DNA from: a virus
DNA: 64,000 nt
Reading direction: 5' to 3' (one strand)
Virus record (IMG/VR): IMGVR_UViG_3300031975_001631
The notes beneath the pieces are model-generated. The model saw nothing but the letters and a program-made list of their open reading frames with translations, had not been told where the DNA came from and ran no database searches. This document shows, one piece after another, positions 1 to 64,000 of the stretch. Made by a program: the position numbers and the translations under genes. Numbering within the stretch: position 1 is the first letter of the stretch; each line of letters opens with the position of its first letter.

Positions 1-680
1 TCTTTTTCTTTTTTCTTCTTAGTATCAATGATTGCTTTATCGCCATACTTAGCACGGATCTTTGCTTTCACAACATCCATGGCAGAAGGTCCATCAGAAG
101 AACGCTTCTTCTTACCAAATGTATTTGGTTTGCCAGGTGCTTTATTGTAACGGTTGTTGCCGTCAACACCACCACGCTCCATGCGACGATCTCTTAGAGA
201 ATCTTCGGTTTCCTCAACATTCAATGTCTTAGGATAATCCTTATCACCCTTCTTAGCAGGCTTTTCGCCACGCTTACGCTTAGCATGGATGTTTGCCCAG
301 AGTCCTTTCTTCTCTTCTTGAATATCAGGATTAATAGTTACTTTATTTTTTACAGACTTCTCTGAAATTTCTACTTCTTTTTCGTCTGAGGTCGTAGCTT
401 TCTCAGACTTATAAAGCTTTTTTTCGGTTAATTCCGCTACTCTCTCACGGAGAGATAATTCAACCTGCTCTTTCTTTACTCTCTGTGCCTTATCAGCAGC
501 AATAGCAGCACCGACAGACTTACGACGGTTTCTTAAATAAGAATCAGACTTAGTATTCTTCTTACCATCATTGTCAATATCATCATCTTCCATACCTACA
601 GGATCAAGTTTTTCCATAAAAACATTTGCCATGCTATTAAGCATGATCTGATCGGCTGTATCTTCAATAAAATTTTTCAT
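1..680 (-). CDS. Modular Lys/Glu-rich hypothetical protein, 3' end beyond the window edge
   Basis: Not in the ORF track; translated by hand from ATG at 680 (MKNFIEDTADQ...KLDPVGMEDDDIDNDGKKNTKSDSYLRNRRK...GLWANIHAKRKRGEKPAKKGDKDYPKT...), open to base 1. Perfect late promoter just upstream. Confidence 0.85.
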   Translation of the reverse strand, partial: MKNFIEDTADQIMLNSMANVFMEKLDPVGMEDDDIDNDGKKNTKSDSYLRNRRKSVGAAIAADKAQRVKKEQVELSLRERVAELTEKKLYKSEKATTSDEKEVEISEKSVKNKVTINPDIQEEKKGLWANIHAKRKRGEKPAKKGDKDYPKTLNVEETEDSLRDRRMERGGVDGNNRYNKAPGKPNTFGKKKRSSDGPSAMDVVKAKIRAKYGDKAIIDTKKKKEK

Positions 681-704
681 CGATCCTGAAAGCTCAGCAG
701 TCTC

Positions 705-1901
705 CTATCTTTTATTTATAAAGGACTTAACTTTTTCCAATGGAGTAAGTCTCTGTACATACTCTCGATAAGAATCTGTTCCAACTTCTCTCTTATTTGC
801 AGGAACTCCAGAAGGAATTCTAGAAACATATTCAGTCAAATCTCTAATCCAAGATTTGAACATAATACCCTCAGATGTAACTGCAATAACATGATTTGCA
901 CCGCGTCTAATAATCCTACCAACAAGTCCGGTATTTAAAGATTCTACAAGAGATCCCAGATCAAACATATTGCCAATAATGTAATGCTCTCTCAAAGTTT
1001 TTTCATCAAACTTAGGAGCAATTTGCCACATCTCTACGCCCTCTGTTACAGCTGCAGCACCCATAGATCTCTGTACTGTATTGAATAGTTCTCTTGCAAC
1101 CATTCCTTTAGCAGACTTGGGTAATCCTTTCTTGAAAGACTCAAAGTCACCATCAGCAGCTAAGGCTCGTAATTTGGAAGCAGACATACCCTCAACCCCT
1201 TCAGCATCGGGATCCCGTTCTCCTGCAGAGATGACATTAATCGCATCAAAATTATAGAGTTGCCCGTTGTATTTGTTCGCGAGCCCCTCAAACTCTTTTT
1301 GTCTGTCAGCACCAACCACGATGTTGACGCTACTATATCCTTCGACATCGGCTTGCTTCAGTGCGTCTAGTATGGTACGAATGCCAGGATCATATATGAT
1401 CGCATTCGCATGTGCAGGAAACATCTTCTTCATAAAGAGAACTTTAGTCTCAGAATCAAGAGGATTTTTCTGTGGATCTACTGAGTGGGATGGGTATATC
1501 ATATAGGACCCACCCTCTGCAGTATCTTTAATAGTATCAAGTAATTTTTCGTGACCTGCTGTAGGGGGATTAAATCTACCAAACCCAATAGTAACAGTAC
1601 CGCGAGTCTTTTCTACCTCTTCCTGCTCTTCTGGTTCACCAACTCCACCACTTTGTGGTGCTGAAGGAGGAGGATTTTCTGGAGGTAAAGCTCTTGCTGC
1701 CCGTCCAGGTTTTGTTGGATCAGTTTCTTGTGATGGTTTTCTACCACTAGAAAAAACCAACTCACCTTCTATGGTTCTACCAACAATTTTTCCAGCTGGA
1801 TCAACCCATGACCCATGGCCATCACCCTTCAAACCAAGCTTCTTTGCTTGCTTTGCAGCGTTTGTCTGCGCCTCATTTAAGAATTGAAAGAAATTCTTCA
1901 T
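705..1901 (-). CDS. HIGH-motif nucleotidyltransferase (cyanophage 'cytidylyltransferase') with CTS-like leader and extra C-terminal module
   Basis: FGRFNPPTAGHEKLL (HxGH), VVGADR and MSASKLR motifs; N-terminus MKNFFQFLNE. Confidence 0.85.
   Translation of the reverse strand: MKNFFQFLNEAQTNAAKQAKKLGLKGDGHGSWVDPAGKIVGRTIEGELVFSSGRKPSQETDPTKPGRAARALPPENPPPSAPQSGGVGEPEEQEEVEKTRGTVTIGFGRFNPPTAGHEKLLDTIKDTAEGGSYMIYPSHSVDPQKNPLDSETKVLFMKKMFPAHANAIIYDPGIRTILDALKQADVEGYSSVNIVVGADRQKEFEGLANKYNGQLYNFDAINVISAGERDPDAEGVEGMSASKLRALAADGDFESFKKGLPKSAKGMVARELFNTVQRSMGAAAVTEGVEMWQIAPKFDEKTLREHYIIGNMFDLGSLVESLNTGLVGRIIRRGANHVIAVTSEGIMFKSWIRDLTEYVSRIPSGVPANKREVGTDSYREYVQRLTPLEKVKSFINKR
713..720 (-). promoter_or_regulatory. 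T4-type late promoter TATAAATA
   Basis: Exact T4 gp55 consensus, 33 nt upstream of the ATG at 680, followed by AGGAG. Confidence 0.8.
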
Positions 1902-1903
1902 TA

Positions 1904-2509
1904 CTACGAAAAAACCCGTCGAGTAGACTCCGCAATTCTATTTATGTTAAAGGATATAGTTATACGAAGCTTTTTACTGTTATTCTTTTTAACAAAATGT
2001 CTCAAATGAGATGGGAATAAAATAATATCACCCTCCTCAACCTTAGGGGTATGATTCTCACATAGGTGCTGATTAATATTTCCATCCAGAAACTCATCAT
2101 CAAACATAAAAGAATGTATAGAGTCCTGTGGATTTTGGAATGTAGTAGCTACATGATCTTCTGGATCAAATACTAGATAATGAATCCCAGAAAAAAATCC
2201 AGGTAGATGAGAATGAGACTCTTGAAATTGAGATTTCTCATAAGCGTTCATCCAAATCTCATCAATATATGGACGATCAAATAGTCCAAATTCATCCCTC
2301 CATTCTCTTAGGGCATCATCATAATGCTGCTTAATCTCTTGAGGGAAAGCTCCTTGAAATTCTGTTCTAACATCACAACTCCATCCTTCTGGAGTTCCAT
2401 TTATTGAATGATCTTTCCAAGATACATACCTATCCAACATATTTTGTCTTAGATCAGGTGCCTGTAAATTGTATTTGAATATTCGAGTTGGAAATAAATC
2501 AGTGTACAT
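1904..2509 (-). CDS. 2OG-Fe(II) oxygenase (TIGR02466-like)
   Basis: HSH...SGIHY...EEGDIILFPSHLRHFV...RITISFNI. Confidence 0.8.
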   Translation of the reverse strand: MYTDLFPTRIFKYNLQAPDLRQNMLDRYVSWKDHSINGTPEGWSCDVRTEFQGAFPQEIKQHYDDALREWRDEFGLFDRPYIDEIWMNAYEKSQFQESHSHLPGFFSGIHYLVFDPEDHVATTFQNPQDSIHSFMFDDEFLDGNINQHLCENHTPKVEEGDIILFPSHLRHFVKKNNSKKLRITISFNINRIAESTRRVFS

Positions 2510-3844
2510 TTAACCAAAAATAATGTTTCGTGCGTTTCCAAAGTCACCCTTAAGTAAGGATTTAAATTGGGGTGAAAGAAATGCTTGGAACTGAGGTTGA
2601 GATTTAAAGTCACCTTTATATCTTAACTCAAGTTCTAAGAGATCTAGTGTACCTGCCCTAACTTTGAAAAATAACTTAGCCGCATTTGAGGACTCTGTTT
2701 TTGCAGTATCTATATCAATAGTCTTAGGTTGTCTTCTAAGATAAGCAAGAGCAAGTGCAACGCTATCAATACCAATACAAGTACCACTACCTTCCTGAAT
2801 ATTCATACCATTAGACTTAGATATTGTAACCTGCCCTACCCCAGTGGTCAAGATAAATTCAAAGTTATTTCTAGTATACTCACTCATCTCATCCATCAAT
2901 TGTTTCTTAAGAATAAGATTGATTAGGGTATCAGCAAACAACTGCTGATTTCTTTTAATAATACTTAGGAATTGTTTATATAATGTGTTGGGTTGATTTC
3001 CAACTTTGCCAAGCCTCATGTTTACATAATCACGCATCGCATTAGTTGTTTTGGTATCAACCTCTCTAGTATTCAAAAGAGCTGGATCACCAATAGCAGA
3101 TACATCTTTTAGATTAATTAAAGGAACTGTTTGAATCTTACCATTTTTATAGATACCAATCCTAGTACTCCAAAGTTTTTCCGGTGGAGCATTTCTAGGA
3201 TTAGATCCATCAGGAAGTTGAGCAAGTCCAACCAAAGGACCAGTAGTTAATGCATCCCTAATTACTCCAGCAAAAAACTGCTGTCGTGCTTGCTGTAACT
3301 GTGCCTTGATAGGAGCAAATTGAGATCCATTCAATACAGTATCAAATGCTTTATTGATTAGAGTCGGGTCCGGTGCAGTTCCTTTTGGTTTCTTTTTCAG
3401 AGATACCCCAACATAATTAGCTCCATACTGAAGAATCAAATCAGAAGAGTTAAAGTCTGCCATACCAAAAGCAGCAAACTTAAATTGCTGAACTTCTTGA
3501 GGCCATTGAGTTCCTGTCAGGTATACTGCATTGGGTATTGCATTCCCAGATATACCTTTCATTGCAGAATTTTTAGCAAGAAAAGATCTGACTGCTTTTA
3601 CTGCAGAGATACCTACAATAAGATCAGAATAAAACTTATCTTTTTTTGTTGATGGGGTTAAGGTTACAGCTTTCTCAAAATCTTTTTTTACATTCCCAGC
3701 ACCAATAACAGCGGGACCCATATACCTCTGATACATGAGGTTGTAAAAGTTTTGAAGACTTGTCTCATCTTTGACAGCAGCATCCATTTCTTGATTGTTG
3801 CATAACGCACAACCAGCAAAAAATCCTTCAGACGGTTCAGCCAT
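2510..3844 (-). CDS. Hypothetical protein, possible PD-(D/E)XK nuclease fold
   Basis: 444-aa ORF; SSDLILQYGANYVGVSLKKK resembles the D...SLK core variant. Confidence 0.55.
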   Translation of the reverse strand: MAEPSEGFFAGCALCNNQEMDAAVKDETSLQNFYNLMYQRYMGPAVIGAGNVKKDFEKAVTLTPSTKKDKFYSDLIVGISAVKAVRSFLAKNSAMKGISGNAIPNAVYLTGTQWPQEVQQFKFAAFGMADFNSSDLILQYGANYVGVSLKKKPKGTAPDPTLINKAFDTVLNGSQFAPIKAQLQQARQQFFAGVIRDALTTGPLVGLAQLPDGSNPRNAPPEKLWSTRIGIYKNGKIQTVPLINLKDVSAIGDPALLNTREVDTKTTNAMRDYVNMRLGKVGNQPNTLYKQFLSIIKRNQQLFADTLINLILKKQLMDEMSEYTRNNFEFILTTGVGQVTISKSNGMNIQEGSGTCIGIDSVALALAYLRRQPKTIDIDTAKTESSNAAKLFFKVRAGTLDLLELELRYKGDFKSQPQFQAFLSPQFKSLLKGDFGNARNIIFG

Positions 3845-3859
3845 TAAAAAAAGGGAGTA

Positions 3860-4054
3860 CTACTTCCTGTTATTTAGATAGTCCTTTTCAAACTGATACG
3901 GCTTTGTCTCACCTGTCCATAGTTTATACCCTTCCTTGACTTCTGGCAAGAGCCACTGGTCCACACGAACACACTGCGCCCAGTTGACGGGGTGAGAACA
4001 ACTCACCACTACAACAGCAAAGAATGCTCGTAGGTGGATCCAGAGACTGAGCAT
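3860..4054 (-). CDS. Small hypothetical protein
   Basis: 64 aa, start shares a base with the mazG stop; hydrophobic N-terminus. Confidence 0.6.
   Translation of the reverse strand: MLSLWIHLRAFFAVVVVSCSHPVNWAQCVRVDQWLLPEVKEGYKLWTGETKPYQFEKDYLNNRK
3871..3877 (-). promoter_or_regulatory. Late promoter variant CTAAATA
   Basis: Lies 27 nt upstream of the 444-aa ORF; the same heptamer precedes regA, gp3, gp18 and other genes. Confidence 0.6.
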
Positions 4055-4710
4055 TATCTATCGCCAGATTTACGATTCTCTGAGTAATATGCATCAAAGG
4101 TTCCCGTGGGATAACGCTTTGACAATTTATCAATATTACGATCAAGAACTTCTTCAATAGAAATATCAAGTGCCATACATGCCTGAGCAACATACCACAT
4201 AACATCACCTAATTCAATCTTTAGATGCTCAATATTATCTTCTTCCCAAGGCTTTCCTTGGAAAATGATCTTCTTAACAATCTCCATAAACTCACCACCT
4301 TCTGCAGAGATACCTACAGCAGCAGTTAGGAGACGCTGAACCTCACAACCACCTGCTTGAAGAGCAGCAATTCTAGCAATAAATTGTGAAGGATCTTTAG
4401 AGGGAGCACTAGTTACTTGATCAACAAACTCAAGGTATCCATCCTTAGGAGAGTCTTGAGAAGAAGTCAAAACTACCGGAATGGTAGGTTCAGGGGGAGC
4501 AGGGGGAACAGGAGTGGGTGTATTAACAACAGCTGGGTTACCAAGTTGAGCACCCTTAGGATCTTCTGGATTATCAGACCAACCCTCAGTACCAGGATCA
4601 CCAGGTTCTACTTCCCAAAACTCCTTAACACGAGGACGGCGAGGGGGAGTAGCAGTAGGACGCTGAGGATCGGGTGTACCATCAGCGATTGCATTAGAAT
4701 AGGTAGGCAT
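4054..4710 (-). CDS. mazG: MazG-family NTP pyrophosphohydrolase with Pro-rich N-terminal extension
   Basis: RLLTAAVGISAEGGEFMEIVKK...ELGDVMWYVAQACMAL; usual position after gp41. Confidence 0.9.
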   Translation of the reverse strand: MPTYSNAIADGTPDPQRPTATPPRRPRVKEFWEVEPGDPGTEGWSDNPEDPKGAQLGNPAVVNTPTPVPPAPPEPTIPVVLTSSQDSPKDGYLEFVDQVTSAPSKDPSQFIARIAALQAGGCEVQRLLTAAVGISAEGGEFMEIVKKIIFQGKPWEEDNIEHLKIELGDVMWYVAQACMALDISIEEVLDRNIDKLSKRYPTGTFDAYYSENRKSGDR

Positions 4711-4712
4711 AA

Positions 4713-5606
4713 TTACGATTGTGGAGAAGTGAATTGTGGGTGATAGTTGAATAATGTATCTAGTCGAAAATGCTCCCAGGTATAAGAGACAATATCAGCA
4801 TTTCTTTCTTCAAAGTCTAAATGTTCTGGTTGAATAGAATAAAAAGCAGATAATACTAACCTTTCCTTATCAGAAAACCAGCTAGGTTTGATGTAAGGAT
4901 TATGAATACACCCTGTGGGATAAACCACAAGGCTATTATACATCATAATAGCAGAACTTTCAAATTTAAAATCCTCATAGTCATGAACTTGAAACCATTC
5001 ATTTATTGACTGTTCCTCATGACGATCATAGAAATTTATTAAAGTATTTTTATCTTCCCGATTAAAATCTAAGACATTGTTCTTACCCCTCCAAGACCAA
5101 AATCCAGTAGTTACAGGATCAGAGCTTTTTGAGAGATTGATGTTTGCAACAATACATGGTCTATCAGTCTCAACACTATCAAATGGATCTGAATCCATAT
5201 GGGGATAACAACAAAGTCCCCCAGTAACATCTAATCCCATTGTACCACTCGTAGCTTGAGTGTACATATCAATTATTGACATCTCACTAACACCAAAAAT
5301 TTTCTTAAATTTTTGAGTAAGTTGAGATCCAAGCATAGAGAAAAGATTTGGAGTGAACTGATGTGTCATTCCAGGACGAACAATATCAGTATCATCAAAG
5401 TCTTTAGTCTCCCAGTAGTCAAGACTTTCTAAAAACTCTTGAACTTTGTCTGGATAAAGAAAAACATTATTTGCAATAAGGATCGGAACATTACCAGGCA
5501 GTAAATGATATTCAAACTCAAGGTTATTTACCTCTGAGATTTCTTTCCAAATTTTTGTTGATGAGTTAATCAAATTTAAATCCCTCAAACTTATTCTCCT
5601 TTGCAA
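4713..5606 (-). CDS. Hypothetical protein, 2OG-Fe(II) oxygenase-like (DUF6445-like)
   Basis: YPHMD...NSLVVYPTGCIHNP...RLVLSAF; exact start uncertain because it overlaps the gp41 3' end. Confidence 0.55.
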   Translation of the reverse strand: MQRRISLRDLNLINSSTKIWKEISEVNNLEFEYHLLPGNVPILIANNVFLYPDKVQEFLESLDYWETKDFDDTDIVRPGMTHQFTPNLFSMLGSQLTQKFKKIFGVSEMSIIDMYTQATSGTMGLDVTGGLCCYPHMDSDPFDSVETDRPCIVANINLSKSSDPVTTGFWSWRGKNNVLDFNREDKNTLINFYDRHEEQSINEWFQVHDYEDFKFESSAIMMYNSLVVYPTGCIHNPYIKPSWFSDKERLVLSAFYSIQPEHLDFEERNADIVSYTWEHFRLDTLFNYHPQFTSPQS

Positions 5607-6948
5607 AAGAATCAGCTACATTGTTTTCATCTCCAGAATCAAGTAGAGATCCGCCATCCGATTGTTCACAATCATATAACCTCATCTTAGCACGATCTAT
5701 TCCCACCACAAACCTCTTATTCATTGTTGGATCACCGTATCTATTCTTCAATTGCTTCACCATAATTTGTCCGAGTCCTTCAAGATCTTCAGATGAAATA
5801 AGGGCAAACATAAGATCAGCAGTAGCAGGGAGGCCAAAGGACTCGCTAGTGTCAGTAATGTCAACATCACTGCTGCTATAACCAGAACGAGTGGTCTGGG
5901 TGGCAGATACGATAGGGACCTGGGCTTCGACAGCCAATCCTCTAAGTTCTTCAGCAATAGCCTTGATATAACTATAAGAATTGACACCGACTGCTCCGCG
6001 ATACCTAGCGGAAGCACAAATATTAAGGTAGTCAATGAAAATAATATCAGGGCGAAAAGATTTCTTAAGTGCCAGATCGTTGAGCAGAGATTTAAAATGT
6101 CCACTATGGGCACTTGCCGTTGGATATTCTTTAATTATAAGAGTTCCTTGAGTTTTTGCAGCAACCTTAGATACCTTTGTCTCGAATAACTGACGAGGTA
6201 ACTCACTTAAATCTCTAATGTTAACATCAAGAAGATTAGCATCGATTCTTTCAGCAATCTTTTCTTCAGACATCTCCATGGTTATGTAGAGGACATTCTT
6301 TCCCTGAAGAAGTACAGAACTTGCAACATGACACATAAAGAGAGACTTACCAACACCAGTACCAGCTAAACCAATAGTGAGTGTTTTATTGGGCAGACCA
6401 CCTTTTGTAATCTTATTAAAGTATTCGAGATCAAATGGAATCTTATTTTCTTTACGATGGTACGATTCGTAGCGTTCCTCATAGTCCGCAAGATAATCAT
6501 GTCCGATATGATTATCAAAAGAGACTGCAAGAGCATCAGACAAGATACTGGGAATAGCATCTCTAGTCTTTTTAGAATCTTGCCCATCAGCAATTTGAAT
6601 GGACTCCATCAAAGCCAAATAGATGGCACGGTCGCGACACCACTTCTCAGTAGCATCAAGTAACCACTGAGTATGAGTATCACTTTGAGTGAGAACCTCA
6701 ACCAAATTTAAGATATCCCTGCATTCCTGTTCAGAAAGATCATCACGATTCTGAACTTCAATACTAAGAATCTCTGGAGTGAGAATCTTATCATACTCAT
6801 TTACAAAAGAACTTATCTCCTCAAAAATAATTTTTTCAGAACGGTCATCATAATAATCGGGTTCTATAAAAGGAAGAACCTTTCTGAGAAACTCTTCATC
6901 GTGGATGAGGTTCCTCAGAATAGTCAATTCAATCCGGTCACTCATCAT
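5566..6948 (-). CDS. gp41: Replicative DNA helicase gp41
   Basis: Walker A AGTGVGKS, IFIDYLN, SESFGLPATAD. Confidence 0.97.
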   Translation of the reverse strand: MMSDRIELTILRNLIHDEEFLRKVLPFIEPDYYDDRSEKIIFEEISSFVNEYDKILTPEILSIEVQNRDDLSEQECRDILNLVEVLTQSDTHTQWLLDATEKWCRDRAIYLALMESIQIADGQDSKKTRDAIPSILSDALAVSFDNHIGHDYLADYEERYESYHRKENKIPFDLEYFNKITKGGLPNKTLTIGLAGTGVGKSLFMCHVASSVLLQGKNVLYITMEMSEEKIAERIDANLLDVNIRDLSELPRQLFETKVSKVAAKTQGTLIIKEYPTASAHSGHFKSLLNDLALKKSFRPDIIFIDYLNICASARYRGAVGVNSYSYIKAIAEELRGLAVEAQVPIVSATQTTRSGYSSSDVDITDTSESFGLPATADLMFALISSEDLEGLGQIMVKQLKNRYGDPTMNKRFVVGIDRAKMRLYDCEQSDGGSLLDSGDENNVADSFAKENKFEGFKFD

Positions 6949-7949
6949 TCTCCATAGCTAAATTCTTTGCGAGCAATCTCGTCAAGTTGTTGCATTACTT
7001 CTTCAGTAAAATACTTTTCAGGTTCCTTGTAGACTTGCTTGGCATAAACTTTCTTACCATCAATTTCATAACGACCTGCTACATTTTTCCAAAGTCCACC
7101 AAGTTCTCCCAACTCAAGTAGACCATAATGCCTATCAAGACCACGCTCATCATAGAATAAACGAATAGTAACATCCTTGTTTTCCTTACTTAAACGAGAC
7201 TTAGCAGTCTTAGCTTTGATAAGGTTTCCAATGACTTCTGTTCCATCCTTCTCTTTTTTCTTACTGAGATAGATGATTGTACTTGCTGCATACTTAAGGC
7301 CACTGCCTCCTCCCATTTCCTTTGTAGGTACATATGCGCCAATGACATCGTAAGTATGGTTGGTAACGATCATAGGTATTCTAGCCTGTCCCAGCTTCAA
7401 TGTCAACATCCTAAAGGCACCTTTGACCAGTTGGGATTTTGTCATATCACGAACTTGCTTTTCATCCAAAGCATCACGGATCTCTTTCTCAGTTGAAAGC
7501 ATACCAAGAGAGTCCAACACAAACATACATGGTTTACGCTCTTCCTCTGATTTCTTCAGATACAAATCAACTGCCTTCAATGCCTTACTACGAAAGTCTT
7601 CGATAGTTACAACATTAACAACTACCAAGCGATCAAGAGGTAATCCACGACTCTCCAGAAGAGACTTATTAATTGCTGCCTCAGTGTCAAAGTAGAGACA
7701 ATAACCGTCAGGATTAGCGTTAAGGAAATTTTGAACAACGGCGAGGCTAAAGAAAGTTTTGCCAGTGCTAGACTCACCAGCAATGGCAGTAATCTTATTC
7801 CCAGAACAACCACCAAATATACTACCTGATACGAGTCCGTTAAAAATGTACGAACCCGTGTCCACATAAGTTTCAGAGTCGTCAATATCTTTTGCCAGTT
7901 GAGTATAGTCATCTCCAATCTCTTTTACAATTTCTTTAAGAAAATCCAT
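6945..7949 (-). CDS. uvsX: RecA-like recombinase UvsX
   Basis: GESSTGKT, VLDSLG, MGGGSGLKYAAS. Confidence 0.96.
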   Translation of the reverse strand: MDFLKEIVKEIGDDYTQLAKDIDDSETYVDTGSYIFNGLVSGSIFGGCSGNKITAIAGESSTGKTFFSLAVVQNFLNANPDGYCLYFDTEAAINKSLLESRGLPLDRLVVVNVVTIEDFRSKALKAVDLYLKKSEEERKPCMFVLDSLGMLSTEKEIRDALDEKQVRDMTKSQLVKGAFRMLTLKLGQARIPMIVTNHTYDVIGAYVPTKEMGGGSGLKYAASTIIYLSKKKEKDGTEVIGNLIKAKTAKSRLSKENKDVTIRLFYDERGLDRHYGLLELGELGGLWKNVAGRYEIDGKKVYAKQVYKEPEKYFTEEVMQQLDEIARKEFSYGE

Positions 7950-8117
7950 TCAGTTCCATCTCAAGGTTTTCAAGTATTCTAGCACATTTTCACGCACTAA
8001 CATCAGTTCATTAAAACATTTTTGGTTGTGAGCACAGGACCTAAGTTCCTGATCTGGTTTATGAACGGACTCGATAAAAAGATCAAGCCCTCTATTCCAC
8101 TTTTCTTGATCGGTCAT
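7950..8117 (-). CDS. Small hypothetical protein
   Basis: Likely start MTDQEKWNRG at 8117, ATGA overlap with the gp43 stop. Confidence 0.75.
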   Translation of the reverse strand: MTDQEKWNRGLDLFIESVHKPDQELRSCAHNQKCFNELMLVRENVLEYLKTLRWN

Positions 8118-10609
8118 GAGAAGAAGTCCTCTAAAGTTGCGGTTTTTTCTACAGACCATCCAATAGCATCTAGAATTGTCCTCAAAGGTTCTAAGAATGC
8201 CTTGCCAAATTGAAGGTCATAGTCAACATATCTAGTAACATTTAATTCCTTGGGAAAATCTTGAATGAAGGAAATAACATTCTCATGAATGATATTTGGT
8301 TTCTTCAAATAGCAGAATTTAATCTTTTCACCATTTTGAATGAGCGAATACTTGTTAGTAAGATTCGCTTTCTTAATATAATGATTGTATAGAAGAGCTC
8401 CACGGCAATGAATGGGAGTTCCTTTAGAGTAAATGTCTGCTGAGGATTTATACTTTGCTACATCACTAACAGATCTAGGAAAAGAAATCTCTTCAGGAGT
8501 TAATTTTTTAAATTGTTGGCGACACTTATCTATGTAATCAATCATATCATCTTCCGACCCAGACATCATAATTTTAAAAGAATTTTTTAACATTTGACGG
8601 CAGGGTGCGGGTGTAGATGACTTGACAGCCTCAATACCCATCACTTTTAATTTAGGCTCTGTATATTGAACGCCTTCGCTGTTCCAAACATTAAGAATAT
8701 ATCTTTTCTTTGCAGTCCAGATACCACGATCAGCGATATTCTCACGCTTCATTTGCATTTTTTGTTCGTATGCTGAAACATAATCCGCAAGATTTTGATA
8801 CGACTGATCAATGAACGGTTCCAACTTGTCTTCACAGATCTTATCAAGTAACCCCACAATTGCTGCTTTATTGCCAGACTTATTACCAAGAAATTTAGTA
8901 ACAAGAGGTCCAAGATTAAGATAAATTGAGTCAGTGTCAGATGCGATAACATAGTCTTCACCATCTGTAGATAGAAGTTTATTTAGATACTGATTCATCT
9001 TGGTCTCAATCCAGCGAATAGAGACCTGACCAGATAGAGTGATAGCTTCTGCGTTCGCTAATTTAAAGTACCTGAAGTATTGATTACCAATAGCACCATA
9101 AGCAGAGTTAAGAGAAATCTTCTTCGCCATTTGAATGTTGTTACATCTGGAGATTTCTTTCTTAAGTGTATCAGTAGGAGTCTTCTCAAACTCTTGCTTG
9201 GCTTTGAGCATACGCTTCTTGAAGATGACTCTCTCACCATACATCTTCTCCATCAACTCAGGTAAGAATCCCTTCTTATCCTTACGAAACATAGCACCAT
9301 TTGGACAAACAGCGTTGTCCTTATACATCTCAAAGTTTATTTCCTCATTAAGGATCTTATCAACAGTTGCTGTTGGGTGTTTCTCTTCAAGGAGGGTCTC
9401 TGGCGAGATGTTATATTGCATAATAAGGTGAGGGTATAGAGAGTTAAGGTCAAAAGAGACAACCCAATCATAAACTCCCGGAACCGGTTCTTTAACATAT
9501 GCACCTGCATACTTCTCATCCTTATCAGTTTTTTCTTTGGGGGGAATAACAATACCCTTTTTCTTAAGGTAGTTGTAGATTATAGTATCCCACATCCTTA
9601 CCTGATAGAAGACATCATTATAATTTACCTTGGCGTCATATGCCATAGTTAGTGCTAGCTCGATCAACTTCATCTTATCCTCAAGACGGTCTACGAGCTC
9701 CACATCGATGATGTTGTATTCTACAAATTTCTGCCAACCATGCGTATAGAAATCTTTAAAGGTATCATACTCAGAATGGTCAAGTTTTTTCTGTCCGAGT
9801 TCTACATTGGCAATATGATCAAGACGATATGATTCCTGATTAGTATAAGTAAATTTCTTATACAGATCAAGATAATCTAACTGAGTAATACCACCAATAT
9901 CATAGAAGACTTGTCTACGACCTTTGATAAAGACTTCTTTTTGAGATACTAATCCCCAAGGCGATAATCTCTTAGCAAGTTTTTCGCCAAGAACACGATC
10001 AATACGCTTTGCAATAAATGGAATATCGAAAAGCTGAATATTCCAACCGGTCACAACATCAGGTGTATTTTCCATCCACCAGTTGATGAAAGAACTTAGA
10101 AGATCTCGCTCATTATTGAATTGAATATAGCGAACATTATCCTGCTTGATCTTAAATGGACCTTGACCCCAAGTTGTGATCTCCTTTGTATTATAATCCT
10201 GGATTGTAATCAGCAGAATCTCTTGGTCTGCTGCTTCAACATCAGGAAATCCATTTTCAGCACGAGTTTCAATGTCAACGGTAATAAGACGAATCTTACT
10301 AGAGTCAAATTTAATTTCATCTTGAGGATACTTATCAGAAATATACTGATAGATATACCTTTCGTTACCATAAACCTTGAAGTTGTCTACCTCACCATAG
10401 CTTTTTAAAAACTCCCTACAGTCAGAGACGAAACCAGGTTTAATTGGTTCAACATAATCACCGTCGAGAGTTTTATAGAATGTTTTCTTTTTAGCAGGAA
10501 CAAATAATGTAGGTTTGTATTTTTCGCGAAACTGAATGTACTCACCATTATCATAAGCACGAACCAGAAACTGGTCCCCGATCATTTGTACATTAGTGTA
10601 AAATTTCAT
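8114..10609 (-). CDS. gp43: Family B DNA polymerase gp43
   Basis: DIET exonuclease motif, SFDLNSLYP, KISLNSAYG, SDTDS; continuous, no intein seen. Confidence 0.98.
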   Translation of the reverse strand: MKFYTNVQMIGDQFLVRAYDNGEYIQFREKYKPTLFVPAKKKTFYKTLDGDYVEPIKPGFVSDCREFLKSYGEVDNFKVYGNERYIYQYISDKYPQDEIKFDSSKIRLITVDIETRAENGFPDVEAADQEILLITIQDYNTKEITTWGQGPFKIKQDNVRYIQFNNERDLLSSFINWWMENTPDVVTGWNIQLFDIPFIAKRIDRVLGEKLAKRLSPWGLVSQKEVFIKGRRQVFYDIGGITQLDYLDLYKKFTYTNQESYRLDHIANVELGQKKLDHSEYDTFKDFYTHGWQKFVEYNIIDVELVDRLEDKMKLIELALTMAYDAKVNYNDVFYQVRMWDTIIYNYLKKKGIVIPPKEKTDKDEKYAGAYVKEPVPGVYDWVVSFDLNSLYPHLIMQYNISPETLLEEKHPTATVDKILNEEINFEMYKDNAVCPNGAMFRKDKKGFLPELMEKMYGERVIFKKRMLKAKQEFEKTPTDTLKKEISRCNNIQMAKKISLNSAYGAIGNQYFRYFKLANAEAITLSGQVSIRWIETKMNQYLNKLLSTDGEDYVIASDTDSIYLNLGPLVTKFLGNKSGNKAAIVGLLDKICEDKLEPFIDQSYQNLADYVSAYEQKMQMKRENIADRGIWTAKKRYILNVWNSEGVQYTEPKLKVMGIEAVKSSTPAPCRQMLKNSFKIMMSGSEDDMIDYIDKCRQQFKKLTPEEISFPRSVSDVAKYKSSADIYSKGTPIHCRGALLYNHYIKKANLTNKYSLIQNGEKIKFCYLKKPNIIHENVISFIQDFPKELNVTRYVDYDLQFGKAFLEPLRTILDAIGWSVEKTATLEDFFS

Positions 10610-10896
10610 TCACTGGTAAGTTCGGTGTATGCTTCGAGAATAAATGACTCTGGGTCAACTAGAGTTAGAATAGTATCACTTTGAATTCTACACTTCTTAT
10701 CGGAGGAAATATTCAGAACTTTCCAAGGTGTCAAACGATCCTTGTACTCTCCATCGAAATCATCATCTTGAATTACAAACTCATAAGGGTTTTCTAATTC
10801 ACAATCAGGCTCACCAATGTCAGCACCAATTTCCTTAATTCCAGCGATAATACACTTGTAGTCTTCTTTAAATACAATGACTTTAATTTGTGACAT
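10606..10896 (-). CDS. Hypothetical protein, possible Sm-like fold
   Basis: 96 aa, coupled to gp43 by ATGA; beta-rich pattern with LENPY. Confidence 0.7.
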   Translation of the reverse strand: MSQIKVIVFKEDYKCIIAGIKEIGADIGEPDCELENPYEFVIQDDDFDGEYKDRLTPWKVLNISSDKKCRIQSDTILTLVDPESFILEAYTELTSE

Positions 10897-11197
10897 TATT
10901 GACTAGCTCCTGGTACATTGACTTGAGATCAGCAACTGGTTCAAAGATAGTTTGAACCGAGTTTGGGTTGACAATAAAAGTTGTCTCTTGCGTGAGTGGT
11001 TGCCAAGTAGCAAGAGATACTTGGGATGTATTTTCTGCGGTTTCTCCTGCATCTTCGCTCAGCAACATGGTGGGTTGCATGATAACACGATATGGATTGT
11101 TGAACATATATTGACGAGCCTTGTCTTCAGGATCAATCAACTCTTTGATATCAGCAATGATTTGATCATTGCCGATGATGGCTACTCTAACAGACAT
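10883..11197 (-). CDS. Hypothetical protein, possible Sm-like fold
   Basis: Likely start MSVRVAIIG at 11197, downstream of a sigma70 promoter and GAGG; FNNPY motif. Confidence 0.7.
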   Translation of the reverse strand: MSVRVAIIGNDQIIADIKELIDPEDKARQYMFNNPYRVIMQPTMLLSEDAGETAENTSQVSLATWQPLTQETTFIVNPNSVQTIFEPVADLKSMYQELVNNVTN

Positions 11198-11219
11198 AGT
11201 ATGCTTTTTACCTCTTGGT

Positions 11220-11256
11220 ATTATACCATAAAAATGGGGGGTGATCAACCCCCCGA
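11220..11256 (-). terminator. Intrinsic terminator after hsp20 with an embedded sigma70 promoter
   Basis: GGGGGG-TTGATCA-CCCCCC-ATTTTT; TTGATC (11243-11248), 17 nt, TATAAT (11220-11225). Confidence 0.75.
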
Positions 11257-11259
11257 TAT

Positions 11260-11694
11260 TTAGAACCAATCCTTGCGTTGATGGTGCTCTGGAACTATCC
11301 TAGCCAAACATATTGAAAGGAGTCCATCCTCAAATTCTACACTCTTCACTTCTACATCCTCAGAGAGCGTCCATACCCTCGTAAAGGACCTCTGTGCTAG
11401 TCCCTTATGCTGATAGGTAGTCTCGGTCTCCTTGTCCTCTTTCTGACCCTCTACAAAGAGTTTGCCATCCTGTGTATAGACAAACAACTCTGCCTTTTTA
11501 AACCCTGCCAGGGCGATCTCTAGCCTGGACTCTACAGAATTTATGGATACTAGGTTGTAGGGAGGATAGTTAGTAGTGGTCTCATGTAGTGAGTATAAAC
11601 GATCAAAGTATTCGTTCATACCAATGCTGTTGCGATGAACACGATCCAAAAATTGGTCAATGTTAGACGCACCATACTTAGTAAGGTCGGTCAT
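11260..11694 (-). CDS. hsp20: Small heat shock protein Hsp20
   Basis: NYPPYNL, LEIALAGF, HKGLAQRSF, FEDGLL. Confidence 0.95.
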   Translation of the reverse strand: MTDLTKYGASNIDQFLDRVHRNSIGMNEYFDRLYSLHETTTNYPPYNLVSINSVESRLEIALAGFKKAELFVYTQDGKLFVEGQKEDKETETTYQHKGLAQRSFTRVWTLSEDVEVKSVEFEDGLLSICLARIVPEHHQRKDWF

Positions 11695-11820
11695 TTTTAG
11701 CTCCTTTAAAAGCGAGTTTATGTTGTGTGGACCCCGAAGGCATCCGTTTGTGGATCATGCATTAACAACAAAGTTCTTTGTAGTTAATAGAATGAAAAAT
11801 ATGATCCACAAATATTTATT
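11695..11820 (-). promoter_or_regulatory. hsp20 late promoter and structured 5' leader
   Basis: AATAAATA at 11813-11820; 12-bp inverted repeat 11801-11812/11747-11758; cUUCGg hairpin 11729-11745; SD AAAGGAG 11701-11707. Confidence 0.65.
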
Positions 11821-11828
11821 AGACGACA

Positions 11829-11854
11829 TTAAAAAACGGGGTAGAGAACCCCGT
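11829..11854 (-). terminator. Intrinsic terminator after the ParB-like gene
   Basis: ACGGGG-TTCTCTA-CCCCGT followed by a T run. Confidence 0.75.
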
Positions 11855-11871
11855 AATTTTTTATTCGGTTA

Positions 11872-12906
11872 TCAGTAGTCCGAGATATCTACCAATTCAA
11901 AAGAATTAATGTTGTGATTGTCATGGATCTGAGGAATCGCTCCAGCAATGTGGAATGGTGCGGGATCAGCTACTTTGATCTCTACAGCAGACTGTGCTCT
12001 ATTTACCATAGCAAATGAAGATGTATAGTAATACTGGAGGTTTACTGCAAATTCAGAAATATACCTCCTGGCTTTACTACCAGTCTTAGCGTTGGTATAA
12101 AGGATAATAGTTGCTATTGCCTTGTTCTTAGAAAAGTGTGGAAGCAAGTGCTGACACCATGCCCTCATAGCATAGGTTGGATTGTCAACAGATAAAAGAA
12201 TATAAGATCCCTTTACATAACCAGCTTTTGACAACCAAGTTTGCCACTCGTCACGACTCCTAACAACAGTGATTCCACCAGATGTACCTTCTTCCAAGAC
12301 ATCATCAAGGATTTTGTTAACGATCTTGGTTATAGCACCTCCACGAGGAGAGAAGAAGCTCTCAACTTGCAGTTCATTGTAAACGAGGTCTTCTACTGCA
12401 GATCTCTCTGGCAAGCATTCCCCAGCATTAACACAAGCAATCCCTGCCATAACAAAATCGGCCTGGCATACACCAGTGGATGCAGGACGCTGCTGACAGG
12501 CAAGAGAATTGGAAATGTAGTTAGTGATTGGACTACCGTTGTCATCGTATGAGAAGATAGCAACAATAATCCACTTCTCTCCAGCACGCTTTGCTGCAAG
12601 GATACGAGTCCTACCGTCTCTAGGACGATTGTCAGTACCAATACAAGGGGGGAAATCGCTATAAAGCCATCCATAGTTAAGGTATGAAACTTGCATTGCT
12701 TCAATCCGAGAGGAATTGTTCTGATCATCCCGGACAGCAAGGTTCCAATAATACTCATCCTCTTCATCGACGGTATCGAGATCAAGGAAAGAAAACTTGA
12801 TGAATGTTGCGTTTTTTTGCTTAGGCTTGGGTAGGTTCTTTAACTGTGGATTTTCGAGATCCAGGGTGTTGCCAAAACCTTTTCTGGTGTTTTCTGCGTT
12901 AGTCAT
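11872..12906 (-). CDS. Hypothetical protein with a ParB/sulfiredoxin-like N-terminal domain
   Basis: PPCIG...RDGRTRILAAKRAG resembles the ParB DGxxR motif. Confidence 0.55.
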   Translation of the reverse strand: MTNAENTRKGFGNTLDLENPQLKNLPKPKQKNATFIKFSFLDLDTVDEEDEYYWNLAVRDDQNNSSRIEAMQVSYLNYGWLYSDFPPCIGTDNRPRDGRTRILAAKRAGEKWIIVAIFSYDDNGSPITNYISNSLACQQRPASTGVCQADFVMAGIACVNAGECLPERSAVEDLVYNELQVESFFSPRGGAITKIVNKILDDVLEEGTSGGITVVRSRDEWQTWLSKAGYVKGSYILLSVDNPTYAMRAWCQHLLPHFSKNKAIATIILYTNAKTGSKARRYISEFAVNLQYYYTSSFAMVNRAQSAVEIKVADPAPFHIAGAIPQIHDNHNINSFELVDISDY

Positions 12907-12978
12907 TAATTCTTTAGATAAAAATCTACGGTTGTACCGTTAGGTGTCTCAGTAGCAAAAACTGTTGAGACATTATAT

Positions 12979-13055
12979 TTAGTAGGTTCCTATCGCCGCT
13001 ACTCCTGAACCTACTAAGGGGAGCACCGCAGCCAAGGTGGTTTCCCTCCTTGACC
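12979..13055 (-). ncRNA. Putative structured RNA (GNRA hairpin plus H-type pseudoknot)
   Basis: 8-bp stem plus 2 bp capped by GAAA; perfect 11-bp stem; loop GGAGUA complementary to upstream UGCUCC. Confidence 0.55.
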
Positions 13056-13060
13056 TCCAT

Positions 13061-13096
13061 ATTATACACCATTAAAAAGGGGGCGTCAAGCCCCCT
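13061..13096 (-). promoter_or_regulatory. Sigma70 promoter with -35 in the loop of an intrinsic terminator
   Basis: AGGGGGC-TTGAC-GCCCCCT-TTTT; TTGACG (13084-13089), 17 nt, TATAAT (13061-13066). Confidence 0.8.
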
Positions 13097-13157
13097 ATCT
13101 ACTTTGGTAGCGAATCCGTCGTAGAGAGTCGCGCACGAAAGAGCGACGATTTATTTA

Positions 13158-13598
13158 TTAACCTTCTTCGCCTTCAACTTTAACCTTACGACCAATATTA
13201 TACTTAGTCTCTAAGACCCAATTTCCTTTATCTTTGTAGGATAAAACTTTAATCTGATTTAAAGGAGCAATATCCTGAATCATTTCAGCCACAACTACAG
13301 AAATTAATCCCCAATCAGCAAGGAGTTGTGTAATTCTATTGCGGCGTTGAACATCATTAACAGTAAGATTTGCTTTCTTACCATCAAGAGCAAACAATTC
13401 TTTAAAGTGAACAATGAAATATCTACCTTGCTTATGTAAGATATGACAAGACTGGTATAATTTTTTTTCTTTACGAGATGCAACACCGATTCTAGTCAGC
13501 GTTTCTCGCACTTTTAAGAAATCGTCAGGTTCCCCTAGTACAACCTCAATCATGCTCTCAGGCGACCACTCAACGGTCGGTTCAATAACGACGCTCAT
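13158..13598 (-). CDS. regA: Translational repressor RegA
   Basis: DDFLKVRETLTRIGVASRKEKKLYQSCHILHKQGRYFIVHFKELFALDG; likely start MSVVIEP. Confidence 0.97.
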   Translation of the reverse strand: MSVVIEPTVEWSPESMIEVVLGEPDDFLKVRETLTRIGVASRKEKKLYQSCHILHKQGRYFIVHFKELFALDGKKANLTVNDVQRRNRITQLLADWGLISVVVAEMIQDIAPLNQIKVLSYKDKGNWVLETKYNIGRKVKVEGEEG

Positions 13599-13620
13599 GT
13601 CACAAAACAAAAACTTTTTA

Positions 13621-14475
13621 TTATTTAGCTAAACTTCTTTTGATATCCTCTAATGCAGGCTTTAAAGTATCATACACATTCCTATATGCCATCGTATTGA
13701 TAGTTCTCCTATTCCAAAACTCATCTAACTTACAGTCTTTACCTGTAAAATCTTCATAGATTCCTAGAAAGATACTAAAGATATCCCATTGACTGTGTGG
13801 AAAATATTGTGGAGATAGGCAGACAAAGATATGATCATACTCATAATTACCATGATCATATTCTTCTGCCGTAGAAAATCCCCAGTCAGCATACTTACCA
13901 ACATTATTACAAATAAATCTATTCACAATACTTCTAGTATCATACTCATCTTTATCATCATTATGAATCCATGTCATGGCCTTCAATTTTCCTAAAGCAT
14001 GTAAGTATCCTCCCCAACTACCCTCATCAACTTTCCCATAAGTTATAGCATAATGATATTCAAGGAGGTGACATGACAAGAACTGTAACCAAGTGTCATC
14101 ATCATCATTTCCTGTTTTATGAAAATTGGTGAGTTGATCCAAGTATGAACCTGCTAGGAAATCATCATGGTGATCAATATTGACAATTTCTAAATCTTCT
14201 TTATCAAGAAGTTCTTCGAGAATATAATCATGATCCAATCCAAAAGCAACTGTTGCATTAGGATTTGCACTCAGAGCCTTAGTAAAAGTCTCAATCATAT
14301 AATCTAGACACTTCTCATCTACAATCTCTTCTCTACAATTTAGATCAGGATAGTTCTTAAAATAATTTTCCCACTTTGTAAAGGCATGCCACTCGTCCCA
14401 AAGTTCACCATCCTCATTAGGCCATTTCTCAATAGCAGGAAAACAATAATCAACATCAATACTAAGAACTTTCAT
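13621..14475 (-). CDS. Arginase/ureohydrolase-fold protein (UPF0489-like)
   Basis: KVLSIDVDY, LDHD and NIDHHDD metal-binding-type motifs. Confidence 0.55.
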   Translation of the reverse strand: MKVLSIDVDYCFPAIEKWPNEDGELWDEWHAFTKWENYFKNYPDLNCREEIVDEKCLDYMIETFTKALSANPNATVAFGLDHDYILEELLDKEDLEIVNIDHHDDFLAGSYLDQLTNFHKTGNDDDDTWLQFLSCHLLEYHYAITYGKVDEGSWGGYLHALGKLKAMTWIHNDDKDEYDTRSIVNRFICNNVGKYADWGFSTAEEYDHGNYEYDHIFVCLSPQYFPHSQWDIFSIFLGIYEDFTGKDCKLDEFWNRRTINTMAYRNVYDTLKPALEDIKRSLAK

Positions 14476-14849
14476 TTGATACCACCAGTATCCAATTTTT
14501 TACGAATAAAGTTTATTTGTTCTGGAGTCAGAATCTTTAAAGCTTGTTGTGCTTTTTCGTTACTATAACCGTAATATTTTTTTACCAACTCAAGATCAAC
14601 AATCTTGTCTTGCCTCAACCAAGGAGAGAATCTTTTCTTCTTCCTGATGCTATGTAGTAGGAATTGGTACTGCATATCTTTAGATAAATGAGCGTTCTTA
14701 TTCATTTCATTTGCAAACAAGACAGCATCTAAATGTCCAGAGAGACACCGGTTTACAATGTAAGCAGGATACTTTTTAATCTCATCTTGATCCTCACTCA
14801 AATCATTCTTAGTGAGGTTGATCGAATTAAGCCAGTCTTTTAATTCCAC
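14472..14849 (-). CDS. gp62: Clamp loader small subunit gp62
   Basis: YPAYIVNRCLS...KKKRFSPW...VKKYYGYSNEKAQQAL. Confidence 0.93.
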   Translation of the reverse strand: MELKDWLNSINLTKNDLSEDQDEIKKYPAYIVNRCLSGHLDAVLFANEMNKNAHLSKDMQYQFLLHSIRKKKRFSPWLRQDKIVDLELVKKYYGYSNEKAQQALKILTPEQINFIRKKLDTGGIK

Positions 14850-16540
14850 AACAGATAGTTTCCAATAACAAGATAATCAATATCCATTTTTTTAAAAGAG
14901 GAGATGGCATCCTCTGGAGTCTCAATGATTGGTTCTCCACTCTGATTAAACGAAGTATTCAATAATACTGGTGGTTCAAGTTTAGAAAGAAGCTGATACA
15001 TTTTAGCATTCTGTTGCTCATTTACAGTTTGAATTCTACATGACTTATCCTTATGAGTAATTGCGGGAAGTTTTTTAGTGATAGAAGTTTGAGAGTACAG
15101 CATATATGGACTTACAAAACCAGGATCAAAGTACTCACCAACTTTTTCTTCTAACATTATACCAGCAAAAGGACGCCAGGTCTCTCTCTTTTTAACCCTA
15201 TCATTCAGAATATCTTTGTTTTCCGATCTCTTGGGACTCATCAACAATGACCTAGATCCCAAAGACCTAGGACCGTATTCTGACCTGCCTTGGAACCAAC
15301 CAACGATCTTATTATCATCCAATTCTTTTGCTAGGAATTCACAGAGATCATCAAAATTATCATAATGCTTACAATTTTTTTCTTCTGGAACAAAGTCATC
15401 ATAAGATTTACCTAGTAGTGCAATGTTGTGTGGCAATTCAATAGTTTCTTTAGATCTATAAACACCCCAAGCTGCTGCACCAAAATGGATTCCAGAGTCA
15501 TTAGTAAACGGAGGAATATGAATGTTACGAAACAGTGGTCTCAATATAGTATTTGCACATACATTAAGGAAAGTTCCTCCAGCAAAACAAGTATCTTCTT
15601 CTAGATAATCTTTTCTTAATTCAGAAACAAAATACTCAAGACTTTTTTCAAACCAAAACTGAACATAGTGTGCTTTATCTTCTGTAGTCCCCTTTAAATT
15701 ATTATACAACATTTCATAGTCATAGAAATGCACTTCTGGCATTCCAGATTCCCAGCGATCAATGCCAAAATGAGATGTAGGAAACAAAGTAGATATACAT
15801 GTGGGAGGTCCTTGCCCTTCTAACAATTTACCGTAAGATGACAACCCCATGATCTTACCCTCTTTTGGGGTTACATCAAAGTTTTGAGCAAACTTAATGT
15901 TTTCAAATACATCAGAATTCAAGTTAGACTCTTGCCGCATCAATTCTTTATGTTTATCATCATAAATCATCTTAGACATATTACAATAGAACTCACCAAA
16001 TGAGTTCATGCCTAGATCACCAGTTCCCCTAAAAAATCTAAAGATGCGTTTACTCTTATCAAAATATCCAATACTATTATTCTCACCACCACGAGGGTGA
16101 CCACTAGCAAAATCCCAAAGCGCACTACCAAGGCCATCAAGAGTTAAGAAACTACCACTATTGAAAGGTGAAGTAAAGACTGTAGACGCTGCATGGCAAA
16201 GATGATGTGACAATAACCAAATCTCAGCATTAGGAAACTGTTCCTTAATCATTCTACTTGCAGTACCATCTACAAGTTTTTTCTGAAATACATCAGGATA
16301 AGATATGGGGTAACAAACAACATCAATTTCTTCTTTTTTATATTCCCCAAGAACATATTCAATAGACTTATATGGAAAGTTACCTTCGTCTTTGATACGG
16401 GTTAATCTTTCTTCATTAATACTTCTAATATGAATACCATTGATAAACAGAGTTGCTCCTGCATCATGAATATAAGTTTCACCTTGGTCAAAAACATTTG
16501 CATCCCAATCTAAGGCACCATAGATTCCAATAATTTTCAT
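14840..16540 (-). CDS. Carbamoyltransferase (NodU/CmcH/TobZ family)
   Basis: HHLCHAAS, LTLDGLG, EGKIMGLSSYG, AGGTFLNV, WFQGRSEYGPRSLGSRS, LLNTSFN. Confidence 0.9.
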   Translation of the reverse strand: MKIIGIYGALDWDANVFDQGETYIHDAGATLFINGIHIRSINEERLTRIKDEGNFPYKSIEYVLGEYKKEEIDVVCYPISYPDVFQKKLVDGTASRMIKEQFPNAEIWLLSHHLCHAASTVFTSPFNSGSFLTLDGLGSALWDFASGHPRGGENNSIGYFDKSKRIFRFFRGTGDLGMNSFGEFYCNMSKMIYDDKHKELMRQESNLNSDVFENIKFAQNFDVTPKEGKIMGLSSYGKLLEGQGPPTCISTLFPTSHFGIDRWESGMPEVHFYDYEMLYNNLKGTTEDKAHYVQFWFEKSLEYFVSELRKDYLEEDTCFAGGTFLNVCANTILRPLFRNIHIPPFTNDSGIHFGAAAWGVYRSKETIELPHNIALLGKSYDDFVPEEKNCKHYDNFDDLCEFLAKELDDNKIVGWFQGRSEYGPRSLGSRSLLMSPKRSENKDILNDRVKKRETWRPFAGIMLEEKVGEYFDPGFVSPYMLYSQTSITKKLPAITHKDKSCRIQTVNEQQNAKMYQLLSKLEPPVLLNTSFNQSGEPIIETPEDAISSFKKMDIDYLVIGNYLLWN

Positions 16541-17370
16541 TATCTTAACTCATAATTCATGAGAACTAATTCTTTACGATCTTGCTGTTCCTTCATGTAC
16601 TCACCAACAGAACGCATAGTATAAGTCAAATCAAACTCTGCAGCATTCCAGTCTTTGAAACGGTGCTTAATAAGCTGACTAGAATTGTAACTGACAAGAG
16701 AGTCAAATGAATTGCAATTGCAATCCGAAGCGAACTTGTCATGGTCAAATCCTTTATGCATTGATCCTTTTTTTCCATAGAGATGATCCTTAATTTCGTA
16801 TGGTGGATCTAGATACATGAATATATCTCTCTCAGAACTCTCATCCATAAGATAATCATAGGGATGATTTGTGATAGACCAGTCCTTAATTAGTTCAGAA
16901 AATACTGGAAGTTTATCAATACCTCTGAAACTAAAATTACTATCAGAAGCTTGTTTTGAGAAAGAAGATGATTCAGTAAGACCACTGAAGGAACATTTAT
17001 TTATGATATAAAAACTAACAGCCCGATGAAAGTTATCTTTCCCATCATTGAGATAATCCTTTGATTCAAGAAACAAAGACTTTGCACTAGCATGGTCAAC
17101 ATGACGATGCTTGAGTTGATTCAACTCATTACGCATCTCAATACCAGATGACTGTAGATGTTGCCAGAAGTTTACCAGAGGCTCATAAAGATCACTAACC
17201 CATACTGTAGTGTTAGGATATCTCTTAGTCCATTCAATAGCAACAGATCCACCTCCTAAAAAAGGTTCACGAAACTCATCGTATGATTTATCTGGCAGAT
17301 ATGCAAACAATTTTTGCACTGCTCTAGATTTACCACCAGGGTATCTTAATGGAGTTTTATAGGCTTTCAT
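16540..17370 (-). CDS. dam: DNA adenine methyltransferase (Dam/D12 class)
   Basis: PLRYPGGKS, EPFLGGGSV, YLDPPY. Confidence 0.9.
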   Translation of the reverse strand: MKAYKTPLRYPGGKSRAVQKLFAYLPDKSYDEFREPFLGGGSVAIEWTKRYPNTTVWVSDLYEPLVNFWQHLQSSGIEMRNELNQLKHRHVDHASAKSLFLESKDYLNDGKDNFHRAVSFYIINKCSFSGLTESSSFSKQASDSNFSFRGIDKLPVFSELIKDWSITNHPYDYLMDESSERDIFMYLDPPYEIKDHLYGKKGSMHKGFDHDKFASDCNCNSFDSLVSYNSSQLIKHRFKDWNAAEFDLTYTMRSVGEYMKEQQDRKELVLMNYELR

Positions 17371-18311
17371 TTAAATGTACATTCCACCATAATTTCAGTT
17401 AATGCTGCGAGAAGATTAATCTCCTGATCAGCTACGAACGCAATTTGATATTGATACTTAGCAATAATGAGCACAGCAGCAGCAATGCTAGGACCGTCCA
17501 AGGATGGAACAAGAGCGTCATACACACGACGAAGAAGTACACTAGAATCGTTGTCCAGATTAGAAACGACCCACTTCCTAACCGCCGGAAAATCTTTGTT
17601 CTTAAGTTTTTGAATAAGGTCATTTACTTTTACATCTCCAAATTCAGCAAGGATAGCTGAGTCAATTTTACCACCAACAGAGTATCTTTGACACTCATTT
17701 AATACACGACGCCAATCGGGGAAGTGCTTGTTAATAAGTTCTAGAAGAACCTTTTGATCATAGTCAACATTTTCTGTCTCAAGTATAGTCCTGAGACGGT
17801 TGAAGAATTCTGCTGCAATTGCTGGTTTTTTGCTTCCTGTAATTCCAAACTCAATGACTGCACATCTGGAGTGGAGTGGTTCGATGAGTTTGTTTTTGTA
17901 GTTACAGGTGAAGATGAATCTGCAATTGTTATAAAATGCCTCAATGTTTGCCCGTAAGAGGAGCTGTACATCATGGGTTGTGTTATCAGCTTCGTCAATG
18001 ATGATGACTTTGTGGTTAGCATCTGACGAAAGTGATACGGTCGAAGCAAAGTTCTTTGCTTGATTCCGCACCGTGTCAAGAAATCTTCCTTCATCTGATC
18101 CATTTATAATTATGTAGTCACAATTAAGTTGCTCGCACAGAGCACGAGCTATAGTAGTTTTACCACAACCAGCAGGGCCAGCAAGAAGAAGATTAGGAAT
18201 CTCACCCTGCTTAAGAAACTCACTGAAAGTTTTTTTAGTAGACTCAGGAAGGATACACTCATCAATAGTTTTAGGACGATATTTTTCGACCCAAAGAAAT
18301 TCATTACGCAT
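17367..18311 (-). CDS. gp44: Clamp loader AAA subunit gp44
   Basis: LWVEKYRP, GPAGCGKTT, IIDEAD, PLHSRC. Confidence 0.97.
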   Translation of the reverse strand: MRNEFLWVEKYRPKTIDECILPESTKKTFSEFLKQGEIPNLLLAGPAGCGKTTIARALCEQLNCDYIIINGSDEGRFLDTVRNQAKNFASTVSLSSDANHKVIIIDEADNTTHDVQLLLRANIEAFYNNCRFIFTCNYKNKLIEPLHSRCAVIEFGITGSKKPAIAAEFFNRLRTILETENVDYDQKVLLELINKHFPDWRRVLNECQRYSVGGKIDSAILAEFGDVKVNDLIQKLKNKDFPAVRKWVVSNLDNDSSVLLRRVYDALVPSLDGPSIAAAVLIIAKYQYQIAFVADQEINLLAALTEIMVECTFK

Positions 18312-18453
18312 GTTCTTTTTTCACCAAAGTAAATGAGTTGTCATCATTAGGAATCCATTCTAACAAATCCCCCTCTTTCCATCCAAGCTCTTCAAGAAAC
18401 TTTTCGGGGAATGTTAGAATTCCGTTTTCATCAACGGTCAAAGTAGTTTTCAT
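18304..18453 (-). CDS. Small AbrB/MazE-like protein (49 aa)
   Basis: Hand translation MKTTLTVDENGILTFPEKFLEELGWKEGDLLEW...; below the ORF-track size cutoff. Confidence 0.7.
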   Translation of the reverse strand: MKTTLTVDENGILTFPEKFLEELGWKEGDLLEWIPNDDNSFTLVKKEHA

Positions 18454-18965
18454 TACACCCACTCAGGTTTGCGGTTGGGGAGACGAATATAATTATCGCA
18501 CACCCAGGGTTTAGATGCAATATACATCTTGTATGCTTCGATGGTAGTGATACTATCATCAAACTTAAACTCTTCAGGCATTGCGCGAACGAAAGGAGTG
18601 TGACCAGCCCATTTCACACAAGGAATAATCTCATCAGCAGCAAGGAGAGTCTTAAAGCAGCTATGGTTTTTTCCATACCGATTGAAATACTCTTCACATA
18701 ATGCAATACCGTGAGTAAGCAACCATCTAGAATTTTCTACAGTCTCATTAGCCCAGATAGTACATGGGTGATTACGGAACGCTCCCTTGTCCGTAGCATA
18801 GGGTGTGCCATCTTTCTTAGGCAATGTACCATAACCATGTCCCCACTTGTCTGAGGCGACTATAGCGAGCATCTGACAGGTCTCTAAGGGCATCTTGACA
18901 ATGTGCTTGTCGGGTAGAACCTCAGCAGACTTGTGAGGAGATTCATCCGTAACAAAGATATTCAT
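18453..18965 (-). CDS. Pyrimidine-dimer DNA glycosylase-like protein
   Basis: MNIFVTD...LPDKHIVKMPLETCQML...HPCTIW...PFVRAMP. Confidence 0.7.
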   Translation of the reverse strand: MNIFVTDESPHKSAEVLPDKHIVKMPLETCQMLAIVASDKWGHGYGTLPKKDGTPYATDKGAFRNHPCTIWANETVENSRWLLTHGIALCEEYFNRYGKNHSCFKTLLAADEIIPCVKWAGHTPFVRAMPEEFKFDDSITTIEAYKMYIASKPWVCDNYIRLPNRKPEWV

Positions 18966-19510
18966 ACCAAATTAAACGAGATAATGACCCTTTCTTCTAT
19001 ACTATCATGTGGAGGAGCCATGTGCATCAGGTTAGAAGGGAAGATTATTAAATCACCTTCTTTACATGCAACGGAATTGCATGCATGAGTTCCAGTCTCA
19101 TCATTGAAAGGAGAAAAGAAAAGAGTGCCTGAGTGTTCCTCTGACATTTTAGCATAAAAAACACAAGAGTATCCTAGAGCCCCATGATCATGGGGGACAT
19201 GATAATCTCTTGCGTTATACCTCTGACACCACATATTAGAGATGCCAGTAAATTTATAAAGTGATGTCTTACAGAATTCTTGTAGGTATGGTTCTAATAT
19301 TTTAAAAATATTTTCCTTATACTTAGCATCGTTCTTTTCAAAATAATCTGTAAATCCAATATGCTTTTCTGCATCATTTGAAGAAGGGATGGAAAGGAGA
19401 ATGCTCTCCTTAACCTGTTCCCACTCTCTAATAAAATATTGAATTACAGAGATATTAAACAGATCAACCTTCGTAGGCTGAATCTGGTTCCAGTGCGATG
19501 AAGTAATCAA
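18962..19510 (-). CDS. 2OG-Fe(II) oxygenase (TIGR02466-like), start uncertain
   Basis: HDH...YSCVFY...EGDLIIFPSNLMH...RVIISFNL; 19510 is a TTG inside gp45. Confidence 0.75.
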   Translation of the reverse strand: MITSSHWNQIQPTKVDLFNISVIQYFIREWEQVKESILLSIPSSNDAEKHIGFTDYFEKNDAKYKENIFKILEPYLQEFCKTSLYKFTGISNMWCQRYNARDYHVPHDHGALGYSCVFYAKMSEEHSGTLFFSPFNDETGTHACNSVACKEGDLIIFPSNLMHMAPPHDSIEERVIISFNLV

Positions 19511-20135
19511 GGTTGTAACTAGAATTTGTGAACTTAGAAAGAAGTTTCTTTGAGATCACAACATCATAAGATCCAGGGATCAGTTTGATGTTCTCAATCT
19601 TAAAGTTAAACTCAAAAGTTTTGTCAGTCTTGCCTACAATTAGAGCAAACTCATTAGAGTTATCATTCTTCTTGTCACGAACTGTCAGGGTAATACTTTC
19701 ACCATCACCAACAGCAGCTAAGTCAGGTAGTTGATAAACAGAAGATGCTTTCAGAAGCTTAGCAAGTTGTGACGATTCCAATTGAAAACGAACATCAATA
19801 CTAGGAAGAGAGATTTCTTTATCAGGAGGAGTGATAATGACATCAGGATCGGCAAAAGCAAACTTAACCTTAGTGCTCTTACCTTCACGGATGATCATGT
19901 AAGAATCGTGCTTGAGATCAATGTCAGGATCATTCATAAGACCCACACCGTTCAAAAACTGAGGTAGATCATAGATACCAAAGTCCTTTTCAAAGTTTTC
20001 GTCAACTTCTGCTTCTGCGAGAATGTTCTTCATTACAGAAATAGTACGGAGCTTAGATCCCTTCTTTACCAAAATAGACTGGTTGATAGAAGAAAAGTTC
20101 TCAAGCAAATCAATAGTTTTATCAGAAAGTTTCAT
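19464..20135 (-). CDS. gp45: Sliding clamp gp45
   Basis: MKLSDKT...NFSSINQSILVK...FGIYDLPQFL...FIALEPDS. Confidence 0.96.
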   Translation of the reverse strand: MKLSDKTIDLLENFSSINQSILVKKGSKLRTISVMKNILAEAEVDENFEKDFGIYDLPQFLNGVGLMNDPDIDLKHDSYMIIREGKSTKVKFAFADPDVIITPPDKEISLPSIDVRFQLESSQLAKLLKASSVYQLPDLAAVGDGESITLTVRDKKNDNSNEFALIVGKTDKTFEFNFKIENIKLIPGSYDVVISKKLLSKFTNSSYNLDYFIALEPDSAYEG

Positions 20136-20616
20136 ATCCACGCTCGATAGTCTCCTGGTCTAAGCCATAAAAGTGATAGAGAAGAACAGCATAATGGATG
20201 ATCTTCTTGATGTCCATTCTAGCAGATCCCTTCTTGTTGTAACGGGATGCATACTTAAGAATGTTGCCACGACAGAACGCAGCACCGTCTCCACAGGATT
20301 CAATCAGATCAAGTGTCTGAATGCCGTTGGAAGCATTGTAGTGAGCACGATATGTGCCACTGATGTATTCTTTTACCTCTTCAAGAATTTTGTCTTCGTC
20401 ATACTTATAAACACTCTTATACTGTTTAGGATCAACCTTCTTATATTGTTTAGGTTTTTCAACCTCATCGTTTTGCTTAGGCCAAGTAAACCCATCTGCA
20501 GTCAGTTCATAATTACTGTTTTCTGGGGTATATTCAAACCCACCATTTTGTTTTACCCATTCAAGCTCATCATCTGGACCGTACATTTCATCATATAGGA
20601 AAGACCATGAAGTCAT
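20122..20616 (-). CDS. DUF3310-like protein
   Basis: FCRGNILKYASRYNKKGSARMDIKKIIHYAVLL. Confidence 0.7.
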   Translation of the reverse strand: MTSWSFLYDEMYGPDDELEWVKQNGGFEYTPENSNYELTADGFTWPKQNDEVEKPKQYKKVDPKQYKSVYKYDEDKILEEVKEYISGTYRAHYNASNGIQTLDLIESCGDGAAFCRGNILKYASRYNKKGSARMDIKKIIHYAVLLYHFYGLDQETIERGYETF

Positions 20617-20628
20617 TGTAGCACCTTC

Positions 20629-21201
20629 TTAGTTAAATTGCAAGTTGAATACATTAAAACTCATTGAGATTCTAGTTACATCACTGGAAAAAGGATAGAC
20701 AGTATGAGGCATATTTGCAGGAAAAATATACATGTCTCCAGTTTTTGGAATTACTTTAGCATGCCCATTATTCATAAACGATTTTGCATGAACAAACTCA
20801 AGAGCTCCAGCGGAAAAACAATTAGTTCTACCTTCCCATTCAGTTTTTTCTTTTTCAATTTCTTCTGGTACATCAATAAAAATAACTGCACTCAACATAC
20901 CATCATGAGTATGCAATGGATTAAATTCATGCCTTTTCATGTAGTTAATCCAAGGCCCAGTACCAAGATTAAATGATACTGATTCAACATTCAGGTATTC
21001 TATAACATGGAGATAGATCTCATCTGTAAATTTTTTTGGATCAACTACTGCATGTTTTTGAGAGTCAATGTTTCCAGCAAGATCATAACCAACACTTTCA
21101 CCATCTTCACATTGACGAGCAACCTCTTGAAGATAAAGAAGAAACTCGTCAGAAATTTGATTGTGGTATATGGGAGAAGCAAATAGATTAAGAATCGGCA
21201 T
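20629..21201 (-). CDS. 2OG-Fe(II) oxygenase
   Basis: NPLHTHDGMLSAVIF...GDMYIFPANMPHTVYPF...RISMSFN. Confidence 0.8.
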   Translation of the reverse strand: MPILNLFASPIYHNQISDEFLLYLQEVARQCEDGESVGYDLAGNIDSQKHAVVDPKKFTDEIYLHVIEYLNVESVSFNLGTGPWINYMKRHEFNPLHTHDGMLSAVIFIDVPEEIEKEKTEWEGRTNCFSAGALEFVHAKSFMNNGHAKVIPKTGDMYIFPANMPHTVYPFSSDVTRISMSFNVFNLQFN

Positions 21202-22276
21202 ATGTCTTTTCCTCAGTAGCGGTCAAATCAAAGTCAGCATCAACTTTGTCATAGAGTTCTAGGAATGCTTGTTTTGTCTCATCATCAAAACGATTCACAC
21301 AAACTTCAATAGCTTTCTGCTTATCATTCCAGATAGAATAAGCACGGGCAATATGAACCAAACGGCGGGTAGAAATAACCTCCTCAATACCCCCATCATA
21401 GAAGGTCTTACGGATAATGTCCGCCCAGTCACAGAGACGCTTACAGAAGTCATTATCACTACAGAGTGCTGTAAGAATCTTCTGCTCTACCGTGGAGGGA
21501 GGATAAGACTGCTCAAAGGTTACAGGGAACCTTTCAAGAAATGCTTCATTCAATACATTAGTACCAATAAAACGACCATCTTCAGATCCCTTACCTTTAG
21601 TGTTGGCAGTAGCTATTACATTGAATCCGTTTACAGGTTGAACATACTTACCAATCTTCTTCAAGAAGACACCCTTACCTTCTAGGATTGATTGAAGACA
21701 CAAGATTTTGTTAGATGCAAGGTCAACTTCATCTAGAAGCAACACAGCTCCCCGTGAAAGAGCCTCCACGACAGGTCCATTATGCCAGACAGTTTCGCCA
21801 TTAACAAGACGAAACCCACCAATAAGATCATCTTCGTCAGTCTCAATTGTGATGTTAACACGAATGAGTTCTCTATTTAGAGAAGCACATGCTTGTTCAA
21901 CAGAGAGTGTCTTACCATTGCCAGAGAGTCCTGTGATAAAGCAAGGATAGAATTCACCTGATTTGATAATTTTCTTCACATCAGAAAAGTTACCAAAGGG
22001 AATATATTGAGGATCTTTGGGGGGAATAAGATTTTGAGTTTCCAAAGAAGGAGGAGCTGATGGTGCAGTGTAAGTTTCTTCAAGTTTTTCTTGAATAGTC
22101 AAGTTCCATTTTCCACGACCAGACTTATATGGTTCCATACGGTTACAGATAGTAGCATAAGAATAACCCATGTGATCAGCAGATGCCTTGATGGCATCAG
22201 TTCCAACTTCAGTACCATAGTTGTTCTCGATGTAGGAGAACAGTTGGATCATATCGACTTGAGAAGGACGAGTCAT
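21188..22276 (-). CDS. cobS: MoxR-type AAA+ ATPase (cyanophage 'CobS')
   Basis: GLSGNGKT, LLLDEVD, ATANTKG, NEAFLERF, ISTRRL. Confidence 0.9.
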   Translation of the reverse strand: MTRPSQVDMIQLFSYIENNYGTEVGTDAIKASADHMGYSYATICNRMEPYKSGRGKWNLTIQEKLEETYTAPSAPPSLETQNLIPPKDPQYIPFGNFSDVKKIIKSGEFYPCFITGLSGNGKTLSVEQACASLNRELIRVNITIETDEDDLIGGFRLVNGETVWHNGPVVEALSRGAVLLLDEVDLASNKILCLQSILEGKGVFLKKIGKYVQPVNGFNVIATANTKGKGSEDGRFIGTNVLNEAFLERFPVTFEQSYPPSTVEQKILTALCSDNDFCKRLCDWADIIRKTFYDGGIEEVISTRRLVHIARAYSIWNDKQKAIEVCVNRFDDETKQAFLELYDKVDADFDLTATEEKTYADS

Positions 22277-22299
22277 TTGCTTTGTTTGTTGATGTAGTT

Positions 22300-22356
22300 A
22301 TTATAGGGCAGAGTGGGGCAGAGTCAGGGGCAGAGTAGACAGTCTGGCAACTGGAT
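22300..22356 (-). promoter_or_regulatory. Early-type promoter: ACTGTCTACT, 28 nt, TATAAT; contains three ACTCTGCCC repeats
   Basis: TATAAT 22300-22305; motif 22334-22343; same layout as 24515-24558. Confidence 0.7.
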
Positions 22357-22371
22357 CTCTCGTAGTGTAAA

Positions 22372-24492
22372 TCATGCTACCAAAGAAATAAATTCATTTA
22401 AAATCCTCTTGTTCATTTTTTTACTAGACAATGATTTTTTAAAAGCATTTTTGATGGTTGCCTTTGATGCTCCAGCGTTAACAGCAAACTCAGTACTATT
22501 AGAAAGAGATGAATTGCCCACAACAAAATAAGAATCATATCCAGCATTTTTAATAGTAAAGGTTTTTTCTTTCTTCCAACTACGCATCGCTTTATCTTGA
22601 TCTTCCCATCTATCGATATACTGACGAATCATTGCCGAGTAAGACCCACCATGTTCTAAAATACGAAATCCAATAAAGTTTGTATTGGGGAAAGTTTCTT
22701 TTAAGTCAGTCAACATACACTTAGTAAACTGAGAGTAGATCCAAGAGAGAGGACGAACCGTTCCAGTTTTGAGATTTCTAAGAATAGTATTGTCACCAAT
22801 CCTACGATTACGAACACTATAATCACATTCCCAACTGCGCTTCATCATGACAGTCCGAGAGGGAACTTGTGCCTCACCGTCAGTAAGAATAACACAATTT
22901 ATTTTTTCTACTCTGTTCCTTTTTTTAAAATCAGGAATAATATAATGAAGAGTTATGATAGCTTCATTTAAAGGAGTACCTGATAAGTATAAACGAGCAG
23001 GACAAAGCCCAGAGTGATCTGTAAAGGAGCTAGCAAGTCTCCAAACATTCAACATTTGACGATTAGCAGTGGCATTATTTACACTACTAGTCAAAAGATT
23101 GAGCATGGAAAACTCATCACTAACAGATATCGTACCTTCTTTCTTTTCAATACTAGAAAAACGACACGCTTTATAATTCCACTCAGAAGTAAATGCATAT
23201 ACATCATAAGGAATACCTACCTTACGACAGAACCAGATCAAATTATAGAGTTGTTTAATAGTTGGGATGAGAGAATTTGCCATAGATCCAGACCAATCCA
23301 AAACAAAAATCAATCCATGGTTCTTACCGTCTGGAGTAGTAGTAACTTTTTTAAAAAGATCTTCATTGTATTTGTAGGTATGCAGTTTAGTGCAATCCAG
23401 AACTCCAGTACGACTAGTTGTTGCACGAGCATAAGAATCTGCAGACTTCTTACATTCAAATTCTTTAATCAAATAATTAACTTCTTTGTTTGAATCTTTC
23501 TTAAATTTATTAAATTCATTATCTTGACGATCTAGAATATCAGTATAGTATGAGTGGTATTCTTTACGCTCCTCAAACCACTTTTGCCATTCTCCCTCAG
23601 CATATTCATGAATTTCCTTAGAAGAAATAACAGTATGCTTCAAATCAATCTTAGGAATTGTCACATAATTATTTTCATGAACTTCCATGTCAGCAAGATT
23701 CTTTAGACGATTCTCAAATGCCTCAACAGTTTTAGGCTCTTGTTCATCAACGGTCTCAAAATCTTCACTTTCAGTTTCAGTTTCAGTTTCAGTTTCATCG
23801 GACTGTTCACTATCTTGCTCAGTATTTTCATTCTCTTCTTCCCTACTCTCTGCTTCTTCCAGCATCTCTTCATGCGTCATACCTTCTTGCTCAACTTCAC
23901 TAGTAGTATTTCCCACTTGTGGTTGGATTTCTGGGGTGGAAGGTTCGTCATTCACAAAATTATTTAAAAGCTTTGCTGCCATCAAAGCGTCATCAAAAGT
24001 CTCAGCGTTTTCAACGGCATCAACAACTACCATCTCTTTCTCGGAGAATTCGATATTGACATGAGTGCCAAGTTTAAAATGCAAATTTATCCTATCAGCA
24101 AAAGAAAACCTATCTAAATCCTGACCTTCAATATCGAAGAAGTCACTATCGTTAAGGTCAGAATATCCACGATAAAATGTCTTACAAAGCCCAGCATACC
24201 TACGCTTCATCAACTTTTCAATGCGAGCATCCTCAGTAATGTTTACAAAAGTTTGAGGTACATCACTCCATTCCAATTCTACAGACCAATTCCTAGGATC
24301 TGTGAATAGAGCATGACCAACCTCATGAGATACCAAGAGATCATATACATCAGTTGAAGATATCTTCCAATTAGGTAGAGTTAGTACACGACGAACTACA
24401 TCAAACTGAGCAGTCTCAACAGCGCGATGCTCAACAATTAGGTTCTCAGTAGCGAGCAATCGTGCCAGTTTGCCTTTGATCTCGTGAAACAT
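22372..24492 (-). CDS. HEXXH metallopeptidase-like plus vWA domain protein ('CobT-like' partner)
   Basis: HEVGHALFT...NITEDARIE; FVLDWSGSM (MIDAS), GTPL, LTDGE; likely start MFHEIKG after GAGAGG. Confidence 0.85.
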   Translation of the reverse strand: MFHEIKGKLARLLATENLIVEHRAVETAQFDVVRRVLTLPNWKISSTDVYDLLVSHEVGHALFTDPRNWSVELEWSDVPQTFVNITEDARIEKLMKRRYAGLCKTFYRGYSDLNDSDFFDIEGQDLDRFSFADRINLHFKLGTHVNIEFSEKEMVVVDAVENAETFDDALMAAKLLNNFVNDEPSTPEIQPQVGNTTSEVEQEGMTHEEMLEEAESREEENENTEQDSEQSDETETETETESEDFETVDEQEPKTVEAFENRLKNLADMEVHENNYVTIPKIDLKHTVISSKEIHEYAEGEWQKWFEERKEYHSYYTDILDRQDNEFNKFKKDSNKEVNYLIKEFECKKSADSYARATTSRTGVLDCTKLHTYKYNEDLFKKVTTTPDGKNHGLIFVLDWSGSMANSLIPTIKQLYNLIWFCRKVGIPYDVYAFTSEWNYKACRFSSIEKKEGTISVSDEFSMLNLLTSSVNNATANRQMLNVWRLASSFTDHSGLCPARLYLSGTPLNEAIITLHYIIPDFKKRNRVEKINCVILTDGEAQVPSRTVMMKRSWECDYSVRNRRIGDNTILRNLKTGTVRPLSWIYSQFTKCMLTDLKETFPNTNFIGFRILEHGGSYSAMIRQYIDRWEDQDKAMRSWKKEKTFTIKNAGYDSYFVVGNSSLSNSTEFAVNAGASKATIKNAFKKSLSSKKMNKRILNEFISLVA
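23769..23797. repeat. In-frame hexamer microsatellite (TTTCAG)x4.8 encoding ETETETETE
   Basis: Read directly from the sequence. Confidence 0.9.
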
Positions 24493-24514
24493 GCGACCTC
24501 TCTCGTATGCATCC

Positions 24515-24558
24515 ATTATAAAACCCCTGGTGGGAGCCAGAGGTCTTTAGTGGACAGT
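24515..24558 (-). promoter_or_regulatory. Early-type promoter: ACTGTCCACT, 28 nt, TATAAT, with a hairpin in the spacer
   Basis: CCTCTGG/CCAGGGG stem and TTTT directly before TATAAT. Confidence 0.7.
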
Positions 24559-24569
24559 TTGTAATGCGT

Positions 24570-25103
24570 CTACCTACCCATCATACAAGCAACACTAACT
24601 CTCCAGAAAGGAGTATCTACTTTGATAGGAAGAGCGTCATGAAGTTCGTTTGATCTAAAGACAACAAAATCTCCAGGCTCAAAAGTATAAGTACGATCCT
24701 CTATTTGCAGTTCACCTCCCCATGAAGGGTCCCATTGAGGAGTAAGAAATCCAACAACGCTCCAAATATATTTACCTTCAGAATCACCATCTGTATGGAA
24801 TACAGAAATATTTCCTTTTCTTTGTGCGTTAAATCCAATCGCACCTAGTCCACCAACTGGTAAAGTAAACCCATACTCTTCTTGTACTCTATCACGAAGA
24901 ACACTCATCAAACAAATAAAGTACCCAGATAAGAACGGGCTATGCATACCATTAATATCCATAGCCACTGTTCTTGGATAATGCGTAAGTGGATCATCTA
25001 CACCACCATACGCACCACCAATTTTCCAACTCGAAGATTCCATCAAGTGCCCATATATTTGTTCAACATCAGCTTTGGATAAAAGGTTTTTTACAATGTA
25101 CAT
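24570..25103 (-). CDS. 2OG-Fe(II) oxygenase (prolyl-hydroxylase-like)
   Basis: FHTDGD...WGGELQI...PGDFVVFRSNELH...RVSVA. Confidence 0.8.
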   Translation of the reverse strand: MYIVKNLLSKADVEQIYGHLMESSSWKIGGAYGGVDDPLTHYPRTVAMDINGMHSPFLSGYFICLMSVLRDRVQEEYGFTLPVGGLGAIGFNAQRKGNISVFHTDGDSEGKYIWSVVGFLTPQWDPSWGGELQIEDRTYTFEPGDFVVFRSNELHDALPIKVDTPFWRVSVACMMGR

Positions 25104-25106
25104 AAT

Positions 25107-26837
25107 CTATCCCTCAACGGATGTTTTTTCACTCATGTAGGAGAACCCACCTTTCTTAGAGAATTCTACCACATTATTAAATTTGTCCAACATGTCTGCT
25201 TTATGAGAAATCACAAAGGTATTTGCATCTTGAATAACGAATCTAATAATCTTAGTAAACTCATCCGTACCTACAGTATCAAGAGAGCTATCAAATACTT
25301 CATCTAGAATTAAAAGATTTGTATTAGCAGAGTTTTTGAACCTGGCAACTTCCCTCCAAGCAAAGAGAAGTGCCAAGTCAATTCTCATTTTCTCCCCCTC
25401 AGAAAACGAGGAATAAGTAAACTTGTCATGGATCGGGCTTTGAATCGTCTCTCCAAATTCTTCGTCAAGATGTAAGTTGACATAAAAGTCCATCATCTGA
25501 AGATACCGATTAACTTGCTTATTAATAAGGGGAAGATACTTTTTGATTATCTTTGTCTTTACTCCACCGTCCTTGAGCATGGAGTAAGCAAAATCATTGT
25601 ATTTAACTTCCTCGTTTTTATCGGCAAGTTTCTCAAATACTACTTGAAGATCTTCCTTAAACCCATCTAACTTCTCATGTTCAGAATTTCTGTTTTGTAA
25701 CTGACTGGTAAGAGTTTGAATTTCCGATTGTAAATCTCTGACTTGACGCTGGAATCCAGAAATCCTAACATTATTTTGAGAAATGTCATGTGTGAGTTCA
25801 GTAATCTCCGTTGATAATTTTTTGAAGTGACGCTCTTTATCTTCTTCTATCCGTATCGACTCCTCCAGTTTTAAGAAACCTTCTTGGAGTTCCTTTGCTT
25901 TAAATTGAGCGTCACTGATTTTATTTATTCTAAAATCTTCTTCGATAGATTGGGTGCAGGTGGGGCATACCGTATTCTCTGTAAAAAACTTATGCTCTTT
26001 AGTAATAGTAGCTACTTTATTAGATATCTTTCCTTTCAATCCACCAAGCTCACGAAGTTTGCTAGTTGCATTGTTATATTTACTTATCTCATTCTGCAAA
26101 GATTCTATCTGTAACGAAAGTTTTTTATTACTTTCGTCTGCATTCAAAGCATCCTGAATGAGTCTCTCTATCTTTGTCTCATTCTTATCAATATTATCTT
26201 TGTGTCTAGTCTCTAAATCTTCAATAAAAGATGATTGCATTGAAATCTTATCTTTAATGTTAGATTTCTTTAGAGTAAGACTTTTAATAATCTCTCTAGA
26301 CTGCCGAATATCCTCCTTCAGCAGGTTGTTCATAGCTGAGAAGATACGAATATCAAGAAGGTCCTCAATCACCTCTCTACGGTGCGACTGAGACAACTGC
26401 ATGAAGGGCACGAAGTTGCTACTACCCAATATAACAATCTGAGTGAAAGACTTGTAGTTTAGTTTAAGAATCTGATCTTCTACAATCTTTTGATTTGCTC
26501 TGTCATCAGATTCTTTATTTTTCATTTCACCATCAACAAGAACATCAAACACATTTGGCTTGATGCCCCTACGAACCATATACTTTTTAGGTCCTACAGA
26601 AAACTCAACCTCAACTAAGCATCCCTTCTCATTAGAACTATTAACTAGTTGTGGTTTGTTAATCTTACGATATGGTTTATTGAATAGTGCAAAACATAAT
26701 GCATCAAGCATTGTGGATTTGCCAGCACCGTTTGTACCTATAACTAATGTAGTGGAACTCTTATTGAGTTGAATTTCTGTCCACTGATCTCCAGTAGATA
26801 AAAAATTCTTCCATCTAATTTTTTCAAATGTTATCAT
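25107..26837 (-). CDS. gp46: Recombination endonuclease ATPase subunit gp46
   Basis: GTNGAGKS, CPTC zinc hook, FSEGEK, LILDEVFD. Confidence 0.97.
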   Translation of the reverse strand: MITFEKIRWKNFLSTGDQWTEIQLNKSSTTLVIGTNGAGKSTMLDALCFALFNKPYRKINKPQLVNSSNEKGCLVEVEFSVGPKKYMVRRGIKPNVFDVLVDGEMKNKESDDRANQKIVEDQILKLNYKSFTQIVILGSSNFVPFMQLSQSHRREVIEDLLDIRIFSAMNNLLKEDIRQSREIIKSLTLKKSNIKDKISMQSSFIEDLETRHKDNIDKNETKIERLIQDALNADESNKKLSLQIESLQNEISKYNNATSKLRELGGLKGKISNKVATITKEHKFFTENTVCPTCTQSIEEDFRINKISDAQFKAKELQEGFLKLEESIRIEEDKERHFKKLSTEITELTHDISQNNVRISGFQRQVRDLQSEIQTLTSQLQNRNSEHEKLDGFKEDLQVVFEKLADKNEEVKYNDFAYSMLKDGGVKTKIIKKYLPLINKQVNRYLQMMDFYVNLHLDEEFGETIQSPIHDKFTYSSFSEGEKMRIDLALLFAWREVARFKNSANTNLLILDEVFDSSLDTVGTDEFTKIIRFVIQDANTFVISHKADMLDKFNNVVEFSKKGGFSYMSEKTSVEG

Positions 26838-27093
26838 CTTGTGAAGGTGGAATTACGATGTCTTGGGAAGTAATCACTGAATACTTATAATTATACAGCT
26901 CACAGGCTTTTATTGCAAGGTCTTCTTCAATCTCAATCGTTGACATTGCAACTCCATGATCTTCTTCGAGTTGCTGAGCATATCTAATTGCATCGTCTTC
27001 TTCCTCAAAGATAAAAAGGACCTTGTTTCCTCTACGATCTTTTACGGCATATGCCCCTTCTTCTTTTTTATCTTTCTCAGTCAATAAAAACAT
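26824..27093 (-). CDS. Hypothetical protein between gp47 and gp46
   Basis: 89 aa, overlaps both neighbours. Confidence 0.8.
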   Translation of the reverse strand: MFLLTEKDKKEEGAYAVKDRRGNKVLFIFEEEDDAIRYAQQLEEDHGVAMSTIEIEEDLAIKACELYNYKYSVITSQDIVIPPSQDDNI

Positions 27094-28145
27094 TATTCAA
27101 CTTCACAAGCTTTTGAGTATAAAGAACCAAATAGGGTTTTAATTCTAGACTTATCAATATCTGTTTCAGTATCTTCGATACATCTGTTTAAAATAGACAT
27201 CGTATTCTCTTCTTCACTAATATCTAAATCTTCTCCATGTAACCATCCTTGATTATAATCAAAATTCTCGATAACTTTGAGTTCTTCTACACCAACAGTA
27301 TACAGTTTATCAATAAACTTCTCAAAGTCTTTTGGTTTTGTTTTTTTACGAACAATAACTTTAACAATTTTACCAGCATATTCTGAAGCATTCAACATCT
27401 GATGAGGAGTATCTTCATAATAGATGTTGTAGAACATATGATTGGGATTATCAATCTGTTCTAAATCGTATGTCTCAGTATCAAAGAGATGGAAGCCTCT
27501 AGGGTCGTTAACATCGTTCCAATACAATTCATAAGGATTTCCCAAATAAAAGACTTGACCATCGTTACTACGAGTGTGATAGTGTCCAGTAAATACACGA
27601 TCAAATTTCCTCAAATACTCTGCTTCATATCCACGGTCTTGCATGAACCCACGATAAGCAGCAAACCCGTTAAGTTCCAAATGACCAACAGCAATTTTTG
27701 CAGTGCTCTTATTAATCAAGTTTAGAGTTTGCTGTTCATTCTCTTTATTAATCCAAGAAATAAATGCAAATTTTGTACCACCAATCAAGTGCTCAGCATA
27801 ATCAGTGATAGGGATGATGTTATCATACTCTCGTAATAATAAATCGATTGTATTAATTGAGTTATTATTTTTATAGTAGGCAGTATGATTACCCACAACA
27901 GTGTATACAGTGATCCCCATATCACGGAGACGATCATAGTAATTCTCTTTAGCCCATTTGAGAGACCAGAAGTCAATGCTCCGACGATTATCGAAAGTGT
28001 CTCCCATATCGATAATAGTTGTGATACCCTCAGCAAGAAGAGTAGGAAAAAAAGTTTCATTATAAAATTTTAAAAAATAATCATGAAACAATTTACTACC
28101 CTTACGAGCACCAAAGTGTTGATCAGTTATGATTCCAATTTTCAT
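27093..28145 (-). CDS. gp47: Recombination endonuclease subunit gp47
   Basis: ITDQHFG, MGDTFD, VGNH, GHLE, FTGHYH. Confidence 0.97.
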   Translation of the reverse strand: MKIGIITDQHFGARKGSKLFHDYFLKFYNETFFPTLLAEGITTIIDMGDTFDNRRSIDFWSLKWAKENYYDRLRDMGITVYTVVGNHTAYYKNNNSINTIDLLLREYDNIIPITDYAEHLIGGTKFAFISWINKENEQQTLNLINKSTAKIAVGHLELNGFAAYRGFMQDRGYEAEYLRKFDRVFTGHYHTRSNDGQVFYLGNPYELYWNDVNDPRGFHLFDTETYDLEQIDNPNHMFYNIYYEDTPHQMLNASEYAGKIVKVIVRKKTKPKDFEKFIDKLYTVGVEELKVIENFDYNQGWLHGEDLDISEEENTMSILNRCIEDTETDIDKSRIKTLFGSLYSKACEVE

Positions 28146-28360
28146 TTCAAATGATGTGGTTTGTGTTCTCTATCCAGAGGTAAGGATGAAATTACTGGAG
28201 ATTTACTTTTGTTTTTAATAACAATAAATTTATCTGCAGCAAATGTGCCAGCTATTTCAATTGCAATTTCGTCACCATCTTCCCATACTGGATCACCATT
28301 CTTTTTACGCATGTCCATAGCACATGCTATTTCATTAATTAGATCTTGAGTCAGTTTCAT
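28142..28360 (-). CDS. Small hypothetical protein
   Basis: 72 aa, ATGA-coupled to gp47. Confidence 0.75.
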   Translation of the reverse strand: MKLTQDLINEIACAMDMRKKNGDPVWEDGDEIAIEIAGTFAADKFIVIKNKSKSPVISSLPLDREHKPHHLK

Positions 28361-28475
28361 TTACTTTACCTTGTTCTAAATCACGAAGTCTTTTACGCCA
28401 ATACCCCCTATCAGAATTATCTCGACATGGGTCTGATTCTTTTACTTGCTTAGTAAGACGCTCTTTGTCGTTCAT
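28335..28475 (-). CDS. Small hypothetical protein (46 aa)
   Basis: Hand translation MNDKERLTKQVKESDPCRDNSDRGYWRKRLRDLEQ...; ATGA-coupled to gp55. Confidence 0.55.
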   Translation of the reverse strand: MNDKERLTKQVKESDPCRDNSDRGYWRKRLRDLEQGKVNETDSRSN

Positions 28476-28945
28476 CTTGATGTCCTATACTGAATATTAT
28501 CTTTGATGGTGTTATAGTCGCTTGTAGATCCATTAGCTCCATCTTCAATAACCATTACTTGATCATATCCAGTTCTTTCAATAATTTTTGTTTTAATTTC
28601 TAATTGCTTTTTTTCTTTCTGAATTCTACGAAGAAATGCGTAGTAAATAATTTGAGTAAAATACGCAAAAGGATTTGTTGATTTCTCTGGATTAAAGTTA
28701 TGAATATATTGAACACAATTCTCAATCCCATCACCAATCATATCCTCTCTGAACATATAATTCACAAAGTTAGGTTTATATGAAAGGTGTGTAGCAATCT
28801 TAAGAAAACAGTCACCCAAATAATTGCTAATAGGTGGAGGAGCATCTCCATTCTCTTTAGCAATTTTTGCTTTGATACGATATTCAACCATCGCATCTAA
28901 CAATTCTTTATTATTCACATAATGTTCAGATCTTTTTTTAGGCAT
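28472..28945 (-). CDS. gp55: Late sigma factor gp55
   Basis: HYVNNKE, FREDMIGDGIENC, NPFAYFTQIIYYAFLRRI. Confidence 0.97.
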   Translation of the reverse strand: MPKKRSEHYVNNKELLDAMVEYRIKAKIAKENGDAPPPISNYLGDCFLKIATHLSYKPNFVNYMFREDMIGDGIENCVQYIHNFNPEKSTNPFAYFTQIIYYAFLRRIQKEKKQLEIKTKIIERTGYDQVMVIEDGANGSTSDYNTIKDNIQYRTSR

Positions 28946-28968
28946 ATCTGCTGTAAGTTTATGTTTAC

Positions 28969-28977
28969 ATTATAGCA
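28969..28977 (-). promoter_or_regulatory. Extended -10 promoter (TGCTATAAT) for gp55
   Basis: TGn plus consensus -10, 24 nt upstream of the ATG. Confidence 0.65.
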
Positions 28978-28981
28978 TAAC

Positions 28982-29010
28982 TTGACAAACTATGCTTTTC
29001 TCTGTAGAAT
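28982..29010 (+). promoter_or_regulatory. Plus-strand sigma70 promoter TTGACA-17-TAGAAT
   Basis: Near-consensus hexamers with 17-nt spacing, facing antisense into the upstream gene. Confidence 0.5.
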
Positions 29011-29053
29011 AACTTTGTCGAAGTTCAGAAGCACTGTATCTAAGCTTTGAAGC

Positions 29054-29485
29054 TTAAGCATGAGTTGCAATGCCTGCTTTAGGATCACACTCTAATTCCA
29101 GAATCTGTTCAAGTTTTTCTTTAGCAGATTTAACGCTGCCTCTGTATCCCATCTTTTCAGATGGCTTTACCTTACCACTAGATCTAGTGTTGATTCCCAT
29201 TCTATCTTCAGCGGCGTCAATTATATAATTTGTATAATAATCAATCATTTCGTTATCACTTTCAACTTCAGTCATTGTAATAACTTGTCTCTTATCAATA
29301 AAATAAAACTGATCCTTAGGAACATGCATCCATGGTTCAACTCTTATAAAGGAGCCTCTTGGTCCATGTATTGTTTCAATACAAACAGGGTCTTGTAAAA
29401 TTAAAGTGTCTTCTTCCGAAGAAGTAATGGCAAAGATTTCTTCACCAGATACTAATTTGATACTTGCGTAAAAGTCATCGTTCAT
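29054..29485 (-). CDS. Hypothetical protein, possible Sm-like fold
   Basis: IKLVSGEEIFA...LQDP; usual slot between uvsW and gp55. Confidence 0.75.
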   Translation of the reverse strand: MNDDFYASIKLVSGEEIFAITSSEEDTLILQDPVCIETIHGPRGSFIRVEPWMHVPKDQFYFIDKRQVITMTEVESDNEMIDYYTNYIIDAAEDRMGINTRSSGKVKPSEKMGYRGSVKSAKEKLEQILELECDPKAGIATHA

Positions 29486-30950
29486 GCTTTTCCCTCAGGT
29501 TGATAGTTACCATATCATAATTAAATTTTTCTTCTTTGTAAATTTTAATTCTTTCGATGAGATGGTTTAATGTGTAATTTCTTTTTGAACGAAAAGTACA
29601 ATCATCAGCAATATCATAAAGTGTTGCGCTAAATTTGTTAGTACCTTTTCTAAGCACTCTACCAATTGATTGTAAATTTCTAATTCTTGATTTAGATGGA
29701 GATGCAAATATTACATTGTGTAGATTTTTAATATTAATTCCAGTGGAAAAAGTTCCGTAAGAAGCAACAATAATTGAGTTGGTTTCAGTTTCAATAATGG
29801 AACGGGCTAGCTCTCTATCCTCAACATCTACTCCACCATGAATAAAGAAGACTTTTCGATTTTCTTCTATGTTTTTATTTATCATATCAAAAAGAACCCT
29901 CCCATGATCTTCAACTCTTGCAAAGAGCACTAGAGTATTTCCTTTTAAGTCTAAGCTTAAATTTTTAATAAATTTATTTCTTTTGTCGTGAGAAATTAAA
30001 TAATCAATTTCTTCCAAGTATGAATCAAATACTCTCTCATCATGTTTTAATAAAAGAATTTTTGCATTTAGTTTTGCAAGATACCCTTTATTCATTAACT
30101 CTTCTGTACGAACCAATTTATATGATGGTCCAAACAATCCTTCTAATACCCATTTGTGAGTTTGTGTTCCATCTAGTGTGCCAGTAAAACCAAAACGATA
30201 TTTTGCTTGATGTAACTTAGTCATAATACTAGTAAGAGACTTTGCCTTAAACAAATGAGCCTCATCGCCAATCACGACATTAAATCGTTCAAAATAACTT
30301 TTCTCCAACTTATAGATAGATTGCCAGGTTGTTATTACGACAGGTGATTTTGCCTCTCGTTCCTTACCTGCATAAATTTTTTGACAATATGAAGAAGCAT
30401 CCCATCCATACTCCTCAAAGTCCTTATGCATCTGCTCTACCAGAGATGTCGTTGGAACAACTAGGAGGATATTTTGTTTGCGCTCTGTATAGTACCTCAC
30501 GATTGAGTAAATCATCAAAGATTTGCCGGAGGCTGTGGGGCTTATCACTAACCTTCTATTGTGTCTTAGAGCATCGAATACTCCCTCTACTTGATAATCA
30601 CGAGGCTGACGATTACAAATAGTCAGCATATAATCTTTGGTTCCTTCTTTAGAGATAAATTCATTCTCTTCATAAGGTGTGCCATAGAATTTATTATCGC
30701 AAAATTCATATTCATATCCTTGTCTTTTACAAAAGGATATCAACTTATCTAATAACCCAACATACAACTCTCTAGTATGTGTTGAGAATAATCTAATTTT
30801 CCCATCCCAGTATCTTTTGCGATACTGATTCATGTACTTAGCACCCTCAATATCAAATGAAAAGTGGTCAGATAATTCTTGGTATACATGAGGCTCGGAT
30901 TCAATCTTTAAAAAGACTTCATTCTTTTTGGACATGACTAACTTAGTCAT
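29475..30950 (-). CDS. uvsW: DNA/RNA helicase UvsW
   Basis: PTASGKS, DEAH, GFTGT, QSIGRVLR; likely start MTKLVM. Confidence 0.96.
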   Translation of the reverse strand: MTKLVMSKKNEVFLKIESEPHVYQELSDHFSFDIEGAKYMNQYRKRYWDGKIRLFSTHTRELYVGLLDKLISFCKRQGYEYEFCDNKFYGTPYEENEFISKEGTKDYMLTICNRQPRDYQVEGVFDALRHNRRLVISPTASGKSLMIYSIVRYYTERKQNILLVVPTTSLVEQMHKDFEEYGWDASSYCQKIYAGKEREAKSPVVITTWQSIYKLEKSYFERFNVVIGDEAHLFKAKSLTSIMTKLHQAKYRFGFTGTLDGTQTHKWVLEGLFGPSYKLVRTEELMNKGYLAKLNAKILLLKHDERVFDSYLEEIDYLISHDKRNKFIKNLSLDLKGNTLVLFARVEDHGRVLFDMINKNIEENRKVFFIHGGVDVEDRELARSIIETETNSIIVASYGTFSTGINIKNLHNVIFASPSKSRIRNLQSIGRVLRKGTNKFSATLYDIADDCTFRSKRNYTLNHLIERIKIYKEEKFNYDMVTINLREKHER

Positions 30951-30952
30951 CG

Positions 30953-31378
30953 TTACCCCGCACGAAAATTGTGCCAATCAATAATATTTTTAATTAGATA
31001 TCCTCTATTACTTACCTGTTTGATAATATCTTCTAGGTATGTCAACATGACATCGTAGTATTTAATTTTTAAAGATGCTGCCTGAACTTTTTCATCAGCT
31101 AGCATATATCTTTGCACTGCATCTTTCTCCCTAACTTTGTAAGGAAAAGGATCGGTCTCATAAACCTTGGGATCTGATTTGCCCGTATAATACAGGTGTC
31201 GTTCTAACTTAATCTTGTTCTCCAAAGTTGTTGCTCTTTCTCTTAACAACTTTATATTGTTGTAGATGTCAAAATATTTTGCATGAAGAGACGGAATCTT
31301 CGCTGCTTCATCATGTAAATTGTCTTGATCAATCTGTGAGTCTTTCTCCCACATACTTTGTATAGTCTCAAGATCCAT
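30953..31378 (-). CDS. uvsY: Recombination mediator UvsY
   Basis: MWEKDSQID...IPSLHAKY...RGYLIKNIIDW. Confidence 0.9.
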   Translation of the reverse strand: MDLETIQSMWEKDSQIDQDNLHDEAAKIPSLHAKYFDIYNNIKLLRERATTLENKIKLERHLYYTGKSDPKVYETDPFPYKVREKDAVQRYMLADEKVQAASLKIKYYDVMLTYLEDIIKQVSNRGYLIKNIIDWHNFRAG

Positions 31379-31381
31379 AAG

Positions 31382-31912
31382 TTAAGTTGCAGCCTCAATA
31401 GTGTAGAACAGATACTTAAATGTCACTGTTGCTGTAAAGTATGTATAATCGGTTTCGGTGGCAGTAAATTCGAGAGAACTCAGTGATACTGGAAACAAAT
31501 CTCTAAACTTAACCCTAGCACTTACATTGAAATTACTATTCAAAATAGCCAGAGTTCCGTCACTAAATTGTTCTTTAACATCTTTAGATCCATCTGCAGA
31601 TGTAATTAAAGTTTTAAACTCATCTACACTCTCAGGATATCCAAGACCATAGATCCAGTTATGAATCTCTAAATAATTTTCTAGATTCTCGTCTACAATA
31701 AATTGAAGTGTTAGATCTTCAAACTGAATGTTGTCTCCAGGAAGATCAATAGCTTTCAGATAATTACCAACTTTTACATTTCCCAATTGGATACCAGGAA
31801 TTCTTGCACTGTTGGAGAAAAAATCTACCTTTGGTGTCTTGACAATGTTAAATTTAAATCCCGTAGGTGACAAGTAATTCTTGTTTGTTATCTGCTTGCC
31901 GAGGAAGGACAT
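31382..31912 (-). CDS. gp3: Tail tube terminator/completion protein gp3
   Basis: NYLSPTGFKF...FIVDENLENYLEIHNW...FPVSLSSLEF. Confidence 0.85.
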   Translation of the reverse strand: MSFLGKQITNKNYLSPTGFKFNIVKTPKVDFFSNSARIPGIQLGNVKVGNYLKAIDLPGDNIQFEDLTLQFIVDENLENYLEIHNWIYGLGYPESVDEFKTLITSADGSKDVKEQFSDGTLAILNSNFNVSARVKFRDLFPVSLSSLEFTATETDYTYFTATVTFKYLFYTIEAAT

Positions 31913-31928
31913 TTTTATTTTTATTTAG

Positions 31929-31955
31929 ACAAAAAAAGAGACCCTTTCGGGTCTC
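31929..31955 (-). terminator. Intrinsic terminator, copy 2
   Basis: GAGACCC-GAAA-GGGTCTC-T7; identical to 32275-32301; followed by CTAAATA. Confidence 0.9.
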
Positions 31956-31985
31956 TCACTTCCTTCACACGGACATTATATTATA

Positions 31986-32162
31986 TCACATAAGAACTTC
32001 CTTGCAAATTCTTTTGCATTCTGGAGCCCTTAGTGAGCTGCATTCAATTAAACACTCATAATAATCATTCAATCTTTCTTGTTCCTCTACTGCGAAATCG
32101 TCAACTGGGGTTTCTGCAATTTTCCACTCATTAAGTTGAGCCATTGATAATAGATTGTGCAT
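31986..32162 (-). CDS. Small Cys-rich hypothetical protein
   Basis: MHNLLS...DYYECLIECSSLRAPECKRICKEVLM. Confidence 0.7.
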   Translation of the reverse strand: MHNLLSMAQLNEWKIAETPVDDFAVEEQERLNDYYECLIECSSLRAPECKRICKEVLM

Positions 32163-32274
32163 TTGAATCACCTTAGTTATTGAATATAATATAGAGATCT
32201 CAGATCATGGTAGTAGTCAATTCTGTTACTATTTAGTCAGCGTATGCTAACTTAATGAAGTAAATTAAATATGC

Positions 32275-32301
32275 ACAAAAAAAGAGACCCTTTCGGGTCT
32301 C
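32275..32301 (-). terminator. Intrinsic terminator after gp23, copy 1
   Basis: GAGACCC-GAAA-GGGTCTC-T7. Confidence 0.9.
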
Positions 32302-32325
32302 AGTGTTAAGTATGTGAGATATAAA

Positions 32326-33771
32326 TCACATGAGGTTCTTAACAACAGTACGCTGGTAGTAGCGGTTGCTGTTAGAGGTGATACGACCCAAACCTTGAGT
32401 GGTGCCTTCAGCGTAAGGGTTGGAGACAAGACCATAACGGGTCTTGAAGCCAATTTTGGGCTGGAAGCTGTTCTCACCAACGGCGCGAACCATCTGGAGG
32501 GGAACATAAGGACAGTAGAAGAGACCAGCATCATAAGGGCTAGTACCCTTATAACCAACAACATAGTACTGGTTAGCGGCAGAGTTAGCAGCGAAGGGGT
32601 CGATGTAGACTCTGTACTTACCGTTGATAGTACCAGCGAAGGTGTTGCCGGTGTCGTCAACCTGAAGGTTAGCGTTAAGAGCAGGGGTGTAATCAAGTAC
32701 ACCAGCCATCGTCAGAGCGGAAGCAACATCAGCAGATGTCATGATGATGTTACCCTTCCCTCTACGAGTTCTTTGGGCGATTCTGTTAGCATCTCTTTCG
32801 ATGTTAAACAGAAGACCTTTGAACTTCTCAACTGACCAACGACCGTTGGAGTCAACATCGAGGTCAAAGAAACCAGCGTTGGCAACATTTGCCTGTGAAC
32901 CAGCTTCAGCAGTCTTATAGATGGTACGAATAACTTCGCGGTTGATTTCAGCAAGGATTTCGCTAGACAGGATGTTAGCGAGTTCTGCTTCAGCGTTAAG
33001 ACCGTGGATAGCACGAAGGTCTTGTGCCAATTCCATGCTGTACTCTGCTTTCAGAGCACGGGACTTAGCGGTGACCGTGACTTTCTCGATCGAGAATGCC
33101 ATCTCGTTGAAATCGCCATTGCTGCCGTCTCCGAGTGCCTCAGAGTCGCCAGTTGCCATACCTTGACCCAGTGAATACTGAGCTTGTACAGCGTCGGAAG
33201 CAGTGCCTTCCAGGATAGCGGGGTTAGTACCACGCTGAGTACCAGTAGAACCGAAACCAACGGTGCCGTCGTCATCGGTAGCAGCGGTGTAATCACCTTG
33301 GGTTGCTTGACCGATGTTGGTGCCTGCCTTGTTCGCAGAGAATGCGGAATCGGGCTCGTCGAAGAACGACTCAGTACCAGCTTGATTGGTGTAGCGTGAA
33401 CGCATTGCGAAGATCAGTCCGGTAGGACCGTTCATCGGCTGAACGCCAGCGAGTTCATAAGCAACCAGATTCGGCATCGAGCGGCGAATCAGGCTGATCA
33501 GAACGGGATCGAAACCGGCGGTAGGACCAGCAGCAGCAGAACCGCCACTGAAAGCACCAGAAGCACCTACAGCGTTGCCGCTGTTAGTAGGAGCAGCTTC
33601 TGAGAGCATACCGTTGCCGCTTTCAAAAGCAGATTGCTCTTTGAGGAAACGCTCTTGGTTCTCAAGGAGAACAGCAGTTGTAGCACGGCGATGTGAGTCC
33701 TTAATAGGATCAACTCCATCGGCGTCGAGAAGTGGACCCCACTTCTCCATTAATGATTCTTGATTGTACAT
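32326..33771 (-). CDS. gp23: Major capsid protein gp23
   Basis: FDPVLISLIRRSMP, GVQPMNGPTGLIFAMR, FYCPYVPL; putative cleavage at MLSE/A. Confidence 0.99.
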   Translation of the reverse strand: MYNQESLMEKWGPLLDADGVDPIKDSHRRATTAVLLENQERFLKEQSAFESGNGMLSEAAPTNSGNAVGASGAFSGGSAAAGPTAGFDPVLISLIRRSMPNLVAYELAGVQPMNGPTGLIFAMRSRYTNQAGTESFFDEPDSAFSANKAGTNIGQATQGDYTAATDDDGTVGFGSTGTQRGTNPAILEGTASDAVQAQYSLGQGMATGDSEALGDGSNGDFNEMAFSIEKVTVTAKSRALKAEYSMELAQDLRAIHGLNAEAELANILSSEILAEINREVIRTIYKTAEAGSQANVANAGFFDLDVDSNGRWSVEKFKGLLFNIERDANRIAQRTRRGKGNIIMTSADVASALTMAGVLDYTPALNANLQVDDTGNTFAGTINGKYRVYIDPFAANSAANQYYVVGYKGTSPYDAGLFYCPYVPLQMVRAVGENSFQPKIGFKTRYGLVSNPYAEGTTQGLGRITSNSNRYYQRTVVKNLM

Positions 33772-33801
33772 TAGTTTTAGTGTTTAAATTTGCGGAGTTT
33801 T

Positions 33802-34848
33802 TTACTTCATCCCAAGGGCTTTCAAGTACTGGGTCATTGAAGCAGATGCCTCAACACCAGTCTCTGAGGTTACGCCCTCAGAAAGTGTTTCCACTTTGTT
33901 AGAAGAAAGTTTTTGCTCACTGGGGAAATAAGATTCCTTCAGTGTAACCAGCTTCTCACGATAAGATTCTTCACCCTCAAACTCAACACCTTCAGACAAT
34001 GCGACTAATTTCTCTCTTTGTGTTACAGCAAGACCCTCGGTTACTTCACGGAAAATTCCATCAGCTGTAGATTCGCCAAGGCGCTTGTTAAGAGAAATGT
34101 TAGCTTCGATCTGTTCGTTAAGTCTGCCTTCCATTTCATCAAGTTTGGAGACCATACTCTCCAGGACATCGTATTTGTCGTCAGCAATTGTTACATAATG
34201 ATCTTCAAATAGACCCTTCATTCCAGAAAGGAATGATTCAGTCATTTCGGTCTTAAGACCGTGCTCTACTTCGATCTTGTTCTCGGAGATCCACTCTTCT
34301 GAAACATACTCAAGGTATGCATCAACGCGCTCTACAAGTTCAGACTTTACAGTCTCAAGATGTTCAGTAAGTTGCTCTTCGTATTGTGCAGCCATCTCTT
34401 CTTGGACTTCAGTTACTTTAGCAGTAACTACAGCCTCAAAGATTGTGCGAGCTTTTAATTGAAATTCTTCGGAAAGTTCTTCGCCACCAAAAAGGGCAGA
34501 AAGATCTTCTTCGATATCAACAGAAGGAGTTACCTCCTCTTGCGTGGTCTCATCTTCAGCTACAACTTCTTGCTCGCCTTCTGCTTCGACGGTATCGCCA
34601 GCAGAAAGACTTTGCATCGGTTCAGCAGCTTTAGCGCCACGATTTACGACATCTTTGACAGTTTTAACTTTGGGTTCTGCGAGTTTCGCGGAATCATCGT
34701 CGGCTTTGTAGTTCTCGGGGGTAGGCCCACCAAGATCTTGAACAGCAGCCAAACCAGTTCCAGGATCAGAAAGCTTAGGCATAGCCTCAGCTCCTTTCGC
34801 ACCCCTTGTTACGGGATTTTCCATTTCTTGTAATTCCTTAGCGGACAT
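33802..34848 (-). CDS. gp22: Prohead core scaffold gp22
   Basis: Acidic coiled coil, VDAYLEYVSEEW, between gp21 and gp23. Confidence 0.93.
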   Translation of the reverse strand: MSAKELQEMENPVTRGAKGAEAMPKLSDPGTGLAAVQDLGGPTPENYKADDDSAKLAEPKVKTVKDVVNRGAKAAEPMQSLSAGDTVEAEGEQEVVAEDETTQEEVTPSVDIEEDLSALFGGEELSEEFQLKARTIFEAVVTAKVTEVQEEMAAQYEEQLTEHLETVKSELVERVDAYLEYVSEEWISENKIEVEHGLKTEMTESFLSGMKGLFEDHYVTIADDKYDVLESMVSKLDEMEGRLNEQIEANISLNKRLGESTADGIFREVTEGLAVTQREKLVALSEGVEFEGEESYREKLVTLKESYFPSEQKLSSNKVETLSEGVTSETGVEASASMTQYLKALGMK

Positions 34849-34889
34849 TGGTGAACTCTCCGATTATAATCGTTGATATAATCTATATT

Positions 34890-34897
34890 TATTTATA
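34890..34897 (-). promoter_or_regulatory. Late promoter TATAAATA for gp22-gp23
   Basis: Exact consensus upstream of gp22. Confidence 0.85.
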
Positions 34898-34899
34898 AA

Positions 34900-35550
34900 T
34901 TAGAGACTTGACAGGAAATTATTGAACAGTGCCAACTTGTTTTCTTCAAGTGCTTTTTGATCGACCAAGGTATTAATTTGCTTGTAGGTCTTCTCTACAA
35001 GCCTTTCTCTGACGATTCCACCATCCATTACCCAGTCTTTTCCTTCCATAATTCCTGATACAAATGCATCAGGTGCGGATGGATCTGCTACAATATCTGC
35101 AGCAGTTGCAAGCATAAAATCGTTTGAGACGACTTTAATACCATTCTCATTTACCGCTAAAGTTCCAAGTCCACGGGAAGAAACACCCAACTTTACACCT
35201 TCATCGATAAGATTTTGTGCGATCTTACCCATGGGGGTATTGAGAATTTTAGCTTTACCTATAAAATTAGTTCCCTCTTCTCTGAGAGATGTAATTTTAT
35301 GAGATACTCGATCCAGGTTGAGAGTAGGTCCTTCGGGATGACCGAGTTCACCAAGAGCTCTGCCTTTGCTGACAAAACTTTCGTTGTAACGACATACTTC
35401 TCTGCGAAGAGTATCCATAGGATACATCCGACCATTTCGGTTCTGAATGTCTCCCTGAAGGAATACTCCTTCGATGAACATAGATTTCTTACCGTTGCGT
35501 TCTTCAACGATAAGTTCGACCTGTTCGATTTCTTCCGTGATCAGTTTCAT
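34900..35550 (-). CDS. gp21: Prohead protease gp21
   Basis: NRNGRMY, GELGHP, GVSSRGLG, DIVADPSAPDAFV. Confidence 0.97.
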   Translation of the reverse strand: MKLITEEIEQVELIVEERNGKKSMFIEGVFLQGDIQNRNGRMYPMDTLRREVCRYNESFVSKGRALGELGHPEGPTLNLDRVSHKITSLREEGTNFIGKAKILNTPMGKIAQNLIDEGVKLGVSSRGLGTLAVNENGIKVVSNDFMLATAADIVADPSAPDAFVSGIMEGKDWVMDGGIVRERLVEKTYKQINTLVDQKALEENKLALFNNFLSSL

Positions 35551-35554
35551 TTGA

Positions 35555-35821
35555 TTACCCTGTGAATCCTACTTTAGCTACTTTAAGTGCTCCTCCAATG
35601 CCATAGATAATATCAGAGGCTTTCTTTTCGATCAATTCAGATGTATTGTTAAGCATGGTAATAGAACCAATGCCAGAAAAAGAAGAATCCTGAACATGAA
35701 GAACAACGGTACTACCAGAGTCATTTAATACTCTGACAACAGTAGCGTTACCTACGGAAGTACTATTACCAATACCAGCTGCCAGCGGAGTTTCCGCAGC
35801 AAGGATTAAAGTTCTTGCCAT
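35555..35821 (-). CDS. Hypothetical protein in the head module
   Basis: 88 aa, flush between neighbours. Confidence 0.8.
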   Translation of the reverse strand: MARTLILAAETPLAAGIGNSTSVGNATVVRVLNDSGSTVVLHVQDSSFSGIGSITMLNNTSELIEKKASDIIYGIGGALKVAKVGFTG

Positions 35822-35988
35822 TATTCTTCCTCAGTTTCTTGTGATGGTTCACCAAACAAACTAGCTGCAGTTGGTTGACGCAAAGCATCTACTTTAGAAG
35901 CAGCTTTTTGGTAAAGGAGATCTTTAATTTGGTCGCTAATATTCACAGCAGACGAATCCGTCGCAATCATATTTACTAGCTCTTCCAT
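35821..35988 (-). CDS. Small prohead core protein (gp67/68 position)
   Basis: Hand translation MEELVNMIATDSSAVNISDQIKDLLYQKAASKVDALR...; 55 aa directly after the portal gene. Confidence 0.7.
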   Translation of the reverse strand: MEELVNMIATDSSAVNISDQIKDLLYQKAASKVDALRQPTAASLFGEPSQETEEE

Positions 35989-36017
35989 GGATATAAGTCA
36001 GATATATAACTTATTTA

Positions 36018-37676
36018 TCAGATTTCCCCTTCTGATGCTTTTGGTAATTGGGGTTGTGGAGCTTGACCTGGCAATGCATTGGGATCTTCTTGCCCTTGCA
36101 GCATTGGGTCTCCTGCTTCCATCTCAAGCATTTGTTGATTTGGATCTGGGAGAACCCCAGACGCAATTTCCTCTTCAATTTGTTGATCAATCTCAACAAT
36201 TTCTTGATCTCTTTGACGCAGAACTTGACGACGGATGTACTCCGTGGAGTAATAGCGACCAGCATAAGGTTCAATCATTGCAAGAAGTCCAAGACGGCCT
36301 TCAAGTAATTCTTTGTCCTTAAGCTCTGCAAAGTGATTATCATATAAGAAGTCAAACTGAATGTGCTCAGACATCACTTCCCAATCTGAGGGAGTAACAA
36401 TATTCTTAAGAAGCAATTGTGTCTTGAGCATATCCATAAACATTGCACTAAAACGCTTACGGAGACGACCAACAAACTTAGAGAACTTCAGTTCATCTCT
36501 TAAAATTTCAGAAGAACGACCTAGATTGAAACCGTCACCAGAACCAGCGATTCTAGATTCAGGCACACCTAAAGATCTATAGAGTTTGGATTGGAAGTAT
36601 TCAATATCAGCAAGTTCGCCAAGATTTTGACCACCAGGAAGTGTGGTAATTTCTGTGCCACGACCACCCTCACGGCGAGGAAGCCAGAAGTCTTCCAGCA
36701 TACTCATCATTTTTTTGTCGTCACGAATCTCACCGCTGTTGGAATCATACACCAACTTATTACGGTAGCGCATCATTACTTCACGGAGGTATTGCTCTGC
36801 TTTTACCTTAGGAAGATTGCCAACATCAATGTAGAAAATACGGCGCTCTGGTGCGCGTGACAATCTATAGATGACAAGAGAATCTTCAATCATTCTAAGT
36901 TGATTGAGAGACTTGATTGCCTTATGAAGATAAGAAAGTCCTGATCCTTTGTTTCTATCTACAAGACCAGAAGTGCAATATGTAATTGCATCTTTTGTGA
37001 TCTTTACTCCCTTCATTGCGGTGCTTCCGCCAGGAGTTGCAATATTTGTTGGGTACTGAGGTTTGGGAGTATACATGAAATACTCTTCAATCTCAGGGAA
37101 GGCTACTCTTTGCTCTTCTCTTTCGCCTCTACTTGTAAAAATATCATTTCTATCATTTGGTCCTTTCTTCTCTTTACGAACATAGCGCATTTTGAGAGGA
37201 TCAATATATCTAAGCTCTTGAATACCTTCTTGTGGATTTTGAATGTCAATTACTTTATTATAGTATAGTCTACCATCAACATACCAATTTCTAAAAATCT
37301 CATGAGACTTGAGATCAAAGTCTAAAAGATCTTTAATGTGCTTAAATTCTTTGCGGATAATATTTTTAATACCATCACTCGCATTAAGATTTTCTAGATC
37401 AATCTCTACCGGAGAATCATTTTGATCTGAAACAATAGCTTCATTTACAACATCTTCGATTGCATTATCCACCTCTGGGTGGAGAGACATCTCTCTATAT
37501 CTTCTAATCAGTTCATGTTCTGATTTGTAGATTCCTTCAATATCTACAACTTGACTAGAAAAACCCCCTTGGATATAGTAATCAGCCCCACCCTCACCTG
37601 TAGTGGGAATGGGACTGACTACACCCTTGGGGGTCTTTTCATTATCTTCAATAGAAAATCCGAAGAGTTTCGACAT
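36018..37676 (-). CDS. gp20: Portal protein gp20
   Basis: WYVDGR, RAPERRIFYIDVGNLPK, EDFWLPRREGGRGTEI. Confidence 0.98.
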   Translation of the reverse strand: MSKLFGFSIEDNEKTPKGVVSPIPTTGEGGADYYIQGGFSSQVVDIEGIYKSEHELIRRYREMSLHPEVDNAIEDVVNEAIVSDQNDSPVEIDLENLNASDGIKNIIRKEFKHIKDLLDFDLKSHEIFRNWYVDGRLYYNKVIDIQNPQEGIQELRYIDPLKMRYVRKEKKGPNDRNDIFTSRGEREEQRVAFPEIEEYFMYTPKPQYPTNIATPGGSTAMKGVKITKDAITYCTSGLVDRNKGSGLSYLHKAIKSLNQLRMIEDSLVIYRLSRAPERRIFYIDVGNLPKVKAEQYLREVMMRYRNKLVYDSNSGEIRDDKKMMSMLEDFWLPRREGGRGTEITTLPGGQNLGELADIEYFQSKLYRSLGVPESRIAGSGDGFNLGRSSEILRDELKFSKFVGRLRKRFSAMFMDMLKTQLLLKNIVTPSDWEVMSEHIQFDFLYDNHFAELKDKELLEGRLGLLAMIEPYAGRYYSTEYIRRQVLRQRDQEIVEIDQQIEEEIASGVLPDPNQQMLEMEAGDPMLQGQEDPNALPGQAPQPQLPKASEGEI

Positions 37677-37712
37677 TTTAAATATTTTGTCTTTGATATC
37701 AAAGACTATTTA

Positions 37713-38333
37713 TCAAGCGACATCTCCACCATTTCCGGCAGATTCCCACCACTGTACTTGAAGAGTAACTGTGAACTCTTCAACAGCGTCTGCAGAATCG
37801 TAAGATAGGTCTAACTGTGAGATGTTTGTTGGGAATACGCTATAGAACTTATAAGTTCTAAGAACAGGAAGATTTGCGTCAGATTCCTGAGAATTAGGTG
37901 CAACCGCAGATCTGCCTAATTGATAAACATAAGCATCTTTGGTATAGCTTTCAGGATTAGTAGTACCCGAATTATCAGATACTTTCGACATGGAATTCAT
38001 CCATCTCTCAAAAGAAGAGCGGATTGCAAAGTCCGTATCGTTAATAACAGTAATAGTCCATTCGTCAAAGGTTCTGTCGCCAGCGATCTTAAGAGTACGA
38101 CCTCTAAAAGGAACACTAATTGGTGCAATGTTTGACGCAGGAAGAGCAGCTGCCTTCACAAGAAATCTTGCTTTTGCATCAAGATCATTTACTGAGGAAT
38201 CTACTACTCCGTCTGGAAATGCCAAGACCACCTCAAAGAGGTTAGGTCTTGCAATACCACCAGACAGTCTTGACTTAAACTTGTCAATTGTCCTGTCTGA
38301 AGTCTTTGGGGGATTTTGTTGGTTGATAGCCAT
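37713..38333 (-). CDS. gp19: Tail tube protein gp19
   Basis: ARPNLFEV, AGDRTFDEWTITVINDTDF. Confidence 0.96.
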   Translation of the reverse strand: MAINQQNPPKTSDRTIDKFKSRLSGGIARPNLFEVVLAFPDGVVDSSVNDLDAKARFLVKAAALPASNIAPISVPFRGRTLKIAGDRTFDEWTITVINDTDFAIRSSFERWMNSMSKVSDNSGTTNPESYTKDAYVYQLGRSAVAPNSQESDANLPVLRTYKFYSVFPTNISQLDLSYDSADAVEEFTVTLQVQWWESAGNGGDVA

Positions 38334-38368
38334 TGTTTGGGTTCTCCTATGAGTTTATTATAAGGCGA

Positions 38369-40735
38369 TCAAACTCGACCAATAACTTCTTCAAAACTGA
38401 CTCCCGTGCGGGTAGCGACGAAGGTCAGACCGATGAAGTTAATCGACCTAGCAGGTTTGATAAAGATGTCAGCAACAAATTCGTTGTTGTCAATTACCGC
38501 AGCAGTGTTATTTGTTTCATCGCAAATTACGACGAAATCGGTAACACCTCTCTTAGATTGTACATCGCGAAGGAAAGGTTCAACAATGTTCAGGAAGTTG
38601 AGTCTCGTAATCTCATCGTTGAACTCAAAGAGTTGATCTCTTGCGGCGGCTGAGATTGCTTTCTCTAAGTAAATAAACAGACGACGGACATTGATTCTGT
38701 CGAATGCCGAGGATTTACCAAGAGCTGTCTTATCACCAAAGAGGATAATACCAGCACCAGGCGAGAAAATTACTGGGTTAACTCTTGCAGAGTATAACTT
38801 ATCCCTCTCAGCTTGTGAGGGAGTGTACGCTAATTTTACAGCGTTGAGGATTGCACCTCGTGTAGTTCCACCCGGTGAGAACCAGGGGAAGTTATTGATA
38901 TCATTTCTAGCGCAAAGGCCAGCAATATCACCATTAAGGGGTACATAACGGAACGCTTTACTGAAGCGATCATACATGTACTTGTAACCACTATCAAGAA
39001 TAGCGTAAGAAGATGAGGTTACTGAAGAGTAGAAGGCAGTTATAGCAGAAGTAACAGTATCGGAACTTAGCGTTAGGTCTTCTCCATCTCCAGATGTAGC
39101 AAGGAATGCTTGTCTATGGGGAGAGATGCATGCAACACAATCTTTTCTAATTTCTGCGACTGCAATTAGTTTATTTGCAAGAGCTTGTGATGCCTCTCTA
39201 CCGTGAGCAGCAGATCCCATCATCAGGAAATCTAACTCGTATGCATCTTTATTTGCAAGAAGATCGTAACCACTAGAAAGGTCTCCTACGCTTACGCTAA
39301 GAGCACCTGTACTGTTGATTCCAGCTTTGCCGCCATAGTTAAGACCCATGGCAAATGATGCTTGATAGTTTCCGATGGAAGCGAAAGAAACATTCTCAGT
39401 ATCTTGATCCCATGCAACATCAGTCTTAGGATCAAAGTTTGCATCCAGGTCTGTTGTTACAACACCTGCGGGAGCTCCACCGCCAAATGCATACTGACTA
39501 GAAACTTCAAAAAGTTTTCTCCAGTAAGAAGAAGAACCAGCAGAGTATACTGAATCTTTTGCTTTAGATGCTGAGATATACTTCTCAAGAAGTGTACCAG
39601 CGTTGCCGGTGATTTTACCAGCGTCGTCAATCAGAGCAACATGAACTTCATCGTTCTTGGCGTTTCTGGCTGCAGCGAATGCAGAAGTACCGGGTCTATC
39701 TGCAAGGGAATTCCAAGCAATTGTAGATCCATTGGTAAGAGTAATGGTTTGATTGTCGAACCAATCGGTAGCACCAGTGTAATCGATGTCTCCATCATAT
39801 GCTGCAGCTGCAACCCAGCGAGCATCTCCACTAGTAATACCTGCACCAGTCAGAGCTGTGAAGAAATCACTAGATGCAAAACTAGAACCGTAAGAAACTG
39901 TTCCTGATACCCAACCAAGTTTGGAAGAACCTACAGTGGATTGAACATGTAGTGAGAATGAACCAGTATTCTGGAATTCATAAACTCCACCAGGAGTATA
40001 TTCAACAGAAGTTTCTGTTCCAGCAGAACTGACATGTGATACAAGCTTAACTGAAACTTGACCAGAACCAACTTCTGTGATTACACCCTTAAGGTATCCA
40101 TCAAGCAGTGAGGTAGCGCCAACACCAGCAACAACTGTTCCAGCAGGTACTGCCTGAGTGACACCCAGACCTACAGTCAGATCAATATCTGAAATACCGT
40201 TTTCGTATCCGGCAACAGCAGCAAGACCGCCATTAGCAGTAGAAGAAAATCCAAGAATAGCACTAGTGTCAACACCAGTGATGATTTGATCTGCAAGACT
40301 GTCTAGGATGGCAACCTTAATTCCATTTGCCCAGGAACCAGGGTTTCTAGCAGCAACAACAACATTAGTAATGTTGTTTTCAGAATATCCTTTGTTGATA
40401 TAATCGTCTACGCTTTTAATCGTGACGCTGCTAGCAGTACCAACAAAGGAGTTCTTGAGCTCTGTATCGTTAGATCTAACAACGCGAAGTACGCCGCCAT
40501 ATGCTAGGTACGATGAAGCTGTCAACCAATATTCGTAGTGGTTGCTGTCTTTGTATGGTGAACCGAAGGTCTCTAGAAGATCCGCCTCGGTTTCGATAAG
40601 TGTGGGTTTCTCGACTGGTCCTTTTGCAAAGGGAGCTACGATACCTGCAGCTAGAGTAGAAGTGGGGTCTACTCTACCTTGGGTTAGGTCAACTTCCTTT
40701 ACGACAATTCCAGGAGATGCTAGGTTGAGCGGCAT
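38369..40735 (-). CDS. gp18: Tail sheath protein gp18
   Basis: SPGIVVKEVDLT, PWFSPGG, RINVRRLF, KPARSINFI. Confidence 0.97.
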   Translation of the reverse strand: MPLNLASPGIVVKEVDLTQGRVDPTSTLAAGIVAPFAKGPVEKPTLIETEADLLETFGSPYKDSNHYEYWLTASSYLAYGGVLRVVRSNDTELKNSFVGTASSVTIKSVDDYINKGYSENNITNVVVAARNPGSWANGIKVAILDSLADQIITGVDTSAILGFSSTANGGLAAVAGYENGISDIDLTVGLGVTQAVPAGTVVAGVGATSLLDGYLKGVITEVGSGQVSVKLVSHVSSAGTETSVEYTPGGVYEFQNTGSFSLHVQSTVGSSKLGWVSGTVSYGSSFASSDFFTALTGAGITSGDARWVAAAAYDGDIDYTGATDWFDNQTITLTNGSTIAWNSLADRPGTSAFAAARNAKNDEVHVALIDDAGKITGNAGTLLEKYISASKAKDSVYSAGSSSYWRKLFEVSSQYAFGGGAPAGVVTTDLDANFDPKTDVAWDQDTENVSFASIGNYQASFAMGLNYGGKAGINSTGALSVSVGDLSSGYDLLANKDAYELDFLMMGSAAHGREASQALANKLIAVAEIRKDCVACISPHRQAFLATSGDGEDLTLSSDTVTSAITAFYSSVTSSSYAILDSGYKYMYDRFSKAFRYVPLNGDIAGLCARNDINNFPWFSPGGTTRGAILNAVKLAYTPSQAERDKLYSARVNPVIFSPGAGIILFGDKTALGKSSAFDRINVRRLFIYLEKAISAAARDQLFEFNDEITRLNFLNIVEPFLRDVQSKRGVTDFVVICDETNNTAAVIDNNEFVADIFIKPARSINFIGLTFVATRTGVSFEEVIGRV

Positions 40736-40817
40736 CTTTAACTCCCAATAGAATCCAATTTTGTCTACTAATATTTAGAGTTTAGACCTTTTTGAGTGGG
40801 GAAACCATACATGAACA

Positions 40818-41063
40818 CTACCAATCTGGATAGCACCAATACAATAATTTATCTTTTTGTTTCCTTGTCATAACTACTCTTTCTTTAGTGCATGACTTGC
40901 ATTCATATGAATATGCTGATGGAGAATCTCCTCTATCTTTATGAGTTCTATAAAAATCATTCATCAAATCTTTCATCTTATTGCAAGTCCTACATTTCCT
41001 CTCAGAAAGGTATAGATGACCTAATTCAAATTCATCATCTATTTCCATCAGTTGTAATCCCAC
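40818..41063 (-). CDS. Small CxxC...CxxC zinc-binding protein
   Basis: CRTC...FY...YECKSC. Confidence 0.65.
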   Translation of the reverse strand: MGLQLMEIDDEFELGHLYLSERKCRTCNKMKDLMNDFYRTHKDRGDSPSAYSYECKSCTKERVVMTRKQKDKLLYWCYPDW

Positions 41064-42712
41064 ATGTAAGACATATCACCATATGTTGATGACATCTCCT
41101 TATCTACAGTCCACCTATCTCCACCTTCAACAAATGTCTCATCATCTAATCCATCACTGATAAATCCAAAAGGTGCCATATCTTGTTCGATCTGATCTTT
41201 CTGATCTTCATAGATTCTCTTGCGGACATCATTGTCCGTCATCTCTCTGAAGTAATCTTGAGCTACTAACCATGCAAAAATAACTAAACACATTGCAAGG
41301 TCATCGTGGCATCCATCTTCCGCTTCCCACGACTGTTTCTTCTGGATGAATGTCGTCAATTCTGCAATGATATCATAATCACTGGTTACGAGTTTATCTT
41401 CTTCTATTAATGCCTTTAGATTTGAGCAACCAGTCTTCTTTACAGCAGCGGTCATTCGGACACCCAGTTGGGTTTTCTTACCACTGAAACCTGTACCTAC
41501 TTGTTGACCTGCTCTACCTCTCATAGAGCACATCAGCATATTCTCATATTCTAGATCGTATTGTAAAATTGATGAAACCTGTTCTCCAATATCATTAACC
41601 TCAACCAATACATAAGCATTGTTATAAGCTTTCGCCATATCCAAAATAATATTTGGGAATAGCATGGGCTTAATTTCATTATTCTTATATCTTGCTACAG
41701 TTTTATATGGGAACTCTGAAATATCAAAAATTACAAATGCCGAATAGTCATGATCAATGCCACGCGCAGTGTCAACAGTTACGATATAATCACGATCCTT
41801 CTTTGGTTCTTCATATACCACGAGTCCCTTTCCATTGTTTTGTATTGGGTCGTCAAAAACAAGATTTCTTAATTTAGCAACACTAATAAGAGTATCAACG
41901 GATCCAAGGAATTCGCATTCAAACTCAACTTTAAACTGTTGGTCTGAGGTGTTGGCAATGGTTTGTGCCTTCCACGCTGCATCCCTACCAGGGACTTCAG
42001 ACCAGTGAACTTCTGTTGCAGTATATTCGTTTTTTCCTCTTTGTGCATCATGCCAGTATCTGTAAAAATGGTTCATGCCGTGAGGCGTTGAAACCATGAT
42101 TACCTTTGTGCTTTTACCAGAAGTAATAGTAGGATAAACAGAGGCAAAGAACGACTCTGCAATATGATTTGGAACGAACGCAAACTCATCGAGGAAGATG
42201 ATGTTAAACGACATACCTCTGACAGCACTTGCAGATGTAGATGCTGCCAATATCTTACTGCCATTTTCTAGCTCCATACTACCTTTGTTCCAGGATAGAA
42301 TACCCTGTTGCATCCACTTTGGCAAGTTCTCATATGCAGTTTGTAACCTACTTAAAAGCTCTCTTGCTGTTGCTGCTTTGTTGGCAAGTATACCAACATT
42401 GACACTATCATTAAAAACAATAAAATGTAAAAGATAAGATACGCAAGTTGTAGACTTACCAGTCTGTCTTGGCATCTTACAGATATTAAATCGTTTCTCA
42501 TGGAAATTGCGAATTAATTTCTCTTGAAATCCCCACATCTTAAAAGGTACAAGACCTTCATCCAGAGAAACAATTTTTACATAGTTCTTTGCAAAATATA
42601 CTGGATCATCTTTACATTTTAAATATTCTTTGACATCTTCTTTGGAAAATTCTACAGAAGTATTTGCTTTTTTTAGGTTAGGATTACCTAAGTAAATTTC
42701 ATTTGAAGACAT
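41048..42712 (-). CDS. gp17: Terminase large subunit gp17
   Basis: PRQTGKST, FLDEFAF, STPHG, HDDLAMC. Confidence 0.98.
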   Translation of the reverse strand: MSSNEIYLGNPNLKKANTSVEFSKEDVKEYLKCKDDPVYFAKNYVKIVSLDEGLVPFKMWGFQEKLIRNFHEKRFNICKMPRQTGKSTTCVSYLLHFIVFNDSVNVGILANKAATARELLSRLQTAYENLPKWMQQGILSWNKGSMELENGSKILAASTSASAVRGMSFNIIFLDEFAFVPNHIAESFFASVYPTITSGKSTKVIMVSTPHGMNHFYRYWHDAQRGKNEYTATEVHWSEVPGRDAAWKAQTIANTSDQQFKVEFECEFLGSVDTLISVAKLRNLVFDDPIQNNGKGLVVYEEPKKDRDYIVTVDTARGIDHDYSAFVIFDISEFPYKTVARYKNNEIKPMLFPNIILDMAKAYNNAYVLVEVNDIGEQVSSILQYDLEYENMLMCSMRGRAGQQVGTGFSGKKTQLGVRMTAAVKKTGCSNLKALIEEDKLVTSDYDIIAELTTFIQKKQSWEAEDGCHDDLAMCLVIFAWLVAQDYFREMTDNDVRKRIYEDQKDQIEQDMAPFGFISDGLDDETFVEGGDRWTVDKEMSSTYGDMSYMWDYN

Positions 42713-42795
42713 TATTTTCTATAAGGTAGTGGCCAAGTAATGTGCATTGCAAAACATAGCAATGAGACAAAAGAAAATACAAATACTGCGCTCAT
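42712..42795 (-). CDS. 27-aa single-TM peptide
   Basis: MSAVFVFSFVSLLCFAMHITWPLPYRK; overlaps both neighbours (ATGA and TAATG). Confidence 0.6.
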   Translation of the reverse strand: MSAVFVFSFVSLLCFAMHITWPLPYRK

Positions 42796-42968
42796 GATCT
42801 TGGCTTAGAATCGGGACTGGGGATTAATTGATATGCCATTTTGTCTCTTAATTTATTTACACGCTCTTCGTTGTACTGCTTGAAGTTTCCTCGCTTCTCA
42901 ACTTTCTTGTAGTAATGTAATGCATTAAGGATGATAGCATAGTCATCCATATCTAATTCAAAATTCAT
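42792..42968 (-). CDS. Small hypothetical protein
   Basis: Likely start MNFELDMDDY. Confidence 0.7.
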   Translation of the reverse strand: MNFELDMDDYAIILNALHYYKKVEKRGNFKQYNEERVNKLRDKMAYQLIPSPDSKPRS

Positions 42969-43051
42969 AGTTGATATCACATGTTAGTTCGCATTTTTCT
43001 CCTCCAAACTCAGAGTCTGGGATAAAGACACTAGATCCACAGACAACACTT

Positions 43052-43510
43052 CTACACCATCGTGCCGTGTGCCCTTCTGATTTCTCTGAGTGCTTCAAGG
43101 TCCATGTTTTTTGTTCCTCCGTCATAAGCATGAGCATAACCCTCCTCAATCATTTGCTCGTTAAGGGACACACTGTCGTCCCCAATGTAAAGCCAACCCA
43201 GAAGACGCCCGTATTTGCCAGTGCCACCAACAAGTTCAGTCCTAACAGACAACTCATCATCACCAGCCAAAGTGCCTTCGAGTTTTTCTTTGAGCCAGTT
43301 GGTTGCGTCGATTCCAAGTGCCTTCTCCTCTAAGTTTCTGGTCCTCTTCTCTGGCGTATCAACTCCTGCAACTCTAACTCTTTCTTTCTTGTATAGATCA
43401 AACCCGAGGTCGATAGTAACATCAATAGTATCACCATCAAGGACACGATTGATCTCCGTCACTCGGAAGTTGTAGCAACTCTTCCTGCTCGGTGGTGTCA
43501 TGGCTCCCAT
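43052..43510 (-). CDS. Thermonuclease (SNase)-like nuclease
   Basis: RVLDGDTIDV...RVRVAGVDTPE...GKYGRLLG...LNEQMIEEGYA. Confidence 0.85.
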   Translation of the reverse strand: MGAMTPPSRKSCYNFRVTEINRVLDGDTIDVTIDLGFDLYKKERVRVAGVDTPEKRTRNLEEKALGIDATNWLKEKLEGTLAGDDELSVRTELVGGTGKYGRLLGWLYIGDDSVSLNEQMIEEGYAHAYDGGTKNMDLEALREIRRAHGTMV

Positions 43511-43640
43511 TTTCTTTTTCGTCGATTCCTAGTATATAGTAAATGACATAAAGAGCCATACAAACAGAAAGAAATACCATAAAGATCACCGACCATACAG
43601 GATCGTTTACATTAGTATGTGGTTGTAATAGTAAATTCAT
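43437..43640 (-). CDS. Small membrane protein
   Basis: DPVWSVIFMVFLSVCMALYVIYYILG TM segment. Confidence 0.65.
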   Translation of the reverse strand: MNLLLQPHTNVNDPVWSVIFMVFLSVCMALYVIYYILGIDEKENGSHDTTEQEELLQLPSDGDQSCP

Positions 43641-44020
43641 GATTTTAACCACCTAAGTCTAGAAGTATCTTTCCGTTTTTCTTTCATTAGAAATCTATTA
43701 ACAGAGAGTAAAGACTTCCCACCATGCTCCTTAATTTTAACACGCTTATTCTTATGATCACCACCAAATAATTTACCATAGGTCATCACTGGTTTAGGAT
43801 CTTTAAATGTTTTGGGGTCAGACAGTTCAAGATTTCTCTTCAAAAGTTTTTTAACTCTTGAAGTCTGCTCTACATTTTCTGGGAATTGTTTATTAACATA
43901 ATCCTTTCCTAAATTCAATCTATGTTGAAGCATTACATCTTTATCAAAATCAAAGAGAACTTCTATATCCTCAATAGTAATATTTTCTGCTGTTATTTTT
44001 TTACCGTTATATTCTATCAT
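43637..44020 (-). CDS. Lys-rich hypothetical protein
   Basis: 127 aa, tightly packed in the late block. Confidence 0.7.
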   Translation of the reverse strand: MIEYNGKKITAENITIEDIEVLFDFDKDVMLQHRLNLGKDYVNKQFPENVEQTSRVKKLLKRNLELSDPKTFKDPKPVMTYGKLFGGDHKNKRVKIKEHGGKSLLSVNRFLMKEKRKDTSRLRWLKS

Positions 44021-44021
44021 T

Positions 44022-44969
44022 TTAAACTAGCGGAAGTCCTAAACCTTGAAGTTTGCGACGATTATTAGATCCAGGTTTAGCCCAGTCACTTAATCCCTTT
44101 ATAATGTTTTGCTTCATGTAAGCAGGAGTTGCTGGACTTTTATATTCATTAATCATTTCCCAAAGAGTATCAGGACCCATAGCGATTGGTCCTGGATAAT
44201 AATTTGGATCGCCAATACCATCCCGACTTATAACCGAAGCGACTCTTTTTGATTGTGATCTTACACCTACATCAGTCATTACTGGATTTCCTTTGGGAAT
44301 CCCACTCCCATCAACTGGAATCAATAATGTATACGGATATAAAACTCTTGATGCATGGGGTGCAACATTACTTGTACCAGGTGGGTAATATGCGGCACCC
44401 CCTCTGCACTGACCAAGCAAACAATCTATACCCGACCACATGTAAATTGTTTTTTGTGTAAAATTTCCTTCTGTGTAAGCTTGAGCAAATTTTCTAGCAA
44501 ACTCATTATAACTTACACCAAAAACATTACTCAATTGATATACATGGTTATACCCATTCTCATTAATATACCCAAGAGAAGTTCCAGTCAATGCCATACT
44601 ACCAGAAAATGCCATAGCATATGGTGTTCCAATATACTTACTGCCGTCACTGGTTTCAATTTGAGGCATTTCTAATCTAGGTTGGGTAACCCCATTAATA
44701 TCTGTAGTCTGCAATTGACTAAGATTTGGAAGAACACCCGGAGTACCATCTCCTTGAGCTGCACTATCCCATACAAAAGAACTTAGGTCAGAAAAATCAC
44801 CAAGAGGTGCTGGCTCAAATGTTGGTCCAACCTCAAGCACTTCGGGGGATGTATCCACTACAGAATACATACCGGCTGTTACCATCTTCTCTTTAAGAAA
44901 AGCAATCTTCTCATCAATTTTAACAAGTGGTTTTGTGTATTGTATTGCTTTTTGATACCTATTCATCAC
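44022..44969 (-). CDS. Hypothetical late protein
   Basis: 315 aa; CTAAATA about 20 nt upstream. Confidence 0.75.
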   Translation of the reverse strand: MMNRYQKAIQYTKPLVKIDEKIAFLKEKMVTAGMYSVVDTSPEVLEVGPTFEPAPLGDFSDLSSFVWDSAAQGDGTPGVLPNLSQLQTTDINGVTQPRLEMPQIETSDGSKYIGTPYAMAFSGSMALTGTSLGYINENGYNHVYQLSNVFGVSYNEFARKFAQAYTEGNFTQKTIYMWSGIDCLLGQCRGGAAYYPPGTSNVAPHASRVLYPYTLLIPVDGSGIPKGNPVMTDVGVRSQSKRVASVISRDGIGDPNYYPGPIAMGPDTLWEMINEYKSPATPAYMKQNIIKGLSDWAKPGSNNRRKLQGLGLPLV

Positions 44970-44986
44970 AACAAGTGACTTTATAA

Positions 44987-45166
44987 TTATTTAGATACCC
45001 TTCTAGTTTTATTGAATGGTTCCCAGTGCTGCCATCCATACCTATGTACTAAATCCATCCCTACAATAGGTACAACAATTAGTGCAAGACTTAATGCACC
45101 AACTCCAAAAGGGTTATTGAGTGTAGCAGCAGCAAAGTGTGCTGCCTTGAGGGCTATATTGGTCAT
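44987..45166 (-). CDS. Small membrane protein (59 aa)
   Basis: Hand translation MTNIALKAAHFAAATLNNPFGVGALSLALIVVPIVGMDLVHRYGWQHWEPFNKTRRVSK. Confidence 0.65.
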   Translation of the reverse strand: MTNIALKAAHFAAATLNNPFGVGALSLALIVVPIVGMDLVHRYGWQHWEPFNKTRRVSK

Positions 45167-45372
45167 ACATATCCTCCCCAGGTTTTCCAGAAGTCTAAAA
45201 AGTAAAAGTTAATCTCACTTATAGTTCCATTAGGTGCTTCTTCATTCTCAGTCTCAGACCACTTTTTACAGAATCTAGAAATATCATTTGAAGCCATTAC
45301 ATGATTTACGCCAAACATTCTAGCGAATGCACTCATAGCAAAATCATAACGCAGTTTAATGTGCTGTTCCAT
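45163..45372 (-). CDS. Small hypothetical protein
   Basis: Likely start MEQHIKLRYDFAMSAFARMFG; the longer ORF call overlaps ndhP. Confidence 0.65.
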   Translation of the reverse strand: MEQHIKLRYDFAMSAFARMFGVNHVMASNDISRFCKKWSETENEEAPNGTISEINFYFLDFWKTWGGYV

Positions 45373-45493
45373 TTCCATCATAATCATCGCTTTCATAATA
45401 AAAATTTTCTCCCCGATAAAATGCGAAGAATACTGTCGATAATACAAATGGAATTGAAATCCACAGTAATATGTTTCCGAATAATCCACTCAT
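45356..45493 (-). CDS. ndhP: NDH-1 complex subunit NdhP-like (45 aa)
   Basis: MSGLFGNILLWISIPFVLSTVFFAFYRGENFYYESDDYDGNGTAH: single TM plus C-terminal FY-x-D-x-Y-x-GNG-x-AH, as I recall it in cyanobacterial NdhP. Confidence 0.75.
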   Translation of the reverse strand: MSGLFGNILLWISIPFVLSTVFFAFYRGENFYYESDDYDGNGTAH

Positions 45494-45681
45494 AGCTTTA
45501 ATTCTAACCAAGGTAACAGTGGTGGTATTATGCCTATAAGTCTAAGGAGACCCTCAGCAAATAAAGCGAGAACAACCCAACCGACACACATAGAAATAAT
45601 TCCAGCATTACGGTTGTGTCTACGAATTGCGTCATCGATCATCCCTTGACATTGTTCTTTTGTTATGTAACTTTTGGACAT
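45490..45681 (-). CDS. Small membrane protein
   Basis: IDDAIRRHNRNAGIISMCVGWVVLALFAEGLLRLIG; directly after petE. Confidence 0.7.
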   Translation of the reverse strand: MSKSYITKEQCQGMIDDAIRRHNRNAGIISMCVGWVVLALFAEGLLRLIGIIPPLLPWLELKL

Positions 45682-46005
45682 TTACTCCACATGAATTACG
45701 CCTGTCATGCCTGCACCTTGGTGAGGACCACAGAAATAATTATAGTCACCTTTATCAGCAAATACAACATCTTGTGATTCGCCAGGAGCAAACAGTAGTG
45801 CTTCTCTTGAAAGATCTGCACGACCTTCAACAATAATGTTATGAGGAGGTAGAGCCTCATTAACAAAATGAACTGTGTCACCTGCAGAGATTGTGATCTC
45901 ATTCGGTTCAAATACTAGATTACCACCAGCACCCATTGAGACATCAACTGCCCATGCAGGAATAGCAAAAAAGAATGTAACTAGAAAGAAACAAATAGCT
46001 CTCAT
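45682..46005 (-). CDS. petE: Plastocyanin
   Basis: Signal peptide; PHNI and YFCGPHQGAGMTG copper ligands. Confidence 0.95.
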   Translation of the reverse strand: MRAICFFLVTFFFAIPAWAVDVSMGAGGNLVFEPNEITISAGDTVHFVNEALPPHNIIVEGRADLSREALLFAPGESQDVVFADKGDYNYFCGPHQGAGMTGVIHVE

Positions 46006-46076
46006 TGAGTATTATGCAACTGTACTATCTAGCACATTCTTAGTAGTTTATTCCTAAAATTATTAGGGTTTCAGAA

Positions 46077-46382
46077 CTAAAAACCCATCTCCTCTCCGAA
46101 GTCTCTCATCTTCTCCATAGACTCTTTTTTCTCCTTAATTGCACCGTCAATAAATCCCGCTCTATATGCCCATGTTACACCGCCTTCAATACCTTTTGAT
46201 GGATTGATGCATTGTTCATTACCTAACTTGTTACAGACTAAACCAGCAAGGTCTAATTCACTACCTTCGTTAGCAGTACCTCTCCATACATGCTTTCCAT
46301 TAATCCAAGTTGCCCCACATTTTTCGCATTCTTCACGCTGCAGCTTGAGGTCCGAAAATTTATCGTCAGCCATTGTTATCAC
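46077..46382 (-). CDS. Cys-containing hypothetical protein
   Basis: CEKC...LDLAGLVCNKLGNEQCINP. Confidence 0.7.
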   Translation of the reverse strand: MITMADDKFSDLKLQREECEKCGATWINGKHVWRGTANEGSELDLAGLVCNKLGNEQCINPSKGIEGGVTWAYRAGFIDGAIKEKKESMEKMRDFGEEMGF

Positions 46383-46560
46383 TCCGGGAGAAAATTCCTA
46401 ATTCTTTTTCTAATTTTTTTTTCATAAAATAAAGCTTTACTTTTATAATTGCATATCTGATAGTAAGATCAATATAATGAATTAGCTTCATCGTTTCCTC
46501 TATGCCCCCATAGGCAATGAGTAAAACGAAACATGCTACTAGTAGATAAAATCCTGTCAT
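46366..46560 (-). CDS. Small membrane protein
   Basis: N-terminal hydrophobic helix. Confidence 0.6.
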   Translation of the reverse strand: MTGFYLLVACFVLLIAYGGIEETMKLIHYIDLTIRYAIIKVKLYFMKKKLEKELGIFSRSDNNG

Positions 46561-46648
46561 AAGAAAAGTATCAACTCTATACCATTATAGAGATATTTAT
46601 TTGATCTGTCTGTTATTTTTACACATAAAAGTCATGGATTCCAATCAA

Positions 46649-47926
46649 TTACCTTTGTTCAATCCAGTTTAATACTGCGAGTGCTTTCTTGTTAGTATTA
46701 GGTGAAGCACATGCTAAAGTGTATATATCACTTATCGTTCCAATACCAGTTCTACCGATTTGTAGTGCTGCCTTATCATCAACTTCTACAAGAGAAGAAC
46801 CACCAGAAATCGTAAATCCACTCAGGACAATATTTCCACCAGCTGTAGCAGTAGCACTTGTGTCGTATTGCATAAAGGAGTTTGGATTTGAACCATCTGT
46901 CCAATTTGCACCAGTTAATGTTGGGTTCTCAATCAATCTCCAATAGACATTAGTATTATCATTCGTTACTGCTTGTAGAGATCTAATCAGAGCAACAGCA
47001 CCCAATTGATCCTCTTTTAATCTGAGACTTACGACTGGATAAAATGTATTTGCAGCTGCCAGTGTAGTGCCAGTAATAGGATTAGCAATACTTTCAAGAA
47101 TACCAAGTTTCTCTGGTTCACCTTCTTGAATTAGAGAGTTAGATCCTTGATACAGGTAATGAGTTCCAGCAACACCAGTTATATTTTCAATCTCAACACG
47201 AATGGGAAGGAACGGAGTGGAACACCAAACAGTATCCAAAGTATTTGAGTTCTCAAATGTATGAGACGGAATTGTCTCATTTTTCATTAACCATGCAAAC
47301 TCTACAAGACCAGCACCATACCACTCATAGTTGATGGAAATCATCTGCTGTTTTGTTGGATCAGCAGTTACACCACTATATCCATTACCATCAAACTTCT
47401 CACCGTTCCAATCGTCTCTGTATACTCTTCTTTCAGTAACAATACCTGTCGTATTACTACGAATTACATAAGCATAAGTTCCACCATTATCCTCAAAATA
47501 AGCACCATTATTATCATCAAACAATCCAAACCTTCTACGAATACCGACTTGTGGAGTATCAAGACGAATTGAAAAGGCAAGAGTAGCACTTCTACCAGGA
47601 ATGTATCTCATTACATTCTTAGTCTGACGAACTACACTACTACCAGCAGCAGAACCAACTTCCATTACTACATTACTGGATGATGCATTAAAGGTAGCAG
47701 TTGCACCGACTCCGACTAATCTTTCATCCCATACATCAGTTTCTTTGCCGTACTGGAAGGTATTGAAGAAGACTGTTTGATATGGAGAAACCTTTAATCT
47801 ATTGTTATTAGAAAACTGAGGTCTCCAATCTGTCTGGTTTCCCCAGTGATCAGCAATATTATATACTTCAAAAAGGGTTCTTTCTTGATTGAGAAAGTCC
47901 TGTGTATTCTTATTCCACTGTGCCAT
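46649..47926 (-). CDS. Beta-rich hypothetical protein, probably virion-associated
   Basis: 425 aa in the late block. Confidence 0.75.
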   Translation of the reverse strand: MAQWNKNTQDFLNQERTLFEVYNIADHWGNQTDWRPQFSNNNRLKVSPYQTVFFNTFQYGKETDVWDERLVGVGATATFNASSSNVVMEVGSAAGSSVVRQTKNVMRYIPGRSATLAFSIRLDTPQVGIRRRFGLFDDNNGAYFEDNGGTYAYVIRSNTTGIVTERRVYRDDWNGEKFDGNGYSGVTADPTKQQMISINYEWYGAGLVEFAWLMKNETIPSHTFENSNTLDTVWCSTPFLPIRVEIENITGVAGTHYLYQGSNSLIQEGEPEKLGILESIANPITGTTLAAANTFYPVVSLRLKEDQLGAVALIRSLQAVTNDNTNVYWRLIENPTLTGANWTDGSNPNSFMQYDTSATATAGGNIVLSGFTISGGSSLVEVDDKAALQIGRTGIGTISDIYTLACASPNTNKKALAVLNWIEQR

Positions 47927-47928
47927 GA

Positions 47929-48237
47929 TTAATCTTCAACCCATGATTGCATAGCTGGGTTAAATCTTTTTTTATTAACGACAGTAATGTCAGATTTTTC
48001 TTCAGAAACTGGATATATTTTCTGGACCATAGCTCCAGGATATTCCTTTTGTAACTGTTCGGATAATTCTTTTTCTGTTGGAAGAGAATCTCTAACAGTA
48101 GATAAATCCATACGATAGAGCTTACCTTCCCAAACTACATCAGCACCGAACTCTTCATTTTTGGGAGTCTCAATATCATCAGTATCAATAGTAATTGTAA
48201 TTTTGCTTTCCGACAAAAATTCTTTAAAGTTTTTCAT
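47929..48237 (-). CDS. Hypothetical protein with CTS-like leader
   Basis: Starts MKNFKEFLSE/S. Confidence 0.8.
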   Translation of the reverse strand: MKNFKEFLSESKITITIDTDDIETPKNEEFGADVVWEGKLYRMDLSTVRDSLPTEKELSEQLQKEYPGAMVQKIYPVSEEKSDITVVNKKRFNPAMQSWVED

Positions 48238-49118
48238 TAGTTACAGTCCCAAGCTCTAAGTGATTTGTTGATTCTGCTATCAGGATCTCTTGCTGTCTCA
48301 GCAGAAGTGAGTTTTTTCTTCATGCCTTTCATCCTTGCACAGAATGATGCTCTTCTCTTATTACCCTTCACTTTAGATGGTCGTTTTAAGTTATGTCCAT
48401 CTGCTTTGGCAGACTTTCGTCCCTTCTCATTGAGTCCACCCTCAGGATTCTGTCCTTCTTTGCGAGTCCATGCAGCACCTTCCTCTACTTTCTTAGAGAT
48501 ATTTTTAATAGCAAATGTGTCCCAATAGTCGGGACCATAAGCACACTCTTCTCTAGCTTCCATCTTCTCACACTTAGGACAGAATCTCATATCTGTCTCT
48601 TCAATTAACTTACCTTCTGGCTCGACAGATTGATTGAGCATTTGATTGGTCATCTTATCAATCCTCATCTTTCTATCACCAAGTTTGCCAGCAAGTCCTT
48701 GATTTCCAGTGGGACCCTTAACTTGTTTCTTAGCAAGTGGGTTTTTAATATCTAGATTGGGGTGACCAATATATCCGTCTCCAGGTTTGCCGCCAACAAC
48801 TTCACCAATCATATCACCTTCTGGTTGATAACCAGCCATTTGTGTTGATGGTTTCTTTTGAGCTAAAGGAGGAAGTTGTGCTCCAGATTTCTTTAAGAAC
48901 GCATCCTTCTCATTAGGATTAGTTGTGCTCTTTCCTTTATTATAAATCTTAGTACCTTTCATCGCTCCACGATGTCCAGGACCAATAGTAAAACTTCCCT
49001 CTGTAATTTTTACAGAAGAGTCATCAACTTTAGGAGATTCAAAATCTCCTGTAGTTGACGGTTTCTTCTTCTTTGATTCTGATAGGAAACTAGAAATATC
49101 GGAATATGACAGTGCCAT
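48237..49118 (-). CDS. Modular basic protein with DUF6321-like C-terminal module
   Basis: AWTRKEGQNPEGGLNEKGR...RRASFCARMKGMKKKLTS...SLRAWDC; late promoter at about 49149-49155. Confidence 0.8.
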   Translation of the reverse strand: MALSYSDISSFLSESKKKKPSTTGDFESPKVDDSSVKITEGSFTIGPGHRGAMKGTKIYNKGKSTTNPNEKDAFLKKSGAQLPPLAQKKPSTQMAGYQPEGDMIGEVVGGKPGDGYIGHPNLDIKNPLAKKQVKGPTGNQGLAGKLGDRKMRIDKMTNQMLNQSVEPEGKLIEETDMRFCPKCEKMEAREECAYGPDYWDTFAIKNISKKVEEGAAWTRKEGQNPEGGLNEKGRKSAKADGHNLKRPSKVKGNKRRASFCARMKGMKKKLTSAETARDPDSRINKSLRAWDCN

Positions 49119-49146
49119 GCCTAAAAACTATAGAACCATGATTCTA

Positions 49147-49437
49147 TTATTTAGGTTTATCTTCTGTCTTATCTAAAGTAGGTGCTTGCTTTGATTCATC
49201 CTTCTTTTTCGAGGCAACGACACCAAAAGTCGCTAAAGTTCCCGTGAACACGCTGGCTATAAAAGTCGGATCGATGTTTTTTTGAGGAATGCCAGGAACA
49301 GTTACATAATTAAGAGTCAGAATTGCTGCTGACCATCCAAGAATAATAACTCGGACGAGAGTTGATACACCCTCATCCGCCCACTCAAATTTATTTTCCT
49401 TTTTGGCTTCCTCTTTCTTCTTTGGATTTGATTCCAT
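49147..49437 (-). CDS. Two-TM membrane protein
   Basis: LVRVIILGWSAAILTLNYV and FIASVFTGTLATFGVV. Confidence 0.7.
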   Translation of the reverse strand: MESNPKKKEEAKKENKFEWADEGVSTLVRVIILGWSAAILTLNYVTVPGIPQKNIDPTFIASVFTGTLATFGVVASKKKDESKQAPTLDKTEDKPK

Positions 49438-49461
49438 GAGTAAAGAGTCAGGCTCTTTTAT

Positions 49462-49665
49462 TTATTTTTCAGAAAAATTATATTCCATTAACATAGCAAA
49501 ATACTTATCTTTCATGTCCATAAGAAATTCTTGCTCCTCTATCGGTCTGGCAGGAGCTCCTGGCCACATCTTTAGGGAGTAATCTAAATGATTATACATC
49601 ATACGAACTTCATCAATCCCAATATTGACACTGCAGTACCACTCGTCAGGATCTAACCCCATCAC
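49462..49665 (-). CDS. Small hypothetical protein
   Basis: 67 aa, ATGA-coupled to gp16. Confidence 0.7.
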   Translation of the reverse strand: MMGLDPDEWYCSVNIGIDEVRMMYNHLDYSLKMWPGAPARPIEEQEFLMDMKDKYFAMLMEYNFSEK

Positions 49666-50069
49666 TTGTTTTTATTCATTTCCTTTAACATTTTTTGTAA
49701 TTCCGCAGTACTACCTACAAACATAGCATTATTTGTGACATTAGTTGTATTCTTTACTTCTTCTTTTACCTCCTTAATATCTTTCTGAAGCTTCATTAAT
49801 TTGTCGGTATTATCTGCCACATTTTTGAGTAATTGCCCTGCAACCTCATATGCCCTAGGAGACTGAGTTTCTTCAGCAAGCTCCATAATACCATTTAAGG
49901 CTTCTTGACCCTTTTCTATTAAAGAATATAAGTTTGCTCTAGTATAATCATAGTCTTTATCAGTATCGCTTTTTGTTAAACGATCTGGTTTCTCCTTTTT
50001 ACTGGGAGTTACATCAATAGTTTCACTAGTTGTATTTAATGATGCATCTATCTCGCTAAAATTATTCAT
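49662..50069 (-). CDS. gp16: Terminase small subunit gp16
   Basis: DYDYTRANL...PRAYEVAGQL...NNAMFVGSTAELQKML. Confidence 0.92.
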   Translation of the reverse strand: MNNFSEIDASLNTTSETIDVTPSKKEKPDRLTKSDTDKDYDYTRANLYSLIEKGQEALNGIMELAEETQSPRAYEVAGQLLKNVADNTDKLMKLQKDIKEVKEEVKNTTNVTNNAMFVGSTAELQKMLKEMNKNK

Positions 50070-50866
50070 ACATCCTCTTGCCTAGTAGGACTGTATACTT
50101 TACCATCATCAAAGAAAGTAGTAGTCTCATTGAATCCAAAATCATCATCTGCATCTGCATCAATTGGATCAGGAGTGACCGTATATCTTACCTCACGCTT
50201 AGCAGTTTGTGTATCAGTATCAGAGTAGTAATCCAATTGTACTTTCTTGATAAGTCCGTCTGTACTTTCTGCAATAGGACCGAATAGGTATGTCTTAGCA
50301 CTAAAGTTTAGTGTATAGATTAGTACTCTTCTTGTAGAAAAATCCCCCTCATACTCATCGGTAAATGAAATATTTTCTAATATAATAGGAATATCTCTTT
50401 TTTCTCCAATTGAATTGATCAAGTCTACAGTAATATTAAATGATGGTTGAAAAAATGGAAGAATCTGCTCTACAATTTGCAAAGCATCGTCATTCAACTT
50501 TGTCATAATATTGAGTTCAAACCCAACATTATATGGAACTGGTAAAAATACTTTCTTTACTCGATCTTGATTATCAATAGCTTTGAATGTCTTCGTTACG
50601 GAAGTTTTTCTACTTGAGTCATAAGAAAGACTTGACATCTCAAAAGACATTCTGGGTAGAGTAATAGCAGTTGCTTTTGCTAACTCTTGTTGTTGCTGTA
50701 GCTTAGCAAGAAATTTGGATCTAGGACCATACCCTAAGGGAACTTTAATGTCACTAATAGTATTTCCGCCTTTGTCTTCTTTTTGAATGTGAATGTCGTT
50801 AAATAATGTTCCGAAAGACACAACTGTCTTGCGGAGAATTTCGTGATAAAAATAAGTGCCTAACAT
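50066..50866 (-). CDS. gp15: Tail sheath stabiliser gp15
   Basis: YFYHEILRK...LPRMSFE...PVPYN...QIVEQILPFFQP. Confidence 0.95.
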   Translation of the reverse strand: MLGTYFYHEILRKTVVSFGTLFNDIHIQKEDKGGNTISDIKVPLGYGPRSKFLAKLQQQQELAKATAITLPRMSFEMSSLSYDSSRKTSVTKTFKAIDNQDRVKKVFLPVPYNVGFELNIMTKLNDDALQIVEQILPFFQPSFNITVDLINSIGEKRDIPIILENISFTDEYEGDFSTRRVLIYTLNFSAKTYLFGPIAESTDGLIKKVQLDYYSDTDTQTAKREVRYTVTPDPIDADADDDFGFNETTTFFDDGKVYSPTRQEDV

Positions 50867-52296
50867 CAGAAGTTGCCAAAGGGATTACGCTCAGTGAAGT
50901 CAAGGATGCCATCTGCTTCAGTTTCAATTTCGTCATTGAAAGTAAATGTGCTTGTAGTATCAATTCCAGTATGATTTAAGATTTGATATCTAGCAGACGA
51001 TGCAGTTCCTGTAATAAACTCACCAGGGTAGAACACACCATTATTTATTGAGATTTCTAACTTTCGGTCAGTTGCATTAAAGGATCTCACATATCCTTCA
51101 GTTCCAGATTCGGATCCGACTACTCTTTCATTGAAGAAATATGTTCCAATTCCAAGAGAAAGAGGATCTCCAATCGTAATTAATGGAGCTTCTTCGTACC
51201 CAGATCCAGCATTTGTTAAGAAGATTCTACTTAGACTATCTCCATCTAAAATTGAGATAGCAGTAGCTTGTACCTGACCGGGTTTACTACCAACGGTTGC
51301 ACCAGTAGTTCCGATAGCAACATTTGCGGGATGTTGAATAGTAATTAACGGTGGGCTTACATAATTTGTTCCCAGATCTGTAATACGAATTGAGGTAATA
51401 CCACTGTTTGTAAGAGATGCTGTTGCAGCTGCACCTACACCAGGACCACCAAATGTAAATGCCGGTGCCTCTGTGTATGCAAATCCAGGGTTTTGTAGGA
51501 CTACTTGATCAATAGAATATAACCCGGACCTTTCGGTTGTGAATGCAAAGGCACCTGCTCTAGATGAAGTAACACCAGCAGGAGAGGGTCCGATAGTGAC
51601 ACTGGGTGCGCTAGTATAACCGTATCCATCATCGTTCAGGAAAATTTGTCCTAATGCTCCTTGACTAGCGAAGGAATCAACAACAGCAATGGCTGTTGAA
51701 CCAATGCCTGCCAAAATGACAGTACTGGTCTCACCTTCTTCCATTCCTCTCTCATCAATACCATATACTCCGGTATCAATATACTCATCTTCATAGCGAA
51801 ACAGTTCGCATTGAAGTTCGTAGATATAGTTCTTACCTAGTTGATAAAATGGGTTTTCAAATTCTACATGTTTAATTTCAAATATTCTTTCTCCTAACGG
51901 GAAATAAATTAAATCTCCCTCTTTAGGTCTCTCACCAAAAATAATATCTGTGCCAGCATTTTTGGCATTATGGGTTACAACAAATGGGGCAATAAAATCT
52001 TCATATCTTTCCCTGGAAACTGTGAGAGTAATTTCGTTTTGAAGATTAATGCCAAACTTGGACATGATATCACTACCTTTTGCATATCCCTCATAGTTAT
52101 TGAGATAAGCTTCTAAAATATATGCGTCATTAAATTTAGATGACTGAACTTCTCCGAGCACATCATCAGTGATAATCATTTTTCTTGGAATGTAATAACA
52201 ATCCAATCCGAACATTTTTAAGTGTTCGTCAATAAGTTGTTGAACAAGGCTCTGTTCGTTTGGAGATCCTTGAAGAAAAAACGGATTTAATGCCAT
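50866..52296 (-). CDS. gp14: Neck protein gp14 with internal repeat insertion
   Basis: GLDCYYIPR, PKEGDLIYFP, FYQLGKNYIYELQCELF; C-terminal DFTERNPFG. Confidence 0.92.
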   Translation of the reverse strand: MALNPFFLQGSPNEQSLVQQLIDEHLKMFGLDCYYIPRKMIITDDVLGEVQSSKFNDAYILEAYLNNYEGYAKGSDIMSKFGINLQNEITLTVSRERYEDFIAPFVVTHNAKNAGTDIIFGERPKEGDLIYFPLGERIFEIKHVEFENPFYQLGKNYIYELQCELFRYEDEYIDTGVYGIDERGMEEGETSTVILAGIGSTAIAVVDSFASQGALGQIFLNDDGYGYTSAPSVTIGPSPAGVTSSRAGAFAFTTERSGLYSIDQVVLQNPGFAYTEAPAFTFGGPGVGAAATASLTNSGITSIRITDLGTNYVSPPLITIQHPANVAIGTTGATVGSKPGQVQATAISILDGDSLSRIFLTNAGSGYEEAPLITIGDPLSLGIGTYFFNERVVGSESGTEGYVRSFNATDRKLEISINNGVFYPGEFITGTASSARYQILNHTGIDTTSTFTFNDEIETEADGILDFTERNPFGNF

Positions 52297-53117
52297 TACC
52301 CAATCAAATCAAGGGGTGGAAGTTCGTAGGTAGACAACATTCTATCTTCAATACGCTGCAATTCCATTACAGCATCTTCATAAATTTGTCTGCCATTTAA
52401 TTCAATACCTCCAGGGAGTTTAACTCCTTGGAATTTAGTTAAGTTTGTACCCCACTGTTTCTTGACTAGTTGAGTAAAATACTTCTTTAAAAAAGAATCA
52501 TTGTATACACCAGCATAATTTGCTGGGTCCATGATTCTTTGGCAGTCAATGATTATGTATGTTCCTTCTGATACTGATCCCCAATCAACATCGAGATACA
52601 AACGATTATTTCTTTTGTTATATCTAATCTGCTTGTTTGTTGAAAGTAAGAAATCAATGTCTTCAATATATGTTTTAGTCATCGCATAACTGAGAAGACC
52701 ACTGTATCCCAAATTGAAAGCTACATCATTTAAAAACAACTGATATTTAAAGCTAAACATGTTGTTTGAAATAAAGCTAGAATCAAACAAAAATACTTTC
52801 TCAACTCCGAGGACCGAATCAGGTACACTCAAATAATTTGTGTTTTCCTCAAAGTCTCCAGATGTTGTAGTAGAAGTAGTAATACCAAGAGATTCGCCAG
52901 CACCTCTTGCTCTGCCTCTTTTGATGTCATCTGCTGAGACCTTATACTTGAGATAAACTCTTTCAACGCCATCAAAATGACGCTCATAAAAAAGTTGCAG
53001 AGCATCATCTAATGCATCATCTACTTGCTCATCAGCTACATTTATTTCTAAGACAGGATATCCAAGTTGCCTTAAAGCATAATCTTTTAATCCGTCTCTA
53101 GTAGTTGGTTTTGTCAT
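52296..53117 (-). CDS. gp13: Neck protein gp13
   Basis: LRQLGYPVLEINV, VKKQWGTNLTKFQGVKLPGGIELNG. Confidence 0.95.
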   Translation of the reverse strand: MTKPTTRDGLKDYALRQLGYPVLEINVADEQVDDALDDALQLFYERHFDGVERVYLKYKVSADDIKRGRARGAGESLGITTSTTTSGDFEENTNYLSVPDSVLGVEKVFLFDSSFISNNMFSFKYQLFLNDVAFNLGYSGLLSYAMTKTYIEDIDFLLSTNKQIRYNKRNNRLYLDVDWGSVSEGTYIIIDCQRIMDPANYAGVYNDSFLKKYFTQLVKKQWGTNLTKFQGVKLPGGIELNGRQIYEDAVMELQRIEDRMLSTYELPPLDLIG

Positions 53118-56100
53118 CAGAATGTACCTCCATCAACACTATTGGACCAAATTGGAATGTTGTTTTCATCTGTGGTTAGCATGTAATTAGAGGTTGTTAA
53201 GAACCCTACTGTACTAAGACCACTAACCAGTCTTCCATCTGCCTCAAAGAATGCAACACCGTTAGGTCCGCTATACCCAATACCAGTTAATCCACCTTGA
53301 TCTGATCTGTAATAGAGACCGTCGCGGAATGTACCGTAACCGATTACGCTTAGATTATCTTGGACAGTTACCTGACCAGCAGCAGAATCAAGAACAAGTT
53401 CTCCAGTATTGGTATTTATTTTGGTTGAGGAAGAACCAGCACCAATTGTGACATCGGAGATCGTTGTTACACCAGTAACTCTAAAGTTGTTAGTAGTGAG
53501 AATGCCAGAGACATTAATGTTGATTGCTTCAATACCAGCAGAACTGGTTACAATTCCGGTAAGGATTGTTCCTTGATCAACAGTCAGTGTGGAGTGGATG
53601 TTTGCGTTAGTAGCAACATCAATTGTTCCCGTTTGAGTCTGACCACGAACACTAGCACCAATAGCTAGTGTCTCGATCTTAATGCCGTTGTTATAGAACA
53701 GAGTAACGGCACCATCAGCAGTAAAGTTGGCAAGAGTTTCGCCAGTGTACTTCTGAAGTTCTACCTGATTAGAACGGATAGCAAGTGTACCAGTTCCCGA
53801 ATCATCAATGTATGAGTTGTTGCCATCATGATAGATGGACAGATCATCATCATCACCAAAGTGTGCCTTTACATTATCCTTGAAGGAAACAATTCCAGTG
53901 AATACTGCGTTTGTGACAGCAATACCAGTAAGTTTTGCATCAAATGCATCAAGAGCTTCTGCATCAATTGTGGTGATCGTTGCAGCAGTACCAACAGTAT
54001 CTGTTACCGCAAGACCAGTGATGTTGACATCTTTAGCATCTAATGTTTCAATATCAACCGTAGTGATGGTGGCATATGTACCGACCAACGAGGTTACAAC
54101 ACCAGCAGTGATCTTAGCGTCAACTGCGTCGATGCTAAGGTTAAAGTCAACTCTCTCAGCAAATGTAGATACGCCAGTTACATCGAGTCTCTCAAACTTA
54201 GCAGTGTCGAGGACATCAAGTCTCTGTCTAGGTGCGGCAGTACCGATACCCAACTTCTGATTAGCGTCAAGGCGCATGCCCTCAACATTATCAGTGTTGA
54301 ATCGAATAGTACCGTTAGCACCTGAGTCATCCAGAGCGATGGAAGTATCATTCTTCTGGAATGCATCGAGCTGGATGGTTGTCGCAGTCAGGATACCCAG
54401 GACATTGACATCACCAGTGATGTTAATTGAACCAGCACCAGCTGGATCAATATTAATATCACCTGAGGTAGATTCAATATTGTTACCAGCAATCTGGATG
54501 TTACCAAATGTACCGCTTGTAGGAGTAATAGTGCTGCTATTAGATCCGTCAGTAATCTGAAGAGATGAAAGTGCTTGGAGGCTGGTTACTTGTTGTGAGA
54601 ACGATACCGTACCGTTTTCTTGATCAACAAAGAATGCATCTCCAACTCTGAAGTCTCCTCTTTGGTCGATACTAACGAATGATATATCACCGTTATTAAT
54701 TTCGGTAACTTCATTAGCTTGAATTGCCAGGTTAGGATCATTAGAGAAATCTCCACCAGCACCAACATGATTGAAGTTGAGAGCAAACAGTCTCAGAGAT
54801 ACGCCATCACCATCAGCAATAACACCCTTTTGACCATACTCAACAGCACAACCAACGGAACGCATGTCCGCACCGAACTGACTGTAGTCAGCAAGGATAA
54901 CCTTAGTTGCAGTTCCGATACCGCCACCAGCTTGAGTGATGCGGATATCCTGGTTGCGGATTACATCGTCGGTGGTTGTTGTTACGCCACTCGCACCATC
55001 AAAGGAGAGTAAGAGAACTGTGTCCTTATCACCTGTGTGTGCAGCAGTCGGAGCAGTGAAGTTTGTATTGTACTTGGCAACTCCTCTCTCGATTCTAAAG
55101 TCGTCAATCCAACCAGTGACATTTTGACTTGCGCCATCAAAGTCAGCACCGATGACCAGACCTTTAGATGCACCGTAGTTAGTTGTATCAGAGGTCTTAA
55201 TGCCTCTCTGAGTACCGTCAACAAACAGTCTAGTGTTTGTACCCTCTCTAGCGAGTGCATAGTGCTTCCAGACGCCTGTAGCGATGCCTGCGCCAGAGCC
55301 AGTGATAGCGGTTGTAGTACCAACCCGCATGTCAACTTCGCCAGCAGCACGGAAGGCAACGCTGATACCCTCAGCATCAGTGCCAGTGTCTCTTAAGTCG
55401 AAGAGAGTTGCGCTGGTCAGACCAGTTGTATTTGCGTATGCCCAGAATTCAATCGTGAAGTCTGTATTGGTGCCGAAACCAAGATCACCGCTAGAAGGAG
55501 CACTGATAGAATCATTTGTTCCGTCAAGTGCTAACGATGCACTGCCAAATTTCTTAACTGTAGTGTCTAGTTGAGCACCATCGTTGAAAGTAATAGCTTT
55601 AGCAGTTCTGGCATTGAGAACTTCAAAACCAGTTTGCTTTCCAGTTACATCCAGGTATGTTCCGTCATAACCAGAAACAATAGCAGTTGCAATACCAGTA
55701 GTTCCGTCAGTATCAAAGACAGTAATTGTGTTACCAACACCAACGGTTGTAATACCAGTCAGTCTCAGTCTGGTCTCACCAGCGGAACTGATACCAAGAG
55801 AACCAGATGTGCCCTTGATAGCTTCAGCAGCGAAGTAGGAGAAGCAATTCAGGTACTCACTGCGAGCACCGTTGGTCATAATCAGACCTTTGCTGTTCGG
55901 TACAATGAAAGTAACTTCATTGAACAAGAACGCTGCCTCAAGAGATCCTGATGCTACCTCAGAACCATCAAGGTAAGCACCACCACCAGCGATGTAGGAG
56001 GAAGGATTTGCATCAGCTGAACCATAACCATATGGATCACTAGCAGAAGTATTACTACCTTTGTTGAATACAGTTACGCGCTGAATATAAGGAGATCTGC

Positions 56101-59100
56101 TTGTGATCGCGATACCAGGAGCAAACTTAAACGCATAACCCTGATTGCCAGCAGTATCGAAGTACATGTCACCGATAGTGACATCCTCAACAACAGATCT
56201 GTCGTTCATCAAGAAGCAGTCCTTCTGCTTGGTAGCAACAGTAGGACAAATCTTGGTAGCACGGAGTCCAGCACCCTTAACAGTTAATCCAGCTGGAACA
56301 GTCAGTGGGAAGACTTCTTCATAAACACCAGCGGCGATGTTTAATACATCGTTTACACCAATATTAGAGATTTGAGACAGAGCGTATGCAATCGTTCTGT
56401 ATGGCCTTTCTGCAGTGCGCCCACGAGATGCGTCACCGTCGTCAACACCATTAGTAGAAACATACCATGTGTCAAGCTTGGCATTGATTGTGGCAATACC
56501 AATCTGTGCAGGTTCGCGCCAGGTGATCGTGCCATCTGGATTGGTACTCAGCATATGCTGAGTGTTCAGACCAACAACACCAGTGGAATCATACAGTGAT
56601 GTGATGAAACCAGCTTGAACGAATGCAGAAGTTGCAATGCCAACCGAAATGGTAGCATTCAGAATGTCTGCGACTTCAAAGTCAACTGTAGTGATAGTTG
56701 CGGCAGTACCAACAATATCAGTGACTGCTAATCCAGTAATATTTGTCTGTCTTGCATCCAGGGTCTCGATATCGACCGTGGTGATCGTAGCGTAGGTGCC
56801 AACCAGAGAGGTTACGATACCGGCAGTGATCTTAGCGTTGACAATATCGCCTTCTGTGGCGTCAATCGTTGTAATAGTAGCAGCAGTACCGACAATATCG
56901 GTAACAGCTAAACCAGTAATATTTGTCTGTCTTGCATCGAGTACATCGATATCAACAGTTGTAATTGTCGCGTATGTACCAACTGTTGAATCAACAATCA
57001 GATCATCAACACGAGCAACGCCGTCGATGTAGATATCTCGCCACTCTTTAGTAGCACTACCGAGATCAAAGGTGTCATCATCGTCAGGAACGATGTCAGA
57101 GTCAACTTCACCAGTAAAGATGATGTTGTCTGTAGTAGAGTCGCCAAGACCGATTGTGCCACCGTTAAAGGTTACATTACCAGTAAAGGTTGTAGCTCCA
57201 CCAACTCTGAGATCACCAGTAATCTCAACATCACCAATGGTGGCAGCAGTGCCAACCAAGCTTGTGATGATACCAGCAGTAATCTTAGCATTAACAATAT
57301 CACCTTCTGTTGCATCAATCGTTGTGATTGTTGCAGCGGTTCCGACAATATCAGTAACGGCAAGACCAGTGATGTTTACATCTTTGGCATCAAGAGTCTC
57401 AATGTCAACCGTTGTGATGGTTGCATAAGTACCAACCTGACTAGTAATAATACCAGCAGTAATCTTGGCATCTAGAATGTCAGCAGCATCAAGATGTGCT
57501 GTGCCATCAATATAAATGTCTCTCCACTCTCTATCAGTAGTACCAATATCCAGAGTGCCGTCTACACTAGGAGTGAACTTAAGATTAGACTCCCATGCCT
57601 CTCTAGATTGGTCGTATAAAAATTCTTTATCTGTTGTTCCCTTAAGGATGATACCGCCGTTATCGGCTGTAGCATCAGCATGTCCACCAGTAGAACTGAA
57701 TCCAAGTTCAATGTTCTTATCGGTTATTTGTACAACCGAACTCTGAACAAAACTCGTAGTTCCATTAACCGTCAGATCACCAACAACAGTAAGAGCTCCA
57801 CCAACTCTGACATCTTTCTGGAAGTCAGCGTCTTGGAAGGTTACATATGTACCTGTCAGTGAGGTGATGATGCCTGTAGTAATCTTGGCATCAAGTGCAT
57901 CAAGATTAGCAAAATCGCCAACAGTATATGTTAAACCATAACCAATAATAGATGTTACAACACCAGCAACAGTTTTGAGGGTGTTGATATCACCTTCATT
58001 AGAGTCGAAGGTTGTAATCGTGGCATAGGTGCCAACCAGAGAGGTAACTAAACCTGTAGTTACCTTAATATCCTTGAGATCAGCAACCTCAGTATCAAAG
58101 GTTGTAATTGTGGCATATGTACCAACCTGACTGGTGATAATACCAGCAGTGATCTTAGCTGCCTCAATATCTGCATTTACGAAGTCTACATTCGTAATAG
58201 TTGCAGCAGTACCAACAGTGTCAGTAATAATACCTGACTGAATCTTAGCGTTGGTAATTGCAAAGTCAGTTGCTAAACCAGCAGTGACCTTGATATCTTC
58301 AACACCGATATCGTTAGCATCGATTTGCGGAACAGATGTTACGCCAGAGATTACTGTATTACCAGTGCCCTTATCAATGATGAATACGCCACCAACATCG
58401 AGCAACCCGAAGGGTCGTGTGGTGCCGATACCGACATAACCAAGTTGGTTACCGTCGATCCAGTTAATATTTTGATTGCCAATTACGAGCTGATTATCAC
58501 TATCTCCGATAGCAACATTTCGCTCATAACCGATGATAACATTACCACTGCCAAGAGTATCGTTACCAGCAGAGTAACCAATGGCAATGTTCTTGCTACC
58601 GTCTACACTGAAGAGAGTGTAAGGACCAATAGCAATATTTCTTTGCTGCTGTCTGGTTCCTGTACCACCACTCAGGAAGCGACCATTCTTGCTGGTTACG
58701 CTACCTGTAAGAGTCTGGAAACCAAACGGCATGGTGAATGTATCACCAACTTCGTAACCATCGCCAGGAGCCATGATTTGGATGTTAGTAATCAGACCAG
58801 TAGCACCAGTCTGCAACCTAACTAACAGACCTTGACCAGATCCACTGGTTTCTGTTACATCTTCGGTCTGATCATAATCTGCAACAGCAGTTTGATCGCC
58901 AACATTAACGCTGAGAGCTACCCCATCAACAACAGGGAAAGTCTCACCATACATCGACTGGTTACCCAGAGCGATGTTCTCATCGTTGCCGCTAGAAGAT
59001 AAGGCAAAACCTACCTTATCACCAATCATCAGGTTCTTAGTACCTTGCAGTCTATAACCTGCAAAGTTACCTAAGACGATGTTAGATTCTAACTCGTCAC

Positions 59101-59899
59101 TGCTGGAAAGAATACCAGCATATTGCATTGCACTGGCACCAATCGCAATATTGCGACGGTTAAGGACAGTTTGTCCAATACCAGCACCAGCAAAGTCACC
59201 AATAAAGATTGAAGAGTCAGCACTGCTAAGACCTACAGCAGCATCACGACCAACTCTAATAACATCATTGGAGAATGTAATATTACTGAAGGATGATACC
59301 CCAGTAATTTCTACATTATTTGCAGTAAGAGCATGACCTACATTTACTTCGTAGTAATCAGCACTAGTACCGCTTAGCGTTGTTACAACGCCAACGACTG
59401 CACGGAAATCAGTTACACCAAGAGTAGAGAATCCAGCAGCACCAACATCTAATGTTGCTGCAGTTGCAATACCAGATACATTCCAGTTTCTAGCATTAGC
59501 CTCGTCATAAACGAGGTCTCCTGTTACATTGAGGTTTCCACCAACACTAAAGTTGCCAGCAACTGTACCAACGCCAGAGGTGTAGAAATCATCTACAACT
59601 GTCCAAGAAGCAACTCTACCTTGATTATCTAAGACAACAACCTTAGAAGCTTCTGGAGTACCGAAACTAGCAGGATTTTCTGGGAATAGACTGGTGTAAT
59701 ATTCGCCGCCAATTGCAATCGGAGCTGCAGACGGACCAGACGGGTTACCAATATATAATTTTTTGTAAGACTTACCAGCGCCTACATCACTGGTATCGTA
59801 TGCGTATACTAGTTCACCGAACGATACGCCAGTACCAACGGGAGCAATGTTTGGAGGGGAAGTCCCAAGTGTCCTTTTTAAGAGAATCGTTGCGGACAT
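53117..59899 (-). CDS. Large fibre/adhesin protein with 25-aa repeats and a LamG-like lectin domain
   Basis: Repeats of AKITAGIITSxVGTxATITTxD; KFGSASLALDG...DFTIEFW...WKHYALAR...GWIDDFRI. Confidence 0.85.
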   Translation of the reverse strand: MSATILLKRTLGTSPPNIAPVGTGVSFGELVYAYDTSDVGAGKSYKKLYIGNPSGPSAAPIAIGGEYYTSLFPENPASFGTPEASKVVVLDNQGRVASWTVVDDFYTSGVGTVAGNFSVGGNLNVTGDLVYDEANARNWNVSGIATAATLDVGAAGFSTLGVTDFRAVVGVVTTLSGTSADYYEVNVGHALTANNVEITGVSSFSNITFSNDVIRVGRDAAVGLSSADSSIFIGDFAGAGIGQTVLNRRNIAIGASAMQYAGILSSSDELESNIVLGNFAGYRLQGTKNLMIGDKVGFALSSSGNDENIALGNQSMYGETFPVVDGVALSVNVGDQTAVADYDQTEDVTETSGSGQGLLVRLQTGATGLITNIQIMAPGDGYEVGDTFTMPFGFQTLTGSVTSKNGRFLSGGTGTRQQQRNIAIGPYTLFSVDGSKNIAIGYSAGNDTLGSGNVIIGYERNVAIGDSDNQLVIGNQNINWIDGNQLGYVGIGTTRPFGLLDVGGVFIIDKGTGNTVISGVTSVPQIDANDIGVEDIKVTAGLATDFAITNAKIQSGIITDTVGTAATITNVDFVNADIEAAKITAGIITSQVGTYATITTFDTEVADLKDIKVTTGLVTSLVGTYATITTFDSNEGDINTLKTVAGVVTSIIGYGLTYTVGDFANLDALDAKITTGIITSLTGTYVTFQDADFQKDVRVGGALTVVGDLTVNGTTSFVQSSVVQITDKNIELGFSSTGGHADATADNGGIILKGTTDKEFLYDQSREAWESNLKFTPSVDGTLDIGTTDREWRDIYIDGTAHLDAADILDAKITAGIITSQVGTYATITTVDIETLDAKDVNITGLAVTDIVGTAATITTIDATEGDIVNAKITAGIITSLVGTAATIGDVEITGDLRVGGATTFTGNVTFNGGTIGLGDSTTDNIIFTGEVDSDIVPDDDDTFDLGSATKEWRDIYIDGVARVDDLIVDSTVGTYATITTVDIDVLDARQTNITGLAVTDIVGTAATITTIDATEGDIVNAKITAGIVTSLVGTYATITTVDIETLDARQTNITGLAVTDIVGTAATITTVDFEVADILNATISVGIATSAFVQAGFITSLYDSTGVVGLNTQHMLSTNPDGTITWREPAQIGIATINAKLDTWYVSTNGVDDGDASRGRTAERPYRTIAYALSQISNIGVNDVLNIAAGVYEEVFPLTVPAGLTVKGAGLRATKICPTVATKQKDCFLMNDRSVVEDVTIGDMYFDTAGNQGYAFKFAPGIAITSRSPYIQRVTVFNKGSNTSASDPYGYGSADANPSSYIAGGGAYLDGSEVASGSLEAAFLFNEVTFIVPNSKGLIMTNGARSEYLNCFSYFAAEAIKGTSGSLGISSAGETRLRLTGITTVGVGNTITVFDTDGTTGIATAIVSGYDGTYLDVTGKQTGFEVLNARTAKAITFNDGAQLDTTVKKFGSASLALDGTNDSISAPSSGDLGFGTNTDFTIEFWAYANTTGLTSATLFDLRDTGTDAEGISVAFRAAGEVDMRVGTTTAITGSGAGIATGVWKHYALAREGTNTRLFVDGTQRGIKTSDTTNYGASKGLVIGADFDGASQNVTGWIDDFRIERGVAKYNTNFTAPTAAHTGDKDTVLLLSFDGASGVTTTTDDVIRNQDIRITQAGGGIGTATKVILADYSQFGADMRSVGCAVEYGQKGVIADGDGVSLRLFALNFNHVGAGGDFSNDPNLAIQANEVTEINNGDISFVSIDQRGDFRVGDAFFVDQENGTVSFSQQVTSLQALSSLQITDGSNSSTITPTSGTFGNIQIAGNNIESTSGDINIDPAGAGSINITGDVNVLGILTATTIQLDAFQKNDTSIALDDSGANGTIRFNTDNVEGMRLDANQKLGIGTAAPRQRLDVLDTAKFERLDVTGVSTFAERVDFNLSIDAVDAKITAGVVTSLVGTYATITTVDIETLDAKDVNITGLAVTDTVGTAATITTIDAEALDAFDAKLTGIAVTNAVFTGIVSFKDNVKAHFGDDDDLSIYHDGNNSYIDDSGTGTLAIRSNQVELQKYTGETLANFTADGAVTLFYNNGIKIETLAIGASVRGQTQTGTIDVATNANIHSTLTVDQGTILTGIVTSSAGIEAININVSGILTTNNFRVTGVTTISDVTIGAGSSSTKINTNTGELVLDSAAGQVTVQDNLSVIGYGTFRDGLYYRSDQGGLTGIGYSGPNGVAFFEADGRLVSGLSTVGFLTTSNYMLTTDENNIPIWSNSVDGGTF

Positions 59900-60111
59900 T
59901 AGAAGACACCTCCGTCAATGATGGCAGCAGGGAAATTTTTTGTTGTTATAAAAGCGTTAGAAGAAGCTTCGTAAACTAGAATGCTTCCGTCCTGTAGATT
60001 TGATGCATCAACATCGGCAAGCAAAGTCAATCTTCCGCCAGAGCCGCCGCCGAGGGCACCGCTGGCAATAACTTTTACTTGATTCGATGTGCCGATTCGT
60101 AATGATGGCAT
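59899..60111 (-). CDS. Small structural protein
   Basis: LADVD...DGSILVY...IDGGVF; ending similar to the fibre C-terminus (VDGGTF). Confidence 0.7.
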   Translation of the reverse strand: MPSLRIGTSNQVKVIASGALGGGSGGRLTLLADVDASNLQDGSILVYEASSNAFITTKNFPAAIIDGGVF

Positions 60112-60449
60112 TACCTTGTTACTCCTGCTCTGACTAGGACCATTCCTTCGACGACCTTATATTTAAATCCGCCAGAGTCTTCAAGTGTCACATCATAAAC
60201 ATATCGCCCTGGTTTAATGTCAGCTGTTAGTGTTGAACCCAGTGAAATTTGGATTTGACCAACTTCGGGGTCAGTAACAGTAGACGCAAAAGATACAGCA
60301 GTAGAACTACCAGCCCACTTCCTCATTTGAGAAGTCGCTGTATAGTTCGTTAGGTTCAAATAAGTGCCTGTGTCGTTATCTCCTAGACTGAAACCGTGTT
60401 GAAAATCAACTCCAGAATCAACTTGAAGGTTAGCAATGTAAACTGCCAT
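60111..60449 (-). CDS. Structural protein (baseplate/fibre-adaptor type)
   Basis: LTNYTATSQMRK...GRYVYDV...VVEGMVLV. Confidence 0.7.
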   Translation of the reverse strand: MAVYIANLQVDSGVDFQHGFSLGDNDTGTYLNLTNYTATSQMRKWAGSSTAVSFASTVTDPEVGQIQISLGSTLTADIKPGRYVYDVTLEDSGGFKYKVVEGMVLVRAGVTR

Positions 60450-60472
60450 TCTTTACATCACGGATTATCCTA

Positions 60473-60637
60473 TTAGGTATTTAGTTTCCTTAATTCCTGT
60501 AATACCTGATTGAGCGTGAATTTAATTTCTGCAACATCAGCTTTTAGCATATCAATGTCTGAGTGATGCATATCTTGAGTATCATGAGTCTCAAATCCAT
60601 GATACTTTAAAAATTCAGAGTGTGGATTTCTACTCAT
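60473..60637 (-). CDS. Small coiled-coil protein (54 aa)
   Basis: Hand translation MSRNPHSEFLKYHGF...LKADVAEIKFTLNQVL; ATGA-coupled to the upstream gene. Confidence 0.6.
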   Translation of the reverse strand: MSRNPHSEFLKYHGFETHDTQDMHHSDIDMLKADVAEIKFTLNQVLQELRKLNT

Positions 60638-60837
60638 AACTTATCAACAATTTTGGATAACATACTTTTAATATCATCAATATCTTTTTTCATTGAATCA
60701 AGCTCTTTTCTTTCATTTTTCTTTGCATGCTTTTCTCTTAAGTATGAATGATACCCAGAGTCATCGCCATTGACGATGGCTCCGGTATCAGAATCTCTCC
60801 AAAGATTAGAATGCCCTTCAACGGGAATCAAACTCAT
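60634..60837 (-). CDS. Small hypothetical protein
   Basis: VEGHSNLWRDSDTGAIVN plus coiled coil. Confidence 0.75.
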   Translation of the reverse strand: MSLIPVEGHSNLWRDSDTGAIVNGDDSGYHSYLREKHAKKNERKELDSMKKDIDDIKSMLSKIVDKL

Positions 60838-63800
60838 GCTACCGCAATTGCTCTCAAATTCTTAATTACAGGATGTTTTGCTTGATTAGTTCCAGTGAAT
60901 ACAATTTTGATTTGTAATCCATTGAAACTTGGCAAATCATCTACAGAGTATGTATATTCTCTGTATTGAGTATCATCAGCACTTACAAAGGAGTCTGACA
61001 TACCATCATTTTGTTTGGGATCAATAACTTGATCACCAATACCATCTCCATCAGTATCAAGAAGATTTCTAAATCCAGGGAATAGTTCAAAATCAGGTGT
61101 TACTTCACTAGAGTCTGTTTTCAGAATACTGTAGAGAACTCTAAACTCACATTCAATTGGTCTGCGAGCTTCAAATATAACTTTAATTGAAGTTGCGGGA
61201 TTCTTAGTATAGATCGGTTGGGACATATAATAAGAAGCATGTGGATCATTAAATCTAGACTTAACTCTAGGATCCGTTCTATAATCAGAAATAGGATTAT
61301 TCAATCTGTTTTCATAGAAGAGTGCATTTGCCCCTTCAAGATTTACAGTAGGTGAATTAAAGCTATCTCCACTATTTGCGAGTTCAACAGTAAACGAGAA
61401 AGATTTGTTTCTAGGTAAAGAACCGAGTCTAACAGACTCATTGGTTCTAGAAGCGACAAGTCTTGTGGTCTCAAGAGTGTTGATTCTATTGAGGTTAAGA
61501 TCTTCAAATCCATTATCGATGAATGAAGTCTCTGATCCATCAGGAGATGTACCTGTAACGCTTCTCATCTGCAATGAGATGAAGTCTGTGGGTCCAAATG
61601 TAGAGGCATCGAGAAGAGGTCTTACAGCGTCAAATTGGATATTTTTAGAAGCATGTACATTTTGACCACCACCAGCAGCTTCTTCTTTGAAAGAAACCTG
61701 AGGAATGTTATTTGAGGTATCATCAACTGATCTACTTGATCCTCTATCAATTTTCAAGTAGTAATCATCAATACCTCTAAGAATACTAGAGACATCATGC
61801 TCAGCATTAATCCTTCTCAAAGAAACGCCGTTGTACTCATACTTTTGAATAATGTCATCTTTAAGATGATTCAATGCATTAGTTGCATCTACACCTCTTA
61901 CAACGCCACCCAAACTAGAAATGCCAACACTTGTATACGAAAGGATCTCACTGTTGATAAATGCATATCCAGTATTTGCTGCACTAACTACCGCACCCTC
62001 AAAGGTATTGAATTGTGATGTTGATGCTACAGAAATAGCGGTTTCATTCGATAATACATCTACGGTTAGTTCAGTAGGTACAACATCAGATTCCACATCA
62101 GAAAGAATAACCCTATTCAAAGAACTATGCATACCATGATTACGGTGAGATAGTCTGAAGTACTCTCCAGTGTAAACACTTCCGGTCGCATCAAAACTTA
62201 CAATATCCAAACCAGTTGCAATTATGCTACCAGATGCATGATTGTATGTAACTTCATTGCCTGGTGCAACATCAAAAGTTTGTGCTTGAACATCTGTCAA
62301 ATACAGAGTATCGATACCTCCAAGAGAGTTGATACCAATACGAACACCAGAACCAGATCCTCCCATAGATGCAGTTTGAAGACCAACTACATCACCAACT
62401 TTGTATCCTCTACCAGAAGATGCAATAGAAACTGCAGTAATAGCTGAGATGCCAGCACCGACAGTTGCGGTTAATGTGAGTCCATCACCATCACCATTGA
62501 TGTTATATGTTGGTACAACAGCAGATGGTGTACCATAGTTACTACCACCATTAAGAATTCCAACAGTTCCTAAGACTGGACCACCTTTAGTTTCAATGTG
62601 CCCATAACGGAATGTAGATGTTTGCTCGCTAATTTTTCTACCAGGAGTAAATACCGTACCAATTAATCCAGAATTGGATGTGGTGACAATACCAAGCTTT
62701 CCTTTTTTAGGGACACCTACAATTGGATCAAATCCTAGTGGAGGAAGAAGACCATTATTTGGTTCGATCGGTGGGTTGAAGAATGTCAACAGACCTTGTT
62801 CGGCAGTATAATCCGCTCTATACAAAGTAAATGTAAGGTCTTCAAACTGTGTGGGTGTCCAAGTGGCACCGTTTTGTGACTTGAACAGAGAACCCATTGC
62901 AAATTGCTGGGAGTAAATCTTACCCTTAGCAGCTGGAAGAGATTGAGCGTTCAAAGCTTTTTGACCCATTTCACCACAATATACCTCATACTCATCACTA
63001 TCTGACAAGATAACGATGGCATAAGATTCGTCTGGATCTAAGTAGAAAGGAGTGTCAAATTTAATGTTAGTTGCAACCGATCCATCGGCAGATGTTGTAA
63101 TATCCGAAGGGCGAATAGTTGCTTGAGCAGCTCTATCAATAACGAATAGAGTTGGAGTACCCAGTTCAACTGTTCTAACTTCAACCCTTACTGGAGTTGT
63201 TCCTTGATTCTTAGATGCAAAGAATAGATCAAGCGATGTAATCCAAGCTCCTTCTGGTCCAGTCACAATCGTTTGTGCCAGAGGGTCTCTTCTTCTTACA
63301 CGGACAACACGAGTTCTATTAATAACTCTAGTACGGTTTCTAATAATCGTTCTAGTTCTATCAATAACTCTAGTATTATTGATGATTACTGGCGGTGGTG
63401 GTGGAGGAGGACTTGGAATTGTTCCTCTAATATCAATCGTAGAAAGATTGGTAATAGTTGTAGTTTCAAGAGTAGTAATTCTAATATCAGTTTGAACTAC
63501 TCTCGTTGTACCAGTCGCAGTATAGCGACCTGTTGCATGAGAGATTAAAGTAGATCCTGGTAATGGATTTGCATTAGTTTGACTAGAAGTTAATCTAAAG
63601 TCTCTATTGCCTGATCTAATCCTAACCTGTGGTGTAGGTGTCTGATTAGGGTCTCTTAAGAAGATAGAACCAATAAGATCACCAAAGTCATCAGATACTA
63701 GTCTTACACCTGCTACAGTCGCTTGAGCGCCGCTTGTAAGACCTCTCATTACCATTCCGGTAGGAGCAAATCCAAAGAAGGCACCTTGTGCCTGAGCAGC

Positions 63801-64000
63801 TAATGAAGTGGTGTCGATGTTTAAAACAGTTGATGCTTGAGAGTATCCATTTGGAAGAGTGGCTGCAGGACTATATGGGTTAACCGTGAATGTTTCTGTA
63901 GGAGCATTGAATGGTCCTTTCTTATGGTTTGGAGCAGCTAATCTAAATTCAAAAACAGTAGCGCCAATTGTTCCGCGAATTGTTTCTCCAATTTGGAAGG
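60834..64000 (-). CDS. Large virion structural protein (DUF4815/VrlC-like), 5' end beyond the window
   Basis: The frame stays open from 63755 to the window end; DPLAQT, SLDLFF, GSLFKSQNGATW, EDLTFTLYRA. Confidence 0.85.
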   Translation of the reverse strand, partial: FQIGETIRGTIGATVFEFRLAAPNHKKGPFNAPTETFTVNPYSPAATLPNGYSQASTVLNIDTTSLAAQAQGAFFGFAPTGMVMRGLTSGAQATVAGVRLVSDDFGDLIGSIFLRDPNQTPTPQVRIRSGNRDFRLTSSQTNANPLPGSTLISHATGRYTATGTTRVVQTDIRITTLETTTITNLSTIDIRGTIPSPPPPPPPVIINNTRVIDRTRTIIRNRTRVINRTRVVRVRRRDPLAQTIVTGPEGAWITSLDLFFASKNQGTTPVRVEVRTVELGTPTLFVIDRAAQATIRPSDITTSADGSVATNIKFDTPFYLDPDESYAIVILSDSDEYEVYCGEMGQKALNAQSLPAAKGKIYSQQFAMGSLFKSQNGATWTPTQFEDLTFTLYRADYTAEQGLLTFFNPPIEPNNGLLPPLGFDPIVGVPKKGKLGIVTTSNSGLIGTVFTPGRKISEQTSTFRYGHIETKGGPVLGTVGILNGGSNYGTPSAVVPTYNINGDGDGLTLTATVGAGISAITAVSIASSGRGYKVGDVVGLQTASMGGSGSGVRIGINSLGGIDTLYLTDVQAQTFDVAPGNEVTYNHASGSIIATGLDIVSFDATGSVYTGEYFRLSHRNHGMHSSLNRVILSDVESDVVPTELTVDVLSNETAISVASTSQFNTFEGAVVSAANTGYAFINSEILSYTSVGISSLGGVVRGVDATNALNHLKDDIIQKYEYNGVSLRRINAEHDVSSILRGIDDYYLKIDRGSSRSVDDTSNNIPQVSFKEEAAGGGQNVHASKNIQFDAVRPLLDASTFGPTDFISLQMRSVTGTSPDGSETSFIDNGFEDLNLNRINTLETTRLVASRTNESVRLGSLPRNKSFSFTVELANSGDSFNSPTVNLEGANALFYENRLNNPISDYRTDPRVKSRFNDPHASYYMSQPIYTKNPATSIKVIFEARRPIECEFRVLYSILKTDSSEVTPDFELFPGFRNLLDTDGDGIGDQVIDPKQNDGMSDSFVSADDTQYREYTYSVDDLPSFNGLQIKIVFTGTNQAKHPVIKNLRAIAVA

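Follow-up and report, generated by a model that had tools for sequence, protein, structure and literature searches.

A core cyanomyovirus nucleotidyltransferase with a T4-type capsid-targeting-like leader as a probable head-cargo enzyme

The open reading frame at positions 705-1901 (minus strand) of the window, i.e. the whole 64,000-nucleotide stretch of viral DNA analysed here, encodes a protein of 398 aa that uses the first possible start codon of its frame. As judged by sequence comparison, it is the cyanomyovirus core 'cytidylyltransferase' of the T4-GC190/PHROG 395 family. The PHROG 395 profile matches the full-length protein (E 8e-98), and hundreds of Synechococcus and Prochlorococcus myoviruses have full-length orthologues (40-55% identity), among them proteins annotated as T4-GC190. 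The gene also occupies the position expected for the family, downstream of the replication genes (gp43, gp41, uvsX) and with a 2OG-Fe(II) oxygenase gene beside or near it. The upstream neighbour at 2510-3844, which encodes 444 aa, was considered as homologous to S-SCSM1_90, a virion protein also of 444 aa, and dropped (BLASTP E 3.7); it has no similarity to DUF6267 either. Matches to DUF6267 and DUF5824 were absent from the contig, which is ~48% complete, and the control genomes gave none either, which makes this result uninformative.

The protein is composed of distinct modules, all of them given below with minus-strand coordinates. Residues 1-10 (1872-1901) are the leader MKNFFQFLNE, which resembles the capsid-targeting sequence (CTS) of T4 and ends in a candidate gp21 cut, LNE/A, after Glu10. 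The leader is followed by a small basic module of one helix and three strands (residues 11-55, 1737-1871; pI 10, pLDDT >90), which bears the motif GLxGDGHGxWxDxxGxxVxxTxxGELxF and in S-CRM01 stands alone as ORF g128, upstream of the enzyme (53% identity over 45 aa, E 1e-14). Residues 56-99 (1605-1736) form an acidic, Pro/Glu-rich disordered linker (pLDDT 43-57) that is missing from most family members, in which the FGRFNPP motif follows Glu10 at a distance of 9-10 residues. The Rossmann-like HIGH-motif nucleotidyltransferase domain (residues 100-282, 1056-1604) has about 30 nearly invariant residues and contains TAGH (residues 114-117, 1551-1562) and SASKLR (residues 240-245, 1167-1184). A short low-confidence linker with VTE287/G (residues 283-289, 1035-1055; pLDDT <50 at 283-288) leads to a helix and a predicted SH3-like barrel of five strands that ends in LTE357 (residues 290-357, 831-1034). 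The protein closes with a basic tail (residues 358-398, 708-830; pI 10.1), whose motif GTDxYRxYxQxxTP is kept among cyanophage orthologues, the rest of the tail being variable in length and sequence. Residues 1-60 gave no match when compared with proteins longer than 697 aa, by a method that makes this weak evidence, and residues 1-58 retrieved from the ESM Atlas only unnamed viral clusters, every one of them under the informative score.

This anatomy agrees with the initial annotation of the stretch, which had proposed a Pro-rich linker, a domain with HIGH and SASKLR motifs, and an SH3-like module between VTE/G (285-287/288) and LTE/Y (355-357/358). Its further proposal, that protease sites surround the domains, is weak. 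Of the two sites, LTE357 alone is conserved in position among cyanophage orthologues, and the basic tail follows it; this conservation may be structural because LTE357 ends a beta-strand. The overall number of internal [LIVAFM]xE sites is at chance level (9 in 398 aa vs about 11 expected by a composition-based estimate), and VTE287, whose Glu is semi-conserved but whose P3 residue is not hydrophobic in most orthologues, makes a weak candidate for a protease site.

The catalytic domain combines a Rossmann-like fold with the (H/T)xGH (TAGH) and ISSTxxR-like (SASKLR) motifs characteristic of NMNAT, and the fold is of the small-molecule adenylyltransferase type, with a tie between NMNAT and PPAT. 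The score against the TIGR00482 NMNAT model is 12.8 bits vs a cut-off of 112.45, and a profile comparison with the NMNAT MJ0541 gave E 0.58. Against Pfam PF01467 (CTP_transf_like) the protein reaches 18.9 bits vs a gathering threshold of 21, and the clear homologues P0216, P0267, and S-PM2p139 exceed this threshold with 24-30 bits. The enzyme probably converts an NTP and a phosphorylated small molecule to an NDP-linked product and pyrophosphate, with NMN and 4'-phosphopantetheine as the leading candidate substrates. Family members in other phages are fused to DUF6267, a Pol-beta nucleotidyltransferase, PAP2, or DUF5824. Comparison of DUF6267 with PDB sequences gave no useful match; its KxDG motif looks ligase-like, by impression only.

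The internal proteins IPIII and IPII of T4 begin with MKTYQEFIAE/A, and the protein studied here begins with MKNFFQFLNE followed by Ala11. In the T4 CTS, residues 4 and 7 determine targeting and residues 8 and 10 determine processing (PMC9026906). At these mapped positions the decapeptide, which stands at the true N-terminus, has aromatic residues at 4 and 7 (F4 and F7; Y4 and F7 in T4), L8 and E10, followed by the small residue A11. The pattern MK[SN]F..F[LI].E is kept in 120 close homologues, and a 10- or 9-residue form of the leader is present in 108 of 150 representatives drawn from 4261 clusters. Information content among the family representatives peaks at positions 2, 4, 7, 8, and 10, and in the aligned homologues P3 is Leu or Ile in 76 of 89 and P1 is Glu in 76 of 90. 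The leader is far beyond chance. The T4 IPII/IPIII-like leader with Glu at position 10 claimed in the initial annotation matches T4 at positions 4, 7, 8, and 10, and the MKxFxxFxxE pattern, whose conservation had been suggested as a check, is kept in orthologues, with the functional positions being among those conserved across hundreds of homologues. The leader is probably no part of the enzyme fold, because the homologue from the jumbo phage RaK2 begins directly at strand 1 without it and because ~90 residues separate it from the catalytic domain in the present protein; the Cr30 homologue also lacks it. At P1', Leu is found in 15 of 70 anchored leaders, about a tenth of the family representatives; Leu is not among the usual residues for T4 gp21 at this position, which speaks against the leader being a gp21 substrate in these members.

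The leader is also carried by other proteins. It starts only two ORFs in the 92-kb contig, the second of which (47929-48237, minus strand; MKNFKEFLSE/S) lies in the structural gene block and encodes a 102-aa protein of PHROG 1742. The leader DNA pattern has five matches in four cyanophage genomes vs none for a reversed control, and the leader is likewise found on a GNAT acetyltransferase of S-CRM01 and on small proteins of P-SSM2 and S-SCSM1. A scan of IMG/VR yielded at least 102 leader matches at true ORF starts, in at least about 59 crude cargo groups; among the matches listed, the consensus is MK[TS]F[KQ]EF[IL]xE[AS], and T4-like core genes accompany 66 of 120 leader loci. As the same leader stands on dozens of otherwise unrelated proteins, mostly in T4-like contigs, it behaves as a portable tag.

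The same phage encodes a gp21-type prohead protease (34900-35550, minus strand; PHROG 207, E 4.5e-82; E 8.6e-21 to the T4 gp21 structure 5JBL), the presumed processing enzyme, and a gp22 scaffold (33802-34848, minus strand; PHROG 237). The gp23 gene (32326-33771, minus strand) bears M-L-S-E58/A59, in which L-S-E58 (33598-33606, minus strand), with the cut expected before Ala59, is of the same type as LNE10/A and, by analogy with T4, would be the gp23 maturation site. Both gp21 and the gp23 MLSE/A site had been pointed out in the earlier reading of the window, to which gp22 can be added. A T4-late-promoter-like ATAAATA (1939-1945, minus strand) is located 44 nt upstream of the start codon of the enzyme gene. 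The window has 27 copies of [AC]TAAATA on the coding strand vs one on the other strand, and 13 of the 27 are placed upstream of gene starts at 16-50 nt vs 0.83 expected, including those of gp18, gp20, and gp22. The signal sits in this looser pattern; the exact T4 late promoter TATAAATA has two copies in the window, which is not above chance. A published field transcriptome gives no expression class for the gene.

Association of this family with virions has already been published, for orthologues, the phage studied here being uncultured. The T4-GC190 protein of S-SM1, whose N-terminus is MKKFSAFLNE/A, was represented by 25 peptide counts vs 18 for the portal (Sullivan 2010, Table S8). ORF91 of S-SCSM1, which begins with MKSFLQFLKE/A, is an annotated virion protein, and in both phages genes neighbouring the orthologue also encode virion proteins. 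ORF154 was found in S-CREM2 virions with 3 unique peptides only; the orthologues for which both a leader and detection in virions are on record here are those of S-SM1 and S-SCSM1. Virions of Syn9 and S-PM2, both covered by shallow studies, gave zero peptides for the family member, which in S-PM2 is a DUF6267 fusion without leader (S-PM2p139). The S-CREM1 proteome, with 14 proteins only, is uninformative for this family, and the small leader-bearing protein ORF30 of S-SCSM1 is absent from the virion protein list of that phage. Entry of a virion-carried enzyme into the host is already proposed in cyanophage papers (PMC3037559, PMC9602691, PMC10665884). The explanation by leader-directed targeting appears to be unpublished, as no paper drawing the leader link emerged from a literature search on capsid targeting in cyanophages and Synechococcus.

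We favour as likely a modular head-cargo enzyme, consisting of leader, basic module, acidic linker, nucleotidyltransferase, SH3-like barrel, and basic tail, that is packaged, matured, and delivered. Its gene would be transcribed late, alongside the head genes, and the leader would carry the protein into the prohead scaffolding core, where gp21 would cut the leader off after Glu10, so that the mature protein would begin at Ala11, and possibly cut after Glu357 too. The ~42-kDa enzyme would be kept in the DNA-filled head and exit with the DNA, so that its activity in the new host would precede all phage gene expression. Leader-driven targeting, cleavage at Ala11, and ejection into the host are steps that we infer from the T4 precedent. 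The central claim of the initial annotation, a packaged enzyme with a capsid-targeting leader of the T4 type, is supported by the match at functional positions, conservation, portability, and virion-detected orthologues. The recurrence of orthologues in purified particles would be explained by the T4-type head-loading tag that the protein carries.

Alternatively, the protein could be a cytoplasmic auxiliary metabolic enzyme of the NMNAT-like NAD/CoA type that is abundant late in infection and merely co-purifies with virions, its N-terminus serving translation initiation, stability, or another role. In the S-SCSM1 and S-CREM2 proteome papers, the authors themselves caution that an abundant soluble enzyme may co-purify, and the three unique peptides of S-CREM2 ORF154, the lack of peptides in Syn9, and the fold shared with small-molecule adenylyltransferases are all compatible with this explanation. 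However, the N-terminus matches the T4 CTS at four functionally mapped positions, the leader is carried by at least about 59 unrelated cargo groups, mostly in T4-like contigs, and an effect on translation start is unlikely because the aromatic residues at 4 and 7, Leu/Ile at 8, and Glu at 10 are conserved. Three or more independent phages yielded the protein, with 25 peptide counts in S-SM1, and products of adjacent genes are present in S-SM1 and S-SCSM1 virions; both observations also argue against contamination, and we regard co-purification as unlikely.

It is quite improbable, in our view, that the leader sends the protein to the prohead only for it to work or be degraded there, as T4 gp22, gp67, and gp68 are, with no effector being delivered. 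Most CTS- or propeptide-bearing core proteins of T4 do end as small peptides, VTE287 and LTE357 would offer further candidate sites, and the basic end modules resemble small shuffled modules of neighbouring head-cargo genes. On the other hand, the many peptides from mature S-SM1 virions (25 counts) indicate that the protein is retained in finished particles, a folded enzyme domain with ~30 nearly invariant residues is hard to reconcile with a scaffold filler, and the closest precedents, the T4 internal proteins and Alt, are ejected (PMC3012670). It is very improbable that the decapeptide is a helix with a structural or regulatory role in the enzyme (as a cap, for oligomerisation, or as a membrane anchor) and resembles the T4 CTS by convergence. 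Such an N-terminal role is conceivable because the decapeptide lies only 9-10 residues before strand 1 in most members, and it is modelled as a helix (pLDDT about 81), but the leaderless RaK2 and Cr30 homologues, the ~90-residue spacing in the present protein, and the occurrence of the leader on unrelated proteins without such a domain all speak against it.

An extension of the head-cargo reading, which we consider doubtful, would see the enzyme injected as a time-zero effector, with nucleotidylation of a non-canonical substrate in place of NAD/CoA housekeeping. Such substrates may include the end of an RNA or DNA, or an immune signal derived from a nucleotide or the precursor of that signal, and the enzyme may act with partners that are fused or adjacent in other phages, namely DUF6267, the Pol-beta-type nucleotidyltransferase, the PAP2 phosphatase, and DUF5824. 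If this extension is true, the T4-type leader would mark an 'injected proteome' readable from sequence, comprising dozens of enzyme and small-protein families in ocean T4-like phages.

Several laboratories have detected this enzyme in purified cyanophage particles, with the choice between cargo and contamination left undecided, and a T4-type tag offers a concrete, testable mechanism. More generally, the leader provides a rule for predicting from sequence which proteins of abundant ocean viruses are packaged and probably injected. Cargo that enters together with the DNA acts before phage gene expression, which makes it a prime candidate for counter-defence or for host takeover; within this class, a packaged nucleotidyltransferase would be unusual.

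The T4 internal proteins' capsid-targeting sequence and its processing by gp21 were reportedly described by Mullaney and Black in 1996. Both have been reviewed (PMC9026906, PMC3012670). The present protein shares with IPII and IPIII, and also with IPI, the ten-residue M-K-x-aromatic-x-x-F-[I/L]-x-E leader followed by Ala, and its genome shares with that of T4 a homologous prohead protease and scaffold. Occurrence of the leader on unrelated cargo and detection of the cargo in virions (here, of orthologues) are further common features, and the late-promoter-like motif suggests a late-gene context as well. Unlike the T4 internal proteins, which are small and DNA-associated, it is a 42-kDa multi-domain enzyme whose leader is followed by a conserved basic module and then by a long, acidic linker, and it has a second conserved candidate site near the C-terminus.

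T4 Alt is a packaged ADP-ribosyltransferase that is injected into the host and acts ahead of phage gene expression. In the proposed model the cyanophage protein would be, by analogy, another head-carried, gp21-trimmed, and injected enzyme, Alt being trimmed by gp21 at both ends (PMC9026906); the two differ in fold and chemistry, and the propeptide of Alt is not an IPII/IPIII-type decapeptide.

The virion-associated 'NMNAT' or 'cytidylyltransferase' proteins of S-SM1, S-SCSM1, and S-CREM2 belong to the same gene family, with 40-50% identity and the same synteny for the S-SM1 and S-SCSM1 orthologues, and the virion 'NMNAT' of S-CBWM1 is grouped with them here solely on the word of PMC9602691. 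Those cyanophage papers give no packaging mechanism and make no mention of the leader or gp21, and the name 'NMNAT' used for these proteins rests on weak similarity only. With bacterial PPAT (CoaD) and with NMNAT/NaMNAT (NadD, NadM, and the archaeal NMNAT) the enzyme has in common the Rossmann-like fold and the T/HxGH and ISSTxxR-like motifs, but only 11-19% identity, and it differs from them by its extra N- and C-terminal modules and by the family fusions described above, which are absent from the canonical NAD/CoA enzymes.

The nucleotidyltransferase encoded at 705-1901 (minus strand) begins with a leader, MKNFFQFLNE, followed by Ala11, and comparative evidence, together with published proteomics of orthologues, gives good support to reading it as a packaged enzyme with a T4-type targeting leader. 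The gene is a single ORF of 398 aa that uses the first available start codon and begins 2 nt past the stop codon of the preceding 2OG-Fe(II) oxygenase gene. It matches PHROG 395 'cytidyltransferase' (E 8e-98), and hundreds of myoviruses of Synechococcus and Prochlorococcus carry full-length orthologues with 40-55% identity, which form the cyanophage core gene T4-GC190, annotated there as 'cytitidyltransferase', 'NMNAT' or 'NadR-like'. In phage RB11-B, the orthologue (PV261925.1, 73202-74389) is called 'tail fiber protein', a label that probably derives from virion detection or annotation transfer. The source record is a fragment of 92 kb with a completeness of about 48%; the window is part of a T4-like cyanomyovirus, with homologues of gp43, gp41, and uvsX, and its head and tail block is full (gp20, gp67-like, gp68-like, gp21, gp22, gp23, gp18, gp19, and gp17).

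Translation of the T4 record gives MKTYQEFIAE followed by Ala as the N-terminus of both IPIII and IPII. According to the review PMC9026906 (section 10), amber suppression assigned residues 4 and 7 of this capsid-targeting sequence to targeting and residues 8 and 10 to processing, and Asp at position 10 blocked cleavage while leaving targeting intact. The cyanophage enzyme resembles it in having F4, F7, L8, E10, and A11. Conservation of the pattern in orthologues, on which the initial annotation had staked its reading, holds: M1, K2, F4, F7, L/I8, and E10 are kept in the 120 closest homologues, with positions 3, 5, 6, and 9 variable. A profile-free exhaustive search yielded 4261 clusters; among the best 150 of the 4261 representatives, 74 have a 10-residue and 34 a 9-residue leader, many of those with neither form are fragments or near misses, and information content is highest at positions 2, 4, 7, 8, and 10. 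In a 100-sequence alignment, P3 is Leu or Ile in 76 of 89 sequences and P1 is Glu in 76 of 90. The leader is probably not part of the enzyme fold: the homologue from the non-T4-like jumbo phage RaK2 has strand 1 directly at its N-terminus, that of Cr30 carries an unrelated extension, and about 90 residues separate leader and catalytic domain in this protein. By each sequence test run, its prediction as a T4-type capsid-targeting sequence is well supported.

Published virion proteomes of orthologues bear out the packaging proposed in the initial annotation. In purified S-SM1 virions, T4-GC190 (N-terminus MKKFSAFLNE/A) gave 25 peptide counts versus 18 for the portal and 22 for the scaffold, and the neighboring T4-GC1453, 1454, and 1455 were likewise detected (Sullivan et al. 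2010). In S-SCSM1, the 'NMNAT' ORF91 (MKSFLQFLKE/A) and four flanking genes are annotated as virion proteins, and S-CREM2 virions contain ORF154 (3 unique peptides), which is equal in length to S-CRM01 g127 (start MKLFNQFFKE/A). The S-PM2 orthologue, which lacks the leader and has the C-terminal half of DUF6267 fused to the enzyme, was not detected in virions in a shallow study. One misfit is the small leader-bearing ORF30 of S-SCSM1, absent from a virion list that includes both its neighbors. The proteome authors already suggested virion carriage of the enzyme and its entry into the host, and also cautioned about contamination; the cyanophage proteome papers mention neither a targeting sequence nor gp21, and a full-text literature search found no paper linking capsid targeting to cyanophages. 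Virion association of the enzyme was already on record; the targeting mechanism proposed here is apparently unpublished. By analogy with T4, we infer that the leader would be cleaved and the enzyme delivered into the host.

The window encodes a gp21 homologous to that of T4 (5JBL, E 8.6e-21), and the major capsid protein site LSE58/A is of the same type as the leader site. The motif [AC]TAAATA occurs in 27 copies on the minus (coding) strand of the whole window versus 1 on the other, and 13 of these copies sit upstream of gene starts at a distance of 16-50 nt (0.83 expected), among them those heading gp18, gp20, gp22, a leader-bearing operon at 49118, the enzyme (44 nt upstream), and both enzyme neighbors. 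This distribution fits late expression of the enzyme, and the motif probably marks a late regulon that includes non-structural-looking genes. The downstream neighbor (3-680, minus strand), cut by the contig end and preceded at 39 nt by an exact TATAAATA, has piecewise matches to 13 PHROGs; it shares a 38-aa module, DPVGxEDxDxDNDG..YLxNRRK (74% identity), with the virion protein S-SCSM1_92, a motif also found in S-SM1_191, and certain cytidylyltransferase orthologues have its PGKPNTFG motif in their tails.

The leader also occurs on other proteins. Exactly two ORFs of the 92-kb contig bear it, the second (47929-48237, minus strand; 102 aa, MKNFKEFLSE/S, PHROG 1742) lying in the structural block between a late-promoter-headed gene and that of a T4-GC15-like cyanophage core virion protein (46649-47926); leader-bearing relatives recur at IMG/VR loci L111, L024, L029, L047, L036, and L050. 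The adjacent 293-aa protein (48237-49118, minus strand), with CTAAATA 36 nt upstream, starts with the 14-residue MALSYSDISSFLSE/S, ending in FLSE/S as does its neighbor's leader; the matches of its C-terminal 90 aa to eight different PHROGs suggest a modular head-cargo protein. The leader DNA pattern gave five matches in four cyanophage genomes versus none for a reversed control, adding a small P-SSM2 protein and a GNAT acetyltransferase of the freshwater cyanophage S-CRM01 (L003/L006; g185, 139045-139440, MKTFDEFLTE/G, weak Pfam matches), a second enzyme with the leader. Scanning IMG/VR for a Glu6 variant returned at least 122 matches; 102 of the 122 listed are at true starts of ORFs of at least 40 aa. 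These can be sorted crudely into about 59 cargo groups among the matches listed, the consensus at their free positions is MK[TS]F[KQ]EF[IL]xE[AS], nearly that of T4, and 66 of 120 short leader loci carry homologues of this window's T4-like core genes. Among the listed cargo are enzyme forms in which the HIGH domain follows the leader directly (L088, L091), a DUF6267-like KYDG protein (L128), ADP-ribosyltransferase-looking proteins with YHGT/GxYxT motifs (L051, L093, L030, L095), a Cys-rich 67-aa family (L062, L065, L087, L098), and small basic proteins that make up several large families (loci L012-L131).

All sequence features named in the initial annotation were found in the enzyme. An AlphaFold2 model from 100 homologues (mean pLDDT 85.9) and a second one built for the C-terminal part (pLDDT 82.5) together divide it into seven predicted parts: the leader helix (residues 1-10); a small basic module of one helix and three strands (11-55; pLDDT >90, pI 10); an acidic, Pro/Glu-rich disordered linker (56-99); a Rossmann-like nucleotidyltransferase domain (100-282) with TAGH at 114-117 and SASKLR at 240-245; a low-confidence linker (283-289); a helix with a five-stranded SH3-like barrel (290-357); and a basic tail (358-398; pI 10.1) with the conserved motif GTDxYRxYxQxxTP. 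In S-CRM01 the basic module exists as a separate ORF (E 1e-14) that has a related sequence, ..SFIKE/A, close to its N-terminal end. The SH3-like domain (831-1034, minus strand) has matches in PHROG 4808, which bears the name 'ribonucleotide reductase alpha subunit', and in S-PM2p141, a 91-aa protein annotated NrdB; both names look like annotation errors spread from a small stand-alone copy of the domain.

The proposal of protease sites around the domains is weak except for one conserved candidate. Sites of the form [LIVAFM]xE number nine in the enzyme, including four (L/I)xE, approximately as expected from composition by our own estimate, and VTE287, in the low-confidence linker, has an unconserved P3 residue. 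LTE357 is positionally conserved ([LIVM]xE fills the column in 27 of 48 aligned sequences; among cyanophage-type orthologues, in about 23 of 26), which could be structural because it ends a beta-strand at the close of the barrel, before the variable-length tail. Since gp21 trims T4 Alt at both ends, as PMC9026906 states, a C-terminal cut is possible, and cleavage after LTE357 may be regarded as a lead only.

The enzyme scores 18.9 bits against Pfam PF01467 (cut-off 21) and 12.8 bits against the NMNAT equivalog TIGR00482, below the 112 needed; against PDB, the family profile aligns both motifs with MJ0951 (E 0.0019), followed by archaeal NMNAT (E 0.58) and PPAT (E 0.76). Therefore, it belongs to the HIGH-motif nucleotidyltransferase superfamily, and its substrate is not readable from sequence or fold. 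Other phages have the domain fused to DUF6267 (PF19782; T4-GC71), which is encoded immediately upstream of the enzyme in S-SM1 and S-PM2; in S-PM2 (L002, 1255-3034), S-PM2p138 holds its N-terminal half and S-PM2p139 the C-terminal half plus the cytidylyltransferase domain, thus a split gene or a frameshifted fusion, and metagenomes contain an intact DUF6267-enzyme-DUF5824 fusion (P0267). Further fusion partners are a Pol-beta-type nucleotidyltransferase, PAP2, and DUF5824, and S-CRM01 has a Pol-beta-like gene two genes downstream of the enzyme. Links of this kind, to DUF6267, Pol-beta, PAP2, and DUF5824, are not characteristic of canonical NAD or CoA enzymes.

Follow-up and report, generated by a model that had tools for sequence, protein, structure and literature searches.

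What is the short RNA that appears to start in the gap behind regA in a marine cyanophage, is its pseudoknot more than a chance fold, and does it serve the gene downstream or exist in its own right? The locus lies in a stretch of 64,000 nucleotides from the IMG/VR virus record IMGVR_UViG_3300031975_001631 (hereafter the window; the record itself is 92 kb and about 48% complete). The genome is assigned to a T4-like cyanophage on account of an hsp20 and a carbamoyltransferase gene in the neighbourhood, and the RNA sits on the minus strand (13055..12979) in a 251-nt gap between regA and a gene of 344 amino acids that has no family in Pfam or PHROG and whose homologs come from marine metagenomes only. 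The original prediction described here an RNA capable of forming a pseudoknot and starting at a predicted promoter, and offered a riboswitch-like leader, a small RNA or a ribozyme as possible identities. Its elements (stem 1, the GG-GAAA-CC cap, a 17-nt loop, the UGCUCC/GGAGUA pairing, TATAAT and CTAAATA) are all present on the minus strand. Read 5' to 3' on that strand, the order is the regA terminator hairpin with a -35 box in its loop, a 17-nt spacer, TATAAT, 5 nt, stem 1, GCGG, UGCUCC, CCUU, and a second stem that encloses A, GGAGUA and GCGGCGAUAG (Table 1). A 48-aa open reading frame covering the same region (12926-13072) was considered as a gene and rejected: the predicted transcript begins inside it, PHROG gives no match, and coding would be incompatible with the variation in stem length seen among homologs.

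Table 1. Features of the regA to 344-aa gene interval in the window, listed in the direction of transcription of the RNA.
Feature	Positions	Strand	Remarks
regA	13158-13610		Pfam Translat_reg match
regA terminator hairpin, AGGGGGC-TTGAC-GCCCCCT plus U run	13078..13096	(-)	From terminator scan; loop holds the -35 box of the next promoter
-35 box, TTGACG	13084..13089	(-)	17-nt spacer to the -10 box; promoter has 11/12 consensus matches
-10 box, TATAAT	13061..13066	(-)	5 nt before stem 1
Predicted transcription start, invariant G of the first conserved stem 1 G-C pair	13054	(-)	Inferred from 7-nt spacing after the -10 box
Stem 1, 5'-terminal hairpin, G13055-G13048 with C13037-U13030	13030..13055	(-)	GGUCAAGG/CCUUGGCU, inner GG-GAAA-CC cap
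Linker, GCGG	13026..13029	(-)	Same in 89/89 aligned copies; first collection search made without this requirement
Pseudoknot 5' strand, UGCUCC (U13025-C13020)	13020..13025	(-)	Partner is 13000-13005
Loop 1, CCUU	13016..13019	(-)	Same in 89/89 copies; absent from the requirements of the search pattern
Stem 2 5' strand, AGUAGGUUC (A13015-C13007)	13007..13015	(-)	99.9% paired
Pseudoknot 3' strand, GGAGUA (G13005-A13000), within the stem 2 loop	13000..13005	(-)	148/150 distinct copies form 6/6 pairs
Loop 3, GCGGCGAUAG	12990..12999	(-)	Sample not selected on loop 3
Stem 2 3' strand, GAACCUACU (G12989-U12981)	12981..12989	(-)	From comparative alignment
Late-promoter-like box, ACTAAATA (CTAAATA at 12982-12976)	12976..12983	(-)	Overlaps the stem 2 foot; aligns with TATAAATA of L135 and L139
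Leader hairpin of the 344-aa gene, GUCUCA...UGAGAC	12946..12971	(-)	Kept in L135 and L139, which lack the pseudoknot RNA; part of the gene's own leader and outside the RNA family
344-aa gene, downstream of the RNA	11872..12906	(-)	Orphan gene

The fold of the single sequence is unremarkable, with a minimum free energy of -29 kcal/mol (z = -1.45) that is equalled by 11 of 200 shuffles, and the decisive indication of more-than-chance structure comes from comparison rather than from folding energy. A blastn search with the spacer against cultured phages recovered the same stretch of some 50-80 nt in unannotated gaps of ACG-2014f, P-SSM2, P-SSM5, S-SKS1, S-B43, and S-SCSM2R, and a second query added S-SM2, Bellamy, SynMITS9220M01, S-B05, RB11-B, and S-H68. 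When IMG/VR was scanned with a 15-nt word from the loop, at least 120 loci were obtained, with about 105 true copies among the matches listed; a second scan, in which loop 3 was left unconstrained, brought the total to 150 distinct copies. A covariance model (R1) was built from 23 copies with stems 1 and 2 only, the pseudoknot being left out, and returned exactly one match per locus in 89 loci, with scores of 56-90 bits; the copy in the window reached 69 bits (E = 4e-17). In the R1 alignment, which comprises 87 distinct rows, 99.8% of the cells of the pseudoknot helix are paired and five of its six pairs show compensatory changes (e.g., UGACCC/GGGUUA, UAACUC/GAGUUA, UGCUUC/GAAGCA, and UAAUGU/GCAUUA). 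Because the pseudoknot is absent from the model, this level of pairing is not an effect of model fitting. For the structure as a whole, 94.2% of cells are paired, against 80.3% in shuffles and 17-48% when the partners are slid. Homologs with compensatory changes thus bear out the H-type pseudoknot of the original prediction, and the existence of a real, conserved family of pseudoknot RNAs anchored to a promoter can be regarded as almost certain.

Comparison also refines the details of the fold. When stem 1 is aligned with a separate anchoring, its first five pairs are paired in 96-100% of homologs and covary by exchange of UA, GC, CG, and AU, while the hairpin ranges in length from 16 to 49 nt. 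Stem 2 had been described as a perfect helix of 11 bp; comparison reduces it to 9 bp, since the two extra U-A pairs borrow the UU of the invariant CCUU, which is unable to pair in this way in most homologs. Across the family, stem 2 comprises 8-10 bp, of which the lower four pairs covary and the upper GUUC/GAAC is nearly invariant, and the pseudoknot helix comprises 6 bp. Loop 3, in the sample that was not selected on it, occurs as GCGGCGAUAG (120 copies), GCGGCUAUAG (15), and GCGGCGACAG (10), with rare 1-nt insertions, and follows the pattern GCGGC-(G/U)-A-(U/C/A, rarely +1 nt)-AG, in which GCGGC, the A and the final AG are constant. In total, about 30 nucleotides are invariant in the family. 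Loop 1 must cross the deep groove of stem 2, where its CCUU could run parallel to the GGAA at the top of the 3' strand (12987-12990) and form C+.G-C and U.A-U triples. Such a triplex would explain both the invariant CCUU and the invariant GUUC/GAAC; its positions never vary and therefore offer no covariation support, and the length of loop 1 was not found to track that of stem 2. One divergent look-alike carrying GCGGCUAUAGGAAC scores 24 bits on a contig of a Saprospiraceae metagenome-assembled genome, outside any cyanophage context (L134 5593-5663), and could be either a distant family member or a chance resemblance.

A predicted near-consensus sigma-70 promoter of the host type (TTGACA, 17 nt, TATAAT) is part of the RNA module. 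Within the 64-kb window, TTGAC-N17-19-TATAAT occurs a single time. The original prediction had the RNA begin about 5 nt after TATAAT, and this position proves to be fixed throughout the family: of 99 distinct copies, 96 have TANNNT exactly at -11 to -6 relative to stem 1, control positions giving two or three of 99, and TTGACA with at most one mismatch lies 17 nt upstream of the -10 box in 78 of the 99. Modules that overlap the end of an open reading frame lying upstream hold the position as well, with Tyr-Asp codons (TATGAT) or TATCAT acting as the -10 box. The predicted start position is a G in 99% of copies, and the pair that it forms is G-C in 99/99; as standard spacing places the start on this invariant G (13054), the 5' end of the RNA is predicted to be flush in a helix. 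An upstream terminator with the -35 box in its loop, as found in the window, precedes approximately 15 of 165 distinct copies (e.g., GGGAUC-TTGAC-GAUCCC-U7-...TATAAT).

The window carries a second promoter-like element, CTAAATA, in the 3' arm of the structure, which the original prediction read as a late promoter whose transcripts would lack the RNA. Late transcripts of this kind are plausible, because the box aligns with the late promoter TATAAATA that stands 4 nt before a conserved hairpin in relatives free of the RNA. Two such relatives, the loci L135 and L139, encode homologs of the 344-aa protein at 69% identity in the same regA-hsp20 neighbourhood, and both keep TATAAATA, 4 nt, and the hairpin GUCUCAACAG...GAGAC; in the window, ACTAAATA stands 4 nt before the equivalent hairpin. 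One or other form of the box (L135 2660-2700, L139 2930-2970, window 12946-12983), followed by the 4 nt and the hairpin, makes up the leader native to the 344-aa gene in every relative that was compared. By alignment, then, CTAAATA is the putative native late promoter of the 344-aa gene, and since relatives of this gene without the RNA retain the late promoter and leader hairpin, the early promoter together with the pseudoknot RNA is best described as a probable insertion between the regA terminator and that late promoter. A role of the RNA as regulator of the 344-aa gene was rejected, given that homologs at 69% and 36% identity have no copy and that L135 and L139 keep just the late promoter and leader hairpin. 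Further along the leader, a weak terminator-like hairpin, ACGGU-ACA-ACCGU, followed by AGAUUUUUAU (12928-12940, minus strand), lies 22 nt before the start codon of the gene and is not conserved in L135. In L135 itself (2600-2640), an early -10 box, TATAGT, is followed after 5 nt by a short hairpin, UUCGG-UUCA-CCGAA, whose GGUUCA...GAAC recalls the top of stem 2; it may be the remnant of a deletion of the pseudoknot RNA, or merely a generic 5' hairpin.

The RNA occurs once per genome in ACG-2014f, P-SSM2, S-SKS1, and the contig of the window itself, and its carriers span two unrelated virus groups, Kyanoviridae and Llyrvirus. A pattern search of 185,579 genomes of cellular species gave five matches, of which one, on a marine contig of 832 nt, was a true copy and none was in a cyanobacterium; this near-absence rules out a host origin. 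The most frequent neighbour is a tRNA gene: of 85 distinct downstream contexts, 56 have one that begins 2-5 nt past stem 2, mostly tRNA-Arg(UCU) and sometimes tRNA-Pro(UGG). Specificity for tRNA-Arg was rejected, as S-SM2 and Bellamy place the RNA before tRNA-Pro in the middle of the array though tRNA-Arg heads it, and the association is accordingly with tRNAs in general. Other copies precede genes for gp32, PurM, PurH, a PstS-like protein, peptide deformylase, DUF6561 proteins, Phd-like proteins, small membrane proteins, and orphans; at least 15 unrelated protein families lie downstream of the RNA. At three loci, L033 and L068 among them, gp32 follows at 37 nt, and in copies of the P-SSM2 type the start codon regularly falls 17-24 nt past stem 2. 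Copies of the S-SKS1 type have a full second sigma-70 promoter (TTGACT, 17 nt, TATAAT) directly after the RNA and then a gene of 74 amino acids. A promoter of its own right after the RNA, here as with the late promoter of the window, makes the downstream gene independent of the RNA unit. No recurrent terminator was found downstream of the copies, most of which are without one.

Several loci show further peculiarities of organization. The structured RNAs manA and wcaG lie within 0.1-2 kb of the pseudoknot RNA in ACG-2014f, P-SSM2, S-SKS1, and other loci. In ACG-2014f (L001 1587-1945), a manA RNA (RF01745, 90 bits) comes directly behind the pseudoknot RNA, with tRNA-Arg on one side of it and the next tRNA on the other, giving three kinds of RNA gene head to tail, and in P-SSM2 manA comes right after regA, the position that the pseudoknot RNA takes in the window. 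At L037 (2014-2560), a tRNA-Arg-like start, GGGTCAGTAGCTCAGATGGATAG, breaks off after the pseudoknot RNA and is followed by a cysteine-rich open reading frame of 153 amino acids, ARAGORN finding no intact tRNA-Arg; the reading frame may represent a homing endonuclease, or an intron that has entered the tRNA gene. For S-SM2 (L143, NC_015279.1 140661-143712), the tRNA coordinates in RefSeq lie about 55 nt downstream of those given by ARAGORN and the sequence (tRNA-Pro at 1554-1627, annotated at 1609-1682), and several CDS annotated as hypothetical proteins overlap tRNA genes. A pairing between the 5' strand of the knot and a tRNA acceptor strand is present in one phage only and was judged to be chance.

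Searches for a known identity agree with the earlier statement that no Rfam family could be assigned. At gathering thresholds, Rfam 15 gives no match anywhere in the window, including Cyano-2, manA, wcaG, PhotoRC-I and -II, and the glnA and Downstream-peptide glutamine riboswitches, and at E values up to 10 the interval 12700-13300 yields chance-level matches to unrelated families only. As a control, the same search finds manA, wcaG, and tRNAs in the homologous loci and nothing on the RNA itself. Known ribozymes (hammerhead, twister, twister-sister, pistol, hatchet, and HDV-like/theta) have no model match even at E up to 10. The HDV-like/theta fold is excluded in addition by the order of the helices, which is a hairpin followed by A-B-A'-B' and not a nested double pseudoknot, and by the location of the RNA 5' of tRNAs with its beginning at a promoter. 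A tRNA or tmRNA can likewise be dismissed, as ARAGORN finds none in the window and the Rfam tRNA model matches the neighbouring tRNAs of homologous loci and not the RNA. Homology to rnaC and rnaD of T4 was sought with R1, filters off, over T4 68000-74000; the best match reached 14.5 bits inside tRNA-Leu, with nothing on rnaC or rnaD. In the literature, a search on the loop sequence returned an unrelated primer only, and no paper describing the motif was found, although a 2023 survey of 10,006 candidate viral RNAs may include it without a name (PMC10690425). The copy in the window belongs to a widespread RNA family of marine cyanophages that has no entry in Rfam.

As to function, the reading put forward here, tentatively and at slightly under an even chance, is that the RNA itself is the product, a self-contained, nuclease-resistant small RNA of early infection. 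A gene whose product is the RNA is suggested by the fixed promoter, the buried 5' end, the knot and the roughly 30 fixed loop nucleotides, by a downstream side that changes freely and often has a promoter of its own, and by the single copy per genome. Host RNA polymerase would transcribe such an RNA abundantly right after infection, and its 5' triphosphate end would be buried in a flush hairpin. The 3' end would be made by RNase P where a tRNA follows, and elsewhere probably by cleavage within the A/U-rich spacer, where RNase E could plausibly act. A tail of 2-5 nt behind a compact pseudoknot would be too short for 3' exonucleases to engage, and an RNA protected at both ends would resist 5'-end-dependent as well as 3' exonucleolytic decay and would accumulate early in infection, where its invariant loops could bind a specific host or phage protein as decoy or regulator. 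It is a more speculative and unlikely proposition that the RNA represents a new functional class, either an unusually persistent decoy that would trap a host enzyme (RNA polymerase, RNase E/J, or a defence nuclease) at the onset of infection or a new fold for catalysis or ligand binding; the decoy version likens a knot just upstream of an RNase P site to the nuclease-blocking triple-helix elements of MALAT1-mascRNA.

The main rival to a free small RNA is a role in cis as a portable 5' stabilizer, in which the promoter and a nuclease-resistant 5' domain together form an expression cassette. The domain would lie immediately beyond the ribosome footprint and shield the transcript that follows, whether tRNA precursor or mRNA, against RNase E/J decay that depends on the 5' end, as does the portable stabilizing leader of T4 gene 32, which serves as a precedent. 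Since most copies are without a terminator, the RNA may just remain part of the transcript as its 5' leader, and the spacing of 17-24 nt to the start codon, seen in many copies, also fits a role in cis. The same reading draws on the transcription start, which coincides with the first stem 1 pair in nearly every copy, on the pseudoknot-free L135, in which a short hairpin nonetheless follows the early -10 box after 5 nt, and on the downstream genes, which are of highly expressed types (tRNAs, gp32, purM, purH, pstS, and deformylase) and at three loci include gp32 at 37 nt, the site of the leader pseudoknot in T4. Against it stand the single copy per genome, though many early genes would profit, and a complement of about 30 invariant nucleotides that far exceeds the needs of a simple stabilizing hairpin; moreover, RNase P would remove the leader at once in tRNA contexts, and in many cases a promoter for the downstream gene follows the RNA immediately. 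On balance, the cassette is considered somewhat unlikely. Taken together, the small RNA or leader among the three identities first offered remains the best fit.

The riboswitch among them has not fared as well. A compact H-type pseudoknot with invariant loops in a 5' leader does resemble the scaffolds of the SAM-II, SAM-V, and preQ1-II riboswitches, and an aptamer that senses a metabolite and controls the downstream unit could be imagined. However, an expression platform would not fit where a tRNA follows at 2-5 nt, as in 56/85 contexts, the AGGA of stem 2 is more than 30 nt away from start codons that are themselves at least 17 nt beyond the stem, terminators do not recur, the downstream genes share no common pathway, and no riboswitch family matches, all of which makes this reading highly improbable. 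Hardly better placed is a processive antiterminator acting in cis like the put RNAs of HK022, in which the newly made 5' RNA would attach to the transcribing polymerase and let it read past terminators or tRNA hairpins. The RNA is indeed promoter-proximal and heads tRNA arrays and multi-gene early units, but this position is the sole feature shared with put RNAs, and neither the lack of a recurrent downstream terminator nor one copy per genome suits such a role; to our knowledge, cyanobacteria also lack Rho, which counts against it further. A similarly slight chance is given to catalysis, whether by a new class of self-cleaving ribozyme or by some other catalytic RNA, in the processing of tRNAs or transcripts. 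The RNA is small and pseudoknotted with many invariant loop nucleotides, and phage ribozymes that adjoin tRNAs are known in the theta ribozymes (PMC10879173), but those abut the 3' ends of tRNAs, whereas the present RNA lies 5' of them, with a hairpin and a simple H-type knot where HDV-like ribozymes nest a double pseudoknot. The original suggestion of a ribozyme is not upheld for any known class, none of the models matching at E up to 10, and for a new one, cleavage at the 5' side would be pointless in an RNA that begins at its transcription start, while the variable spacer of 2-5 nt to the tRNA speaks against exact 5' maturation.

Cyanophages of Prochlorococcus and Synechococcus shape ocean carbon cycling, and very few of their non-coding RNAs are known. 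The level of conservation seen here, with about 30 invariant nucleotides, a covarying pseudoknot and a fixed strong promoter, is typical of RNAs that have a specific molecular partner. New in the present analysis are a copy with no tie to a tRNA, its insertion as judged against relatives that lack the motif, the contexts with gp32, purM, purH, pstS, and deformylase, an unbiased picture of how loop 3 varies, and the -35 box embedded in a terminator. The RNA is short enough for direct biochemistry and structure determination, and several cultured phage-host pairs carry it, so that a role in early takeover, tRNA supply, or RNA stability is testable; it also offers a clean, portable promoter-plus-leader module for cyanobacterial engineering.

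The non-coding RNAs usually cited for cyanophages are CfrI, manA, wcaG, PhotoRC-II, and glutamine riboswitches (PMC9602691). Among these, manA (RF01745), wcaG (RF01761), and PhotoRC-II (RF01717) are comparable as conserved structured RNAs that are confined almost entirely to marine metagenomes and T4-like cyanophages, where they precede varied accessory genes (Weinberg 2010, PMC2864571), but they differ in sequence and fold, and the pseudoknot RNA is distinguished by its fixed place at a transcription start and, in many cases, its fusion to a tRNA. In T4-type phages, the PeSL cassettes fuse a terminator hairpin to an early promoter at variable module boundaries (PMC2839356, PMC4122927), and the same fusion is found in the window, where the hairpin at 13096..13078 holds TTGAC in its loop and is followed by a U run and TATAAT; however, PeSLs are repeated many times per genome, mediate module shuffling and have no pseudoknot RNA, whereas here there is one consensus promoter in 64 kb and one RNA per genome. 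The leader of T4 gene 32 likewise places an H-type pseudoknot at its 5' end, followed by an A/U-rich unstructured spacer, although most copies of the present RNA, including that of the window, are not upstream of gp32; Rfam has no gene 32 model for comparison (PMC10690425). Theta (minimal HDV-like) ribozymes are also small, pseudoknotted phage RNAs that adjoin tRNA genes (PMC10879173), yet they occur at tRNA 3' ends, with a nested double pseudoknot and mainly in gut phages, in contrast to a simple knot 5' of tRNAs in marine cyanophages. Also comparable are rnaC and rnaD of T4 (species 1 and 2), small non-tRNA non-coding RNAs of a T4-type phage that lie beside tRNA-Arg(UCU) in the tRNA cluster and are released by tRNA processing. 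They stand 3' of tRNA-Arg and measure 119-139 nt, whereas the cyanophage RNA stands 5' of the tRNA, measures about 65-80 nt and has its own promoter; as two stable non-tRNA RNAs that abut tRNA-Arg, they nevertheless provide a precedent for an RNA that is itself the product.
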